DNA of 64,000 bases from positions 96,001 to 160,000 of the forward strand of contig CAVWVI010000003.1 of assembly GCA_963758495.1 (NCBI GenBank), read 5' to 3'. Below the pieces are notes generated by a model. The model was not told where the DNA came from. It did not search any database and saw only the letters and a program-made list of their open reading frames with translations. Both the position numbers and the translations under genes were made by a program. The DNA is from Oligoflexia bacterium (lineage in GTDB: Bacteria > Bdellovibrionota > UBA1018). How positions within the stretch are numbered: position 1 is the stretch's first letter; every line of letters starts with the position of its first letter. This document shows positions 1-64,000 of the stretch, one piece after another.

Positions 1-1802
1 GTCTTTCCTGAAAAGTGTCGAATAGTAACATGAGGGTCTTTAACTACCCATCCATCTTTAGTTTTACCTTTATTATTTAACGATTCCCACGGATATCTTA
101 CCACAACAGGGGCCGTTGAATTATAAACTTCTTGATTAGAAATGTTTTCTGCCTGCATTGCTTTTTTCAGTTCTGCATCATCTATAAGATCAACAATTAA
201 TGCACCTTTTGGGACCTTCACCTCAACAAGGGCCGCATCTATTCCTTCTGCATAAATTGAAGAGTCTACCGGGTTACAAGCCGCATAGAGCCCTGGCCCT
301 GCCGTCGTCCTTCCACCTCCAGCATTGACGGTACATATATCAAAAGCAGGCTTTCCCTTGCCTAAGCGGATTTTTGTCCGTGCTAATTCATACTTAGCTT
401 TTCCCCATCGACTCAGAACAATAGGTTGATCCATACGTTTCGCGTGGGTCATCAAAAAGGCTGTCACCTTGTCGTTGATGCTCCAAGCCTTGGCACCTTT
501 CTGAGTCAGAGCCTCTACAATCTGGGTATGGTCTCTCTTATAAGCAATCATGAGGGCTGTGTCGCCATCTTTACCCTGAAGATTTATATCAGCACCTTTG
601 CTAATCAATGCATCCACAATCTGAGTATTGCCTTTACGTGCCGCAAAAATGAGGGCTGTTTCGCCATCTTTATCCTGAAGATTTACATTAGCTCCATTGC
701 CAATCAATGCATCCACAATCTGGGTATTGCCTTTATCTACCGCCAAAATGAGAGCTGTTTCGCCATCTTTCCTCTGAAGATTTACATCAGCACCTTTGCT
801 AATCAATGCATCCACAATCTGGGTATAGCCTTTATATGCCGCCCAAATGAGAGCTGTGTCGCCTTCTTTATCCTGAAGATTTACATTAGCTCCATTGCCA
901 ATCAATGCATCCACAATCTGGGTATTGCCTTGACGTACCGCCAAAATGAGAGCTGTGGTGCCATCTTTATCCTGAAGATTTACATCAGCACCTTTGCTAA
1001 TCAATGCATCCACAATCTGGGTATTGCCATTATATGCCGCACAAATGAGAGCTGTGGCGCCATCTTTCCTCTGAAGATTTACATCAGCACCTTTGCTAAT
1101 CAATGCATCCACAATCTGGGTATTGCCTTTATATGCCGCCAAAATGAGGGCTGTGTCGCCATCTTTCCTCTGAAGATTTACATCAGCACCTTTGCTAATC
1201 AATGCATCCACAATCTGAGTATAGCCTTTATCTACCGCAAAAATGAGAGCTGTGTCGCCATCTTTCCTCTGAAGATTTACATCAGCACCTTTGCTAATCA
1301 ATACATCCACAATCTGAGTATAGCCTTTACGTGCCGCCAAAATGAGAGCTGTGTCGCCTTCTTTATTCTGAAAATTTACATCAGCACCTAAGTCTAATAT
1401 ACGAGTTACGACCTGAGCATTTTCTGTTATAAAAGAATGGAATAAGAGAGTATTCAGTTGAGTGGGACTTGCCTTTGCACCTTGATTCATGAGCGCAATT
1501 GCGATATCCACGTACTTCTTGGTCAAGGCTAAGGATAATGCAGTATTACCTAGCTCATCTTTCTCGTTGAAGTATTTATCTCTAATTCCTGCTAAAAATG
1601 CTACCTTGTTTTTGACAGTTAAATACTGTAGACGTTCTTTAACAGTAAGCTTAACGTTATTGATTTCATGTAATGCCTCTTCACAAGATTGCTGGCCTGG
1701 GCATTTGAATTTTAACAGGTGGATGAGCGGAGTTTCTCTTGAATAAGATGAATTTATTAAAAATGTAAATACACATAATAATATAAGTACAAATCGATTC
1801 AT
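1..1802 (-). CDS. Secreted ankyrin-repeat protein with C-terminal ADP-ribosyltransferase-like domain (partial, runs off window start)
   Basis: Manual translation from ATG 1802 (alternative in-frame ATG 1814): signal peptide MNRFVLILLCVFTFLINSSYS, ankyrin repeats GADVNLQxKDGxTALIxAxxKGxTQIVDALISK, then LSRWG...GPGLYAACNPVDSSIYA...ALVEVKVPKG...GWVVKDP. Frame open to position 1; absent from the ORF track because no stop lies in the window. Confidence 0.9.
   Translation of the reverse strand, partial: MNRFVLILLCVFTFLINSSYSRETPLIHLLKFKCPGQQSCEEALHEINNVKLTVKERLQYLTVKNKVAFLAGIRDKYFNEKDELGNTALSLALTKKYVDIAIALMNQGAKASPTQLNTLLFHSFITENAQVVTRILDLGADVNFQNKEGDTALILAARKGYTQIVDVLISKGADVNLQRKDGDTALIFAVDKGYTQIVDALISKGADVNLQRKDGDTALILAAYKGNTQIVDALISKGADVNLQRKDGATALICAAYNGNTQIVDALISKGADVNLQDKDGTTALILAVRQGNTQIVDALIGNGANVNLQDKEGDTALIWAAYKGYTQIVDALISKGADVNLQRKDGETALILAVDKGNTQIVDALIGNGANVNLQDKDGETALIFAARKGNTQIVDALISKGADINLQGKDGDTALMIAYKRDHTQIVEALTQKGAKAWSINDKVTAFLMTHAKRMDQPIVLSRWGKAKYELARTKIRLGKGKPAFDICTVNAGGGRTTAGPGLYAACNPVDSSIYAEGIDAALVEVKVPKGALIVDLIDDAELKKAMQAENISNQEVYNSTAPVVVRYPWESLNNKGKTKDGWVVKDPHVTIRHFSGK
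498..1388 (-). repeat. Nine tandem 99-bp coding repeats (33-aa ankyrin units)
   Basis: gatttacatcagcacc-like motif recurs at 99-bp spacing (about 581, 680, 779, 878, 977, 1076, 1175, 1274, 1373). Confidence 0.95.
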
Positions 1803-1919
1803 AACAAAGTACATAATAATGAGTTTAATTTAGTTATTAATTAATGCATCACATTTTTCCACCTCAGCTCATGCTTCGCATCCCCAACAATGCTGAATTT
1901 TATTTAAATCAACTCCTGG

Positions 1920-3365
1920 TCAGTGACAAACCCATAGCGACCAACGACTAGCAAACTTTCTGGGTCCTACTAAAAAGCTGAAGTAGTCTAACCACCGAGG
2001 ATAGACTGTATACTGAAGATCACATTGGCCCCCTGCGTGAACGGTTTCAGGTGGCAAATTAAACTGATCATAAAAAAGCCAAAATTCCTTATGGTTTTTC
2101 ATAGAATCAAGATTGGCTACCGAAGGCAAAGCATGTAATTGAAGACCCGGTCGACGGTAAAAGTACACGTCCGAGCCTCCTACGCTATAAGGATTATGAC
2201 GCACATAATAAAGCTCTTCGATAGGAGGTTCCTGCGCAAATACCGCCTGATAGAAGTTAGGTTGGTTTGAAGAAGGCTTAAGCGTTGCAACTAGAAGAGC
2301 ACCTACGTCAAATAGAACTAACGCTCTGGCGCCGACATATATCCATGATTGAGGAAGCGCCTTCAACTGCGCTTGAACTGCTTGGAGCCCCAATACACAA
2401 AGTACAGGAAGAACAGGAAGCATAGGATATAGAAATCTCTGTTCCTTATGAGCAAAAAGGCTATGGGCCACCACAAAAGTAAAAGTAATTACACTTAAAA
2501 TATGAAGTGGCCGTTTAACCCAAGCACAAATTACGCAGACCAATAACCCCACTCCGACAGGTGGCATCATCCGAACTAAATCCTCAAAATAGTACCAGGC
2601 TGGACTCACTCCAAATTGAGCCGCCTTTCCTAAAACGACATTCTGATAGAAATAATTCCAAGGAGTAAATCCCCAGGACTGATAGCCCCAACGATCTAAA
2701 GCCAAGCCAAAAATGACTGCTGATATGCATCCCAGTAGTGGCTTGAACAGAAACTTCAAGGACTTCTGTTCCTTCTGCTCTATGAGAAGAGCCCATATCA
2801 ACACAGTCGCGACAGGGATTGCCATCTGATACCGAAGGTCAAAGGATAGACCTAAAAGAAAACCGAAAAGAAAGAGAAAGCGCTGACCTGAATTCAAAAC
2901 ATAGAGCGCAACAGCAAGCCAAAAAAAAGTGCCTGATAAGTTCTCACCGGAGGTCCTCGCGTGGAGGTAGGGCAGACACCAGAAAATACAAAGCACTCGT
3001 ATCGCGATTTCACGCCACTTCTGATCCTGAAACCAACGGTAACAACAAAGAGCGAGGCCGACCAAACTGCCCCAACCTAGCAAGGCAGAAAAGAGTCTTA
3101 GCATCATGGCCCACTTGAAAGGATCATGAATCCCAAATCGGATCGCAACTCTTACTATCCCTTCATAAAGAAATGGCTGTAACCAAGAGCGCATGTGAGC
3201 ATGAAACTCCCAAGCGAGGTTTTCTGCTCCAGATCGCCCTAAGCGGTAATTCAGAAATTCCAAAATCTGAAAATGTTCATCCATGTCATAAAATCCAACA
3301 CTCAGCCAGCCCGCTAAGAGGTGAAAACATAGACTTATCCCCAGCCAACGAATCAGAAATTTCAT
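1920..3365 (-). CDS. GT22 (PIG-B/Alg9-like) membrane mannosyltransferase
   Basis: DEHFQILE, WEF...RSWL and HKEQRFLYP motifs plus many TM helices, typical of GT-C GT22. Confidence 0.8.
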   Translation of the reverse strand: MKFLIRWLGISLCFHLLAGWLSVGFYDMDEHFQILEFLNYRLGRSGAENLAWEFHAHMRSWLQPFLYEGIVRVAIRFGIHDPFKWAMMLRLFSALLGWGSLVGLALCCYRWFQDQKWREIAIRVLCIFWCLPYLHARTSGENLSGTFFWLAVALYVLNSGQRFLFLFGFLLGLSFDLRYQMAIPVATVLIWALLIEQKEQKSLKFLFKPLLGCISAVIFGLALDRWGYQSWGFTPWNYFYQNVVLGKAAQFGVSPAWYYFEDLVRMMPPVGVGLLVCVICAWVKRPLHILSVITFTFVVAHSLFAHKEQRFLYPMLPVLPVLCVLGLQAVQAQLKALPQSWIYVGARALVLFDVGALLVATLKPSSNQPNFYQAVFAQEPPIEELYYVRHNPYSVGGSDVYFYRRPGLQLHALPSVANLDSMKNHKEFWLFYDQFNLPPETVHAGGQCDLQYTVYPRWLDYFSFLVGPRKFASRWSLWVCH

Positions 3366-3411
3366 GTATTAAGACAATAACAGATTTTCTTGACTCGACC
3401 GAGTCATTTGC

Positions 3412-3515
3412 CAGCAATTCACGATTGGGGTGTCGGGGGGAGGCTCATCCATGAGCCTCCTGGGCTATTCCCATCCTGGAGCCCAGAGCCCCCTCACCCA
3501 ATCGATGAATTGCTG
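3412..3515. other. Branched palindromic element (REP-like repeat or structured RNA)
   Basis: Outer arms cagcaattcacgattggggtg / cacccaatcgatgaattgctg enclose two hairpins (ggaggctcat-cc-atgagcctcc; ctgggct...agcccag). Confidence 0.6.
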
Positions 3516-3523
3516 CCGTAAAC

Positions 3524-3558
3524 TTGACTCACTTCCCTATTATTAGTATATACTGATA
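3524..3558 (+). promoter_or_regulatory. brnTA promoter with palindromic operator
   Basis: TTGACT at 3524; near-perfect palindrome tattagtatatactgata (3541-3558) covers the -10 region directly before the ATG. Confidence 0.55.
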
Positions 3559-3849
3559 ATGCAGTTTGATTGGGATGAAAAGAAGAACGCAAGTAACCGA
3601 ACTAAACATCGAATTGCCTTTCAAGTGGCGATTACCGTCTTTGATGATCCCCTTGCATTAATCGCCCCTGATCCCAAGCATTCTCATGAAGAAGTAAGGG
3701 AGTGGATTATAGGTGAATCGGATAACGGAGTTCTGGTCGTAGTATTCACTATCCGCCAACCAGGGGATATTTACCGACTGATCAGTGCAAGGCGAGCTAA
3801 TAGAAAGGAGCGCGGAAAATATGAAGAAAGTAAAAGAGTTTCCATTTGA
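3559..3849 (+). CDS. brnT: BrnT family ribonuclease toxin
   Basis: MQFDWDEKKNASNRTKHRIAF...RLISARRA...ER signature. Confidence 0.92.
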   Translation: MQFDWDEKKNASNRTKHRIAFQVAITVFDDPLALIAPDPKHSHEEVREWIIGESDNGVLVVVFTIRQPGDIYRLISARRANRKERGKYEESKRVSI

Positions 3850-4084
3850 GTCTGCTAGGCGAATTACTCCATCTGAAGTCAAAGCAGGTAGAAAAGCAAT
3901 TGAAGATAAACTAGGAGTGCCACGTCCGAAACGGGGACGTCCGGTTAAAACTGAAGAAAAGTACAAGCCTGTCTCGATTCGTCTCCATCCCAAAGCTTTA
4001 GAATGGGCAAAACGTGAAGCGAAGAAAAGGGGAGTAGGCTACCAGACTATTATTAATGAGGTCTTACTTAAAAAAGTGGCCTAA
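3821..4084 (+). CDS. brnA: BrnA family antitoxin
   Basis: RGRP...VSIRL...W...GVGYQTIINEVL; overlaps brnT 3' end; likely start ATG 3821 after aaggag. Confidence 0.88.
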   Translation: MKKVKEFPFESARRITPSEVKAGRKAIEDKLGVPRPKRGRPVKTEEKYKPVSIRLHPKALEWAKREAKKRGVGYQTIINEVLLKKVA

Positions 4085-4089
4085 TTTTT

Positions 4090-4245
4090 ATGAAAGGCGA
4101 AGGTATGAAGAAGGAGTTTAACTTTAAGGGGGCAAAAAGAGGAGCAAGAATAAATCGTGAAACAACTAAAGTCTCAGTAACCGCTAGACTTGATTCTAAT
4201 GTTGTTTCTTGGCTAAGAAATGTCGCGGATCAGTTCCTACTTTAG
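4090..4245 (+). pseudogene. Truncated second BrnA-like antitoxin
   Basis: Manual translation MKGEGMKKEFNFKGAKRGARINRETTKVSVTARLDSNVVSWLRNVADQFLL*; lacks the YQTxIN C-terminal helix. Confidence 0.7.
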
Positions 4246-4309
4246 CACAGGACTAATGGAACGCCCCTTATCGGACTACTTAGGCGCAGGCAAATGGAAC
4301 GCGAAGTAT

Positions 4310-4699
4310 TTATCTTAAGACAATAGAGCGGTTAATGTACTGCTGATTTCGCTTGATCCTGATGGCACCCAGTTGAAGAACAGCTTTCAAATGAAACCCG
4401 CGATCCGCCTGAGCCATAAATAGAACGGAACCCCATTTTCCAATGTAGGGAAAAATAGTTGCACTTCCACCACGTCCTAGAGTCAAGCCTGTTGTCACCC
4501 CACCTACCCAAGTACCTTCAATGGTTATTCTCTTTGGGCTAAGAATTTGAATCACGTACCTTGATCGTGAAAGACCCACACCCATGGCTCCAACAAAACC
4601 ATATTTTGCGATATACTGTTTACCGTCTTCTCCTGTGCAAGTAAGCTCATCCCCGACTCCAAAAATGAAGTCAGCAAATTCTTCTCCATAGCACGTCAT
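4310..4699 (-). CDS. Hypothetical Gly-rich beta protein, possibly a gene fragment
   Basis: 129-aa ORF next to the IS end; no clear RBS. Confidence 0.45.
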   Translation of the reverse strand: MTCYGEEFADFIFGVGDELTCTGEDGKQYIAKYGFVGAMGVGLSRSRYVIQILSPKRITIEGTWVGGVTTGLTLGRGGSATIFPYIGKWGSVLFMAQADRGFHLKAVLQLGAIRIKRNQQYINRSIVLR

Positions 4700-4869
4700 T
4701 AGTATAAGAGTGACTAAAGGACACCCGATCGACCTGATTCTGAAATGGGACCTCGGGTTGAAGAACGTTCACTCGTTTGTTGGCAATCAGCCGATTTAAC
4801 CATAATAGCTCGCTGTTCATCAAGACATCTGAAAATTTTTTAAGATTCAGTTTGTCCGCTCTTCTTAAT

Positions 4870-6589
4870 GTAACCCCTCAATAAGTTGAGGGAATGAGCT
4901 GGCTTGTATTTTAGCCCGGTTTTGGAATTTGTTGTCGTATTAATATGGTAAGATTGGGTATCCTATCATTATTCAAAATTCGGCTATTCAAGTAATTCCA
5001 AAATGAAACTCTCAGTTTTTTGCACGTTTTTATTAGACTTGTAAAAGTATCTCGACAGGTCCGGCCCAAGTCATTTCTGGTACCACCACTTATTTTCCTA
5101 CGCGTAACATATTCGCGGATATCCGTTTCCGCCCCGTTATTATGAAGCGGAATTTCTGGACATTTTAGGACGACTAGAAGGCGCTCCTTCTTTGAATTCA
5201 ATTTCTTGAGTTCACATTCGACTTCCGAGTAAATCATTTCCTGATTGAAGATCTCATCAAATCTCTGACTGAGTCTTTTAGCAAATTTCGGATGAGGAGA
5301 TTGTTGGAAGCGCTTCAATAGATGGTAGTACACCCATATTTCAGTACGAACAGAATCTAATTCAATAGCCTCAGTATTTGATACAGGAACTAATCGATGA
5401 ATGTTTCTTTCAGCATGGATCCAACAAAGAGCTTGCTGGTTGGGAAATGCATTATACTGAAATGCATCATCACTCAAAATTAGGAGATCTTGTCGAAATC
5501 CATTTTCTATCAATGCCCCTACGAGAGCGGCTTCCGTAATAATCCGTTGGCTTTCGATGCCAGAAATTCCAAGTTGGGCAAGTGTTTTTTCCCAATTGGC
5601 TTTTCCAAGGATTGTCTGGCCCATATTATCTAAAACTACGGCAAGGGCTTTCGGGTCCAACTTATGTTCTTTTATATATTTTTCTGCGGTCGAATTAAGC
5701 TTATATTCAAATCGTTGCATCTGCAATAATTGCAAAAAATTGATTCGACTTTTTGATTCAGTACTTTGAAACCATGTAAACCAGGAGTTTCCTATTACAG
5801 TACAGAATCCATTTTTCCCCGCATGCCTTGCTCCGGTATCGTCTACTTGGATATAAGGAGAAACTTGAAGGCCAGTTTTAAGAATATCAGCTTTCTCTTC
5901 GTGAAAATTCTCGTGTCCTTCCGTAAGAATAAAATTAATCTCTCCAGCCGAAATATCAATGCCAAATTCTCTGAGTTCTTCCAGCAGGCGAGGCTGAGTG
6001 ACATGACATTGGTAATATTGATAGATAATATAGGTTTTTAACTGATTCCCAAAATGGCCATGAATTGAATTGGGTAACTCAGCCTCAATGTAGGAGCCAT
6101 CCTCAGTCTGCCACCTTTCCAAATGGTAGCGAGTATTATGTGCTTGGATTACCAGATCCTGTACCGTAAAATTTTTATACCCTTTAAACTTGGCCCCATC
6201 TGGTACCCGAGGAGCTTGAATAGTCTTGTGATCATGAATTTTCAAAAAGGCAGTCTTTGATCTCTTTTCTGAGCCCGCACGCTTTTTGAGACAGTTATTG
6301 GCTTTATTCTTTTCAAGTTGGCTAGCTTGCACCTTTGGACGAGGAGGTATATTTTTCAGTCTTGCAATCTCATCTCGAAGGTATCCAACTGTTAATTCTA
6401 ATTCTCGAATTTTGTGGATCTGTTGATTTATCAAGAATTCTTGCTGTTCAATAATGCCAATCAACCCACTTATGGACTGCGGTTTTTCTGATTTATATTT
6501 GAACTCTTGCTCCATGCTTTTAACGCAGCAATTTTCAATCCAAAATTGGCAAACGACAACATCTTTACCTCAACTTATTGAGGGGTTAC
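4870..6589 (-). mobile_element. IS66-like insertion sequence, 1720 bp, single ORF
   Basis: Perfect 22-bp terminal inverted repeats gtaacccctcaataagttgagg (4870-4891) / cctcaacttattgaggggttac (6568-6589); GTAA ends are typical of IS66. Confidence 0.92.
4911..6515 (-). CDS. IS66-family DDE transposase
   Basis: N-terminal coiled coil, VDDTGARH, LSDDA, LCWIHAER, PLHNNGAETDIR motifs. Confidence 0.92.
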   Translation of the reverse strand: MEQEFKYKSEKPQSISGLIGIIEQQEFLINQQIHKIRELELTVGYLRDEIARLKNIPPRPKVQASQLEKNKANNCLKKRAGSEKRSKTAFLKIHDHKTIQAPRVPDGAKFKGYKNFTVQDLVIQAHNTRYHLERWQTEDGSYIEAELPNSIHGHFGNQLKTYIIYQYYQCHVTQPRLLEELREFGIDISAGEINFILTEGHENFHEEKADILKTGLQVSPYIQVDDTGARHAGKNGFCTVIGNSWFTWFQSTESKSRINFLQLLQMQRFEYKLNSTAEKYIKEHKLDPKALAVVLDNMGQTILGKANWEKTLAQLGISGIESQRIITEAALVGALIENGFRQDLLILSDDAFQYNAFPNQQALCWIHAERNIHRLVPVSNTEAIELDSVRTEIWVYYHLLKRFQQSPHPKFAKRLSQRFDEIFNQEMIYSEVECELKKLNSKKERLLVVLKCPEIPLHNNGAETDIREYVTRRKISGGTRNDLGRTCRDTFTSLIKTCKKLRVSFWNYLNSRILNNDRIPNLTILIRQQIPKPG

Positions 6590-7308
6590 ATTTTTTGATC
6601 CTGTTTTATAACCCTTTTCAAGTCACTCACTTTTCCCACAATTCCATAGAGAAACTGCTTTGGGGTGAGATTGCCCTTCATAACGCTCACTAGACCTGAA
6701 AAGGCTTTTGCAAAAAGAGTCGCCCTTTCTCTTTGGTCTTGAGAAGGCAGATCTTTTGCGAATTGGAAAAGGGCCTCCTGGGTCTGAAGTAGGGTGCGTT
6801 CAAGAAACTGGTCACGCAAGTTAAAGGTCGACTTCTTTCTTTGAATGATCTCATTACCGAGACTCAATCGCACTACAACGATTTCCTGAATCTGATCGAG
6901 ACACGCCTCCGTCGTACAGAAGGCTACCGCAGTTTTAATTTGATCTCCTAGAGAGGTCAAACTGTATTGATAAGGCCTCTGATGGCTAGAAAATTCTTTT
7001 CTCAGCTGTTTTCTTAGTCCTTTTTGGGCATTTTTAATCTGTACTTGCGCAGCTTTCAACCGATCGCGAAAAATCTGGTCCGGCAGAAGTGTCGCATTTC
7101 CAAAAGAACGACTTTTCAGGTCGTCTTCTATTTCAGTTATTCGTTTCTGAGCCCGATCTTCGGATGCTTGTAACTGAAACTGAATCAGCCTCATTTCAAT
7201 AAGGTGAGAAGTGGCATTCAAACCAGACTCTGTGCCGCTTCGGATTTTTTGATCATTTATTATGGTGAAAAAAATCTTTCGTTTAATTTTAAGGGTACCC
7301 CCACCCAA
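6586..7308 (-). pseudogene. Helical hypothetical protein, likely truncated by the IS
   Basis: Its TAA stop (6586-6588) lies inside the IS terminal repeat; start uncertain (TTG). Confidence 0.55.
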
Positions 7309-7361
7309 TACCTGAGTGCCCTTTTAGGTGGGGAATTCCGCCGGAAATTGTTAAATAATCT

Positions 7362-7925
7362 CTACTCTATTTTTGGATTAAGAGGTTGAAATTCTATACT
7401 GGGTGCCATGCTCGAAGTAGAGGGCTCTGAATATAACGATGAAGAGGGCTCTGAAAAGAATTTCTTAAAGAAGTTGGGTTTACTGCTTTTACTATTTTGG
7501 AAATTCCTCTGCTGGCTTTGTAGCTTGAGCTGTTTTTTTATTTGGGCTTTTTCTGCTTTCTCTTCTTCTTCCAGAAACATATTATATTCATATTCGGTTA
7601 TAGAGGAATGAATCGTTAGACATACCAAAAATCCATCCGCATCAGCTATAAAGGCAGGCGCAGAAAAAGTACTAGTTCCGAAGCCGTATCCTTCTTTCCA
7701 GTATCCGCCGATCAGAATTTGTTTTTCTCCTTGAGTGACTACTTTAATAGTACCCACTTTATACTCTAATCTCTCATTGAGCCTTTCCACTGCTGATTGA
7801 GCGGATTCTTGCTCTTGGGTGTGTTCGCATACAATAAGATTAGGAAGATAATCCGCATGTGCAAAACGAGTCAGACTGATTGAAAAACAGATAAACAAAA
7901 AATATTTTAAATTTCGAGTAGTCAT
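7362..7925 (-). CDS. Secreted hypothetical protein, tandem paralogue 1
   Basis: Signal peptide ending AHA; clear similarity to 8021-8581. Confidence 0.8.
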   Translation of the reverse strand: MTTRNLKYFLFICFSISLTRFAHADYLPNLIVCEHTQEQESAQSAVERLNERLEYKVGTIKVVTQGEKQILIGGYWKEGYGFGTSTFSAPAFIADADGFLVCLTIHSSITEYEYNMFLEEEEKAEKAQIKKQLKLQSQQRNFQNSKSSKPNFFKKFFSEPSSSLYSEPSTSSMAPSIEFQPLNPKIE

Positions 7926-8020
7926 GGCTTGTATTGTTACTTATGAAAATGACTTGGCGCAATAATAATTTACAAAAAAGAAAATTCTCTGAGCCTAAAG
8001 AAAATATATATAATATTTAA

Positions 8021-8581
8021 TTATTCAATTTCATTTTCTAGAATGGGCTCTAGAAGGGGCTTGAGGCCTGAAGTAGAGGGCTCTGAAAAGAACTTCTTAA
8101 AGAAGTTGGGTTTGTTCGCCTTGTTGGGTTTACTGCTTTTACTATTCTGGAGATCCCTCTGCTGTTTTTTTAGCTCGAGCTGTTTTTGGTACTCGAGCCA
8201 TCTTGCTTCTTTTCTCAGAAACACTTTATAATCCTCCTCGGTTAAAGGGGAATCAATCGTGAGACATACCAAAGTTGTTCCATCCCTTTCAGCTATAAAG
8301 GTAGGCGCAGAAAAAGTACTACGTTCAAGGCTGTAGCTTCCTGGTATGCAGACGGTTTTTGCTCCAATCACAATTTGGTCCTCTCCTTGAGTGACTACTT
8401 TATAAAGACCTGCTTTATTTGCTAATCTCTTATTGAGCCTTTCCACTGCTGATTGAACGAACTCTCCCTCTTGGGCACGTTCGCATACGATAAGAGTAGA
8501 AACAAAATCCGCATATGCAACATGAGTAAGAGTGATTGAAAAACAGACAAGCCAAAAATATTTTAAATATCGAGTCATCAT
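8021..8581 (-). CDS. Secreted hypothetical protein, tandem paralogue 2
   Basis: Signal peptide ending AYA; shares LIVCE, QSAVERLN, STFSAP, LVCLTI, NFFKKFFSEPS with 7362-7925. Confidence 0.8.
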   Translation of the reverse strand: MMTRYLKYFWLVCFSITLTHVAYADFVSTLIVCERAQEGEFVQSAVERLNKRLANKAGLYKVVTQGEDQIVIGAKTVCIPGSYSLERSTFSAPTFIAERDGTTLVCLTIDSPLTEEDYKVFLRKEARWLEYQKQLELKKQQRDLQNSKSSKPNKANKPNFFKKFFSEPSTSGLKPLLEPILENEIE

Positions 8582-8775
8582 GACACGTATTACTACTTAC
8601 AAAAATGACTTGGTGCAATAATAATTTACAAAAAAGAAGATCTTCTGAGTCTAAAGAAAATATATATCAGTTAAATAATTATCCCCCCACCACAACCCTA
8701 CGATAAGGCCATGACGGGGGATAACAAATCTTAAGAGATTTTCAGATTTTAAATAATGACTGCTGCTACTCTGTA

Positions 8776-10650
8776 TTAAACAATTCTCTCGTGGCGTTTC
8801 ACGCTACGGAAGTTTTGAGATAATACTTTCTTACGCAGACGAATGGACTTAGGAGTGACTTCAATCCACTCATCTTCATCAATCCATTCAATACATTGCT
8901 CAAGGGACATCTTACGAATTCCTGAAAGAGTGACAAGCACTTCTGCATGAGCTGCACGAACATTGGTGAGCTTCTTTTCTTTACAAGGATTCACGTTTAA
9001 GTCGTTTTCCTTGCTATGCTCTCCAATAATCATTCCTTCATAGACAGGCACGCCTGGACCAAAAAAGAGAGTTCCTCGCTCTTCCAAAGTTAAAAGCGCG
9101 TATTCAATGGTATCCCCGGTTCGATCTGAGATGAGCGAACCACTGGTTCTATGAGGAAGATCGCCTTTGTGTGGGCCATAGCCTAATAGAAGAGTGCTGA
9201 AAAGGCCTTCTCCACGAGTCACCGTCAAGTAGCGCGAACGCATCCCTAAAAGGCCTCGGGTAGGAATATCAAATTCCAATCTGACGCGATGACTTCCGTG
9301 TCCAGAACCCCCTTCATACTTGGACAAAATTCCTTTTCGGGATTGAAACATATTCGTTACATCACCGACGGCAAACTCTGGAAGATCAAGAACGGCTCGT
9401 TCCATGGGTTCCATTCGTTCACCAGACTCATCGGTCTTGTAAAGAACGGTGGGCTTACCCACCATAAACTCAAAATTTTCACGTCTCATTTGCTCAATCA
9501 AAATCGCAAACTGAAGTTCGCCACGACCTAACACTCGAAATTGGTCATTAGTCGCAGTTTCTTCTAAACGTAATGCCACATTATTTCGTACTTCCCTGAC
9601 CAGACGATCTCTCAGCTTTCTGGACTGGATCGCCTCTCCTTCTTTTCCAGAAAGAGGTGACGTATTCACTGAGAAAACCATCCCTAAGGTAGGTTTTTCG
9701 ACATAAATTCGAGGAAGAGCTTCTTGAGATTCATTTCCGACGAGAGTATCGCCGATTTCGACTTTCTCATTTCCAGCAATCACGCCAATATCGCCTGCAA
9801 CCACTTCGTTGACTTCAACTTGTTTCAGTCCTTCATAGGTAAACACTTGTGTCACCGTGAAGGTTTCATTCCGAGGATTTCCAAGTTCATCAATCCCTTT
9901 TCGAGTCACTCTTTGATTCTTCTTTACTGAACCTGAAGTGAGTCGTCCAATGGACAGTCTTCCTACATAGTCAGAGTAAGACAAATTGGAAACCAACATT
10001 TGATATCCATCATCCGTGCTCTTTACGGGTGGAGGGGGGATATCTTTTAAAATTTCATCAAAAAGCGGCTTCAATGTTTGCTTCTGAGCACCAGACAAAA
10101 GATCCGGAAGCTCTTTGAAATCGGTAGTACACCATCCCTGTCTCGCACATGCGTACACAATAGGGAAATTAGCCTGAACTTCTGATGCACCTAAATCAAT
10201 AAATAAATCAAAAGCCTGATTCACGACTTCTTCTGTTCGTGCGTCTGGGCGGTCTACTTTATTAATCACTAAAATGACCTTAAGGCCTTGTGATAATGCC
10301 TTTTGAAGCACAAAGCGAGTTTGAGGCAAGGGACCTTCAGCCGCATCTACCAAGAGAAGAGCGCCGTCCACCATTCCCATGATTCGTTCGACTTCACCAC
10401 CAAAGTCAGCGTGGCCGGGAGTATCGACAATATTGATTTTCGTATTGCCTACTTTCACAGAAGTATTCTTAGATAAAATGGTAATTCCACGCTCACGTTC
10501 AAGATCCATCGAGTCCATCACTCGTTCTTCAAGGACTTGATGTTGCTTGAAGGTACCTGCTTGGCGGAGTAAAAAATCCACTAACGTGGTTTTTCCATGG
10601 TCAACGTGTGCAATGATACAAATATTCCGAAGTTCATTAGTTTCTGACAT
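8776..10650 (-). CDS. typA: Translational GTPase TypA/BipA
   Basis: [48 protein letters not shown]. Confidence 0.97.
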
Positions 10651-10663
10651 AAAACACTACTTT

Positions 10664-12052
10664 CTAAGCTCCTTTGATCGCTGTGACTAACGACTCACAG
10701 GTACTCTTGGCATCACCGAACACCAAAGAGCAATTGGAGTAATAGAAAAGCGCATTATCGACACCGGCATAGCCGGCTTTCATGGACCGTTTGCTGACAA
10801 AAATATGCTTTGCTTTATAAACATCTAAGATAGGCATACCATAAAGAGGACTTGATTTATCACTCTTTGCTGCTGGATTGACGACGTCATTCGCGCCAAT
10901 GATCAGCCCTACATCCGTAGAGGAAAATTCATTATTAATTTCTTCCATTTCAAAAACACAATCGTACGGGATATCAGATTCTGCAAGAAGGACATTCATA
11001 TGTCCGGGCATACGCCCTGCCACGGGGTGAATGGCAAACTTCACTTCAACCCCTTTTTCCGTAAGAACTTCATAAAGCTCTTTAATCGCATGCTGCGCTT
11101 GGGCTACAGCCATTCCATAACCGGGAATAATGATGACTTTAGATGCGTTTTCAAGCATGAACGCCACATCTTCGGGAGAAGCCGATTTAACACCTTTCCC
11201 TGCCGCTTGCGTTGCCACTGCAGCAACCTGGTCACTTCCCGCCCCCCCAAAAATGACACTCAAGATGGATCGATTCATAGCTTTACACATGATATATGAA
11301 AGAATCGCACCACTACTCCCTACCAATGCACCCGTTGCGATCAAGAGCTGATTTCCTAGAATAAAACCAGTGGCTGATGCCGCCCAGCCCGAGTAGGAGT
11401 TCAACATTGATACGACTACAGGCATATCAGCGCCCCCAATCGGCAAGACTAAGAGGAATCCCAACACAAGAGCAATGACAGTGATGGCAATAAAGGAAAC
11501 AAAATCATTTGCCATTACAAAATGAATACCCAGACCTGTCATAGAGAGTGCCAAAATCAAATTGAGCAAATGCTGACCCGGAAAAATCAAAGGGTTAGAC
11601 TTAAGAATTTCCTGAAGCTTTCCAAATGCCACTAAAGATCCGGTAAAAGTAATCGCTCCAATGACACTGCCCACAGCCAACTCCACCATCGCGACTGTCG
11701 TCAGTTGTCCATTTTGATTATGAGAGAGGTAGGTCCCTATCGCGACAAGAACAGCAGAAAGGCCTACAAAACTATGTAAAGCGGCTACGAGTTGAGGCAT
11801 AGCGGTCATACTAATTCTGAGGGCAAGCACAACGCCCACAATAGCCCCTAAGCCAAGTCCAGAAATGACCCAAGTGTAATTTTTAACCTCAGGGTTCGCC
11901 AATGTAACGACGATGGCAAGACCCATCCCAATCATTGCCGACAGATTCCCACGCAGGGCTGTCTTAGGTGAACTTAAACCCTTGAGTCCATATATAAATA
12001 GGATCGTGGCCACTAAGTAAGCAAATGCAAAAAAATCTGGGTGAATTTCCAT
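10664..12052 (-). CDS. pntB: NAD(P) transhydrogenase subunit beta
   Basis: IGGADMPVV, PGYGMAVAQAQ, HPVAGRMPGHMNVLLAE. Confidence 0.97.
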   Translation of the reverse strand: MEIHPDFFAFAYLVATILFIYGLKGLSSPKTALRGNLSAMIGMGLAIVVTLANPEVKNYTWVISGLGLGAIVGVVLALRISMTAMPQLVAALHSFVGLSAVLVAIGTYLSHNQNGQLTTVAMVELAVGSVIGAITFTGSLVAFGKLQEILKSNPLIFPGQHLLNLILALSMTGLGIHFVMANDFVSFIAITVIALVLGFLLVLPIGGADMPVVVSMLNSYSGWAASATGFILGNQLLIATGALVGSSGAILSYIMCKAMNRSILSVIFGGAGSDQVAAVATQAAGKGVKSASPEDVAFMLENASKVIIIPGYGMAVAQAQHAIKELYEVLTEKGVEVKFAIHPVAGRMPGHMNVLLAESDIPYDCVFEMEEINNEFSSTDVGLIIGANDVVNPAAKSDKSSPLYGMPILDVYKAKHIFVSKRSMKAGYAGVDNALFYYSNCSLVFGDAKSTCESLVTAIKGA

Positions 12053-12061
12053 AATCTCTCT

Positions 12062-12349
12062 CTACTTTTTCTTTTTAAACATCGCTAACATTCGGTTCGT
12101 AACAACAAAGCCGCCAAAAATATTAATAGAGGCGAGAAATACTGCAAAAAAACCAATTCCGCTGATCCAATCCAAGCTCCCTACGTTCGCTCCCGCCACT
12201 AAAATAGCACCTACTACTACGATTGCACTAATCGCATTCGTAACCGCCATTAAGGGTGTATGAAGTGCAGGGGTGACGCCCCAAATGACGTGGTATCCTA
12301 CGAAACAGGACAGAACGAAAACATAAATTGCTGTCATTGTCGGTGACAT
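12062..12349 (-). CDS. pntAb: NAD(P) transhydrogenase alpha subunit, membrane part 2
   Basis: [26 protein letters not shown]. Confidence 0.95.
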
Positions 12350-12384
12350 ATTTTTCCTCTATTTCATTTCACTTAAAAATCGCT

Positions 12385-13503
12385 TCATGCCCGTTTTAAC
12401 CGAATATCCCCTGAATGCGTGACCAGAGCTGCAGCAATAATATCATCTTCTAAGTTAATATTTAAACTTAATTTACCCTCTTTAACTTCAATCAAAATAC
12501 TCAAAAGAGAAATTAAATTATTACCGTAAAATCCACTCGCATCCGTCGCCATCATGGATGGATAATTCATAAATCCCACCAGTGAAACTCCGTGTTTAAC
12601 TACCAACCGATCGGCTTCACTCAGGGGACAATTTCCACCACTTCCGGCTGCCATATCTATAATCACCGAACCCGCTCTCATCCCTTTGACCGCTTCTTCA
12701 CTAATCAAAACAGGAGCTTTTCGACCTGGGATATTTGCAGTTGAAATGACGACATCACATTTTTTAATTTTTTCTGTCAGGAGAGCGAGTTGCTTTTTCT
12801 TAGCTTCCTCGGACAACTCCTTAGCATATCCACCCTGGCCAGATCCCTCTTCGCCTAGATCTAATTCAAGAAACTTAGCTCCAAGAGACTGGATTTGCTC
12901 TTTCACTTCAGGCCGAACATCGTAGGCTTCAATGGATGCACCCAATCGCTTTGCGGTAGCAATCGCCTGCAAGCCGGCCACACCTGCGCCGAGAACCAAT
13001 ACTTTGACGGGTTTTGAAGAACCAGCGGAGGTCATCATTAAGGGGAAAAACCGACTGTAACGCGTGGCTGCTTCAAGAACCGCTCGATACCCTGCAATAT
13101 TAGCTTGAGAGGATAAAGCATCCATGGACTGTGCTCGAGATGTCCTAGGGATGAGTTCCATTCCGATTGCCTCAATCCCTGCCTGAGCCAGTTTCTCAAT
13201 CGTACCATCCTTCTTATAGGGCTCAATAAAAGAGACTAACAGACTCCCCTTTTTCATATGAGCTATTTCATCTGGAGTGGGTGGATGGATCTTTAAAACG
13301 ATTTCAGCTGAAAAGGCAGTCCGCGTGTCTACTAGCTCAACACCTTCCATTGTATATAGATCATCTGGAAAGCCAGCCCTGACGCCGCATGAACGTTCTA
13401 CTAAGACTTTAAATCCCTTTTTACAAAGTTTCTTAAGAGTATCAGGAGTTAGAGCAACCCGAGCCTCATCTGGACGTATTTCTTTAGGAAGTCCTATGAT
13501 CAT
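12385..13503 (-). CDS. pntAa: NAD(P) transhydrogenase alpha subunit, soluble part 1
   Basis: RAQSMDALSSQANIAGYRAV, GAGVAGLQA, GGYAKE; start taken at MIIGLPKE. Confidence 0.95.
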   Translation of the reverse strand: MIIGLPKEIRPDEARVALTPDTLKKLCKKGFKVLVERSCGVRAGFPDDLYTMEGVELVDTRTAFSAEIVLKIHPPTPDEIAHMKKGSLLVSFIEPYKKDGTIEKLAQAGIEAIGMELIPRTSRAQSMDALSSQANIAGYRAVLEAATRYSRFFPLMMTSAGSSKPVKVLVLGAGVAGLQAIATAKRLGASIEAYDVRPEVKEQIQSLGAKFLELDLGEEGSGQGGYAKELSEEAKKKQLALLTEKIKKCDVVISTANIPGRKAPVLISEEAVKGMRAGSVIIDMAAGSGGNCPLSEADRLVVKHGVSLVGFMNYPSMMATDASGFYGNNLISLLSILIEVKEGKLSLNINLEDDIIAAALVTHSGDIRLKRA

Positions 13504-13574
13504 ATGCACAATTCTCACGGTTATGGTTATTAGAAAGCCTATATACCTGATTAGAGCAGTTTCTCCTACTGGTT

Positions 13575-14729
13575 TTATGCCACATTCTTATTTCTCATGA
13601 TCTGCTCCCGATACCACTGAGGAGGAGCAAATTTCTCTTTGGGAAAGGGTAATCGATTGAGCTCAATCTCATGAAAAAAGCTAGGAATGTAGCCCGTCGC
13701 AATAAATTCTCCTACAATTTTTCCCTCTGCCGACTTACCCCTTTGAACAAATTTAAAAATATCCTCTATTTTATATCGACCAGAATCATCAATTTCTGGA
13801 ATCACTTCGGTAATATTGGTTACTTTTCTAGTACCATCATACATTCTTTTAATTTGAACTACCAAGTGAACAGCAGAAGCAATTTGCCGTCGAATAGCAG
13901 CTACTGGAACCTGGGTATCTCCCATCATAGCTAATGTCTCCAGACGAACCAAGCCGTCGTATGGGGTATTTGCATGGGTTGTTCCCATGGAGCCGCCATG
14001 GCCTGTATTCATCGCTGTAATCAAATCTAAGGCTTCGGGGCCTCGAACTTCCCCTACCACAATCCGATCAGGACGCAGCCTGAGAGCAGATTTAATTAAA
14101 TCACGAATCGAAACTTGCCCCTTGCCTGATGGATCCGCATGCTTCGTTTCAAAAAAAACGACGTGTTCTGTATTAATTTTCAATTCTGACGAGTCTTCAA
14201 TGATTAATAACCGTTGGGACCCAGGGATTCTAGACCCTAAAACATTGAGTAAAGTGGTCTTACCAGACCCAGTTCCCCCAGAAATGATAATATTTTTAGC
14301 TAGATAGATGCACACATCCAAAAATCTTGCACCATCTTTGGAAATTGACCCACGATTCAGAAGATCTACGAAAGTGGGATTCCCTTTTGAAAACTTACGT
14401 ATCGACAAAGTAGTCCCTTTTCGAGAGCAAGGGGGCAGAACAGCCGCCACACGACTCCCATCTGGAAGACGAGCATCTAAAATGGGATTATCTTCATCAA
14501 TTCTCCGACCGACAAATTGAGCAATATTTCGAACAGCCGCCTGGAGTGCCTGCTCATCTTTGAACTGGGCAGGTGTTTTCTCCAAAAGACCTCGACGTTC
14601 TACAAAAACCTCATTAGGTCCGTTCACTAAAACTTCAGAAACAGCATCGTCTGCCAAGTACTCCTTGAGCGGGCTGAGAAAACTTCCTACTGAGTCCTCA
14701 AAAACACCCACTCTAAGAGTTCTCCCCAC
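13575..14729 (-). CDS. cpaF: CpaF/TadA pilus assembly ATPase
   Basis: DARLPDGSR, GGTGSGKTT, LRLRPDRIVVGEVRG, AMNTGH; true start may be GTG 14711. Confidence 0.92.
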   Translation of the reverse strand: MGRTLRVGVFEDSVGSFLSPLKEYLADDAVSEVLVNGPNEVFVERRGLLEKTPAQFKDEQALQAAVRNIAQFVGRRIDEDNPILDARLPDGSRVAAVLPPCSRKGTTLSIRKFSKGNPTFVDLLNRGSISKDGARFLDVCIYLAKNIIISGGTGSGKTTLLNVLGSRIPGSQRLLIIEDSSELKINTEHVVFFETKHADPSGKGQVSIRDLIKSALRLRPDRIVVGEVRGPEALDLITAMNTGHGGSMGTTHANTPYDGLVRLETLAMMGDTQVPVAAIRRQIASAVHLVVQIKRMYDGTRKVTNITEVIPEIDDSGRYKIEDIFKFVQRGKSAEGKIVGEFIATGYIPSFFHEIELNRLPFPKEKFAPPQWYREQIMRNKNVA

Positions 14730-14747
14730 TCATGACGTTCTTGCCTC

Positions 14748-15356
14748 TCACTGCTTCACCAACAAAGTGCCTTCCATTCCAGTTACCGGGCAATAAAAAC
14801 GGAATTGCCCTGGAGTGGATGGAGTAAAAAGAATTTCTTCAATTTTCTGAGGATGAACTTTCTTACGAATTTGAAAAGAGTCCATCATGAAGCAAAGGGA
14901 TTTTTTCGAAACAGCCGTTACAAAAAGCCTCACTGGAATATCGCGAGTCACAAAAAGAGTTTTCGGAAAAAATCCAAGATCTCCAACAATCAAGGAGACT
15001 TCTTGAACTCCAGTCCGACCAATAGCGCTTGGAGTAGGATTCTGGTTGGCCGCCGAATTCGGCATTTTATCATTCTGCACTTCAGACTGGACTACCGGAT
15101 TCGCCTGTATTTCAGCAGTCTTCTGATTATACTCTAGACCTGCAGGATACCTATTTCCGGCCCTGAGTCCTATCGAATCTTGATTGGCGCCAAAATGCGA
15201 CTCCGGAAACTCTTCTTCTATAGGCGTAATAGAAAGAGGAGGAGACATCCTCGATGAATCTAAGATAATCCCTGCAATGACTTGAGTAGTCATTAAAAAG
15301 ACCGTTATAACCGTAATTAATATCAAGACTTTATGTACCCGGCTGAATCTTTCCAT
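14748..15356 (-). CDS. Membrane-anchored cupredoxin-domain protein
   Basis: N-terminal TM; C-terminal FTPSTPGQFRFYCPVTGMEGTL; start taken at MERF after gaagga. Confidence 0.65.
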   Translation of the reverse strand: MERFSRVHKVLILITVITVFLMTTQVIAGIILDSSRMSPPLSITPIEEEFPESHFGANQDSIGLRAGNRYPAGLEYNQKTAEIQANPVVQSEVQNDKMPNSAANQNPTPSAIGRTGVQEVSLIVGDLGFFPKTLFVTRDIPVRLFVTAVSKKSLCFMMDSFQIRKKVHPQKIEEILFTPSTPGQFRFYCPVTGMEGTLLVKQ

Positions 15357-15466
15357 AGAATCGCCTCCTTCACACTTTCTTTTCGGGAGGAAGGAGGGAA
15401 AACTGTAGTTAAAATAACCCAAATACAAAATAACCCAAATACAAATAATAATCCAAACTTGCTGGA

Positions 15467-15775
15467 CTACTGGGCGTGGCTCTTCAGTTTTTCCTGCATT
15501 TCAAGTTTCAAGTGTTTGGAATAGGTACCTGCCAAATCACGAAGTTCAAGCGTCTCTGCCTTTTCTTCAAGTACTTTAAATAAAATTTGGCCCTGTACCA
15601 TCATCTTTAGCGTTAAATACCCAACTGCGGTTCTTTCTTCTTGAAATCGAACCATTTCTTCCAAAAGCTCAAGCTTGTCCATCTTAAGCACCCTACCCTG
15701 ATAGGTAAGATCCTCTTCTCTAGTTGCTCTTGCTTCACGAACTTCCTGTAATACTATTACTTTATTTGTATTCAT
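15467..15775 (-). CDS. Hypothetical helical protein
   Basis: ORF; the track's TTG start (15796) lies in the sigma54 -12 box, so ATG 15775 is preferred. Confidence 0.65.
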   Translation of the reverse strand: MNTNKVIVLQEVREARATREEDLTYQGRVLKMDKLELLEEMVRFQEERTAVGYLTLKMMVQGQILFKVLEEKAETLELRDLAGTYSKHLKLEMQEKLKSHAQ

Positions 15776-15791
15776 TCTGGTGCGAGCAGAA

Positions 15792-15808
15792 AGCAATTAG
15801 GGTGCCAA
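15792..15808 (-). promoter_or_regulatory. Sigma54 (-24/-12) promoter
   Basis: Minus strand TTGGCACCCTAATTGCT matches TGGCAC-N5-TTGCW. Confidence 0.8.
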
Positions 15809-15917
15809 CCCTACTAATAATTTATAAGTTATTAATATTTAATAACTTATTATTCTGGTCTCTAAAATATTTTAGACTTTTTCTTATTCAGACTGATTAA
15901 GTTTATATAAATCGTCA

Positions 15918-15957
15918 ATTTTATGAGCATTTTCACGTCTATTTTATGAGCATTTTC
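15918..15957. repeat. 17-bp direct repeat x2, possible upstream activator sites
   Basis: attttatgagcattttc at 15918 and 15941, 110-150 bp upstream of the sigma54 promoter. Confidence 0.6.
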
Positions 15958-15987
15958 TCAACGAATTGGCTCGCAATAACGATAATG

Positions 15988-16917
15988 TTACAAAACTTCA
16001 ATGGGCTGACTTGGATCATTCATTCGCTCCAAAGTGGCTTCCCTTACCTCTTTCGTAATGACTTCTGGGTCAAATTTTTCTGCTGGATGCAATAAAAAAC
16101 CCTTCGCATTAAACGCAGCCAATACTTCACGATCCAAATATCTAAGCATTTTGCGAAGCGAAACCCTTGCGGTGGGATACCTACGAATGAGTTTTTCGTA
16201 AAATTCTTTTACACTTTTTACTGGGCCATTTTTCTTTTGAAAAGGAATCGGATTGTCATTAAATTCTTTTACTTCCTGAATCAACTTAGAATCAGCATTC
16301 TTAATCGACATGCCTGCACTCGGAATCATTGGAATTAAGGGAACTTCAAAAAACTCATTTTCTGAAAACAAGAAAGAAGGAGCTAACCTTTCTGTCTCGC
16401 CTTGCTCCTCTCTCTGGATTGCAGCCCAGACCTTAAAGTCAAGATATCGCCGAGGAGCACCTTCTTGAGTGACTAGGCCATCTGACAATAATGCATCTAT
16501 TAAGGAGAATCTGCTTTTATCCAGAGCTTTACAAAAGCCATTGTCGACTCCATTTTTATTTAAATCGTCTAAAATGGTCATCATTTCAGCTAGCGTCAGC
16601 TTTGCAGCAGAATCTCTCTCGATATATTTTTTATAGAACCCCGCCAAGACAACTATTGCATGATTCTGCTTTTTAACCGAATTAGAATTTCCATTCACAC
16701 TAGTTGCTGCTCTAAGGAGCTGAATTTCATACCTTCTTTGCTCCATATCCAGACTAGAGATAGCCCCAGTAACCCATCCTGCAATAGGAACTCCTACATA
16801 TAGAGCTATCTTTTCCACATATTTTTTTTGAAGATAATCTGAGCACATCTTACCAGCAAATGCTGGTGTTGAAAAAGAACAAAGGAGCACAATTGTAAGT
16901 ATACGAATTGATTTCAT
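15988..16917 (-). CDS. Secreted hypothetical protein
   Basis: Signal peptide ending PAFA; internal ~30-aa repeat. Confidence 0.75.
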   Translation of the reverse strand: MKSIRILTIVLLCSFSTPAFAGKMCSDYLQKKYVEKIALYVGVPIAGWVTGAISSLDMEQRRYEIQLLRAATSVNGNSNSVKKQNHAIVVLAGFYKKYIERDSAAKLTLAEMMTILDDLNKNGVDNGFCKALDKSRFSLIDALLSDGLVTQEGAPRRYLDFKVWAAIQREEQGETERLAPSFLFSENEFFEVPLIPMIPSAGMSIKNADSKLIQEVKEFNDNPIPFQKKNGPVKSVKEFYEKLIRRYPTARVSLRKMLRYLDREVLAAFNAKGFLLHPAEKFDPEVITKEVREATLERMNDPSQPIEVL

Positions 16918-17089
16918 CTCTATTGATCCCCTTGTCTCTCTTGAGAATACCAGCCCCCTATCAACACGTCGATAAGTGAACGGACACGGAGATTGCCACC
17001 CTATGGGTTCTGAGTCAAGATGTTTTTTAAATTACAGTAAAATATTATATAAAAATACACTCGCAACTATGAGGATTTTTTTAGATTCT

Positions 17090-18148
17090 TTAATATGTTT
17101 TTGATTGTATATCCAGTAATTTCTCAAGTTCTTCTAATGTCGGTTGGCCCCGAAGATCTAGACCTTTGTATCCTCTTTTACGTTTCATGTCTCTCAGGTC
17201 GTCAAGCACCGAAATGATCTTGTCCTTTCCCTTTTGAGTAATGGGTTTTCCAAATAACTCAAGTTTGTCCTCAGAAAATAGGGGCCAGTTGCTTTGAAGA
17301 GAATTCATTAAATAAAGTGCGAGAACTTTATAAACAGGCATTTCTAGCATTTCCGCAATTCTCTGAATCGCCTGCTCATCAGGCATAAAACCGACTTTAG
17401 CATAAATGAGACCTGTATAAGATTTATCACTTTGTAGAGAAAGCGTCATCTCCCGGAACTCGATATTGGAATGATCTAAAAACTGAGTCATTTCTCTCAT
17501 TGCTTCAGTGCCGTAGCCTCTTCCCTGTGAAGAGGGCTGAATTGAGACTTCTCTGATATAGAGCTCTTTATAAGCCTGATCTTTGCTGAAACCTTCTTGA
17601 ATGACAATATGACCGAGAGTTGGAGTTGAAGGAGTCGTTTTATCTTTAATTTTTAAAGTAAACTCCCGAGTCAAGTACCCAGTAGGAGGCTCAAAATTAT
17701 GGGATACTGAGATTTGGAGTTGAAGTTTGATTTTTTGAATATATGGACTCGCTCTACTCTTCTCTCCCACTAAATAGGCAATATTAACGCCATTTTTAAG
17801 ATGGATTGATTTAAAATTTCCATCTGTATAATCATTTTTAACTCGGTTGATCTCTTGTTTCTCCAGGCCGAACTGCTGAAGTTTGGCTTCATCTAACTGG
17901 GTTAGAGGGTATTCATACTTCACTGTCTCATCAAGTATGAGAAAGTTTGAGTCCTTTAAACCCTCAAGGGCGCGAACAAAAGCCCTATGACTTAGAAAGT
18001 TGAGTGGGGACGAACTGACAAGATTAGAGGACGCTGCTGCATCGCCTTTTTCATTCTTCCTGTCCACTCCTGGAAATGCGGATAGAGAAAAAAGGAATAA
18101 AAAAAATACGAGCTTTCGCCGTCGAAGTAGAACTTGAAAGAAGTTCAT
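17090..18148 (-). CDS. Secreted GNAT-fold acetyltransferase-domain protein
   Basis: N-terminal RRRK plus hydrophobic segment; acetyl-CoA motif VSIQPSSQGRGYGT and IYAKVGF. Confidence 0.7.
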   Translation of the reverse strand: MNFFQVLLRRRKLVFFLFLFSLSAFPGVDRKNEKGDAAASSNLVSSSPLNFLSHRAFVRALEGLKDSNFLILDETVKYEYPLTQLDEAKLQQFGLEKQEINRVKNDYTDGNFKSIHLKNGVNIAYLVGEKSRASPYIQKIKLQLQISVSHNFEPPTGYLTREFTLKIKDKTTPSTPTLGHIVIQEGFSKDQAYKELYIREVSIQPSSQGRGYGTEAMREMTQFLDHSNIEFREMTLSLQSDKSYTGLIYAKVGFMPDEQAIQRIAEMLEMPVYKVLALYLMNSLQSNWPLFSEDKLELFGKPITQKGKDKIISVLDDLRDMKRKRGYKGLDLRGQPTLEELEKLLDIQSKTY

Positions 18149-18219
18149 TAAAAAAATAATGACTTTTTTTAATCCGTTTGTAAAGGATACTTGATGATCA
18201 CACAGGTCTGCATAAATTT

Positions 18220-19586
18220 ATTGTGCGCCGTCCACACAGGATGATTTCCTCCTATTACGTCGATGCTCCAGCTAAGGACCGAGGATAAAATACTTGATCT
18301 TCATGAAACAAGGTCCACTCTCGATTCAGGTGGATTTGTGCTAAAGTCCTTTTGATGTCAAAAAATTCATAAAACTCCAGGGCCCTCTTGGTTAAGCCCA
18401 GTCTCATAGCTGGAGTGTTATGGTTAGACTTTGGATCTTTCTTATGAGGCTTTACAAATTGAGGCCGAAAGAAATTTTTCCACACCATGAAGAGGACGTA
18501 CTTTCCAACCATTCGAGCGTGGTTTTTTGCAAAGCAGATGGTTTCCCGACTGAACGCTCCCATATGCTGACGAATTAAGAGATCCGCGTGATTTACACTG
18601 AATAGACAGTTTTGATAATTCCGCGTCTGCTTAGAAGATACCGTAACTTGATGGATTTTAAGATCCTTCAAATCGCGTTCAACAGCTCTACGATATTGAA
18701 AATGTTCGTCCGAATAAATCACCAAGGGCTGAGCTAGATCCGCTCTTCTTTCATAGAGGCGAGAGAAGATCTCCACCGTGCTAATTCGAATGGCTTTTGG
18801 CGGGTAACGCCCCTCTTTTTCTTCCGTCAACCGTCGGACTTGCTTTTGCCTTGGAGACATCCTTCCTTTTCGATTAAGTGGCACGAAGTTAAAGTCATAA
18901 ATAAACAAAGACTCCTTGCCGATAGCTTGTTGGATTTGATTCGGATCATACTGACTTTTAGCAAACGCTTCGAGGCCATCATAAACGAGGGGTTCGCTGA
19001 TCTTCAACGCCTGGGTGCGCTCTGTTTGTTTTATCAGCGCCCACTGAACCAATTTTCTCACTCTGAGGCGGATGAGATGTTCGGAAGTCTCCAGCCTTCT
19101 TGCGATTTCTCGATTGGACACTCCACACGTCATATAACTGAAAATCTTGCAGTTTAAGCCAGGTTTTTTCTCGCGAAAATCGAGCTTAAAATAAGTATAC
19201 CGAAAATTTCTATTACAGGAACGACATCGAAATTGGCGAACCCGGTAAGGATAGCAACGAGTTTTAGCCCAACCATTTGACCAGAAAAAAGAATTGAAAT
19301 TCTTCTCATTGGAGGGAAGATGAAACTTGCACATTTCATTTGGGCAATAGGGTGGCTGGAAACACTTTTGTCTCAGAATAAAAGGATCTTCTTGCATAGA
19401 AAGCACTGAATGCAGATCTTCAGCCTTTGCCCGACCCTAAGCAGTCACAAATTCGTATTTAAATTCAATCCCTTCGACCTCACCCTAACAGAAGCAACCG
19501 ATCCGAATATCTTGCACAGCGCTCGAAATCTGGACCGAACCCCCTCAAGGAGGGCTCGATCTTTTCCTTTGTGTGCGGCGCACAAT
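18220..19586 (-). mobile_element. Putative IS1-like insertion sequence
   Basis: Imperfect terminal inverted repeats attgtgcgccgtccacacagga / tcctttgtgtgcggcgcacaat (11-bp perfect core) flank a transposase. Confidence 0.65.
18255..19406 (-). CDS. Transposase, IS1-like (Zn ribbon, HTH, DDE-type core)
   Basis: CPNEMC...FRCRSC, VSNREIARRL HTH, YDGLEAF, YSDEH, C-terminal TPAMRLGL. Confidence 0.75.
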   Translation of the reverse strand: MLSMQEDPFILRQKCFQPPYCPNEMCKFHLPSNEKNFNSFFWSNGWAKTRCYPYRVRQFRCRSCNRNFRYTYFKLDFREKKPGLNCKIFSYMTCGVSNREIARRLETSEHLIRLRVRKLVQWALIKQTERTQALKISEPLVYDGLEAFAKSQYDPNQIQQAIGKESLFIYDFNFVPLNRKGRMSPRQKQVRRLTEEKEGRYPPKAIRISTVEIFSRLYERRADLAQPLVIYSDEHFQYRRAVERDLKDLKIHQVTVSSKQTRNYQNCLFSVNHADLLIRQHMGAFSRETICFAKNHARMVGKYVLFMVWKNFFRPQFVKPHKKDPKSNHNTPAMRLGLTKRALEFYEFFDIKRTLAQIHLNREWTLFHEDQVFYPRSLAGAST

Positions 19587-20908
19587 CACAGCAAATTACT
19601 AGCCAGTTCCGACAATTTAGATCGCTCACCTTTAGTCAGCATAATATGCGCAGAAATAGTCTCATCCTTAAATCGATCTACCAAGTAGACCAAGCCATTA
19701 TTGGCGGAGTCCACATAAGGATTATCAATTTGAAAGCTATCACCCGTTAAGACGATCTTTGTATCATCACCTGCTCTTGTAACAATGGTCTTAATCTCGT
19801 GAGGAGTCAGATTTTGTGACTCATCTACAATGAGATACTGCTGAGGAATGGAACGCCCACGAATATAAGTCAATGGCTCAATTTGCAGCAACCCTTGATT
19901 GAGTAACTCCTGACAACCTTTTCCGGCCCCTCTGCGTCCCTTGGCGCTGGTAGTACCAAAAAGAAAATCAATATTATCGTAAATAGGTTGCATCCAGGGA
20001 TTCAATTTTTCCTCAATATCCCCTGGCAAAAATCCAATATCTTTACCTAAAGGGAAAACGGGCCGAGAGACTAGAAGCCGGTGATAAATTCCTTCATCTA
20101 CGGTTTTTGCTAATCCTGCAGCTATTGCGAGTAAGGTTTTACCTGTTCCTGCTTTTCCTACCAAACTCACAAGTTTGATATCATCGTTCAGAAGGGCATC
20201 TATGGCGAATGCTTGCTCGGCATTTTTTGGAAAAATTCCCCATAAACCTTCCACAGGCTTAAATATCGGCACTATACAATCGAGCTCTTTAGAGTAACGC
20301 CCCATGGCCGTATGATTTGGATTTGTCGAATCTTTAAGGATCAAATACTGATTAGGCTTAAAGAGTTGACTTTGATCTTTGTAAGGAAGCCTTTTATTTT
20401 GGTAAAATTCATCTACTAAATGAGCATCAACATTCAGAGTCAGCATACCCGAATAAAGCTCTTCAGGCTCCACGCTCGAAGGCTCATAGTCTTCTGCTAA
20501 AATACCCAGTGCGTCTGCTTTAATTCTTAAATTTACGTCTTTCGTAACTAAGGCTACAGGTCTTTTAGGATGCTCTTTTTTTAGAGAAATCGCTAACGCC
20601 AGAATGCGATTATCCGCCTTATCCATAGGTAATTCTACCGGTAGAGGCTGATTTCCTCCGAGTTCAACAGAAAGAATCCCGCCATTGGGTAATCGAACCC
20701 CCTTGGAAAGCTCCCCATCAGCACGCATCTCGTCAATCAATCTGGAAAATAAACGAGCATGACGCCCATTCTCACTCATTTCTCGTTTGAATCGATCAAT
20801 CTCTTCGACAACGACGATTGAAATTACAACGTCATTATTTCCAAACTTAAAGAGTGCTTGAGGATCAAAAAGTAAAACATTCGTATCTAGGATAAATGCT
20901 TTGCGCAA
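19586..20908 (-). CDS. PIN-domain PhoH family ATPase
   Basis: LDTNVLL PIN motif; GKAGTGKT, YIRGRSI, DESQNLT. Confidence 0.93.
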   Translation of the reverse strand: MRKAFILDTNVLLFDPQALFKFGNNDVVISIVVVEEIDRFKREMSENGRHARLFSRLIDEMRADGELSKGVRLPNGGILSVELGGNQPLPVELPMDKADNRILALAISLKKEHPKRPVALVTKDVNLRIKADALGILAEDYEPSSVEPEELYSGMLTLNVDAHLVDEFYQNKRLPYKDQSQLFKPNQYLILKDSTNPNHTAMGRYSKELDCIVPIFKPVEGLWGIFPKNAEQAFAIDALLNDDIKLVSLVGKAGTGKTLLAIAAGLAKTVDEGIYHRLLVSRPVFPLGKDIGFLPGDIEEKLNPWMQPIYDNIDFLFGTTSAKGRRGAGKGCQELLNQGLLQIEPLTYIRGRSIPQQYLIVDESQNLTPHEIKTIVTRAGDDTKIVLTGDSFQIDNPYVDSANNGLVYLVDRFKDETISAHIMLTKGERSKLSELASNLL

Positions 20909-21125
20909 GTCAGCCTCCCTTTCTGCTCAACATCAATAACAGATAATCATCTACACAATATGGGGCTAACTCCCCCCGCCTCCAACAATAGTTCAATATC
21001 AAATTACTGCAAGGATTTCCCCACTCGACTCAGATTATTATTATTATGAAAAATGAGATCTGATTGTGAGCCGATTCGCCTTCACGTAAGAGCACCCAAG
21101 CTCACGCTAGAGTATTGAGCTCACG

Positions 21126-22211
21126 CTAGAGTTCTAGCTTCATGGCAAAGTGGATCATGCTGCGGCGCTCAGGATCTTGATTCACTAATGTGGCTTGCTC
21201 CTCCGCATAAGACAAATACATCAACTTAAATATCCAAAGATCGATCCCTACACCATAAGTCAAAAACGCTTGATTGATGCCTGTATACAAACTTAAAAGA
21301 GGAAATTTTAATTCTAATCCTACATGGTTTTTCTTTGGCCAATCGGCATAGTTTAAAATATGTGCATAGTCGTAAGCAAGTGTTGCTACAAACTGTGAGG
21401 ATGTGTATCTTCCTGCCAATCCAAATGTAAGATTACTTTTTTGCGGATCTGCTCCTGAACTAAATCCTGTATCTCCTATATCAGTCATTGCTAGACCACT
21501 CATCAAACTAAATTTCTTTTTAAACTTATGAATATATTGAAAGCCCAGGTCCACCCCGTACCCAGTGCCAAAATTAGTCAAATTCTGGGTAATCGCCTTT
21601 GCATTCAAAGTTAAAAGTTCTGTTAAGGTAAGCTGCCGGTACCCTCCTGCCCGATTCAGGTATTTTGCGGCCATCCCAAATCTAAGATCATCGGCAGATT
21701 TTCTTCGTTGTCTTAAAAGCGAGGTACCAAAAGCGGCCTGGACCCCATAGGTACTCTGCACCCCCAAGATCCCCTGCGGGAATGCCGTATTTTGCAGACT
21801 CAAAGCAACCTGTTCATCAGCTAGCGCGGCAATTCCAAAACCGGGCAGAACTAAAGTCGACGTCCCTTCGACTCTTGCATAATAATTTTTTCCAATGAGA
21901 TTATTTAAAGAAGCCACGGGTGAATTAGAACTTAAAGCATCAGAAATTACGGGATAGCCATTAATCATATCATTGGAAGCATCCGCATCCACTGCCACTA
22001 TATTAAATGAGAACTGCTTAATACCGGCGAGCCCTGCGGGATTATAAAAAATAGCCTCTTCATCATCAGCGACCGCAGTAAAAGCATTCCCCATTGCTTG
22101 CGCTCTAGCACCTCTGTAGAGCGGATTGAATTGATCTGCCTGTGCCGATTGAGTAAAAAACCAGAAAAGAACTATGCAAATATGCAGCACTCTCAAGGTG
22201 GTCCCTGCCAA
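21126..22211 (-). CDS. TraF-like outer-membrane beta-barrel protein
   Basis: Signal peptide; GARAQAMGNAFTAVADD...FYNPAGL. Confidence 0.8.
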   Translation of the reverse strand: MAGTTLRVLHICIVLFWFFTQSAQADQFNPLYRGARAQAMGNAFTAVADDEEAIFYNPAGLAGIKQFSFNIVAVDADASNDMINGYPVISDALSSNSPVASLNNLIGKNYYARVEGTSTLVLPGFGIAALADEQVALSLQNTAFPQGILGVQSTYGVQAAFGTSLLRQRRKSADDLRFGMAAKYLNRAGGYRQLTLTELLTLNAKAITQNLTNFGTGYGVDLGFQYIHKFKKKFSLMSGLAMTDIGDTGFSSGADPQKSNLTFGLAGRYTSSQFVATLAYDYAHILNYADWPKKNHVGLELKFPLLSLYTGINQAFLTYGVGIDLWIFKLMYLSYAEEQATLVNQDPERRSMIHFAMKLEL

Positions 22212-23143
22212 GAATCATTTATAAAATTAATAATGCCTGCAGCTGCACATGAATTCACATCCGTATTCACACCTGTACAGCTCGCACGACTTCGAAGAGT
22301 CGTGGGACAACTGGTGCAACTCACTGATCCGCCACAGACAGTACAGCCCACCTGGCAGGCGAGATCCAACCCTGTCGCAAAAAGTGTCTGTATCTTTTGG
22401 TAGATGATTGCAATGCTAGAAGGTGCGGCTGCAGCAATAGAATTGAGTCCATCATTGAAATTAAGAACTCCAGAGGCCAATGCACATCCATCACCTTGCA
22501 TTAAATCTGCACTCGTCCAAGGCAAGGCATTTCCCTTATGATTATTTGCAAGCGGATTTCCATTTCTATAAAGAAGTGAGCCCATCAGCGACATGCTAGC
22601 AAAGGTAAGAAAGGAGTTAGCATCACTCGTCCGATCATTGACTTCCAGTGAGCCAGGATTATTAGAAGTAGAATTGATAGTAAAAGCTGGAACAAGAATA
22701 GTGGCAGGATTCAAAGTGGCCATGATTGCATCCGTTGCGCTTTCAGCCGCTTGCGGAATTTTATCATCTATAGGCGAAACGGTGGATGGAAACTCTTGAA
22801 CAAGAAATTCCCAAAATCCAGAGCCTGCTAAATCTCCCTGAAAGGAGACTAGGTCTCCCAAAATATCTAATAAATTAACGCGCGCAGCACATCCATAAGA
22901 GGCTGCCGTAGAAAGCCGAATAGCATTATCCGTATTGACCGAATTATAAAGGGGTAAAATCGCAGTAAGAGCCGTTGTACAACCTTGACCACTCAATGCA
23001 ATATTCACAGCATCTATGACCGAATCTATCTGCATCGCATTAGGATTCAAGGTCGAAGAATCATAAGAAGGCGACGAGCATGCTGTCCCTAACAGTGCTC
23101 CTAAACAAGAAAATAAAAGATAAAGCCTTCTTCTTGAAGTGAT
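22193..23143 (-). CDS. Cys-rich lipoprotein (start uncertain)
   Basis: Frame extends upstream of the track start to ITSRRRLYLLFSCLGALLGTA-C (lipobox-like, Cys codon at 23080); no in-frame ATG there. Confidence 0.65.
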   Translation of the reverse strand: MTSRRRLYLLFSCLGALLGTACSSPSYDSSTLNPNAMQIDSVIDAVNIALSGQGCTTALTAILPLYNSVNTDNAIRLSTAASYGCAARVNLLDILGDLVSFQGDLAGSGFWEFLVQEFPSTVSPIDDKIPQAAESATDAIMATLNPATILVPAFTINSTSNNPGSLEVNDRTSDANSFLTFASMSLMGSLLYRNGNPLANNHKGNALPWTSADLMQGDGCALASGVLNFNDGLNSIAAAAPSSIAIIYQKIQTLFATGLDLACQVGCTVCGGSVSCTSCPTTLRSRASCTGVNTDVNSCAAAGIINFINDSWQGPP

Positions 23144-23169
23144 ATCTCATCCTTAAAAGAGGTTGTACT

Positions 23170-24387
23170 TCACTTAAGATACTGGACGAATCTCTTACAG
23201 CCCTCTTCTAGTGTTCGCTCATCAGTTGCAAAACTCAGCCTTAAAAACTCCGGCTCTCCAAAAGGAGTTCCGGGTACTACTGCAACTCTTGCTTCCTCTA
23301 AAAGTCTTTGGGCAAACGCAATCGATTCTTCGCCTGCATTCAAGTATTTACCCACTCCTACGAAAGCGTAAAACGCGCCATCGGGAATAGCTACTTCCAT
23401 TTTGCGGTCTTTTTTCAAAATATCCAGAAGAAGATTACGTCTTTTGCGAAAACTTTCAATTTGGCTTAAAAAATGGGATTCAGGCAATTTGAGAGCTGCA
23501 AGACTAGCCCACTGCGCTAAAGCATTAATACCCGAGGTACTCTGCCCCTGTAAGGTAATCATTCCATCAGTAACCAACTTAGGTCCGACAGACCACCCCA
23601 CTCTCCAGCCGGTCATTGCTGCACTTTTTGACATTCCATTGATAGTAATCGTTCGTTCGCGAAGAGCTGGAGCTGCATCCAAGAATGAACAAAATGGAAC
23701 ATCCCCCAGTACGATCCGATCATAAATTTCATCAGAGATAATCCATATATTTTGATTTTCCTGATAATTGAGGAGAACATCCGCAAGCGCCCTAAATTCT
23801 TCGCGAGAGTACATAGCGCCAGTTGGATTACTAGGCGAATTAAAAATAATCATTTTTACTTTAGGACCCAGCGCGGCCTTCAATTGCGCAGGCTCAATTT
23901 TAAATTGATTCGAGAAAGAAGCTGTAATAAATTTTGGAATTCCACCTGCAAGTTTAACCATTTCTGGATAACTCAGCCAATAAGGCGAGGGAATGAGAAC
24001 CTCATCCCCTGCATCCAAAAGCGCCATACAAGAATTAAATAATGCTTGCTTACCCCCATTGGTAACGATGACATTAGAAGGTGCCCAAGCTTGATCTTTA
24101 GCCACATTGGGTTGTTGATCATTTGTCTTTTTTGCAATAGCTTCTCTGAGTTCGGGTATGCCGGGTACAGGGGTATATTTTGAACGATTGACTTTAAGGG
24201 CTTCTATTACCGCTTCTTTTGCAGCATCAGGAACCCAAAAATCTGGCTCTCCCGCAGTAAGATTCACGACATCTATACCTTGAGCTTTCATCGCCTGAAC
24301 TGTTGAGTTCAGTTTTAGAGTGGCACTCTCTGTCACTCCATCAAGTCTACGAGCAAGCTGTAATTTATTTATTTTATTTGAAATCAT
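23170..24387 (-). CDS. PLP-dependent class I aminotransferase (AspC-like)
   Basis: AGEPDF, NSPSNPTG, SDEIY, SKSAAMTGWRVG. Confidence 0.93.
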   Translation of the reverse strand: MISNKINKLQLARRLDGVTESATLKLNSTVQAMKAQGIDVVNLTAGEPDFWVPDAAKEAVIEALKVNRSKYTPVPGIPELREAIAKKTNDQQPNVAKDQAWAPSNVIVTNGGKQALFNSCMALLDAGDEVLIPSPYWLSYPEMVKLAGGIPKFITASFSNQFKIEPAQLKAALGPKVKMIIFNSPSNPTGAMYSREEFRALADVLLNYQENQNIWIISDEIYDRIVLGDVPFCSFLDAAPALRERTITINGMSKSAAMTGWRVGWSVGPKLVTDGMITLQGQSTSGINALAQWASLAALKLPESHFLSQIESFRKRRNLLLDILKKDRKMEVAIPDGAFYAFVGVGKYLNAGEESIAFAQRLLEEARVAVVPGTPFGEPEFLRLSFATDERTLEEGCKRFVQYLK

Positions 24388-24401
24388 AATTAACTTTCTA
24401 G

Positions 24402-24908
24402 TTAAACTTTTTTCGCTCTAAGAGGAATCTTTTCTTTAAGTCGTGCTGTAACCCCAGCCGGTACATATGGACTTACATCCCCTCCATAATGAAAAAGCTC
24501 TTTGATCATTGTTGAGCTGATAAAATAAAGATTTTGTCCCGTCATCATAAAAAGTGTTTCAACTTCGGAATTGAGCTGCTTATTCATACTAGCCATCATA
24601 AATTCATATTCAAAATCGCTAGCCGCTCGTAATCCACGAATCACGGCCGAAATACCATGATCCCTGGCATAGTCCATGATCAGACCCGACCAACGATCGA
24701 CCTTAACCCCTTTTCGATTTGCGGTAACTTCTCGAATGAGATCCACTCTTTCTTCTGGGGTAAAAAGCGGATTCTTGCTTCCTGTTCCTGCAACAAGAAT
24801 AATGACTTCTGAGAAAAGAGTTAATGTCCTGTCCAAAATATCCATATGACCGTTAGTAATAGGATCAAAGGAGCCGGGATAGATTGCTTTTCTCATATTA
24901 TGGGTCAT
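24402..24908 (-). CDS. coaD: Phosphopantetheine adenylyltransferase
   Basis: YPGSFDPITNGH, RGLRAASDFEYE. Confidence 0.96.
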   Translation of the reverse strand: MTHNMRKAIYPGSFDPITNGHMDILDRTLTLFSEVIILVAGTGSKNPLFTPEERVDLIREVTANRKGVKVDRWSGLIMDYARDHGISAVIRGLRAASDFEYEFMMASMNKQLNSEVETLFMMTGQNLYFISSTMIKELFHYGGDVSPYVPAGVTARLKEKIPLRAKKV

Positions 24909-25474
24909 AGTCCGTCTCTCGAATAAGTAGTAAGTACACTATCACCATAGTTTTTTTCACGAATTTTCACAAGAAATGGCACTTGTTCTGGAAGTTCAAC
25001 AACGGCCGACTTCAACACTCCCCATTCTAAACAGAATCGACCCTGAGGAGAAAGTAAATTTTCCCACGGCCAAGTAGTCAACAGTTTCATTTCCCATCCC
25101 GCTTCATAAGGAGGATCAGCTAAAATTAAATCAAATGGACCCATTTGCTTCAGCTTTGTAGCGAATACATCCATCGTGTCACTCACAATTTGAATGCGAT
25201 CTCTTACTTTTAATGTTTCTGCATTTTTTTCTATCAATTTTAAAGCAGGACGTGCCATCTCAACAAAAATAACCTCATTCGCGCCTCGAGAAAGGGCCTC
25301 AAAACCCAGTGCCCCCGATCCTGCAAATAGATCCAGTACACGAGCTTCAGGGATATGAGCTTGAAGAGAGTTAAATAGAGCTTGACGTAGTTTTGCTTGA
25401 GTGGGGCGTGTTCGATGATCTGTTGGAGTTTGAATCATTCGACCGCGAAAAACACCCCCAGTAAGACGTAACAT
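24905..25474 (-). CDS. rsmD: 16S rRNA m2G966 methyltransferase
   Basis: TRPT, LDLFAGSGALGFEALSRGA, DPPY; upstream of coaD. Confidence 0.94.
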   Translation of the reverse strand: MLRLTGGVFRGRMIQTPTDHRTRPTQAKLRQALFNSLQAHIPEARVLDLFAGSGALGFEALSRGANEVIFVEMARPALKLIEKNAETLKVRDRIQIVSDTMDVFATKLKQMGPFDLILADPPYEAGWEMKLLTTWPWENLLSPQGRFCLEWGVLKSAVVELPEQVPFLVKIREKNYGDSVLTTYSRDGL

Positions 25475-25520
25475 GGGACTCCTTGTACTGATTACCTCCT
25501 ATAGCAGCTTTCAAATCATT

Positions 25521-26042
25521 TTACGCAACTTTTTTGGTAGCTCTCTGGCGGTTTGGGATTTTGAATTCGGTTCCATCGGCCAGTTGAATTCGAATCATTT
25601 CACTTGTGAATTCAAGAGAAATGAATTGTCCGGTATGACCGTAATTCAAATTGAGCGTTAAGTGTCCTTGAATACTCATTGAAAGTGAGCTTTCCTCATG
25701 CGTATTGTCCATATCTGACATTTCTTCAACCTCGGCCGCAACGGGTTCAAAATGCACGGGGTCCCCTGATTGTTCAAATTCCTTTAATATATCCTGCTCT
25801 TCCACTTTTTCAGTTAAATCAGATTCATGAGATTCATGAGACTCTTGAGAGGACACCATATCATGTACCTCAGGTATTATGCTTTTTTGAGGAGCGATGG
25901 GTTCAGGTTTTGCTTTGGAAACGGCACCGAGTTCTGCCTGCATCGATTCAATATCATTCATAATTTTATCAATGTCATCTTCCTTATCTGAATTTGACTG
26001 ATTTGGTTTTGGGCTAACCGCCGTTTTAAGTTCACTGCTCAT
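25521..26042 (-). CDS. Acidic hypothetical protein
   Basis: ORF with RBS; E/D-rich low-complexity middle. Confidence 0.7.
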   Translation of the reverse strand: MSSELKTAVSPKPNQSNSDKEDDIDKIMNDIESMQAELGAVSKAKPEPIAPQKSIIPEVHDMVSSQESHESHESDLTEKVEEQDILKEFEQSGDPVHFEPVAAEVEEMSDMDNTHEESSLSMSIQGHLTLNLNYGHTGQFISLEFTSEMIRIQLADGTEFKIPNRQRATKKVA

Positions 26043-26209
26043 TCAATTTCTCCCTGCCGTCCTTTAAACCCATCGGTAAGAACCCGGAAGATATTTAGAT
26101 CCTCTTTTTAGTGAGCTGCAGGAGTCGTTTTTACTCGCATTCAAGGAACAATCACTGTTATCTCTTACTTTAAGAATTCCTAATACCAAAGACAGGTAAA
26201 GACTTACAC

Positions 26210-28927
26210 GTGTCAGACGACCTTATTCATTCTTTAATTGATTGCAGTCAGCTGAGTGGCATCATCGGCAGCGAAACTCGCTCGCGCATGACACAAATGC
26301 TTGAATTTTCTCCACTTCCTACGCTTTCTCCTACTAAAGAGCGAAATGTCATACAAAATCTTCCAACTCAATTTGTACCTAACGTTCCGAGTCATCTTTC
26401 ATCCATTGTTCCGTCACTTATTTCAATTGTGGGCAGAATTTTACAAGACCTTGAAGCCAATTTGACTCGCCTCCTCTCTCTGAACCCGAGCCGAAGAGAA
26501 GCCATTGCCCATCACTTGGATAAACTCGCAGGAATGAGTCCTACTCCGAGTTCAGCCTCTGTGAATTCAGAAAACTCTAGGAATTTACGCCGATGGATCG
26601 AAGGCCCTCGCAGTCCGGCTCAAAATGGTGCTCTCAATGCCTATTTTGAAGAACTTGCCATTATAGCTTTAGGTCAGGCCCTTCTGTTAAAATGTTGGTC
26701 AGACAGAAATATACGCAAATGGAGTGAATCGGATTTAGGTCGACTCAATTGGGCTCTCAGCACTGCACTCAAACCCCATATTCCCTTGGATCGAGAGGGA
26801 TGGCACATCACTCGTCCTAATTTATATTCATGGTATAATCCGACCCCTATGCTCCAACATGAAATATGGATTTCTTTGGAGTCTTGGACCATTACAGATG
26901 AAGGGTCCAGCTTTCTCATTTCTTTATTAACTCCTCTTCGACGTGCCCAACCTGAAGCTTTTGAGCCTTTAGGTTATGACTCCAGATTTTTTAAATCACT
27001 CTGGGATCATATTGAAACATTTGGTTTTAATACTCAGCCAGAACTAGGTGCCCTTAAGCGCAATAAAATTGTCTTTTCACCGACCCTAAGAAATGGCTCC
27101 ATCACGAGATTAGGACCACCTTCAATTACTTGGATTGGGCTAGAGTCATCTTATTTTCAATTGATATTAGCAGAGCTTGCTCAAATATGGTCGGGCCCTG
27201 CGGCTCCTCCATTTTGGTCTGTTGGAACTGGTCTTGAAGTGCATACTCGAGATCAACTCGCTCTTGCACTTGGCTCGCCAAAACCATCTGTTCTATGCAG
27301 AATCAGCGAAATGGAAGCATGTGACGCTGCATTTATTCTAGAAGAGCAAACGATTCGTGCACAAGGAAGAAATGCAAACGCAAATCGTTTTCGTGAGCTA
27401 CTCGACAAACTCCCTTACTTTAAAAAACTTCGATCTCCAGGCACGAGCCTGGGGAGCTTACAAACCTGTGTTGCTCTGAATAAATTAAGGCCGGGTGGAA
27501 TTCTGATATGGGCTCGCGAGGAAGCTCTGAGTGTCAAAGATGGCAGTGAGATGCTCAATTTTTTACTGGATCGTGCGAAGTTAATTTGTGAATGGGATTT
27601 TTCAGAACTAGAACATTCTCTTCCCATTGCGATTCCACCCTTTTCAAAATACCTTTATCTCTTTCAAAAAGAGACCCATATTGAAGCTCGTCTTTCACAC
27701 CGACCTATTCGACATTCCATCCAAGGCCAATTAAGAAGTCATGTCGAGATCTCATTACTCTTAGACGATGCATTCCAAGCCACACCCAATTCATCGGCAT
27801 ACCACGGACATTGGAAAATTTTATCTCATTCTAGTCCAACTCCTCAAAGAGATTGGCTTGAAAAATGGCCAGATCCTACGTCTCAAAGCACTGTACGAAA
27901 ATTGGATGAACTCAGAACAGCATCATTACCTTTAGCCAACTTCACGACGATTCGTCCTACCCCCGATGGAGACCCAGCCCGCCAGGGAAGATGGTCTGTA
28001 CAGATGTCATTAAGAGGGTTCTGGTTAACTGCCGAATATGACACAGAAGGGCGAAGATTGGTTTCGCGAAGCCTACCGAGACCGGGTCAAGAAATCCAAG
28101 GCTCAGGGTATCTCATCCTAGTTCCTGATGAAAGCTGGGTTGCACCTCTTGCTGCGTACTTAATGTCTGACCTTGTTCAAAAATGGCTGGATCACCATGC
28201 TGAACGCCGTGGAGACAAATGGATTCTAAATGAACAAGTTGTAAAATGGCTTCCAATTCCTAAATCCCTTTTAATTACTCTCGGAGTACCGAGCGCAATG
28301 GAAGACCAAGCAAACTCTCCGTTTTTACTTCCCTTACCTCCCGAGTGGGAAAAGCTCGCCTCAGAGGTGGCTTATCAGCCCAAAGCAATTAAAGAAACAT
28401 TAGAAAAGCTTGCTCAAGATGAGCGCAATCAAGCCATTCACGCTGCGATCTTTGTAAGGACTTCCCGAGCATTAGAAGATATTTACACAGGGCAAGGCCG
28501 ACTTTTTTCATTGGTCACTTCTGATGGAAGGGTTCGCTGGCGAGAGCTGATAGAAATTTTGCCCAAGAGTGAATGCATTGCGATCTCTCTTCACCCGAGA
28601 ATCCGATTATCTGGAAGCTTACCCCCTCATTTACCGATTGGAAAAATCGATCGAGTCAAAGCACCTATGCCAGGTCTTTTGCTAGCAACAGAAAGTGGTT
28701 TTACACTCCATATTGGCTCTGAAAGCCCTATGCTCCTCAATATACTTTGGGACCAACTCGACGGCCTTGCTCACCCCACATGGAATGAACTTCTCCAATA
28801 TTTACGTTTACCCAGAAAAATTGAACTGGCTGAATCCACCGCATTAGATGTTTTGCGTTCACATGAAGAACAAACGATACGCCTAAAAGCATTACGTGAT
28901 TTACTCAGTACTTGTCAGTTATTTTAG
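26210..28927 (+). CDS. Large protein resembling a degenerate type IIG/N6-adenine methyltransferase with TaqI-C-like target recognition region
   Basis: Motif remnants in the expected order: VFSPTLRNGS, WIGLES, CDAAFILEE, ALNKLRPGGILIW, LICEWDFS, YLMSDLVQKW...VKWLPIP. Confidence 0.55.
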   Translation: MSDDLIHSLIDCSQLSGIIGSETRSRMTQMLEFSPLPTLSPTKERNVIQNLPTQFVPNVPSHLSSIVPSLISIVGRILQDLEANLTRLLSLNPSRREAIAHHLDKLAGMSPTPSSASVNSENSRNLRRWIEGPRSPAQNGALNAYFEELAIIALGQALLLKCWSDRNIRKWSESDLGRLNWALSTALKPHIPLDREGWHITRPNLYSWYNPTPMLQHEIWISLESWTITDEGSSFLISLLTPLRRAQPEAFEPLGYDSRFFKSLWDHIETFGFNTQPELGALKRNKIVFSPTLRNGSITRLGPPSITWIGLESSYFQLILAELAQIWSGPAAPPFWSVGTGLEVHTRDQLALALGSPKPSVLCRISEMEACDAAFILEEQTIRAQGRNANANRFRELLDKLPYFKKLRSPGTSLGSLQTCVALNKLRPGGILIWAREEALSVKDGSEMLNFLLDRAKLICEWDFSELEHSLPIAIPPFSKYLYLFQKETHIEARLSHRPIRHSIQGQLRSHVEISLLLDDAFQATPNSSAYHGHWKILSHSSPTPQRDWLEKWPDPTSQSTVRKLDELRTASLPLANFTTIRPTPDGDPARQGRWSVQMSLRGFWLTAEYDTEGRRLVSRSLPRPGQEIQGSGYLILVPDESWVAPLAAYLMSDLVQKWLDHHAERRGDKWILNEQVVKWLPIPKSLLITLGVPSAMEDQANSPFLLPLPPEWEKLASEVAYQPKAIKETLEKLAQDERNQAIHAAIFVRTSRALEDIYTGQGRLFSLVTSDGRVRWRELIEILPKSECIAISLHPRIRLSGSLPPHLPIGKIDRVKAPMPGLLLATESGFTLHIGSESPMLLNILWDQLDGLAHPTWNELLQYLRLPRKIELAESTALDVLRSHEEQTIRLKALRDLLSTCQLF

Positions 28928-28945
28928 ATCTATTAGACTTAAGAA

Positions 28946-29647
28946 ATGAGAGAAAATCCGTGGCATTTGAGAATCCCGACCACAGAACACTTCCAATGGT
29001 TTAGTAACCTAGTGGAGCTTCATGAAATTACAACGGCATGGCTGCAAGAAGTCCAAACCGAGCGCCCTTCCTATCTTTTAACTCGAGGTTTGAGTCCAGA
29101 GTTGACGAAAAATCTCTGGATGCTCGATCATTTTTCAAAAAACAAACTGGAAGACTTCTTAGATGACACGACCCCAGAGCATTTATTGAGTCGTCTTGAG
29201 CATACTCTTTGGGCAGTTCAAGCTTGGACGCTGAATCACTTTTATGAGCATTCGGAAGCCAAGCACAGAAATGCCACTGAAACCGTCCTGGAACAAATTT
29301 GTTGGAAACAAGGTCGAAAATGCGCAGAAACGAGATGGAAACTGCTTACAAATCAAGGCAACCAAGATCTCCGAAACATTCTCCTCGCCTTCAAGCACAG
29401 CCCTTTTTCAGGCTATCCACAGGGGGACTCTTTTTTAATCAAAAGAGCCACTCCAGCTCAGATTCAAATCGAATTAAGAGCTTGTCCCCATCAAATTCAA
29501 TTTACTGAAGTCAAACCCATCGCAAATGAGCTTTGTAAGCTTCACTCTCACTGGATGAGAGGGTTTGCCTATGCACTCAATCATAGAGTCAATACTGAAT
29601 TTGAAATTCAAACTCCGAGATGTCTTCAAACTTGGTATTACGCGTAA
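28946..29647 (+). CDS. Protein with C-terminal V4R-like metal/ligand-binding domain
   Basis: IELRACPH...LCKLH...MRGF...C pattern. Confidence 0.55.
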   Translation: MRENPWHLRIPTTEHFQWFSNLVELHEITTAWLQEVQTERPSYLLTRGLSPELTKNLWMLDHFSKNKLEDFLDDTTPEHLLSRLEHTLWAVQAWTLNHFYEHSEAKHRNATETVLEQICWKQGRKCAETRWKLLTNQGNQDLRNILLAFKHSPFSGYPQGDSFLIKRATPAQIQIELRACPHQIQFTEVKPIANELCKLHSHWMRGFAYALNHRVNTEFEIQTPRCLQTWYYA

Positions 29648-29648
29648 T

Positions 29649-31328
29649 ATGACAACTCCTCACTTAACCCATCAGAAAGCGCTCCGACTTCAAAAGAATA
29701 TTTTCCGATCACTCAAAGAAGAAGCCGCCCTTTTATTTGGAAAAATGCCAGCCTCAATTCTTCAGTATGAAAAAGAAAATAAAAGTGATTTCCGCCTGGC
29801 CGGAAAGCAATTTAAAACCATTCAAAAAAAGGCACTCATTGATGCAGCGAGAAAGACTGACGTTACTTTTATCGCTGACTTCCACACTTTCGATCAAGCA
29901 CAACGAACAGCATTAAGAATTATTCGAGAAACAATTCAACCGCATCGCCCCTTAATGATAGGTCTTGAACTTGTTTCTAGTCATTTTCAAAATGATTTAG
30001 ATCATTTTCAAGCCGGAAAAATATCCTTAGAAGAATTTCACAAAATTATTTCCTATCATGAAGAATGGGGATTTCCCTGGAAAAATTACACTCCTCTCTT
30101 TGATTGGGCTCGAGAGAATAAAGTTCGGTTGATTGCACTCAATCGACCTAAGATATTATTTCAGTATCGAGATATTCAAGAACTCCATAAAAGAGATCAG
30201 TGGTCCGCAGGAGTCATTACAGACGCTATCCAAGATGGTACAAAAAAAGACATTCGACCTCAAATGATTATCCTTTATGGAGAACTCCATGTAGGAACTC
30301 GCCATCTTCCTCGCCAGCTCACTCAGATATCTACTCAAGTTTTCAAGAAGCCTCTCTCCTGGATTACGATCCATCAAAATGAAGATCGACTTTTCTGGAA
30401 GCTTGCGGAGAAAAATCGAGACCTTCATTCTGAAATCATAAAACTTAAACAGAATATTTATTGTGTATTTTCTGGCACACCGTGGGCAAAATTGCAGTCT
30501 TTGATTAGCTGGGCGGAAGGAGAAACAACGGACACACCCGAGAGTGAGCAAGACTATCTCTCAATCATTAGTACTTATGGAAAAACCGTTGCTGAATTCC
30601 TAGAGGTCACGCCTCCCTCTTATGAATCGCTCACTATGAGTACGATGAACCAGACGGGCTTTTTAGAAAACCTCAAAGCAAGTCGTTCTTTGAGTTCAAC
30701 GGAACTGAAATTAATCCGTTTTCTGGTCGCCCACAATCAAAGGTTTTATATACACAGCAGTGGCATTACTTACTTAGCTTCGCCTTCTCATAATGGGGCA
30801 GCAGAGCTTGCTTCTATTCATTTACTCAGGGCTAAAAATAAGTCTGATGTATTATTCAACCACCAAGAGGATGACTTTTTCAGACTGGTGTTGGAATTTT
30901 CTTTTGGCTTTCTAGGCAGCTTAATTTTCAATCCTCGCAGAAAATGTGACTTACCTAAGGATCATTTAAAAAGGCTAAATATTTTAAAAAAAGGAGCAAA
31001 GCCTACTTTCCCTTTAGAAAGGGAAGCCCGAAAAATCGCATTGGGAATTTTAAATAATCGCACCTCTCCGGGACTGGACATCAAAACAGTCATGACACGC
31101 AAAAACCTAGCCCCAGCAGCGATCATGGGTGCTAAATATTTAGGGAAAATACTAGGAAAAAGGCTCCATCAATCCATTCTTGCAGAATCTGTAGATATTC
31201 AAACACTCAGAAGTCTTTTCTTTTTGGAACCTGAAAAATCGCCCAGATTCTACGCAGGCCAGTACCAAAAACTCATCCATGCGGCCTCTCAAGCGACCTT
31301 AGCACCTAGTAAAAACGATCAACTTTAG
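29649..31328 (+). CDS. ChaN/Tiki-superfamily domain protein
   Basis: ADFHT, IGLELV...QNDLDHF, WGFPWKNYTPLFDWAR...LIALN, RDQW, GELH; ATG 29649 follows the previous stop. Confidence 0.75.
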   Translation: MTTPHLTHQKALRLQKNIFRSLKEEAALLFGKMPASILQYEKENKSDFRLAGKQFKTIQKKALIDAARKTDVTFIADFHTFDQAQRTALRIIRETIQPHRPLMIGLELVSSHFQNDLDHFQAGKISLEEFHKIISYHEEWGFPWKNYTPLFDWARENKVRLIALNRPKILFQYRDIQELHKRDQWSAGVITDAIQDGTKKDIRPQMIILYGELHVGTRHLPRQLTQISTQVFKKPLSWITIHQNEDRLFWKLAEKNRDLHSEIIKLKQNIYCVFSGTPWAKLQSLISWAEGETTDTPESEQDYLSIISTYGKTVAEFLEVTPPSYESLTMSTMNQTGFLENLKASRSLSSTELKLIRFLVAHNQRFYIHSSGITYLASPSHNGAAELASIHLLRAKNKSDVLFNHQEDDFFRLVLEFSFGFLGSLIFNPRRKCDLPKDHLKRLNILKKGAKPTFPLEREARKIALGILNNRTSPGLDIKTVMTRKNLAPAAIMGAKYLGKILGKRLHQSILAESVDIQTLRSLFFLEPEKSPRFYAGQYQKLIHAASQATLAPSKNDQL

Positions 31329-31368
31329 TTTTCTAAGAGTTGTGAACACTTGACATCTACTCGATTAT

Positions 31369-32784
31369 TTAAGTTAAATTTGTATCTGGCTCAGATCCTT
31401 TATCTAAACGCTTATCTAATTTTCTATAAATGGTCCGTGAATTAATCCCTAAAAGCTTAGCGGTCATATTTTTATCTCCGGAAGTCGCTTCTAGAGTTTT
31501 TCGAATCAAAAGCTCTTCAACATCTTTTAACGAAGTTCCCAAGGGAACCTCTATGGTAGAAGCATGAGACTTCAATTCGGGTTGGGTCAATATTGCATTC
31601 GACACTAAATGAGGAGGCAGTTCCAATGGAGAAATCGTATTTCCACTCACAAACACGACTGCGCGCTCAATCACATTGGATAATTCACGAACATTTCCAG
31701 GCCAGGAATGAGACATCAAAACTTTAAGCGTCTCTTCCGAGACCCCTTGAACCTCTTTATTATGCCGCCGGCAGGCTGTTCTTAAAAAATGATACGCTAG
31801 CATTGGAATATCCTCTAATCGATCCCTTAAAGGAGGAACATGAATTCCAATGACTTCAAGTCGGTACAGAAGATCTGATCTAAAAGCACCTTCTTGAACT
31901 TGCTGTTTCAAATCTTTATGAGTAGCTGCGATCACTCTTACATCCACTTTTTTAGGTACTGTTGTACCTAAGCGCATGACTTCCTTCTCTTGAAGCACTC
32001 TGAGAAGTTTCGTTTGCAATGACATGGGCATATCACCTATTTCATCCAAAAGAAGAGTTCCTCCATGCGCTGCTTCAAAAAGCCCTTCTTTCGAGCCTGT
32101 GGCACCTGTAAAGGATCCCTTATCAAAACCAAAAAGTTCTGACTCAATCAATTGGTCTGGAACAGCTGCACAATTCAGTGCAATAAAAGGGCGATTGGCC
32201 CGAGTACTCTGCTGATGAATACATCGTGCAACGAGTTCTTTTCCCGTACCACTTTCTCCAGATAATAAAACGGTTGCCTGAGTCGGCGAAACACGCTGAA
32301 TGAGTGCTTTGAGTTCTTGCATAGAGGAGGATCGACCGACCATAAGATCACTACTTTCTCCTCCAGAAGTCGGTATATTTTGAGAGTGATCATAATTTCG
32401 AGTTCTGGCTCTCTTTAAAGCTGCATCCACTGAAGACAAGAGCGCCTGTCGCTTAAAAGGTTTCGTTAAAAAATCGACTGCCCCCAACTTCATTGCCCAT
32501 ACTGCATCTTCAATTCGGCCATAGGCTGTCATAAGAATGACTGGCATAGTCTCTCCACAAAGAGAGAGGGCACGAAGAAATTCCAACCCTCCTAATCGAG
32601 GCATTCTCACATCTGTAATAATCAGATCTAAACCAGGACTCACCCTCCCTGGAGTCGGCCTTACATTCTCTAAAGCACTTTGGCCATCTACCGCGGTAGT
32701 CACTTGATATCCTGCAAACTCTAGAATCTTTCGAGTTGATTCCAATGCCTGAGGGTCATCATCTACAAGTAAAATTTTCGGCAT
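31369..32784 (-). CDS. Sigma54-dependent response regulator (NtrC family)
   Basis: REC domain, GESGTGKE, GSFTGA, WPGNVREL, Fis-type HTH. Confidence 0.95.
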   Translation of the reverse strand: MPKILLVDDDPQALESTRKILEFAGYQVTTAVDGQSALENVRPTPGRVSPGLDLIITDVRMPRLGGLEFLRALSLCGETMPVILMTAYGRIEDAVWAMKLGAVDFLTKPFKRQALLSSVDAALKRARTRNYDHSQNIPTSGGESSDLMVGRSSSMQELKALIQRVSPTQATVLLSGESGTGKELVARCIHQQSTRANRPFIALNCAAVPDQLIESELFGFDKGSFTGATGSKEGLFEAAHGGTLLLDEIGDMPMSLQTKLLRVLQEKEVMRLGTTVPKKVDVRVIAATHKDLKQQVQEGAFRSDLLYRLEVIGIHVPPLRDRLEDIPMLAYHFLRTACRRHNKEVQGVSEETLKVLMSHSWPGNVRELSNVIERAVVFVSGNTISPLELPPHLVSNAILTQPELKSHASTIEVPLGTSLKDVEELLIRKTLEATSGDKNMTAKLLGINSRTIYRKLDKRLDKGSEPDTNLT

Positions 32785-34822
32785 ATGAAATCTCCTCTAA
32801 TTTTCTGAATCTGCCCATCTCCAACAAAGGCAAAAATAATTCAAAACACGCTCCTTCTCCGAGGGGACGATCCATATTTTGAATCATACCACCATGATCT
32901 TCCAAAACTTTCTTAATAAATGAAAGACCCAAACCAGTCCCTTGCGCTCGAGTAGTTACAAATGGAGTAAATAATTTTTTTCTGACTTCAATTGATATAC
33001 CTGGCCCAGAATCTTCAATACGGAGCCAAACTTTTCCACTATCCGTATTTCCTAAACGCCATGAAATCATGGGTTGAGATTGTGTATTTTGCTTTTGCCC
33101 CTCAAGAGCCTGTAAGGAGTTTCTAAATAAATTTCCAAATACTTGCTCTAAAAGATCGCGATCAGCCCAAACTCTTAAATTGCACCCAGGCTCATTTGTC
33201 CAATTTACTTCAACTCCTTGGTCTTCGCAAGCAGGCGCATAGGTTGCAAAAACTGATTCTAAAACTTCACGCAAATCCACTACCATTTTCTGTCCATCAG
33301 ATAAGCGAGAAAGTTTAAGATAATTTTCAGTAATTTTTTGAAGTCGATCAACCGAGCCCAAGATCGATTGCAAAGATTGCTTTAAGCTCAGGTCTCCCAA
33401 CTTAAATGCCATTTCTGCTGCCATCTCTGCTTCTAGTCCGATCGAGTGAAGTGGATTTCTTACTTCATGTGCAACCTGAGCGGACATCCTACCTACGGCT
33501 GCAAGATTCTCTGCTTGCCTCAGTCTTTCTTGAAGATTCAATTCTTCGGTCAAATCATCCAAAACAATAATAGCACCGTTGGCTCGGCCATGCTCTTGCC
33601 GCAGGGGCATCAAATAGCCTCCAAAGATTTTTCCATCCAAGTTGAGTGGCCCCAACTTCCAAGTTTCCGCAATTTGCTGAAGTCGAATCAAAGACTGCTC
33701 GACTCCAGAGAATTCCTCTAAAAGTGCTTTAAGTTTTGGCCAAACTTTTAAATCTGAGCCCATAATTTGATCTTCCACCCCCCCTAGCCAACGGGAAGCT
33801 TCTGGATTACATTGAGTCACCTTACCATTTAAATCTGTCACTATTAGAATTGAATCAATACTATTTAAAATATTTTCATTCAATTCGCCCATATCTCTTA
33901 ACAACCGGTTTTGTTCCTGAAGTCGGCTTTTCTGAGTTTCTACGGTTTTTTCGCGCTCTAGAAGGGCCGTAGCCATATGATGAAATTCTCGAGCCAGCTG
34001 ACTGACTTCGTCGGAGCGAGTTAATGGAATTTCAGGTAGGAGCGACTTATCTTCTTTTCGAAGGCCACGTCGAGTAATTTCGCGCGCTAATCTGGTTAAC
34101 TCCGCCAGAGGGCGCAATGCTCGCTCTCCAAGCCAAAGCAATAAGAGAGACATAAGAACAACAATGATCAATATCATTTCCATTCCGGCTCGGAGTTCCA
34201 CTACCTGATTTTCAGCAGCCGCAAAATTTTGCCTAAGAGAACGCTCATATTCAGTCGTTCCCCACTGAAGCTGTCGCTTCCACTCCTCACTATTCGAAGT
34301 CCATCTTGTATAAATTTCGAGAGCAGACAATTCGTTTTTTTGATCCAACGCTAAGTAGAGCTTTGCAGCATCGTCTATTAATGACTTAAGACGAAGCGAG
34401 ATTGCATTCGCCCATTCTAGCCAATGAACACGAACTTCAGGATTAGCCCATTCTGATTCACTTTGAATAAGATCCTGAATTCTAGACATCTCATTTTCCA
34501 AGACATCTTCAATCCACTGAGGAGCCGGATGTAATTTCCAATGAGAATCTTTCCAATGCGAATTACCCAAGTTCCTTTCGAGCTCACGATGAAAGACTTC
34601 TGAATCGGATAACATTTGGGTAAATAATCTACCCAATGGCACGGATACATGATTAATCGCCTCTAAATGCTGATTGACTTCAGTAATTCTGTATAGGCAG
34701 ACCGTAGAACTCAGAAGAGACAGGAGGACCATAGCTCCCACAAAAGCCAAAATTCGCTGTCTGAGGGACCCTTTTTTAAGCAAAAAAAAGCGATGATATG
34801 CCATTCTTAAATAACATAACAT
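32759..34822 (-). CDS. Sensor histidine kinase (HAMP, PAS, HisKA, HATPase)
   Basis: Two TMs, DEVSQLAREF, AHEVRNPL, DSGPGI, GTGLGL. Confidence 0.94.
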   Translation of the reverse strand: MLCYLRMAYHRFFLLKKGSLRQRILAFVGAMVLLSLLSSTVCLYRITEVNQHLEAINHVSVPLGRLFTQMLSDSEVFHRELERNLGNSHWKDSHWKLHPAPQWIEDVLENEMSRIQDLIQSESEWANPEVRVHWLEWANAISLRLKSLIDDAAKLYLALDQKNELSALEIYTRWTSNSEEWKRQLQWGTTEYERSLRQNFAAAENQVVELRAGMEMILIIVVLMSLLLLWLGERALRPLAELTRLAREITRRGLRKEDKSLLPEIPLTRSDEVSQLAREFHHMATALLEREKTVETQKSRLQEQNRLLRDMGELNENILNSIDSILIVTDLNGKVTQCNPEASRWLGGVEDQIMGSDLKVWPKLKALLEEFSGVEQSLIRLQQIAETWKLGPLNLDGKIFGGYLMPLRQEHGRANGAIIVLDDLTEELNLQERLRQAENLAAVGRMSAQVAHEVRNPLHSIGLEAEMAAEMAFKLGDLSLKQSLQSILGSVDRLQKITENYLKLSRLSDGQKMVVDLREVLESVFATYAPACEDQGVEVNWTNEPGCNLRVWADRDLLEQVFGNLFRNSLQALEGQKQNTQSQPMISWRLGNTDSGKVWLRIEDSGPGISIEVRKKLFTPFVTTRAQGTGLGLSFIKKVLEDHGGMIQNMDRPLGEGACFELFLPLLEMGRFRKLEEISYAENFTCR

Positions 34823-34917
34823 ACTTCTTCACCGCACGAAGTCCTGTTGCGCCGGGAATCCAAATCTTTAGAGCGCACGAGGATTTTCGTTTCAGTGCTT
34901 ACAGGGTTCTCTTCATC

Positions 34918-36510
34918 TCACTTCGGTTCATCTACCGTGGGTAACGTGGGCAATTCTAACCGAGGATAAATGGGCTTAGGCTCAACAGGCTGAAATGAAG
35001 CACCGCCCCATCGTAAGGCCTGAATAGCACCCTGCTCTGGCGGTGGAGTTAAGCCAATTTGTCTAAAGACTTCTGGCATTCCAAAAGGTAAAATAGACAT
35101 CCACGCAGTTGCAAGCCACCGGATGCCTTCCAATAAAGTATAAAGCACCTCTTCTAATTCAGCTATCGCCTCTGGCGTTCCTAATTTAGCGATCGCCCAG
35201 GGTTTAGTTCGATCGATATATAAGTTAAGAGTCCGAGAGCGCACAGAGCAAGCCGCCGCATAACCCGAAGGATCAGTTTTTTCCAAAGCCGACACAAGTT
35301 GAGCAGGGAGGCTTTCGAAAGAGGCACGAACTTCAGAAGAATGAGTCACTTTTTGCGGCATCTTCAGTGTTTGACCCGGAAAATATTTCCGAGCCATGCT
35401 GATCGATCGATTCACCAAGTTGCCCCAATCATTAGCGAGATCCGCATTATTCTTTAAAATCAGTGCTTCCCAGGTAAAATTACCATCTTGGGAAAATTGA
35501 TTCTCAGCAAGCATGTAATACCGAAATGGATCAGCCCCAGTGACTGCCATGACTTCATCGGGTGTTACGACATTACCGGTACTTTTAGACATCCGGTCAC
35601 CCTTGATAGTGATGTATCCATGAGCAAATACTCGCCGAGGAATCGGCAGATCGAGCGCCATCAACATTGCTGGCCAATAGACACAATGAAATCTGGAAAT
35701 ATCTTTTCCTATAATATGGACCTGTGCTGGCCACTTAGCATCGAAGGCTTTTGCTTGAGGACTGGTGGGATCGTTCAGTTTAAATTCCAATCCCGCTGCC
35801 GTCAGATAATTAATTAAAGCGTCAAACCAAACATAAACAATATGTTTGGAATCGAAAGGTAAAGGAATACCCCAGGTAAAAGTAGAACGTGAAACTGAGA
35901 AGTCCTTCAATCCAGACTGTATAAAATTAACAATCTCCGCACGGCGATATTCAGGTTGTAAAAAATCAGGCTGTTCTTCAAATAGCTTTAACAGCCTGTC
36001 CTGATACTTAGACAAACGAAAAAAATAATTGTCCTCTGAAATCCAGCGAGGAGGTTTACCATGAGCAGGACAAAGGCCATCTTTTAAATCTTTTTCAGTA
36101 TAATAAGCTTCGCAACTCTCACAATAAAGCCCTTCATATTTTGCCTGGTAAATATCACCTTGGTCGAATGCCTTCTGCACAAGAGCTTTCACTACTCTTT
36201 TATGGTCTTCATCAGAAGTCCTGATAAATCGATCATAGCTCATGCCCATCTGACGAAGTACTTTTTCAATATCTTCAGCCATTTGATCACAATAGACCTG
36301 AGGTGCAAGACCCTTACTTTCCGCGGCTCGTTGAACATTAATCGAGTGCTCGTCCATTCCGGTGGCAAAAAAGGTCTCCTTACCCATCAATCTTAGGCCA
36401 CGAACGAGCCAATCCGAACCTAAACACTCCCACGCCCAACCCACATGAATTCGGGAATTAGGATAAACAATAGCAGTGGTGACATAGTCAACTTTATTAT
36501 CTGAAAGCAT
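34918..36510 (-). CDS. metG: Methionyl-tRNA synthetase
   Basis: YVTTAIVYPN..IHVG, TGMDEH, YVWFDALINY, GKDI.RFH, RMSKS. Confidence 0.95.
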   Translation of the reverse strand: MLSDNKVDYVTTAIVYPNSRIHVGWAWECLGSDWLVRGLRLMGKETFFATGMDEHSINVQRAAESKGLAPQVYCDQMAEDIEKVLRQMGMSYDRFIRTSDEDHKRVVKALVQKAFDQGDIYQAKYEGLYCESCEAYYTEKDLKDGLCPAHGKPPRWISEDNYFFRLSKYQDRLLKLFEEQPDFLQPEYRRAEIVNFIQSGLKDFSVSRSTFTWGIPLPFDSKHIVYVWFDALINYLTAAGLEFKLNDPTSPQAKAFDAKWPAQVHIIGKDISRFHCVYWPAMLMALDLPIPRRVFAHGYITIKGDRMSKSTGNVVTPDEVMAVTGADPFRYYMLAENQFSQDGNFTWEALILKNNADLANDWGNLVNRSISMARKYFPGQTLKMPQKVTHSSEVRASFESLPAQLVSALEKTDPSGYAAACSVRSRTLNLYIDRTKPWAIAKLGTPEAIAELEEVLYTLLEGIRWLATAWMSILPFGMPEVFRQIGLTPPPEQGAIQALRWGGASFQPVEPKPIYPRLELPTLPTVDEPK

Positions 36511-36671
36511 ATATAGAAAGGAACTACCCTTAAGTCCCCTTACCTGCAAGCCGATAAATAAGGGAAAGGGTGTTGTGAAAAGTAAAAAGGATCTGGTATA
36601 TAACGCATGATATAAAGCAGATTAAAACTTTCAAGCTGGAACCCTGGCATACCTTATGCGAATACTTAAGA

Positions 36672-37643
36672 ATGAGCCAATTCGGGATTCCCTCCAATTT
36701 TGTTACTGGAAATTCGACCCGAATCAAACTTTGCATCCTTTTCCTTGTCCTGCTCCTTCATTTTTTATTATTCAAGGCTCACTTGGAGTGGTCAGCTCCT
36801 CTTGCTCATAAAACTCCACCCGTAGAAATTCAAAATATTGATCCCCGAAAATTAGAGACCATTCGTCGACAATGGAAAGACAAAAGCCTCCTTCTAGATC
36901 AAGATAAAAGTCGACCATCCGAAAAAGAAGCCCCCCCTGATGCGCGTTATCTGTCGGATCGAAATATTCATGTTGAAAAGGAACAGCGCGCTAAAGAGAC
37001 TGATGTTATTCCCAAACCGGGCCATCCCAATCAGCCTCAAAGTTCTGCCCAAACTGAGAAACACTCTCAGCCCAAGCACCGCGCCCAAACAAAACCGCTA
37101 CCCAAACTGGGAAACCTGGGAATCCCTTTTTCATTCGATAAAAAAGTAGATCCATCTCCAAAGTTAGCCCAGAATTCTCCCCAAAATTCCCAACGCAACT
37201 TAAGTTCATTTGCACCCGCAGGCGGAGATCAAGCGATTCCAGATAAAAATCTTCCGACCGGTAGTGAGAACTTATTGAATGCACAAGAGTCTGTTTACTA
37301 TTCATTTTACGCTCGATTATATGAGGCGATCGGCCCCATTTGGCAAAGTCGAATCCGACAAGTCCCCTATCAAAGGCGAGTCATGCCAGGAGAATACCGT
37401 ACGAGTGTCGACGTAGTCCTCGATAAAAATGGAAATGTGCTGGAAATTCGAAAATTACAAGGTTCAGGCATAGAGGAATTTGATAGTGCGGTAGATGAAG
37501 CTTGGAAAAAAGTGGGCAGATTTCCCAATCCCCCAGAAGGACTTCTCGACGGAGAAAGACATGTTCACACGGGTTGGACTTTCAGTGTTGATGTTGGACA
37601 AGGTTTTGGTGCAATGTCTCTCCCACCTGAGCGGAATTACTAA
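36672..37643 (+). CDS. TonB C-terminal domain protein
   Basis: N-terminal TM, Pro/Gln linker, SGIEEFDSAV...FPNPP. Confidence 0.82.
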   Translation: MSQFGIPSNFVTGNSTRIKLCILFLVLLLHFLLFKAHLEWSAPLAHKTPPVEIQNIDPRKLETIRRQWKDKSLLLDQDKSRPSEKEAPPDARYLSDRNIHVEKEQRAKETDVIPKPGHPNQPQSSAQTEKHSQPKHRAQTKPLPKLGNLGIPFSFDKKVDPSPKLAQNSPQNSQRNLSSFAPAGGDQAIPDKNLPTGSENLLNAQESVYYSFYARLYEAIGPIWQSRIRQVPYQRRVMPGEYRTSVDVVLDKNGNVLEIRKLQGSGIEEFDSAVDEAWKKVGRFPNPPEGLLDGERHVHTGWTFSVDVGQGFGAMSLPPERNY

Positions 37644-37714
37644 AGAATTTGAGAAACTCTCACATTTCTCAATTGAGAAGTGACCCCTAGCTCAATTTCA
37701 TCTTAAGTTGAGAG

Positions 37715-38500
37715 CTACATCATCAACTGATTCATAAATCTGTAAATCAAAAGAATCAAGAAAGCCATGAGCACGACTCGAACATCCCAACGCCTAGTAA
37801 ATAGATTTAAACTATCCAAAAAACTACGCTCCGATGGATACTTTCTCAATACTTCATGATCCATGACTCGTTCTAAGGACTCTAAAGAACTCAAGTTCCC
37901 CACAATCTTCGAGATCTCTTTGTCGATCTTGAAGTAAACATCCCGACATCGCGAGAGTGCTTGAGAGCAAGAAGCACAAGCCAATAGGTGATTTTGCAAA
38001 AATAATTGATCTCGATGAGACTCAATTTCCTCATCCAAAAACTTCTGGGTCCAAGGACGTCGAGAATGATATTCAGGGCATCGAATCCCTTGAGTTTTAG
38101 GGCCTGATGGATAAACCAAAGACGTACTCAACTGTAATCTCGCGCTCCAGCTCATTTCTTGAATTTCATCTGGGGTCTTCTTTAAAATTCGACTCAACCT
38201 TTCGTAAGACCATCGTCCGATATGGAGAGCCACAAGCAAAAATCTTTCCTCTAATGTTAAACGAAAAAATGTCCCACTGAGAAAATCAGCATTCATCAAT
38301 GTATTGGCTGCGGTGCCCTCGCTTTTTGCACGAACTAGAAGAGCAGTTGCGGCTTTTTCGAGGGTTCGCTCAGGAGTCAAATCAAGCAAGTTGACTGCGG
38401 CAAGAGTTTCTATAGCCGAACGCTCGGAATAAACAGGATCCATCCACAATGCATTACCGATTTTTGAAAATGTATTGAGATCTTCTTTTCGCATTTTCAA
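37715..38500 (-). CDS. Sigma70 region-4-like HTH fused to HxxxCxxC zinc anti-sigma motif and C-terminal TM
   Basis: LTLEERFLLVALHIGRWSYERLSRIL...ARLQL; HLLACASC; terminal hydrophobic helix. Confidence 0.6.
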   Translation of the reverse strand: MKMRKEDLNTFSKIGNALWMDPVYSERSAIETLAAVNLLDLTPERTLEKAATALLVRAKSEGTAANTLMNADFLSGTFFRLTLEERFLLVALHIGRWSYERLSRILKKTPDEIQEMSWSARLQLSTSLVYPSGPKTQGIRCPEYHSRRPWTQKFLDEEIESHRDQLFLQNHLLACASCSQALSRCRDVYFKIDKEISKIVGNLSSLESLERVMDHEVLRKYPSERSFLDSLNLFTRRWDVRVVLMAFLILLIYRFMNQLMM

Positions 38501-38634
38501 TCTACCTAAAATCTAGTTTAAATGATGTATTCCTGTAGCACAAGCTTTCACACAGGAGTGCTCATGACATAGTTTTTGCATTCATTCCCCCTGGAAATAT
38601 TTACCTATCTCTGAACAAGAAATGAGGAATTTTT

Positions 38635-39234
38635 ATGAAACACGTACTTCCTGATCTCCCCTATCCCATCCACGCACTTGAACCCATCCTTTCAGCTGAA
38701 GCATTAGAATTTCATCATGGTAAACATCACAAAGGATATGTCGATAAACTGAATCAACTCATTCAAGGAACAGAATTCCAAGAAATGTCCCTGGAGGAAA
38801 TTATTGCAAATTCCAGTGGGCCTATTTTTAACAATGCGGCACAAGCCTGGAATCACACTTTCTTGTGGCACTCCATGATTCCACAACCTCAAGTGCCTCA
38901 AGGCCAATTTCTTCAGGCAATTGAACGGGACTTTGGCTCATTGGATCAATTTGCTGACAAATTCCAAAAAGCTGCGATTGACCGTTTTGGATCAGGTTGG
39001 GCCTGGTTAGTACGAAATGACTCTTCTGACAAACTCACCATTGAGACGACCTCTAACGCTGAAAATCCTCTTGTTGCCGGGAAAAAACCTTTACTCACCT
39101 GCGATGTCTGGGAACACGCTTATTACATTGATTATAGAAATGAAAGAGCACGCTATCTTCAATCATTCATGAAAATTTTAAATTGGGAATTCGCACAAAG
39201 AAATTTCGAGACTCCTTGGGCGATGGCGGCGTAA
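38635..39234 (+). CDS. sodB: Fe/Mn superoxide dismutase (Fe-type)
   Basis: HHGKHH, FNNAAQAWNH, FGSGWAWL, DVWEHAYY. Confidence 0.95.
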   Translation: MKHVLPDLPYPIHALEPILSAEALEFHHGKHHKGYVDKLNQLIQGTEFQEMSLEEIIANSSGPIFNNAAQAWNHTFLWHSMIPQPQVPQGQFLQAIERDFGSLDQFADKFQKAAIDRFGSGWAWLVRNDSSDKLTIETTSNAENPLVAGKKPLLTCDVWEHAYYIDYRNERARYLQSFMKILNWEFAQRNFETPWAMAA

Positions 39235-39260
39235 TCCTTGAGTATTACCCCACGTTCGAG

Positions 39261-39284
39261 TGTGAAAATACTAGTATTTTCACA
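39261..39284. promoter_or_regulatory. Perfect 24-bp palindrome (operator or terminator-like)
   Basis: tgtgaaaatactagtattttcaca between sodB and a TTGACA promoter at 39311. Confidence 0.5.
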
Positions 39285-39389
39285 TTAATGAGCGTCTATT
39301 TAATAATAAATTGACAAGATGTATATAATATATATACCATATAATATATACACTAATAAGGGGTAATTAAAACAAGGGGATGTAATTAA

Positions 39390-39695
39390 ATGCTTAAAAT
39401 AACACGGATTTTACTTTCGGTTTCATTACTCATCATCACTACCAACATAGCTCATGCAACAGGAGCGAGCAGTCTTGAGCCAGATGAGAAGGCCTTGATA
39501 CATGGCTTAAACAAACAATCCTTATCTGATCGAACCAAAGAAATGGCTAATATCAAAAAGCATAGCCCTCATGTGCATGCAAAAATAGTATCACATGTTC
39601 ATAATGTACCTGGCGGAAAGATGCCACTTACGTCTGGAAGTACTACGCCAGCACCTGGTGCAGCAACAGGGCGAATGAGAAGTCAAACTCAATAA
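39390..39695 (+). CDS. Small secreted hypothetical protein
   Basis: Signal peptide ending AHA; RBS aagggga; AT-rich upstream region. Confidence 0.7.
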   Translation: MLKITRILLSVSLLIITTNIAHATGASSLEPDEKALIHGLNKQSLSDRTKEMANIKKHSPHVHAKIVSHVHNVPGGKMPLTSGSTTPAPGAATGRMRSQTQ

Positions 39696-39698
39696 AGA

Positions 39699-40793
39699 TT
39701 ACTTTGATTCAATCGGTAAACAACCCGCCTGAATCAAAGGCTCTAAAACTGAGCGAAGTTCGCTTTGCTGTGGTTTAGAGAATGATTCTGGATTAAGTTT
39801 TTTCAGTGCCGTTAGAAATCGAGGTACGTTGAAGTCACATTTCTTAAAAAGTACTTCGAAATCCTCTAACCCTGAGTTGTAGGTTTTATACTGAATTAAA
39901 GTCGCATTATTAATATCGCGCTTAAATTTTAAATCAGATTTTAACGTAAATAAAATTTTATTTTTGGCTGCTAATTTTTCAGAATCCATTTCATCTGAAG
40001 AATAGTGTTTCAATAACTCTTCATAAGCCTCATGGAGACGTAATTCTATTTTTTCACCCCTTTGCTCAGCCTCCTTATAAGCGATTTTTTCTGAAGATGA
40101 AGGCCCTCGCCTTTGATCCAAGTAAGCAAGAGTGAGATGATGAGCGATAAAGCTTGCAATACTTTCATTAAAAAAAGCCTGGGTTTTAATATAAATCGTG
40201 GCATGCACTGACTCATGAATGACCACATTCACTAAATCACCCAAACTTTCGTCACCATCCGAAATCATCGTAGAAAGAACCGCATCCCTAAACCACCCAA
40301 GAGTTGAATAGGCACTCGCCCCTCTCAAGTCTACATCCCAGCCTTCTTTTCTAAGATCTTCTGCAAATTGTTTTGCGGAAGCCAAATCAAACCAACCCAG
40401 ATAGGGAAATGATCCCACAAAAGGGAAACTCCATTCTTTGGACTTAAAATGAAGGGGTTCACAAGCACTCACCACATAAACTGCCGCATTGCGATTAAGT
40501 TTAACATACTCTGTATAATTGGCGGTCGGCGTGAGTCCATTCTGTTCTCCATACTTTTTGATACTAGGAATCTCACCTAAAAGTGATTTGATTCGAGGAG
40601 GTGTTCGCTCATCTTTCAGAACTTCAGAAATAGGTTGTGCATGAGTAAATAGGGAGAGTTGGCCCTGGCCAGCTTGCAACAGATATCGAACACTACCACA
40701 ACCCGTCATCAGCCCACTGCAAAGCGAACAGTAAAACAAGATGCTTGCTGTTTGGAGTCTGGCCTGAGCACTGGTCCAAGTATTGGCTCGAAT
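39699..40793 (-). CDS. Zinc aminopeptidase-like lipoprotein (start uncertain)
   Basis: LMTGC lipobox, YLLQAGQGQ, AYSTLGWFRD, HESVH...FNES; track start 41261 overlaps the neighbouring gene and is unlikely. Confidence 0.8.
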   Translation of the reverse strand: MRANTWTSAQARLQTASILFYCSLCSGLMTGCGSVRYLLQAGQGQLSLFTHAQPISEVLKDERTPPRIKSLLGEIPSIKKYGEQNGLTPTANYTEYVKLNRNAAVYVVSACEPLHFKSKEWSFPFVGSFPYLGWFDLASAKQFAEDLRKEGWDVDLRGASAYSTLGWFRDAVLSTMISDGDESLGDLVNVVIHESVHATIYIKTQAFFNESIASFIAHHLTLAYLDQRRGPSSSEKIAYKEAEQRGEKIELRLHEAYEELLKHYSSDEMDSEKLAAKNKILFTLKSDLKFKRDINNATLIQYKTYNSGLEDFEVLFKKCDFNVPRFLTALKKLNPESFSKPQQSELRSVLEPLIQAGCLPIESK

Positions 40794-40806
40794 ACTAGCC
40801 TGATCC

Positions 40807-41364
40807 CTAGAGGTAAATGGAAATACCGCCATTAATCGAGAAATTATTGCTCCAAGTTGAAATATTGCCGCCCGTGAGATAGGTAACGCCTTCTGTCCGA
40901 AGTGCAAACGAATCAAAAATGAAGATTTTAAGACCTGCACCCAAAAGCACCGTAAGCGAGTCATAAATCGCCGGAGGCGCCGCTCCCGTCGCGTAGGTTC
41001 CTGTTGCTTCTCGGTTGAGTTGACCGACTCCCATTTTAACGTAGGGCTGAAATCCAGATTTTTTTGATGTAAGTGCCTGGACCCAGTCCAGAGTGTAAAC
41101 CTGATCATGAAATGTCGTGTCCTCAACCTGATCAATATTGGTTCTATATAAGACATCTTGAACTGAAAATTCAATCTCGGACAAAGTAAAAAAGTGATAT
41201 CCAACTGAAACACCCCATCTACGGGTCCATTGAAAATTCGAGTCACCATAGTTGCTTTCACTAAATGAAAAGCTGCCGGAGATCTCTAGAACGCCCGCTT
41301 GAGCTTGCCACGAAAAATAAGAACTCACTGCAAATAACGTTAAAGTTAAAATTAAATTCTTCAT
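40807..41364 (-). CDS. Outer-membrane beta-barrel protein
   Basis: Signal peptide MKNLILTL...AQA; amphipathic strands; C-terminal ISIYL. Confidence 0.8.
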   Translation of the reverse strand: MKNLILTLTLFAVSSYFSWQAQAGVLEISGSFSFSESNYGDSNFQWTRRWGVSVGYHFFTLSEIEFSVQDVLYRTNIDQVEDTTFHDQVYTLDWVQALTSKKSGFQPYVKMGVGQLNREATGTYATGAAPPAIYDSLTVLLGAGLKIFIFDSFALRTEGVTYLTGGNISTWSNNFSINGGISIYL

Positions 41365-41398
41365 AGCCTTTCCTACAACTCTTCTGGACCCCCTGACG

Positions 41399-42499
41399 CT
41401 ATTCGACACGAATTTGAGATAATTCCTCCATCAAGTGTTTCTTTTCGACTTCTTCCTGTTTTTGAAGCTTTTTATTTAATTTTTCAGCAGGGTCTAAGAC
41501 TTCAACTCGGATGCGCTGCGATTTTCCGTAAAATTTATCCGGGTACAAAATTTTCTCACCTACTTGTTGTCCCCCCGCCATTTTTGTAACCCAGTAGGAA
41601 TGAAGCATCTGATCTTCTTTTTCCGGCATATGGCGTAAATAACTTCCGGTCTTCTCCTTCGCAGGTTTACGAGAAGGATCATCTTTCTCCTCGGGCTCGG
41701 CGTCGTCAACAGGCAGGTCTCGTGGATGCTCTGGGAAGGTTCTCCCCTGGCGCCTAAGTACGGCTCGTATCGCTTCGATTCGATCGTTTTCTGGAACTCC
41801 AAGTTCATTCAATTTTGGTTTTAAAGAAGAAACAGAAATGGCGCTCGGCAATGCCGGAATGACACGTAAGAGTTTAAAATTTAAACTGGTTTCTTCACCC
41901 GCTTGAATTTTAACTTTTCGATTCGTTTCAAATCGATTTTCTAGGGTTGCCGAATTTTGAAGTGCAATGAGCTGGGTCTCTTCATGAGCTTGATTTAAAA
42001 GAAGAATGACTTTTGTATTTTTTAATCGTGCACGCCCTATGGAAGAAACGATTCGAAACTCTTCTTCACCATCTCCTACCTCAGCATAAATTTCGCCTCT
42101 ATAGAGAACAATGTGGTCTCCTTTAAAAAGAGGATCCGTTCTGAAATCTGGTAACTGAACAAAACTTTGCTTCGCCAGATGAATGCGAGGGCCGTTTTGA
42201 TGTCTGATTTCCGCCCACCCCTGATTTACAGATACCCAACTTCCACAAGGAAGATTTGCTCTTGAAGTTGCAGTAATGAGATGAGTTCGATTAGCATCCA
42301 GTATTTGCACATCCCCCGTAAAGGCTTCTAAAACTCCACAAGGGACTGCGGGTCGAACACTTGAAGGAACTTCGGAGGACTTATCCTCTGCACAACTTCC
42401 CGAAGAAATTTTAAGAAAATTCAAAATGAAGAGTAAAATAACTGGCAAAATAATGAAGCGAGCGCTAGAGTTCCGAAGCAGTTGCATTCTGCACCTCAC
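41399..42499 (-). CDS. FecR-like domain exported protein
   Basis: N-terminal hydrophobic segment; FTGDVQI...LYRGEIYA FecR-like beta pattern. Confidence 0.6.
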   Translation of the reverse strand: MRCRMQLLRNSSARFIILPVILLFILNFLKISSGSCAEDKSSEVPSSVRPAVPCGVLEAFTGDVQILDANRTHLITATSRANLPCGSWVSVNQGWAEIRHQNGPRIHLAKQSFVQLPDFRTDPLFKGDHIVLYRGEIYAEVGDGEEEFRIVSSIGRARLKNTKVILLLNQAHEETQLIALQNSATLENRFETNRKVKIQAGEETSLNFKLLRVIPALPSAISVSSLKPKLNELGVPENDRIEAIRAVLRRQGRTFPEHPRDLPVDDAEPEEKDDPSRKPAKEKTGSYLRHMPEKEDQMLHSYWVTKMAGGQQVGEKILYPDKFYGKSQRIRVEVLDPAEKLNKKLQKQEEVEKKHLMEELSQIRVE

Positions 42500-43313
42500 G
42501 CGTATTCACCCACCGTGCTTCAATTGAGTGAGGATGATGATCCACAAGTTCTTTAAGCCAAAACTGAGTCTTGATTTCTTTATGCAGACGTCTTGCAACT
42601 AATGCATTCCATAGCCGCGCTTGCGCTTGGTATTGAATCGTATCTGGACGTTCGGGCGCCTTGAGCACTTCATCAAAGTAGGCATTCGCCAAAACAAAAT
42701 TATCAATACGATACCAAGCGATTCCTGTAATAAGGAAATTCTTTGCGGTTCTGTACACCTCATTTTCTTCTAACCCTGTGAGTGAAGTAAAAATAACCGC
42801 CGCTTTTTCATCTTCATTGGCCTGGAGATAAGCTTCCCCCAACGAATAAAGTTGAGAAGGAAGAAGCTGCAAAGGTAATTTATATTTAATTCCTGCTAAA
42901 GTCCTACCTACCTTCGCTCCTGTTTCCTCGCTTAATTTCATTTCATATTTTTCAGTAGATTTTTCTCCCTTTTGAACGAGATTATCGAATCGAAGGGCCT
43001 CTAAAGTTAATTTTAAGTGTGCGTTTTCTAATTGTAATTTTTCATTTTCCTCGTAAGCATGCCGGAGTTCATCAGCCTTTTGCTGAACACGCGCCCAAGC
43101 CCCACTATAAGTCTCTATAAGATTTGAAATCGACCATCGACTCGCTAATGTATGAGCGACGAATCGACCATGATGCCCCACAGTAGGCATCAATTTAGGC
43201 AATAGAAACAAGGCTATTGGCAAGCTCACACCGGCTAATATCAACAGAGAAGGCATTCGTTTAATAATCGGACTTTTTGGATTCATCCCAATGCTCTGAT
43301 CGGAATTGTCCAA
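42465..43313 (-). CDS. Membrane-anchored coiled-coil/TPR protein
   Basis: TM, coiled coil, TPR-like helices ending LVDHHPHSIEA. Confidence 0.65.
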   Translation of the reverse strand: MDNSDQSIGMNPKSPIIKRMPSLLILAGVSLPIALFLLPKLMPTVGHHGRFVAHTLASRWSISNLIETYSGAWARVQQKADELRHAYEENEKLQLENAHLKLTLEALRFDNLVQKGEKSTEKYEMKLSEETGAKVGRTLAGIKYKLPLQLLPSQLYSLGEAYLQANEDEKAAVIFTSLTGLEENEVYRTAKNFLITGIAWYRIDNFVLANAYFDEVLKAPERPDTIQYQAQARLWNALVARRLHKEIKTQFWLKELVDHHPHSIEARWVNTREVQNATASEL

Positions 43314-43384
43314 TAAAACTTAAGGCTGATCCCTCCTCTTTCCTCCTTTTTCATGGTACATTAAGTCAAAAGAGGCCATGAACG

Positions 43385-45151
43385 ATGGAACGTTTTGCAA
43401 AACTAGCGACACAAGCTCTCAATCAAGTTTTAGAATCTCCTATTCAGGTTACGGACTTAGAGATCCCACCTGATTCTAAGCTAGGAGACTTCGCGTTTCC
43501 TTGTTTTAAACTTTCCAAACAATTCAAAAAATCACCCGCCCAAGTTTCTCAGCAAATCGTTTCAGATTTAAATACAAAAGAAGCAATTCCTCAGGGGTTT
43601 TCTGTAGCCTCCGTGGGTCCTTACGTCAACTTCACGGTTCCCCCACAAAATGTGTTCAAGTCTTTATTAGGAGACATCTTAGCCGGAGAACAGCTTGGCA
43701 ACTATGGCAGCTTGACTGCCCAAACGCGTGGGACTTGGGTACTTGAATACAGCTCTCCTAATGTCGCGAAGCCTTTAAATATTTATCATTTGAGACCCAC
43801 CGCCCTGGGCGCTGCGTTAGACCGTATTGGGCGGTACCGAGGCTATTCCGTTATTTCTATCAATCACTTAGGAGATTGGGGGAAGCAATATGGGATGCTC
43901 ACTGTAGCATTTAGAATCTTCGGTAAGACTCTGGAGAGTGATCTCTCTTTGATGGACTTAGTTGATTTGTATGTGAAGATCAATGCGCTTGCTGAGAAGG
44001 ACCCTCAAATCGAAGAAGAAGCCAAACAAGCCTTTTTGAAACTCGAACAAGGCGATCCCGCCATTACGGCTCTCTGGCAAAAATGTGTGGATATTTCGAT
44101 CCGAGAATTTAACAAAAACTATAATCGACTGGGTGTACACTTTGATCATATCTGGGGTGAGAGCTTCTATAAAGAGCAACTCAATCCTCTCTTAGAAGAT
44201 TTGCGAAAAAGAGGACTCTTAGTCGAAAGTGAAGGTGCTCAAGTCGTTCCTGTTACCGATGAAGAAGGGAAAGAGCTTCCGCCGTGTATTTTGCAAAAAA
44301 GTGATGGTGCCACGATCTATGCCACTCGCGATGTCGCTGCAGCAATCTACCGTTACAATCAATTCCACTTTGATCGAATGACCTACATTGTAGGGGGCGA
44401 GCAAAGACTGCATTTCAAACAAGTTTTTGGAGTGCTTAAAAAAATGGATTTAAAATGGGTCGATCGATGCGAACATGTTCCATCAGGTCTTTATCGATTT
44501 AAAGATTCAAAGATGTCGACTCGAAAAGGGAACTTCATTACTTTGGAAGAGGTTTTAGGTCTGGCAAAGGAACGAGTCACAACGCTCATGCTCGACCGAG
44601 AAAAAGCAAGACCTTCGAACCACACTGCCGAAAAACCTGATCCAAGTGAATTCGAAAAGATCACAGAGGCGGTTGCGGTGGGTGCTGTTGTCTTTCACGA
44701 TCTCCACACTGATCCTGCACGAGATGTGGAATTTGACTTAGAACGAGTTGTTGATTTCGAAGGGGAAACGGGGCCCTATTTACAATATGCGCATACCCGC
44801 TGCCTCAGTATTTTAAGAAAGGCGCAAGACTCTCAGGAACTTAAAAATGAAGTTCAATATATTGAAAATCTAGTTCAGCATTTGAAATCTCCTGAGGAAT
44901 TGAACTTACTAAAAACCTTAGGGCAATTCCCTCTTCATTTAGAGAGAACCCTTAAATTTGCGAAAGCGAGTCAGCTTGCGCATTATTTAATTGATGTGAC
45001 GAAAGCTTTTGGCTCATTTTATCGTGAATGCCAAGTGCTCGGAAATGCTCCTGAACTCACCCAAGCGCGACTCATGTTAGTCGAAGCAACTCGACGTATT
45101 TTAGCGAGAGGTCTGAGTTTGCTAGGAATTCCTCTTCCATCACGAATGTAG
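43385..45151 (+). CDS. argS: Arginyl-tRNA synthetase
   Basis: EYSSPNVAKP, NHLGDWGKQ, KMSTRKG, GPYLQYAHTR. Confidence 0.97.
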   Translation: MERFAKLATQALNQVLESPIQVTDLEIPPDSKLGDFAFPCFKLSKQFKKSPAQVSQQIVSDLNTKEAIPQGFSVASVGPYVNFTVPPQNVFKSLLGDILAGEQLGNYGSLTAQTRGTWVLEYSSPNVAKPLNIYHLRPTALGAALDRIGRYRGYSVISINHLGDWGKQYGMLTVAFRIFGKTLESDLSLMDLVDLYVKINALAEKDPQIEEEAKQAFLKLEQGDPAITALWQKCVDISIREFNKNYNRLGVHFDHIWGESFYKEQLNPLLEDLRKRGLLVESEGAQVVPVTDEEGKELPPCILQKSDGATIYATRDVAAAIYRYNQFHFDRMTYIVGGEQRLHFKQVFGVLKKMDLKWVDRCEHVPSGLYRFKDSKMSTRKGNFITLEEVLGLAKERVTTLMLDREKARPSNHTAEKPDPSEFEKITEAVAVGAVVFHDLHTDPARDVEFDLERVVDFEGETGPYLQYAHTRCLSILRKAQDSQELKNEVQYIENLVQHLKSPEELNLLKTLGQFPLHLERTLKFAKASQLAHYLIDVTKAFGSFYRECQVLGNAPELTQARLMLVEATRRILARGLSLLGIPLPSRM

Positions 45152-45168
45152 TTCAAATCATAGCGGTT

Positions 45169-46299
45169 TTAATTTTGAAAAATTTTATGAGGATTATGCT
45201 CCCCAACCCACTGCCTCAATTCACAGCGAGATTTTCCGTCTTTAATCCGAATATAAGCAAATGTTAAACAGAACTGTTGCCCTAAACTCCGCCAATCCAG
45301 ATTAATCATTTTTGTCCAAGTTCCAGTGTTGATATATTGCTTCCCATCTGGGTAGACTTTATTCATAGGTTTGTGTGTATGCCCAAAAATCACAGTTCGG
45401 ACTTCCGCTTCCTGATCCAGCAACTTACGCGCTTGCCTCTCTAAATCTAACAAAAAATCGGTTTCCTGCTTGAGAATTTCCGCAGTGACCTTAAGACTCG
45501 AATGACGTCTAGGACTATAAACAAACCGGGTTTTTAAGAAATAAAAAATCGATAAAGCCGCAAATTTAATAGTAAACCAAGGATCGAATATCATTCCAAA
45601 CAATACAAAGACTTTAACAGGACGTACTTTATCAATGAACTCCCGTTCCCATTTCAATCGGTTTAAAATTTTTAGAACGTAAAAACTTCCCCAGGGAATA
45701 TTGAGCACCGGCTTATCCAAATAACTTTTCAAAACAGGCATGTTAAAATTTAAAACATGCACTGCTTCGAACTGATTCCCATGGTGAATTTCAACCCCCC
45801 CCTCATAACGAACTCGATCCCGGTCCGCAATCAGAATAACTTTATCGCTAGGGTACTGCCCATTCGGATCCCACTCACGAGTGATTCTTTCTCGTACCTT
45901 TGGAAAAAATAAATCAGCATCATGATTACCGATCAGGTAGGTAATTTTTCTATTGGGAATTGATACAAACCGCCTCAAGGCTTCCATGACCTCAGGATGA
46001 CCGGCGATAATAGCTTCCAGCTTAAACATAGAAAGCTCTTCGGTAATGGCATCCTCAAACTCCCCATGAAAAGGAACATTTAAAAAGTCCAAATAATCAC
46101 CATTGATAAATAACTCAATCTCACTCGGACTGTTCGTTGCCGTGGGCGAATACTCTCCCGTCGAAAAATAATCAAAGAAATCACACATTTCTTTGTCGAA
46201 TTTGAAATCTTCATGCACATTCAGCCGCCCTTCAAAAAAGCGCCCTGCTGAAAGATGACAATCACTAATGACTATTTTTAGTTTCTCTCGATCTGACAT
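45169..46299 (-). CDS. Metallophosphoesterase
   Basis: SDCH, NGDYLD, GNHD, HG, FGHTH, NTGTW. Confidence 0.88.
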   Translation of the reverse strand: MSDREKLKIVISDCHLSAGRFFEGRLNVHEDFKFDKEMCDFFDYFSTGEYSPTATNSPSEIELFINGDYLDFLNVPFHGEFEDAITEELSMFKLEAIIAGHPEVMEALRRFVSIPNRKITYLIGNHDADLFFPKVRERITREWDPNGQYPSDKVILIADRDRVRYEGGVEIHHGNQFEAVHVLNFNMPVLKSYLDKPVLNIPWGSFYVLKILNRLKWEREFIDKVRPVKVFVLFGMIFDPWFTIKFAALSIFYFLKTRFVYSPRRHSSLKVTAEILKQETDFLLDLERQARKLLDQEAEVRTVIFGHTHKPMNKVYPDGKQYINTGTWTKMINLDWRSLGQQFCLTFAYIRIKDGKSRCELRQWVGEHNPHKIFQN

Positions 46300-46471
46300 G
46301 ATTATTTTCAAGTATACCTCATATGAGGATTTCATCCAGTGGCGGTGACAAGTATCCTAGGTAATACTGACTGACTCTCCACGGACTTTCCCATTCAGCA
46401 TGAGGTGCCTACTTGATAAAAACGATTTGACTTTAAAGCAAAAATCCTTGAGAATGAAATCCGGTTAAATT

Positions 46472-46705
46472 ATGGCAGATCAAGATAAAAAGTGGGCAGA
46501 TAACGTTCCTGGGCAATACTTCGTGGATGAACAATGCATCGATTGTGATGCTTGCCGTACGGAAGCGCCTGATAATTTCACTCGTAATGACGAGCACGGC
46601 TATTCGTACGTATTCAAACAACCAGAAACCCCAGACGAAGAAGTCAAATGCAAAGCAGCATTGGAAGCTTGCCCTGTTGAAGCAATCGGGTCTACAAAAG
46701 CTTAA
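46472..46705 (+). CDS. Ferredoxin
   Basis: CIDCDAC...CPVEAI. Confidence 0.9.
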   Translation: MADQDKKWADNVPGQYFVDEQCIDCDACRTEAPDNFTRNDEHGYSYVFKQPETPDEEVKCKAALEACPVEAIGSTKA

Positions 46706-46799
46706 TGCGTAACTGATTCATCATTCAGTTCATTGAATAGATGAATAAAAGAGGGTGAACCCTTACCCAAAGGCCCCCCCCCCATCTAAATTACTCCTC

Positions 46800-47018
46800 T
46801 TACGATCCTACTTTAGCAAGTTCGGAAATGCCTTTTTTAATTGCTCTTTTAATTACTCCACCCCTTCGTCCAGAAGTAGACTTAGGAGCTGTCGTACTTG
46901 CAGTAGCACGTTTGCGCCGAGCTGGAGCTGTCTTAAGACCTGCACGCTTACGCCCAGATGCAGTTTTTGCAGCCGATTTCTTTGTAGTTCCACGAGATAA
47001 ACGTTTTTGAGTTGCCAT
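46800..47018 (-). CDS. Small K/R/A-rich basic protein
   Basis: RBS aaggag; composition suggests nucleic-acid binding. Confidence 0.65.
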   Translation of the reverse strand: MATQKRLSRGTTKKSAAKTASGRKRAGLKTAPARRKRATASTTAPKSTSGRRGGVIKRAIKKGISELAKVGS

Positions 47019-47140
47019 TTCGAGATCTCCTTTTCACAAAGAGTCACATTTGCAATCCATGGGCCGGCTCAAAAAAGTATTTTTACTTTGAGAAATGAAT
47101 CGTCCTTCACTCTCAAATCTTTGACTTTCCTATCAAAAAT

Positions 47141-48253
47141 TTAATTAAATTTCCCAATCTGAACGATCTGTGACGGATCGATTCCTTCATTCGCTAAAAT
47201 TGAAGTTTGTTGCGCTATCTTCCGAGCTAAATCTCGGAACAGAATGGAAACCTCAGACTGAGGGTCCCGAACTACTGCAGGACGACCTTCATCTCCACCT
47301 TCTCGCACACTTTGTACTATCGGAAGCTGCCCCAAAAGCTCTGTATTAAACTTCTTCGCTAGGAGTTTCCCGCCGTTTTCTCCAAATAAGAAATGGCGCT
47401 TTTCGCAACCATCACATTTAAAATAACTCATATTCTCGACCACACCCATGATCGGAATCCTCACTTTTTCGAACATATGAAATGCTTTTCTTACATCTTG
47501 CATGGATACTTCTTGCGGAGTAGTAACCAGCACAGCCCCCGTCACAGGCACAAGCTGAGCCAATGAAAGCTGAACATCACCTGTTCCAGGAGGCATATCT
47601 ACGATGAGATAATCTAAATGACCCCAATCCACTTTATGACAAAATTGGCTCACGACACTGTGAAGCATGGGCCCACGCCAAACCAAAGGCTGATCTCCTT
47701 GAATCAAAAAACCCATGGACATTACCTTTACTCCTTGGGCAACAGGAGGAACAAACACTTCACCCCGTTTAGGATCTTGATAAATCTTGGGTTGATCTGT
47801 CACTCCCATCATGGTGGGAATATTGGGGCCATACACATCAGCATCCATTAACCCAACACGGGCTCCTTCCATTGCAAGTGAAGTTGCAAGATTCACGGCA
47901 ACCGTGCTTTTACCAACCCCTCCTTTACCACTGGAGACCGCAATAATATGGCTTACACCTTCAATTTTAAGAGTTGGGTTATTACCCGATCGCTTAGCCC
48001 TCACTTCAGAATCTATTTTTAAATCTATTTCCTTTACGCCCGGAACCGACATCACAGCAGTACGACAATCATTTTCAATTTTAGCTTTAAGGGGACAAGC
48101 AGGTGTGGTGAGTACTACCCTAAATGAAACATGCCCACTTTCTTTGACCACAAGATCTCGGATCATATTTAAAGTAACCAAATCTTGTTTCAGATCAGGG
48201 TCCTGAACGGTACGTAAAGCATTTAAAACAGAATCATGAGTAGGTTGTGCCAT
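47141..48253 (-). CDS. mrp: Mrp/ApbC Fe-S cluster carrier ATPase
   Basis: SGKGGVGKST, DADVYGP, WRGPM, DMPPGTGD, ENMS. Confidence 0.95.
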   Translation of the reverse strand: MAQPTHDSVLNALRTVQDPDLKQDLVTLNMIRDLVVKESGHVSFRVVLTTPACPLKAKIENDCRTAVMSVPGVKEIDLKIDSEVRAKRSGNNPTLKIEGVSHIIAVSSGKGGVGKSTVAVNLATSLAMEGARVGLMDADVYGPNIPTMMGVTDQPKIYQDPKRGEVFVPPVAQGVKVMSMGFLIQGDQPLVWRGPMLHSVVSQFCHKVDWGHLDYLIVDMPPGTGDVQLSLAQLVPVTGAVLVTTPQEVSMQDVRKAFHMFEKVRIPIMGVVENMSYFKCDGCEKRHFLFGENGGKLLAKKFNTELLGQLPIVQSVREGGDEGRPAVVRDPQSEVSILFRDLARKIAQQTSILANEGIDPSQIVQIGKFN

Positions 48254-48295
48254 ATGACCCTACTCCTACCAGAGCTTTACAAGGATTGAAATAGT

Positions 48296-48508
48296 TTAGG
48301 ACTCGTCCTTACTTTTAGCCTCTAAAATCTCTAAAATAGAGCATTCACACCCCCCACAACCGGTCGAGGCAAGGGTATCCTCCTGAATATCCTGAAGGGT
48401 TCGACTTCCGCTTTGAATTGAAGCCAAAATGTCAAATAAACAGACACCATGGCAAAAGCAAATCATTTGACTCGTATCGACTGCTGAATTTGTCATAAAA
48501 ATAAGCAC
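48296..48508 (-). CDS. BFD-like [2Fe-2S] protein
   Basis: ICFCHGV...TGCGGC. Confidence 0.82.
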   Translation of the reverse strand: MLIFMTNSAVDTSQMICFCHGVCLFDILASIQSGSRTLQDIQEDTLASTGCGGCECSILEILEAKSKDES

Positions 48509-48564
48509 TATTTATATCGTGGCTATAGGAAATTTTCCAGGTTTGATTTATACACGTCAAGTAT

Positions 48565-49158
48565 ATGGAACAAAAAGCAGTCCGATCTAGAATAACCAAA
48601 AATATTCGTTCTACACTTCAAGTCCTTGGAGAAGACATCCACCGAGAAGGCCTGGTGTCCACGCCCATGAGATATGCCAAAGCGATGGAATTTCTCACGA
48701 GCGGATATCATAAAGACATCGACCAAATCGTAGGAAATGCCTTATTTAACGAAAATTCGAACGAAATTGTCCTCATCAGGGACATTGAGATGTTTTCACT
48801 TTGTGAACATCATCTTCTGCCCTTTTATGGCAAAGCCCATGTCGCCTATATTCCGAATGGAAAAATCATCGGACTCTCCAAAGTTCCAAGAATCGTTGAT
48901 ATTTTTTCTCGCCGACTCCAAGTTCAAGAACGCCTCACCACTCAAATATCCGAAGAGCTGATGAGGATCTTAAACCCCCTGGGAGTAGCCGTAGTGATTG
49001 AAGCAAATCACCTTTGTATGATGATGCGAGGGGTAGAAAAGCAAAATAGCTATACGATCACCAGCTCCATGCAAGGAGCATTCAGAGACGACCCGACGAC
49101 GCGGAAAGAGCTATTCCATCTTTTAAATGGATTAGGCGGCGGTAGTCAGCGGCGGTAG
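48565..49158 (+). CDS. folE: GTP cyclohydrolase I
   Basis: [32 protein letters not shown]. Confidence 0.97.
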
Positions 49159-49865
49159 TCAGCAACGACAGCCTGTGCGGTTGTGAGATCCAGATGATGA
49201 ACGGAGGGTTTGTCCTCACTCCCATCTACCATAAAATCAACGATCTCTGCTCCTAATTTTGTTCTCCAATTGGGGGCTAAACTGACTTGGTCTGCCAGAC
49301 GAGTCATGGTTTCAGGAGTAAACCCGCAGGGCGAAATGAGGTGAAAAGGCTTTAAATCATTGACACAATTGAGAGCCACACCGTGAAAGCTCACCCATTT
49401 TCGCACTGCAATTCCAATGGAAGCAATCTTTTGCGTCCCGATCCAAACTCCCGCGGCATTTTCTTTTCGACTGGCGGATAGCCCCTCAAGAGCAAGAATA
49501 TGGATCATTCCTTCTTCAAGCTTTCGAAGAAACCCAGCCACATCATGATCAGGGGCAAATCCTGAACCATCCAGCTTACAAATAGGATAAACAACGAGCT
49601 GTCCGGGACCATGGTAGGTCAAATCCCCTCCTCTTTCACTCTCTGCAAAACAGAGAGGACGAGGTAAGAATTGAGGAACAGGCATATGTTTAGGTCTAGA
49701 CACACCCGTGAACTGCAATCCCCGTCCACGAGTAATGACCGGCTCGTGTTCGAGCATCAACACTGTATCTGGAATCTGATCTCGAAAACGAAGCTCGACT
49801 AATTCAAGCTGTAAATTTCTAACATCTTCATAGGGAGTGAGCCCATTCAGCGACCAAAACTGCAT
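49146..49865 (-). CDS. lipB: Octanoyltransferase
   Basis: [33 protein letters not shown]. Confidence 0.95.
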
Positions 49866-51301
49866 TAAACCGCTCTTGACTCAGATGGAGAAACAGCGGC
49901 CTTTCGCTGAAAAATATGAATCGCATGACCCAGAGTGGCCTCTGCTGCTTCCATTAATGTCTCTGGAAGAGTTGGATGAGGATGAACCGTGAGCGCCAAG
50001 TCTTCGACATGAGCACCCATTTCCAAGGCCAATGCTGCTTCCGAAATTAAATTCGATGCCTCAGCACCTACAATATGGACTCCTAAGAGCCTGCCCGTTT
50101 TAGCGTCCCCAATCATTTTTACAAAACCATCAGGCTCAGAGACCGAAAGGGCTCGGCCATTTGCTGCATAAGGGAACATCCCCACTTGAATATTTAGATT
50201 TTTCACCTTCGCTTCTGCTTCGGTCATTCCCACTGTTGCAATTTCGGGATCAGTAAAAATAACTGCCGGCATTGCCACCACGTCATAGACTGACTTCTTC
50301 CCACAAATCGCTTCCGCAGCAATGATTCCTTCTTTTGAGCCCTTATGAGCGAGAAGTGGCTGCCCAGCAATATCACCAATTGCATAAATATGAGAAACAG
50401 AAGTCTGGCGCTGTGCATTTACAGCTAAGAAGCCCTTTTCGTCTGTCTTTAAGCCTGCTTTATCCAAGCCAATCGCATCAGAATTAGGGGTCCTTCCAAT
50501 AGTCACGAGGACTGCTTCAAATTCCATCTTTTTCTCAGTGCTGCCTTCTTGAAGAGTCACTTCCACGCTCTGAGATGTTTTCTTCAATCCTTTCACCTGA
50601 GTTTTCAACAGAACGGTAACACCTGCTTTTCCTAATTTACGTGCGACTACTTGGGTCAAATCAGGGTCCACTCCCGCAAGCAAATTCCCTGTAGCTTCAA
50701 CGACAGTGACTTTTGTACCTACTTTTGAATAGAAAGTTCCCAATTCCAAACCAATATACCCGCCGCCAATACAAAGCATGGATTTTGGAATCTTCTGCAT
50801 GCTCAAGGCACCTGTGCTATCCAGTACTTGCTTTTGATCTATTTCAAATCCACGAAGTGAGGTGGGACGAGAACCCGTTGCAATCACGCATTGATTGAAA
50901 TTCAATTGAGTCATACCGGCAGAAGTTTTCACCTCAAGGCTTTTAGGACCTGTAAAACGAGCCTCACCTTGAATGAATTGGCAGCCATTTGCCTTCAGCA
51001 AGGAGGCAACCCCACCTGTCAGCTTTTGCACTACCGATTCTTTCCATTTCATGAGTTTGGGAAAATTGATTTTGGCGCCTTCAATTTCTAACCCGATTTC
51101 ACTCGCGTGAGACATCTTCTCAAAAAGAGTACCGGCATGAATTAAAGCTTTGGATGGAATACAGCCTCGATTCAAACAAACGCCGCCGACCTCCGCCCGA
51201 TCCACCACGGTTACTTTTTTACCGAGTTGAGCAAGACGAATAGCACAAACGTATCCCGCTGGCCCTGCACCTAAAACGACAACATCCACTTGGTTTGACA
51301 T
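49865..51301 (-). CDS. lpdA: Dihydrolipoyl dehydrogenase (E3)
   Basis: GAGPAGY, GGVCLNRGCIPSK, HPHPTLPE. Confidence 0.96.
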   Translation of the reverse strand: MSNQVDVVVLGAGPAGYVCAIRLAQLGKKVTVVDRAEVGGVCLNRGCIPSKALIHAGTLFEKMSHASEIGLEIEGAKINFPKLMKWKESVVQKLTGGVASLLKANGCQFIQGEARFTGPKSLEVKTSAGMTQLNFNQCVIATGSRPTSLRGFEIDQKQVLDSTGALSMQKIPKSMLCIGGGYIGLELGTFYSKVGTKVTVVEATGNLLAGVDPDLTQVVARKLGKAGVTVLLKTQVKGLKKTSQSVEVTLQEGSTEKKMEFEAVLVTIGRTPNSDAIGLDKAGLKTDEKGFLAVNAQRQTSVSHIYAIGDIAGQPLLAHKGSKEGIIAAEAICGKKSVYDVVAMPAVIFTDPEIATVGMTEAEAKVKNLNIQVGMFPYAANGRALSVSEPDGFVKMIGDAKTGRLLGVHIVGAEASNLISEAALALEMGAHVEDLALTVHPHPTLPETLMEAAEATLGHAIHIFQRKAAVSPSESRAV

Positions 51302-51308
51302 AAATTCC

Positions 51309-52574
51309 TTAAAAGCTTTCCAATAAAAGAAGACTCGGATTTTCAATATAGTGAATAAAAAGTTTCATAAAATCAGCACCGATTGCCCCATCCACAATCC
51401 GATGATCCAGGGAAATAGAGAAATACGTCCAATCCCGAATGACGATTTCTTCTCGACCTTGAATCGTCTTCACCACAGGTTTACGGAATATTTTATTAAA
51501 ACCCAAAATTGCGACTTCTGGGTAATTGATCACAGGGGTCGCAAAAAGACCGCCAATGGACCCTGCATTCGTCAAAGTAATGGTGCTCCCTTGAAGATCA
51601 TCCATACTGAGACGTTTCGTTCGAGCACGCTCCACAATATTCTGAATATCACGCGCAAGCTCTAATATGGATTTTTGAGCCACATCTTTTACTACGGGAG
51701 CCATCAAACCATCGTCCGTCTGAACAGAAAGTCCTATATTAAAGTAGTGTTTATAAACAATTTCGCTTCTCTCTTCATCAAGACTAGAATTTAAAATGGG
51801 ATACTGTCGAAGAGCCGCGACCATAGCTTTCATGACAAAAGGCAAATAGGTAATTTTAATCCCTTGTTTAGCTCCAATATCCTTGGCTTGATTCCTTAGC
51901 TTCACCAACTCCGTAGCATCTGCTTCTTCAACATAGGTAAAGTGGGCCGCTTTATCTTTTGAAAGCCGCATTTTCTCAGAAATTTTCTTCCTCAATCCTC
52001 GGAATGGAACTCTTTCTTCACCACGGCTCAAGGACCCACGTAAAGTTTGTGTTGAAGAAGTTGAGCGTTCCACTGAATTCAAAGGTGAACTCAAGGGAGC
52101 GAAAGCGCCTCTTGCTTCAACTTTCGTTAAGTCTTCTTTCATGACACGGCCATGGGGACCAGTCCCTTGCAAATGGGTCAAATCAATACCCATCTCACGC
52201 GCCATCCGTCGTGTTGAGGGCGCCGCTAGAACGCGACTTGCAATCCCCCCCTCTGCAGGGATGGAGTGCGCCTCGGCTGCGTGAGTTTTGGCCTGGGATG
52301 CAGGAGTCGATGAAGACACAGAAGGAGTGGTTTCAGTCGAAGTTCCTCCCTCAAGACTCAACATCAACTGACCTACTTTGACGGTTTCGCCTTCTTTCAC
52401 ATGAAGGGTAGCTACTTTTCCTTCCATGGCAGAAGGGATTTCGACAGTGGCCTTATCTGTCATGATTTCACAAAGAGGTTGATCATATTTTACAGAGTCA
52501 CCTGACTTCACTTTCCATTTTACCAACTCACCTTCGTGAACGCCTTCGCCTAATTCTGGAAGTTTAAATTGCAT
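51309..52574 (-). CDS. 2-oxoacid dehydrogenase E2 (dihydrolipoamide acyltransferase)
   Basis: Lipoyl domain TDKA, E3-binding domain, DHRIVDG. Confidence 0.94.
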
Positions 52575-53595
52575 GGGTCGATCTCCGTTTCTCGATAATT
52601 CCTTTAATAAAAAATTCTCCTGCGCGATAACTTGAACGAACCATGGGTCCAGAAGCTACATACAGAAAGCCTTTGGATTTAGCTTTTTCCCCCAATTCAT
52701 CAAATTCAGCGGGGCTTACATACCGTTCCACAGGAAGATGCTGTAAAGAGGGCCGCAGGTATTGCCCTAAAGTCAGGACATCCACATCGTAACTTCGTAA
52801 GTCATCGAAGGCTTCTCCCAATTCATCTTCCTGTTCACCTAAACCTAGCATAATTGCACTTTTCGTAAACAACTCATCATGCCCAATCGTTTTTGCGTAA
52901 GTCTTTGCGACTCTTAAAGTAGATAAGGATTGAATATAGCCTGCTCTAGGATCTCTCACCCGATATTGTAAACTTTGCACAGTTTCAATATTGTGCGCAT
53001 AGACATCCAAACGAGAATCTACGATGGTCTGTATGGCTTCAAGATCCCCTCTAAAGTCGGGAACCAATGCTTCAACAATGATACTCGGATCCAGACGTTT
53101 AATCTCACGAATGGTCGCCGCAAAATGGCCTGCGCCACCATCTTTTAAATCATCTCGATCTACTGAAGTCAGTACAACGTAATGTAAACCCAAGGCTGCA
53201 ATACTTTCAGAAATCTTATAAGGCTCTTCTGGATCCAAGGGAGGGGGGAGTCGGGCTGTTTTAATAGCACAAAACCGACAAGCCCGAGTGCAAGTATCAC
53301 CCCCTAACATAAAGGTAGCAGTCCCACTGGACCAACACTCGGACACATTCGGACAATGAGCTTCTTCACAAACTGTGTGAAGATTACGCTCTCTCAATAA
53401 CTCTTTAATCTGAAGATAAGATTCTCCGCCCGGAGGACGAATTTTGAGCCACTCTGGCTTACGGGTTGCGAGAATCTGTGCGGCCTTGGAAGGAGAAAGA
53501 GGGCGTGCCACCTTTCGCTTTTCCCGATCAGCATCCTGATTCGTTTCTCCACAGGCTTTCGGCTCTAAAACCGGTAACTCAAGAAATATACTCAT
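52564..53595 (-). CDS. lipA: Lipoyl synthase
   Basis: [25 protein letters not shown]. Confidence 0.97.
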
Positions 53596-53607
53596 GGTTG
53601 TAGGTTG

Positions 53608-53636
53608 GTTATAGTGCTGTCACTCCCCCTTCGCAA
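53608..53636 (-). promoter_or_regulatory. Sigma70-like promoter for lipA operon
   Basis: TTGCGA-17 bp-TATAAC on the minus strand. Confidence 0.55.
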
Positions 53637-53638
53637 TG

Positions 53639-53668
53639 AAAAAAGCCCCCCGAGTTTACCGGGGGGCT
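53639..53668 (-). terminator. Rho-independent terminator
   Basis: AGCCCCCCG-GTAAACT-CGGGGGGCT followed by a T run. Confidence 0.85.
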
Positions 53669-53708
53669 CTGAGAGAGAGGAGTAGTATGAGCCGCTTCCT
53701 GCGGACAA
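53639..53708 (-). ncRNA. Candidate ~70-nt sigma54-dependent small RNA
   Basis: Bounded by a sigma54-like promoter and a terminator; no ORF; 5' hairpin CCGC-AGGAA-GCGG and CU-rich linker. Confidence 0.6.
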
Positions 53709-53718
53709 GGGAATCATC

Positions 53719-53735
53719 TGCACTTAAGATGCCAA
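53719..53735 (-). promoter_or_regulatory. Sigma54-like (-24/-12) promoter
   Basis: Minus strand TTGGCATCTTAAGTGCA with GG and GC correctly spaced. Confidence 0.65.
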
Positions 53736-53924
53736 CCTACTCAAAGGCGTCAACCTACAGCAATCAGCCGAAAAAAAACTGAAAACACGATTTCAGACGA
53801 GAAAAAACAGGGCTTTTCGCAAACAACAGGGAGCTTCCAGGGCAATTTGCAGGACGCTGTTAAAAACTTAACGCCGCCTCGCATTATAGACAGAAGTCAG
53901 CAGCTTTGCGAAACTAGAAGAAAG

Positions 53925-55997
53925 ATGCCAAAAACCATTCCTCCCTTTAAAATCCGACATCTACATCAATCAGAAAAAGGGCAGATCTCCATCATGATTG
54001 GTCTTATGATGATGACCTTCATTCTTTTCTTTGCATTCGTGATTAATGTCGGCATGCTCGTGAATGCGAAGATCAACTTACAAAATGCCGCTGACCTTGC
54101 CGCTTATGCCGGAGCGGCAACTCAAGCACGTCAATTGACACATATCTCCTACCTCAACTATGAAATGAGACGACAGTGGAAAAAATTCCTCTTTAGAATT
54201 TACGTCATCGGAAATATGTCACAAGACAGCTTCCCCCATGGAGGTGGAAGCGGCCCTATGAATTATATCCCGAACAACCAAGACGGCAGAGACTATCAAG
54301 TACCCACCACCTGTGTCATCTTCAACTCAACTGATAATTATTGTCATTTAACGGCTTTACCGGCGATCGCAATACCCAATTCAAATGCGGCCTCAAATTT
54401 TTTGGATTCAGTCACGGCGACCTTAACCGCACAACTTCAAGCCATAGAAAATATTCGACAGAATAACTGTAAAACGATTGGGATTACGAATAAAATGCTC
54501 AATATTTACTGGCTATTCAATGCAGATCCCAATCTCTCTCAGCTCGATGATACTTCAAATTCAAACCTCAGCATAGAGCAACAAAATGCCCTTAAAATTG
54601 TCAGAGGACTTGCTCATGGACTGGGAATTCTACCCAGAGAGGCGATTTTGAGAATGCGAATTCAAACGCTGAGCGACTACGTGAATAGCCCCGCTTTAAA
54701 AGATCAAACGATCGACGCGATTCAGAAGCTATCCAAAGGCCCCGATCCAATGGCAAATGAAAGAACCATTCAGGCTTTTTACTCAGCCTATTACACGTTA
54801 GGAAATCATACTTTTCCTGCGAGCACGATCAGTCTAGACGAACTTTTACCTGGAACACCTTCCCAAGCAGATTTACTTAAATTAGAGAACGTTTCACAAC
54901 CGTTTGATCTCTGGGCTGTTGATTTTATGCTGAATGGACATGGGGATTGTGCCGCTGTACTCGTTCCTATCCCAGTTAAACCTGGGCCCATAGTGGGTGT
55001 CTATAAAGACTCTCAAATGCTCACTTATTATGCGATTCGCCTGAAGGCAAAAGCAAAAATTCTTTTCTCACCCTTTGGTGACATCGATATGAAAGCCTAT
55101 GCAGCGGCTCAACCTTTTGGAAGTCGGATTGGTCCAGGTCCAAATCAAAAGCTCTCTTTCGCAGCCCAAGAACTTCCGAATTCAGCATTTCTTATCCCAG
55201 GAAATTCTCCCACTGGCTTAATTCCCAGTGTTTCCGTCCAAGCGGGAGAGAATGTTGCTAAAGGAATCGCCTGGGACACCCAGGATATGCAGTCAGCCCT
55301 CTACAGCTACTTAACCCATACGAACAACCCAGGAAGTTCCAGTACTGTTGATTTTAATGCAATTGAGAGCGCCTATGTCCCTGCCATGGCCCCTAATCCT
55401 TGGGAAACCAACCAGTACAACATTCCCAATGACATGTTGGGAGTCAATGATACTCCCGGCGATTCGTTTGTAAGGAATTTTGGAAATGATAATTATATGG
55501 CTTTTTGGGCTCCGGTGCTTCCACCCGGCTCACCCGCTAGTGTAAATGATAGAATTCAGATGTACCTCACCCCTCTCCCTGACACCCTTCAAGGTAATAA
55601 TACAACCGACCCAAGCAGTAATAATTCAGCAGCCATTACGGCAATCAAAGAATCACTGAAAATCGATTTGGAAAAATACGTATCGTCCACTCTCGCACGA
55701 GGTGCCGGAGAAGAGGGCGAAAGTCTCAACATTGTAAGGATCAAGAATCCTTTACTCAAAACAGATCTCAACCAAAAACTCTTCGTAACCGATAACCGCA
55801 AACTAAAAACCTCCTGGAATAGCGTCAACGATATTAACTTAAGAAAGGAGGGACGAGTGGGATACAGTGTGAAATTCGTCTCTTTCGATTCGCTTACACA
55901 GCACAAAAATCGATTAAGCGACCAAGGAGATACTCTAACAAATGACTTACCCCCAGAATCTGAGAGTGATCAGGATATTCCTTCTATCAAACATTGA
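53925..55997 (+). CDS. TadG-like Tad pilus protein
   Basis: Prepilin-like EKGQ plus hydrophobic helix, LQNAADLAAYAGA. Confidence 0.85.
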   Translation: MPKTIPPFKIRHLHQSEKGQISIMIGLMMMTFILFFAFVINVGMLVNAKINLQNAADLAAYAGAATQARQLTHISYLNYEMRRQWKKFLFRIYVIGNMSQDSFPHGGGSGPMNYIPNNQDGRDYQVPTTCVIFNSTDNYCHLTALPAIAIPNSNAASNFLDSVTATLTAQLQAIENIRQNNCKTIGITNKMLNIYWLFNADPNLSQLDDTSNSNLSIEQQNALKIVRGLAHGLGILPREAILRMRIQTLSDYVNSPALKDQTIDAIQKLSKGPDPMANERTIQAFYSAYYTLGNHTFPASTISLDELLPGTPSQADLLKLENVSQPFDLWAVDFMLNGHGDCAAVLVPIPVKPGPIVGVYKDSQMLTYYAIRLKAKAKILFSPFGDIDMKAYAAAQPFGSRIGPGPNQKLSFAAQELPNSAFLIPGNSPTGLIPSVSVQAGENVAKGIAWDTQDMQSALYSYLTHTNNPGSSSTVDFNAIESAYVPAMAPNPWETNQYNIPNDMLGVNDTPGDSFVRNFGNDNYMAFWAPVLPPGSPASVNDRIQMYLTPLPDTLQGNNTTDPSSNNSAAITAIKESLKIDLEKYVSSTLARGAGEEGESLNIVRIKNPLLKTDLNQKLFVTDNRKLKTSWNSVNDINLRKEGRVGYSVKFVSFDSLTQHKNRLSDQGDTLTNDLPPESESDQDIPSIKH

Positions 55998-56173
55998 ACT
56001 GTAAGCACTGTAAGGAGTCCTGTTGCAGTGCTCGTCAACAACCCTAAAGGAATGTTTACCATTGAGCGTAAGCTATGTGATACTTACTTCAATTACTTGT
56101 TGCAAAGCTTGCACACCTAAGGCTATTTTCGATTATGAAGATTTTTAATTAGATTAACTTGGAGAAAGTAAAT

Positions 56174-56632
56174 ATGGCGAAGAAAAAAAAGGCTCAACCG
56201 AAAAAGAAAAAAGCTGCTCCTAAAAAAGCAAAAAAAGTTGCTAAAAAGGCCGCTAAAAAACCTGCTAAAAAAGTTACTAAAGTAGCTAAAGTAGCTAAGG
56301 GCAAATCTTCTGTTGCTAAGAAAAGTGCTGTTAAAAAGCTTGCTAAAAAACCTGCTAAAAAAACAGCAGCACCCGTGAAGAAAAAGGCCGCCGCTAAAAA
56401 AGTGGCTCGTCCGACCGTAATTCGTCGACCAGCACAGGCTCGACGAAGCACCCCAAGCTCGGAGGCTCTTCGATCCAGCACCCTCCCGTCCTCATCCACT
56501 TCTAATGTCGGATCTACTCTCAGTGGTTTCGCAGGTGGTTTGGCTGGCGGGGCAATCGGTTCTGCATTTGGTTCATCTTTTGGCGAAAAAGACCATGGAC
56601 GAAATCACGGAACGGATGAATCCGAAGAATAA
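56174..56632 (+). CDS. Histone H1-like K/A/P-rich protein
   Basis: KKAAPKK/KKPAKK repeats; RBS ggag; Gly-rich and acidic tail. Confidence 0.8.
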   Translation: MAKKKKAQPKKKKAAPKKAKKVAKKAAKKPAKKVTKVAKVAKGKSSVAKKSAVKKLAKKPAKKTAAPVKKKAAAKKVARPTVIRRPAQARRSTPSSEALRSSTLPSSSTSNVGSTLSGFAGGLAGGAIGSAFGSSFGEKDHGRNHGTDESEE

Positions 56633-56732
56633 GTCTTTAGCATTTGCGTGAGTATTCGGGCATCGGCGTCAACCCAAAAGTGCTAGCTGTAGCCCGAATG
56701 CTTACCCAAGCTAATTCTGACCGATCAAGCTC

Positions 56733-58118
56733 ATGGAAATTAGGGACGTTATTCATGGTTCAGTAACTATCGACTTATTTGAACTTCCTATTGTCGATTC
56801 ACGATTCTTTCAAAGACTGAGACAGATCAAACAGTTGGGTTTTGCTGAAATCTCTTTTCCCAGCGCAACCCATAATCGTTACATTCATAGCCTGGGAGCG
56901 ATGAGAACCGCTACCCAAGCATTTGAAACCATTTTTACTATTGACCCCAACACGAGCCATAAAATCCAACTCCCCGCTTCTTCCTTTCTACGATTTCGTT
57001 CTGCAGTACGACTCGCAGCTCTTCTTCATGATGTAGGGCATGGCCCTCTTTCTCATACAACAGAATTCGCAATGCCAGACGTCAGAGAGCTACGCCTTCC
57101 CCTCTCACTTTTCAGCAAAACTAAATCGAGAAAGGCAACCCATGAGGATTATACTTTAAAAATCATCTTAGATTCAGAACTCACGCCTCTGATCGAGAAG
57201 GCAGGACAGCAGACTGGGGTAAAACCCATTCATGTGGCCGGGTTATTAGAACCCAAAGTCGATATTGTAGATCAGTTTTTTATCGATTCGCCAAGACACC
57301 CTCTTTTGAAAGACGGAGAAAAAATAGATTTTCGACCTATTTTAAAACAAATCATCTCAAGCGAACTCGATGCTGATCGAATGGACTACCTGAGACGAGA
57401 TAGTTTGTATGCAGGTGTGAGCTATGGGCAGTTTGATTTCGATTGGTTACTGAACAACCTAACCGCCCATTTTAACTTCGGAAAATGCTATTTAGGACTT
57501 CAACATCGCGCCTTATATGCTTTTGAAGACTTTCTGATCTCACGGTATCACATGTTTTTAATGATTTATTTTCATCATAAAAGTGTGATTTTCGATGAAT
57601 TGCTGGCGCAGTATTTCGCAAGCCCTGATTGCGATTACTTCTTACCTTCTGATATTGAAAAATACTGTGACTATAATGATGCTCATCTCAGTGCCCATTT
57701 AGCAAAGAGCACAAACCCATGGGCTAAAAGAATCATTGAGAAGCGCCCTTATCAAATGCTAGTGGAACTTCATAGCGGAATTCCAGCCACAAAAACAGCT
57801 CGGCTAGAGCAAGAACTTCTTTTGAAAGAAATTCAAGAAGACCTTCAGCAACGAAAGATTCATTACCTGATCTCCACCTCCACCAGTGAGCTTTCAAAAT
57901 ACTTTAGGCGTCCTGGGGATCCCATCTTTGTCCGCTATGACAATCACTACAGTACAACCAGCTTCATCCCACTCGAACAATGCACCGACCTTTTCCAACG
58001 CTACGAAGAAAAGCGTTTTATCACACGTCTTTATGTTTCACCGGAGGATTATGTCGATTGTAAGCACCAAGGGCCGCGATCTCCTCTCAAGTACGAGGAG
58101 CATTCTTCGTCGCAATAG
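56733..58118 (+). CDS. HD-domain phosphohydrolase (dNTP triphosphohydrolase-like)
   Basis: IRDVIHG, FQRLRQIKQLG, HNRYIHSLG, LLHDVGHGPLSH, DADRMDYL. Confidence 0.92.
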   Translation: MEIRDVIHGSVTIDLFELPIVDSRFFQRLRQIKQLGFAEISFPSATHNRYIHSLGAMRTATQAFETIFTIDPNTSHKIQLPASSFLRFRSAVRLAALLHDVGHGPLSHTTEFAMPDVRELRLPLSLFSKTKSRKATHEDYTLKIILDSELTPLIEKAGQQTGVKPIHVAGLLEPKVDIVDQFFIDSPRHPLLKDGEKIDFRPILKQIISSELDADRMDYLRRDSLYAGVSYGQFDFDWLLNNLTAHFNFGKCYLGLQHRALYAFEDFLISRYHMFLMIYFHHKSVIFDELLAQYFASPDCDYFLPSDIEKYCDYNDAHLSAHLAKSTNPWAKRIIEKRPYQMLVELHSGIPATKTARLEQELLLKEIQEDLQQRKIHYLISTSTSELSKYFRRPGDPIFVRYDNHYSTTSFIPLEQCTDLFQRYEEKRFITRLYVSPEDYVDCKHQGPRSPLKYEEHSSSQ

Positions 58119-58138
58119 CGAAGCTCTCCAAGCCGCAG

Positions 58139-59083
58139 TCAAGAATCAAGTAATGAACCATTTTCCAGCTGCTGATCGGGCGTCTTAAACGTCATAAAAT
58201 CCTTAATATCGATGCAAGAATCTAAACTAGGCTCTAGGACTTGAGCACTCACCCCACCCAGTTCCTCTTCAGGATGATTAAAAATTTTCTGAAGTGTTCG
58301 ACACATATGACTTGCATGCAACCCATCGATAATTCTGTGGTCGAAAGTGGCGCAGAGTCGCATCATAGGTGCAACTTCAATTTTTCCATTTTTCGCAATG
58401 ACTGTTTCTTTAACAGCTCCTACTGCAATCAACATAGGAACCCGAGAATAGGGGACAAGAGGAGCAAACGCCATATCTAACCCTAGAGATCCAATATTGG
58501 TAATCATAATACTCCCAAAAGGATCTTTTGGACTTCCTAATAATGGACTCCAAATGTTTAACGAATACATCAGGAATCCCGCTATATTTATAATAGGATG
58601 AATCAGAAGGCCTGGAATGGACCCCATAGATTTTTTCATCTTTTTAAAGCTAGGATCCCCTTTTTCTCGAATGGATTTAACACGTTCGTGCAATTCCTTC
58701 GCAATTTCAGGAAGAGATTTTAAATTAGCTTTACGAATAGTCGTACCTGATAAGTCCTTACCCGATGAGTCGTTCGCCACTTGAAAAAAGATATCGATGG
58801 TTTTTCTAGGATAAATCTTTCCAAAACGGAGGATACAGTTGATCTCTGGATGAAGCTCCAAGGTTCGAGCAAATGCCTTTCCCACAAGGTGGGTAAGAGT
58901 GAGTTTATAATCTGTCTGTTTTTTCAACTTTTCAAGGTAAACCAAAGCAGGACCCACATCAAGATCCAAGGTCCCGTAAACACTGGGATCTCCGACCGTT
59001 TGCCAAGTCCCAATGGCAACTTTTCTCCAGCTTGAAATTTTGAGAGGAGGCCCTAGGTCTAGATTCTTTGAGAACAAAGGCAT
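58139..59083 (-). CDS. Stand-alone E2-type acyltransferase catalytic domain
   Basis: ITNIGSLG, TFDHRIIDG; no lipoyl domain. Confidence 0.85.
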   Translation of the reverse strand: MPLFSKNLDLGPPLKISSWRKVAIGTWQTVGDPSVYGTLDLDVGPALVYLEKLKKQTDYKLTLTHLVGKAFARTLELHPEINCILRFGKIYPRKTIDIFFQVANDSSGKDLSGTTIRKANLKSLPEIAKELHERVKSIREKGDPSFKKMKKSMGSIPGLLIHPIINIAGFLMYSLNIWSPLLGSPKDPFGSIMITNIGSLGLDMAFAPLVPYSRVPMLIAVGAVKETVIAKNGKIEVAPMMRLCATFDHRIIDGLHASHMCRTLQKIFNHPEEELGGVSAQVLEPSLDSCIDIKDFMTFKTPDQQLENGSLLDS

Positions 59084-59148
59084 GGCTTCAGTTAACCTAA
59101 AGTATTCCGTATGGCAACTTCAATTCTAGACTCCATTTTTACTTTACA

Positions 59149-59177
59149 AATAGCGAAATGACGGCAATTTTGCTATT
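59149..59177. promoter_or_regulatory. Inverted repeat upstream of AAA ATPase gene
   Basis: aatagcgaaat-N7-attttgctatt (10/11 match). Confidence 0.45.
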
Positions 59178-59189
59178 ATAGATAGCACT

Positions 59190-60347
59190 ATGAAATTTAT
59201 CAATAGACTCATGGAATTACCTAATCGCTCTTTTTTTCTTTTAGGTCCCAGGGCGACCGGCAAAACCACCTGGCTCAAACAACGGCTTCCTCATGCAAGC
59301 TGGTACAATCTTCTTCGAACGCAGGAATACCTTCGGCTTTCCAATTCCGACACGTTCGTTAAAGAGGTCTCCTCTCTCCCCGAAGGAAGTTGGATAGTCA
59401 TTGATGAAGTCCAGAGGCGACCGGAGCTTCTCAATGAAGTGCATTATTTAATGGGTGAATTTGGTAACAAATATCGTTTTGCCTTAACTGGCTCCAGTGC
59501 ACGAAAACTGAAAAGTAAGGATGTAAATCTTCTAGCAGGACGCGCTAGCACTCAGAAATTTTTCCCCCTGACTTTTGCAGAACTGGGCTCATTGTGGAAT
59601 TTGGACCTGATTTTGAATTATGGCTGTTTACCAGGGATTTACTTAGAAGAAGAGGTTTTGAACCGAATCGAATTCCTCGACGCTTATGCCGATACCTATC
59701 TCAAAGAAGAAATTTTGCAAGAATCAGTCGTAAGAAATCTGGAGGGTTTTAGCAGATTTCTAAAAATTGCAAGTTTGATGAATGGGCAAATTCTTAACAC
59801 TTCAAATACCGGAAGAGACGCCCACATATCTCGTCAAAGTGTTGATAATTATTTCCAAATTTTATCGGACACCCTGATTGGGTTTCATTTGAATGCGTGG
59901 CAGCCACGAGCAAAGGTGAAAGAGGTTGGACATCCAAAGTTCTATTTTTTTGATTCTGGGATCGTGAGAGTCTTATCAGGAAAATTGCGCAGTACGATGG
60001 AAAACATAGATCGTGGGAATCTTTTTGAAACATACTTACTCCATGAAATTAGAGCCTATATTCAATATAAAAAATTAGGGGGCGAATTATTCTATTGGAG
60101 AACTACGTCCGGTACAGAAATTGACTTGATCTGGAATAGAGACCAGGATTCTATTGCATTTGAATTCAAGACTTCGTCCGAATGGAAACCTGACTATCTC
60201 AAAGGCTTCAAGAGTTTCTCTGAAGCTCGCCCACTCAAACGAGCAATAGGTGTTTATTTAGGAGAGAAATCTTTGAAAGCGGATGCCGTGGAAGTTTATC
60301 CAATTCGCAACTTTCTCGAAAAACTGTGGTCAGATCAAATTTTTTGA
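59190..60347 (+). CDS. AAA+ ATPase with DUF4143-like nuclease-fold C-terminus
   Basis: GPRATGKTT, IDEVQR, TGSS, PKFYFFDSG, EIDLI...FEFK. Confidence 0.9.
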   Translation: MKFINRLMELPNRSFFLLGPRATGKTTWLKQRLPHASWYNLLRTQEYLRLSNSDTFVKEVSSLPEGSWIVIDEVQRRPELLNEVHYLMGEFGNKYRFALTGSSARKLKSKDVNLLAGRASTQKFFPLTFAELGSLWNLDLILNYGCLPGIYLEEEVLNRIEFLDAYADTYLKEEILQESVVRNLEGFSRFLKIASLMNGQILNTSNTGRDAHISRQSVDNYFQILSDTLIGFHLNAWQPRAKVKEVGHPKFYFFDSGIVRVLSGKLRSTMENIDRGNLFETYLLHEIRAYIQYKKLGGELFYWRTTSGTEIDLIWNRDQDSIAFEFKTSSEWKPDYLKGFKSFSEARPLKRAIGVYLGEKSLKADAVEVYPIRNFLEKLWSDQIF

Positions 60348-60373
60348 GCAATCTCTGGATCAAGACAATGGGC

Positions 60374-60931
60374 CTATTTCCACTTAATACTGCAACCCAT
60401 AGCTGGCTTTGGGTCAGCGTCGGGGATTCGACCTGCTAGAACTTCATCTAACGCGAGCGCAAGGTCTCGGCGTGTGACTGAGCTTTCATCTTTCCAGTTA
60501 TCGTCCAGACGCCCTTGATATCGGAGAGCAAAGCCGGCTGATGTTGGAGCATAAAGATAGAACTCAGGGGTACATACAGCACCATAAGCTCGAGCCACTT
60601 CCTGTTGCTCATCATGCAAGTAAGGGAAAGCAAATCCTTGCTCGCGAGCACGGGCTTTCATTGCCTCAAAACTGTCATCCGGGTAACGAACTGGGTCATT
60701 GGAATTGATCCCAATCAGGTGGACCCCTTTTGCTTTGTACTCTTTTGCCAACTGATTGATTCGACTCTGTATTGCAATGACATAGGGACAGTGATTGCAC
60801 ATGAATACAAGAACGAGCGCTTTTGCATTTTTAAAATGATTCAAACTATAGATTTGATCATCGACTCCTCGAAGAGAGAAGTCGGGTGCAATGGATCCTA
60901 ATGGAAGGGGCTGTGAGTAAGTGAGTGCCAT
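60374..60931 (-). CDS. Thioredoxin-fold AhpC/TSA family protein
   Basis: CNHCPY, GAVCTPEF, YQGRLDD, GCSIKW. Confidence 0.92.
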   Translation of the reverse strand: MALTYSQPLPLGSIAPDFSLRGVDDQIYSLNHFKNAKALVLVFMCNHCPYVIAIQSRINQLAKEYKAKGVHLIGINSNDPVRYPDDSFEAMKARAREQGFAFPYLHDEQQEVARAYGAVCTPEFYLYAPTSAGFALRYQGRLDDNWKDESSVTRRDLALALDEVLAGRIPDADPKPAMGCSIKWK

Positions 60932-61097
60932 AGTTATTTTCCTGATGGTGTTAGAGATCTAAAAATTCCTTCAGAGCTAACTTGATTTTGTCTATTATCA
61001 CATCGGGAAGAATACCTAAATCTTTTCTGAATTAAAGATATCTAAAATGGGTATTAATCCAGCCGAAGTCTTGGACTTTAGAGGTTGAACTACGCTG

Positions 61098-61145
61098 CTT
61101 CGGAAGCAGACCTTGATTCGCCTTCGGAAGCAGACCTTGATTCGC
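61098..61145. repeat. 24-bp tandem duplication with hairpin potential
   Basis: cttcggaagcagaccttgattcgc x2 just downstream of the RING gene stop. Confidence 0.85.
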
Positions 61146-61161
61146 CCCCGAAGTTCCATCA

Positions 61162-62268
61162 TCAAATGACCCGCAAGCCACTCACCACCGGCAAAACACA
61201 ACGGACAGTGACCTCTTCCTCAAGAGACCGAGGATAGGTGACGACGATGCCATAAACTCCACGAAAGACGTAGGCGACGTCACGATTATAAGGGACTACT
61301 GACGACGACCAAAAATAATTGTCCGCCATATCAGGGATTGCAAGATGATCATAATGAACAAGAGCCCCCAGCGATCTTCCTAAAGCCACATACTCATCTT
61401 GGGTGGGCAACCTCGCTCCTCCACGCAAATCTCGGCAAAACCGCTCTGCGCTCTCTTGATTCATCCTGCGAACGTGTCCATCTTCTTTTGGAACCCCACT
61501 CCAAATCGTACCTCCCACCTCAAACATTTCTCCAAATGCCGCGAACTCCGGAGTGACTCGCTGATCGTTCTCCATGACTCGAGTGATGGGAGTCCCCGAG
61601 AGAACGGGACTAGGATTTTCCTGAGCTCGGGCTTCAACAGAGCCTGCAACGTCGATCCGCCACTCTACTGGTTGAGCAGCAATCTCAAGCGCCAATTCCA
61701 CTTCCTCACCAGGAGTGTACCTCAAAGGTTGGAGCTGATTGGAATTTACAATCCTTTGACGGCATGTCGGACACTTATGTTGATTTTCGAGAGCCTGGGA
61801 AATACAAGAGCTGCAAAACACATGATTACACGGAGTCAACATCAGATCCTTGCCCTGCATTTCGTCTAAACAGACAGGACAAATTTCAGCCTGGCGAATA
61901 GCATCAATCTGGGTCTGTACCGGTTCCAGTTCGCTCGCCTTCAAAAGGTCAGCTTGTGCTTTCAAAAGATCAACTTGAGCTAACAGCTCATCAATCCGAA
62001 CTTGACATACAGTCTTCCGAGATTGCAACTCCTCAGGAACCCTACTCATTCTTCGTTTGTCCTCAATCAGTTGATTCAACCAAGAACCTTCCACCCGATC
62101 CCGTACATTTCGAACTGCATTTTCCGTAGCTCCAAAACCAGAAATCTGCACACGCATACCTTGAAATTCAAAAGTATTTTCTGGTGCAGCCGAAACCACA
62201 TTAGAAGCAAGAATTGCAGAAAAGCTCGCTATAATTATTCCTAATGTGATCGCAAGATATTTCCTCAT
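61162..62268 (-). CDS. Secreted C3HC4 RING-finger protein with C-terminal C-type-lectin-fold (DUF1566/FGE-like) domain
   Basis: Signal peptide MRKYLAITLG...VSA; coiled coil; CPVC...CNHVFCSSC...CPTCR; AERFC...ARLPTQDE...FWSSS...VRCV. Confidence 0.85.
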   Translation of the reverse strand: MRKYLAITLGIIIASFSAILASNVVSAAPENTFEFQGMRVQISGFGATENAVRNVRDRVEGSWLNQLIEDKRRMSRVPEELQSRKTVCQVRIDELLAQVDLLKAQADLLKASELEPVQTQIDAIRQAEICPVCLDEMQGKDLMLTPCNHVFCSSCISQALENQHKCPTCRQRIVNSNQLQPLRYTPGEEVELALEIAAQPVEWRIDVAGSVEARAQENPSPVLSGTPITRVMENDQRVTPEFAAFGEMFEVGGTIWSGVPKEDGHVRRMNQESAERFCRDLRGGARLPTQDEYVALGRSLGALVHYDHLAIPDMADNYFWSSSVVPYNRDVAYVFRGVYGIVVTYPRSLEEEVTVRCVLPVVSGLRVI

Positions 62269-62430
62269 ATTTCGTTCCTCGAATTCCCATACAAACGCAA
62301 GCAGGAGGCTATGGAAAAACATAAATAATTACAGATTGTTAATATTTGTCAGAGTTATTTTTGAAAAACAAACCTATCTAAAGAGATTACATCTGTCAAA
62401 AATATTAAATATAAAGTAAAAAACTATACA

Positions 62431-62934
62431 CTAATCTAAAGCCGTGCCCCGGAACTCATGCCGGCTCACAATGTCCTTTAAAAGATCCATCATTAAATCC
62501 ATTTCCTTCTTATTTAAATGTCCAAAAAAGTATGCATCATTCTCATCCGCAATCTTTGCCAAGATAGGAACCAGCTTCAAACCTTCCGAAGTCAGCTCGA
62601 GCGAGGAGAGTCGCCTGTCTACCTGACTCATCGTACGTGTAATCAATCCCCGTCTCTCCAAACGATCTGATAGCCGTGAAAGAGCCCCTTTATCCATTCC
62701 CATTTCTTCCGATAATTGCGTGAGCGAACATGGCGCATGTGAATATAAAAACCGAAGCGCGATCCACTCCGCTACAGTTGCACCTTTTTCTGAAAGTCTT
62801 TGCTGAAAAGCTGCGGACACATGATTTGAAACAAATCTGAGCCAATATCCCAGATAAGAATCAATATCTCCAAATTTCGAACCTTTTCCCAACTTTTGCT
62901 TTTGCAATCGACTTTTAGCACTAGCTTGTTCCAT
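62431..62934 (-). CDS. MarR family transcriptional regulator
   Basis: LSEEMGMDKGALSRLSDRLERRGLI, DRR, LTSEG. Confidence 0.93.
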   Translation of the reverse strand: MEQASAKSRLQKQKLGKGSKFGDIDSYLGYWLRFVSNHVSAAFQQRLSEKGATVAEWIALRFLYSHAPCSLTQLSEEMGMDKGALSRLSDRLERRGLITRTMSQVDRRLSSLELTSEGLKLVPILAKIADENDAYFFGHLNKKEMDLMMDLLKDIVSRHEFRGTALD

Positions 62935-62965
62935 AAACTATGCATACTAGGTGCATTAATTTACT

Positions 62966-63013
62966 TTGACAAGGTCAATATTAGTTGCTATAGCAATAGT
63001 TGTGTAGGCAACT
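62966..63013. promoter_or_regulatory. Palindromic boxes in divergent promoter region (candidate MarR operators)
   Basis: ttgacaaggtcaa (62966), agttgctatagcaat (62983), agttgtgtaggcaact (62998). Confidence 0.5.
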
Positions 63014-63102
63014 TGTTTTAGACTTTAGAACATCTCTGTCCCCTTTTGCATTTCCGCCTATCCACTGCAAGAGTCAGAGAAAGCATTTATTTAGAGGTAA
63101 AT

Positions 63103-64000
63103 ATGAGATCCCATACTGTGGTTCAATTTTTGTTTATATTAATAGTCCTATCGTCGATTCCAACGGCACTTTTTGCAGACCAAAAAGAAATTAAGATCGG
63201 TGTCGCTTCTACCAGCCCTCTCAAAAAGAAAGCTGTCCTAGAAGTATTCCAAATGCTTTTTCCAAATAAGCACATTCATCTATCCGCTTATTCGGCTCAA
63301 TCAAATGTTGCGGAACAACCCGTGGGCGAAAACAATGGAATTGAGGGTGCAAGGAATCGCCTCAAAAATGCACAAATTCAGTCCACTCATGAAGAAGACT
63401 ATTTTGTTGCAATTGAAAATTATATTGAGGAGTCTCCTCAAAATACAAACCAATGGATCGATCGGGCGGCAGTTTGGGTACAAAAAAAAGGTCGCCCCGC
63501 CATTTTAGAGCACTCTCAACCCGTTTCATTTGAAGCTAAATTTGCATTAGAAGCAAAAAGGAGAACGAGGGAACCCTATCCCCTTCAAAATACGGGATTT
63601 TCCATCACTGCTGGAAAAATCATCCAAGAGGGTTTTAAAGATCACAGAGAAGCCATTCTTTCCGATGATTGGCAAAAACATCCAAAGTTTGGTGGAATTT
63701 CTAGAAAAAAACTCATTCAGCAAGCCATCGCCAAAGCCGTGATCAAGAATGAAATCACTGCAATTCCTAATTTTCCAAAGGCACCGGTCACTTTTCAGGA
63801 TATTTCCCCTCTACTCGGAAACCCTGAAATTTTTCAAGCCGTGATTAACCTCTTTGCCGATAAATATCACTCCAAAGGTATCGATGCCGTTGCCGGATTA
63901 GAGGCAAGAGGATTTATCTTGGGAGCTCCACTCGCATTAAAAATGAATGTGCCTTTTATTCCTATTAGAAAAAAGGGTAAACTGCCCCGACCCACACATC
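63103..64000 (+). CDS. Signal peptide + YjjX/DUF84-like NTPase + adenine phosphoribosyltransferase fusion (partial, runs off window end)
   Basis: Manual translation: MRSHTVVQFLFILIVLSSIPTALFA, ASTSPLKKKAV...SNVAEQP...GARNRL...AIENYI...GGISR, then IPNFPKAPVTFQDISPLL...GLEARGFILG...IRKKGKLP; RBS agaggt. Confidence 0.88.
   Translation, partial: MRSHTVVQFLFILIVLSSIPTALFADQKEIKIGVASTSPLKKKAVLEVFQMLFPNKHIHLSAYSAQSNVAEQPVGENNGIEGARNRLKNAQIQSTHEEDYFVAIENYIEESPQNTNQWIDRAAVWVQKKGRPAILEHSQPVSFEAKFALEAKRRTREPYPLQNTGFSITAGKIIQEGFKDHREAILSDDWQKHPKFGGISRKKLIQQAIAKAVIKNEITAIPNFPKAPVTFQDISPLLGNPEIFQAVINLFADKYHSKGIDAVAGLEARGFILGAPLALKMNVPFIPIRKKGKLPRPTH

Follow-up and report, generated by a model that had tools for sequence, protein, structure and literature searches.

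The question raised by this locus is whether a secreted bacterial protein joins a ubiquitin ligase module to a binding domain made variable by a diversity-generating retroelement (DGR). RING domains are eukaryote-type ubiquitin E3 modules. DGRs mutate the adenines of AAY codons in the C-terminal segment of C-type-lectin-fold (CLec) domains, which leaves NNY codons, and use an IMH and a hairpin on the 3' side. A preliminary description of the window (the whole stretch of 64,000 nucleotides that was analysed) placed both features in one gene, hereafter the focal gene, and proposed that it is a remote or former DGR target. Our reading, to which we give a probability of roughly 0.6, is that the gene encodes a predicted secreted RING ligase, that a DGR, now likely lost, generated the diversity of its CLec domain, and that the tip of this domain likely picks a substrate in a eukaryotic host. 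From the domain content of the protein, we infer that it would have E3 activity and would bind a substrate. Hereafter, G000 is the genome under study, other G-numbers are family genomes, Cn:position gives contig and position, and focal coordinates are those of the window.

Domain organization of the focal protein

The focal gene and its surroundings are laid out in Table 1. As announced in the preliminary description, the N-terminus (MRKYLAITLGIIIASFSAILASNVVSA-A) resembles a Sec signal peptide, the n/h/c pattern and the hydropathy (2.6) agreeing on this prediction. The coiled coil that had been proposed survives as a helical linker that is probably a coiled coil, the helix coming from a full-length single-sequence AF2 model of low confidence (pLDDT 40); 44 aa of this linker are absent from the two closest paralogues (tblastn).

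Table 1. Features of the focal gene and of its surroundings, and CLec-tailed ligase-like loci of G000
Feature	Position	Strand	Basis or remark
Focal ORF	61162-62268	-	368 aa, ATG start at 62268
Ribosome-binding site GAGGA	62276..62280	-	7 nt upstream of ATG; read from sequence
Predicted Sec signal peptide, 27 aa	62188..62268	-	n/h/c pattern and hydropathy scan
Helical, probably coiled-coil linker	61894..62076	-	low-confidence AF2 helix; tblastn gap
C3HC4 RING finger and Arg after last Cys (CPTCR)	61759..61881	-	Pfam; PDB alignments
C-type-lectin-fold (CLec, Lcl_C) domain	61165..61590	-	AF2 pLDDT 95.8; VIA-align
DGR-type variable region FWSSS...VRC	61198..61314	-	NNY core 61222-61296
Eroded IMH	61156..61188	-	TGAG-TGG in place of stop+GCGTGG
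24-nt tandem duplication	61098-61145	.	overlaps imperfect hairpin
Imperfect hairpin, 6-bp perfect DNA stem	61122-61153	.	sequence
Dispersed ~55-nt repeat	61050..61107	.	12 copies in genome; no part of DGR signal
RING-CLec	focal, C3:787861, C2:121193		G000
Ankyrin-RING-CLec	C1:224057, C4:813108		G000
RING1-IBR-Rcat (RBR)-CLec	C4:41198-43000, C4:226894-228534		G000
RING1-like/Rcat-like-CLec	C3:187822, C2:117106 (frame-broken)		G000

The C3HC4 RING is complete, as first described: all eight zinc ligands are present in RING spacing between 61762 and 61881, and the Pfam matches to zf-RING_2 (E=2e-11) and zf-C3HC4 (E=2e-9) lie above the cut-offs. Its best PDB matches are RNF4 (E=5e-10) and RING1B, which both share the CP-CR end. 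Alignment to these two proteins indicates that the E2-contact residues and the Arg after the last Cys are also present in the focal RING.

The proposal of a lectin-fold C-terminal domain was borne out by modelling. According to an AlphaFold model built from a 74-sequence alignment (pLDDT 95.8), this domain is a CLec fold. Its structural matches (VIA-align) are InvE (Z 11.6), Bd2740 (11.2), Lcl (10.8), TvpA (10.3), Mtd (8.9) and TaqVP (8.8), the last three being DGR variable proteins. The Pfam match to Lcl_C (PF07603, which we take to be the former DUF1566) falls below the cut-off (E=1.9e-4), the PDB sequence search with the CLec profile gave only weak matches (E 0.3) and the ESM Atlas search gave no usable match.

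CLec-tailed proteins and ligase modules in G000 and its relatives

Paralogous tails, which the preliminary description had suggested looking for, were found with an iterated profile: G000 carries 21 ORFs or fragments with a CLec domain, corresponding to about 20 loci. Nine of these loci bear RING, RBR or RBR-like modules (Table 1), and 17 RING-like ORFs were counted in the genome. Other CLec-tailed proteins start with a metallophosphatase, with Sel1 or with a 770-900-aa type of N-terminal part. A hydrophobic, signal-peptide-like N-terminus was found by hydropathy in 15 of the 16 CLec ORFs of at least 200 aa.

Several loci of G000 deserve a separate description. The closest paralogue of the focal gene (C2:121193-123961) shows an internal deletion and carries a resolvase and TnpB element within its variable region; beyond this insertion, the distal part of the tail and the IMH are still present. 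A tandem cluster (C3:235986-247270) encodes secreted proteins of about 770 aa with strongly diversified tails, one copy being split by a transposase-like insertion. Another signal-peptide protein (C2:80583-81785, L184:2083-3285) has a possible BTB-like N-terminal region, recognized by eye, and a tail of the FGE-sulfatase-type CLec, a second DGR-target class. Three tandem RING proteins of about 250 aa without CLec tail are encoded at C1:160617-164468. Long (AACACC/AACGCC)n tracts of several hundred bases lie in C3:655740-667983 and C4:99689-99850. In the window, a TadG/TadE-like pilus protein (53847-55997, recognized by eye) is located beside lipoate synthase and pyruvate dehydrogenase genes.

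At the family level, the CLec profile matches 23 of the 61 genomes, with at least eight copies in G000, G008, G049, G063 and G071, these counts being biased toward G000, G008 and G063, from whose sequences the profile was derived. RING was detected in 8/61, IBR in 11/75 and F-box in 11/75 family genomes (four of the F-box matches being over the cut-off). A RING-CLec protein is also found in G049 (27% over 227 aa), full RBR-CLec proteins in G000, G049 and G070, and F-box-CLec proteins in G049 and G031. Hence, ligase-CLec fusions occur in five genera (g1, g9, g50, g56 and g32). The 12 genomes with RING, IBR or F-box modules form one clade in a 29-genome rpoB tree (quick method, SH-aLRT 95), for which these 12 were picked for their ligase feature together with only 15 other family genomes, G049 having no rpoB match. 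In metagenomes, the partners of CLec, read from 66 of the top 150 matches, include ankyrin, IBR, RING, F-box, kinase-Sel1, HEAT, astacin and Smr.

The RBR-CLec proteins resemble eukaryotic RBRs such as ARIH1/HHARI and HOIL-1. Over the whole of RING1-IBR-Rcat, the protein encoded at C4:41198 can be aligned with human ARIH1 (E=6e-10). As in the other bacterial RBR proteins, the catalytic Cys of its Rcat finger is kept and the downstream His is replaced; unlike ARIH1 and HOIL-1, it is also bacterial, predicted to be secreted and fused to a CLec domain. According to the available text of a 2026 review, bacterial counterparts of RBRs have not been identified so far (PMC13720258). A shorter RING1-like/Rcat-like form without separate IBR is common. 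Complete RBR modules also occur at C5:~155800 and C2:~80100 in G000 and at loci L180, L185 and L186; some of the bacterial RBR proteins have ankyrins and no CLec tail, three of them lying in tandem in G037:C176. Furthermore, G000 encodes at C1:146139-148730 a protein with a signal peptide and WWE, RING, Deltex C-terminal, RWD, ARTD15_N and PARP domains, a putative eukaryote-type ligase/ADP-ribosyltransferase-like fusion located between ordinary bacterial genes.

Predicted function of the RING and CLec domains

RING, RBR and F-box modules act with eukaryotic E1, E2 and ubiquitin. A Sec signal alone leads to the periplasm and not across the outer membrane. In our reading, Sec export of the focal protein would be followed by a further step that brings it into a eukaryotic cytosol, probably that of a protist. 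There, the RING would activate the E2~ubiquitin of the host, and the substrate would be held by the CLec tip. The action of RING, RBR and F-box modules together with eukaryotic E1, E2 and ubiquitin is also stated in the available part of the review (PMC13720258). In G000 and the relatives searched, UQ_con, Prok-E2_B and ubiquitin gave no match; since none of the positive-control genomes matched either, this result does not prove absence. No TLC nucleotide transporter was found in G000. Its four secretins are the same as those of ligase-free relatives, so that this comparison revealed no delivery route of a special kind.

Alternatively, the CLec tip may serve as a tag for delivery or anchoring, directed to the host surface, an organelle receptor or the bacterial surface, with the RING finding its substrates otherwise. 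We consider this unlikely, although several data fit it. The same tail is joined to unrelated N-terminal modules: it is found on non-ligase domains (metallophosphatase, Sel1, kinase and astacin) and on ankyrin-RING proteins, which already have a binder, so that a delivery tag would fit as well as a substrate receptor. Its nearest folds, InvE, Bd2740 and Lcl, are adhesins or surface binders, and the secretin search revealed no translocation system specific to ligase-bearing genomes. However, apart from the tail, no domain that might bind a substrate is seen in the F-box-CLec and RING-CLec proteins. Moreover, F-box and RING ligases usually consist of the module plus a C-terminal binder. Since many ligase-like genes of the clade are devoid of CLec tail, the tail is not a required export tag.

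It is improbable that the RING has no ligase role and is a zinc finger of structural function or in decay, for instance one that is disulfide-bonded after export or directed against bacterial prey, the protein being then only a variable adhesin. This would suit a Cys-rich domain that is routed via Sec into an oxidising compartment, the breakage of several paralogues by insertion sequences or frameshifts, and the known predation of Bdellovibrionota on bacteria (PMC10769870). However, three paralogues retain all eight RING ligands and the terminal Arg, and RING, RBR (with its catalytic Cys), F-box and the Deltex-PARP protein co-occur in one clade. A host-directed RING ligase whose CLec tip, now fixed, selects the substrate is the reading that we consider most likely for the focal protein.

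Absence of an active DGR in the G000 assembly

The preliminary description had seen neither RT nor template repeat in the window, and this extends to the whole assembly. No DGR-class RT was found in G000, all five RTs being of the group II intron type, and the profile search did not find Avd in the assembly. A stop-tolerant six-frame search with profiles from eight DGR RTs and five Avds of relatives matched only group II introns and revealed no relics. The whole-genome blastn search (word 7) that had been advised for a focal template repeat returned only tails. So did, for the 18 tails, nhmmer, an AAY-window scan and an A-tolerant ungapped scan, as well as the use of the templates of relatives as queries against G000. 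Over 105 nt, the best non-self window for the focal tail in G000 mismatches it at 23 non-A sites. Among metagenome and viral contigs, the template-like motif had no match, and a protein search of the metagenome contigs gave two 18-residue matches.

The cis-elements of the focal gene are eroded. The G/T-rich tract noticed downstream of the variable region is present and reads as an eroded IMH rather than an intact one; the former stop codon now lies in another frame, and the protein continues a few residues further. By comparison, stop+GCGTGG is found in 7 of the 21 tails of G000 and in the cognate DGR targets of relatives. As for the hairpin-forming repeats reported at the same place, an imperfect hairpin lies in the 24-nt duplication, while the intact DGR targets of relatives have perfect 8-10-bp GC stems at this position. 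The remaining repeat of about 55 nt is a separate, dispersed element that has no match in Rfam and presumably resembles IS200/IS605-family ends.

Since the G000 assembly (5 contigs) is 92% complete, a DGR might lie in a gap of the assembly or on a mobile element that was left unbinned, and the focal gene might still be a live remote target. C3:235986 would agree with this: it retains the IMH as well as a perfect hairpin of 8 bp, and its tail has diverged while the synonymous divergence of its body is only 14%. We nevertheless consider such a live target improbable given the stop-tolerant search, which found neither RT nor Avd, the lack of a template and the degradation of the focal IMH and hairpin. 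In addition, the tails of G000 differ mutually at many non-A sites and in length, and two sister tails differ at only 6/105 nt. Of three contig sets compared for polymorphism at codon positions 1 and 2, none extends over the focal tail. From these sequence data, the focal gene clearly reads as a former, orphaned DGR target and not as an active one. The proposal of a "remote or former" target is therefore supported in its second term and not in the first, as far as a live DGR is meant.

Codon footprint of DGR mutagenesis

The evidence for a former DGR target comes from an NNY excess, from a divergence of tails restricted to codon positions 1 and 2 and from adenine-biased differences with the template of a relative. 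The first of these was already noticed in the preliminary description, and a recount confirmed that 23 of the 25 codons at 61222-61296 are NNY. This exceeds the background of the gene (52%) and the 16.3 NNY codons expected from the amino acids and the codon use of the genome (p=7.5e-4), this window having been picked post hoc as the best one. In the fixed segment from FWSSS to RC, 25 of the 31 codons are NNY versus 18.0 expected (p=1.1e-3), whereas the remainder of the gene shows no excess (158/324 versus 162.7 expected). Windows with at least 23 NNY codons out of 25 are found in 40 of the 2539 ORFs when located anywhere, and in 14 of the 2539 when located within the last 64 codons; nine of these 14 ORFs belong to the CLec-tailed family. 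When 18 tails are pooled, three fragments being omitted, 440 of 535 codons are NNY versus 355.8 expected (p=2e-25), and the 80 codons upstream of the tails show no excess (653/1440 versus 723 expected). Furthermore, 166 of the 195 codons opposite a template AAY in the 18 tails end in C or T.

The second piece of evidence is given by two close paralogues, C3:235986 and C3:239514. Over 632 body codons, they differ by 9, 6 and 14% at codon positions 1, 2 and 3, respectively, versus 60, 47 and 10% over 30 tail codons. The contrast between tail and body is highly significant for positions 1 and 2 taken together (p=7e-19) and is not for position 3 (p=0.79), so that position-1/2 divergence is confined to the tail. 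Ordinary drift does not yield such a pattern, whereas the replacement of A by any nucleotide in AAY codons does. Between the focal tail and that of its nearest intact paralogue, the differences amount to 55, 59 and 52% at the three positions: compared with this pair, the focal gene is of greater age or has undergone more shuffling, and its tail has drifted.

Third, the focal tail differs from the G063 template at 25 of the 37 A sites versus 22 of the 74 other sites (p=1.5e-4), and its differences are thus adenine-biased; since the A sites are also the variable positions of the protein, constraint on the protein bears on this test. Unlike it, the third-position tests are independent of this constraint.

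Intact and decayed DGR cassettes in relatives

Template repeats and DGR RTs are present in relatives. Avd was detected in 7 of the 61 family genomes, and G001:C26, G041:C14 and G063:C26 carry a target, Avd, a template and an RT, the variable regions being of the FW...RC type. In G063:C26, the order is target-Avd-template-RT, the Avd matches bAvd (E=7e-9) and 14 of the 37 A sites and 3 of the 74 other sites differ between the variable region and its own template. The target includes an Rcat-like zinc finger (IBR, E=1e-3) and a CLec domain; it is cut by the contig start and, in the assembly, shows a frame break ahead of the CLec part. Over 1,126 nt, it is 78% identical to a gene of G063:C4, which is an unbroken signal-peptide RING1-like/Rcat-like-CLec gene followed on its 3' side by the 3' flank of the template and by the last ~70 codons of the RT (L029:1860-2040). 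Judging from these remnants, G063:C4 is a collapsed DGR cassette. A truncated avd is also located behind a CLec tail in G071:C8 (L049:1085-1340). Both loci could be the intermediate steps by which loss of the cassette would turn targets into orphans. A tree of the CLec domains places the focal domain and the G063 target in a 29-row group (support 88); its resolution is poor, and our reading does not rest on it.

In our reading, a DGR would have rewritten the adenines of the tail until a useful binder became fixed. Duplication, domain shuffling and cassette loss would then have left about 20 variants, no longer changing and carried by various N-terminal modules. As the intact DGR of a relative is aimed at a similar ligase-like gene, the lineage likely mass-produces host-directed ligases with variable tips. 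More tentatively, and with slightly less than even confidence, these elements may form in a eukaryote-attacking clade of Bdellovibrionota an antibody-like factory for secreted RING, RBR and F-box ligases, which would leave an archive of fixed specificities and include the first bacterial RBRs. That the NNY run only reflects chance or amino-acid composition, no DGR having ever acted, is extremely improbable: although some window with at least 23/25 NNY codons exists in 40 of 2539 ORFs and no template was found in G000, this is contradicted by the amino-acid-aware test, the recurrence across the family, the position-specific divergence of paralogues, the IMH motif and the homologous intact DGRs of relatives.

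Relation to known systems and significance

Cyanobacterial DGR variable proteins, as described in the available text of Vallota-Eastman et al. (2020, PMC7517822), carry a C-terminal CLec domain on N-terminal enzymes and have dispersed paralogues. The G000 proteins resemble them by the grafting of CLec on enzymes and by paralogues that are spread over the genome and resemble the template to varying degrees. However, the cyanobacterial enzymes are, according to the same text, mostly cytosolic Ser/Thr kinases and orthocaspases found in DGR-bearing genomes (PMC7517822), whereas the G000 proteins bear signal peptides and ubiquitin-ligase-type modules and no DGR was found in the assembly. Likewise, Legionella LdtA (DUF1566 class) and Treponema TvpA share with this system the CLec fold, the 3' variable region, the IMH and the GC hairpin, the latter in the intact relatives (available text of Wu et al. 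2018, PMC5758913). Unlike the focal protein, targets of the LdtA/TvpA type are surface lipoproteins or adhesins, and the domain compositions described in that text include no ligase module (PMC5758913). Furthermore, the remote targets of Wu et al. are described there as differing only at A sites from a template of the same genome (PMC5758913), and the focal gene does not qualify as one of them.

Among ligase effectors, Simkania SneRING and Legionella LubX and RavN also combine a eukaryote-type E2-activating module with a second domain, and they act on host ubiquitin (PMC12591485, PMC13720258, in the parts available). In contrast, the focal RING is a canonical C3HC4 finger, Sec export is predicted, and the partner domain appears to have been hypermutated by a retroelement. 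In a search of the freely accessible literature on DGRs with ubiquitin ligases, RING domains or Bdellovibrio, no description of a DGR-diversified ligase was found. The available text of PMC8144416 and of bioRxiv 2023.09.22.558884 does not mention a DGR-ligase pairing, and the supplements of PMC8144416 (without files 9 and 12) and of PMC5758913 contain no RING, IBR or F-box terms. The system combines features of ligase effectors and of DGR targets, both known already, in a lineage where this was not expected.

Most DGR targets are sensors or adhesins for which no ligand is known. In the present system, the variable domain is attached to a predicted enzyme whose activity can be read out by standard means; hence, what a DGR-made binder recognizes would be directly testable via ubiquitylation. 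Moreover, NNY footprints can reveal the past action of a DGR in genomes where scans based on templates would report none. These data also point to bacterial RBR ligases, a class listed as not yet found in the available text of the 2026 review (PMC13720258). Finally, they point to hypermutation acting on host-manipulating enzymes, and to a lineage of Bdellovibrionota that likely deals with eukaryotes rather than with bacterial prey.
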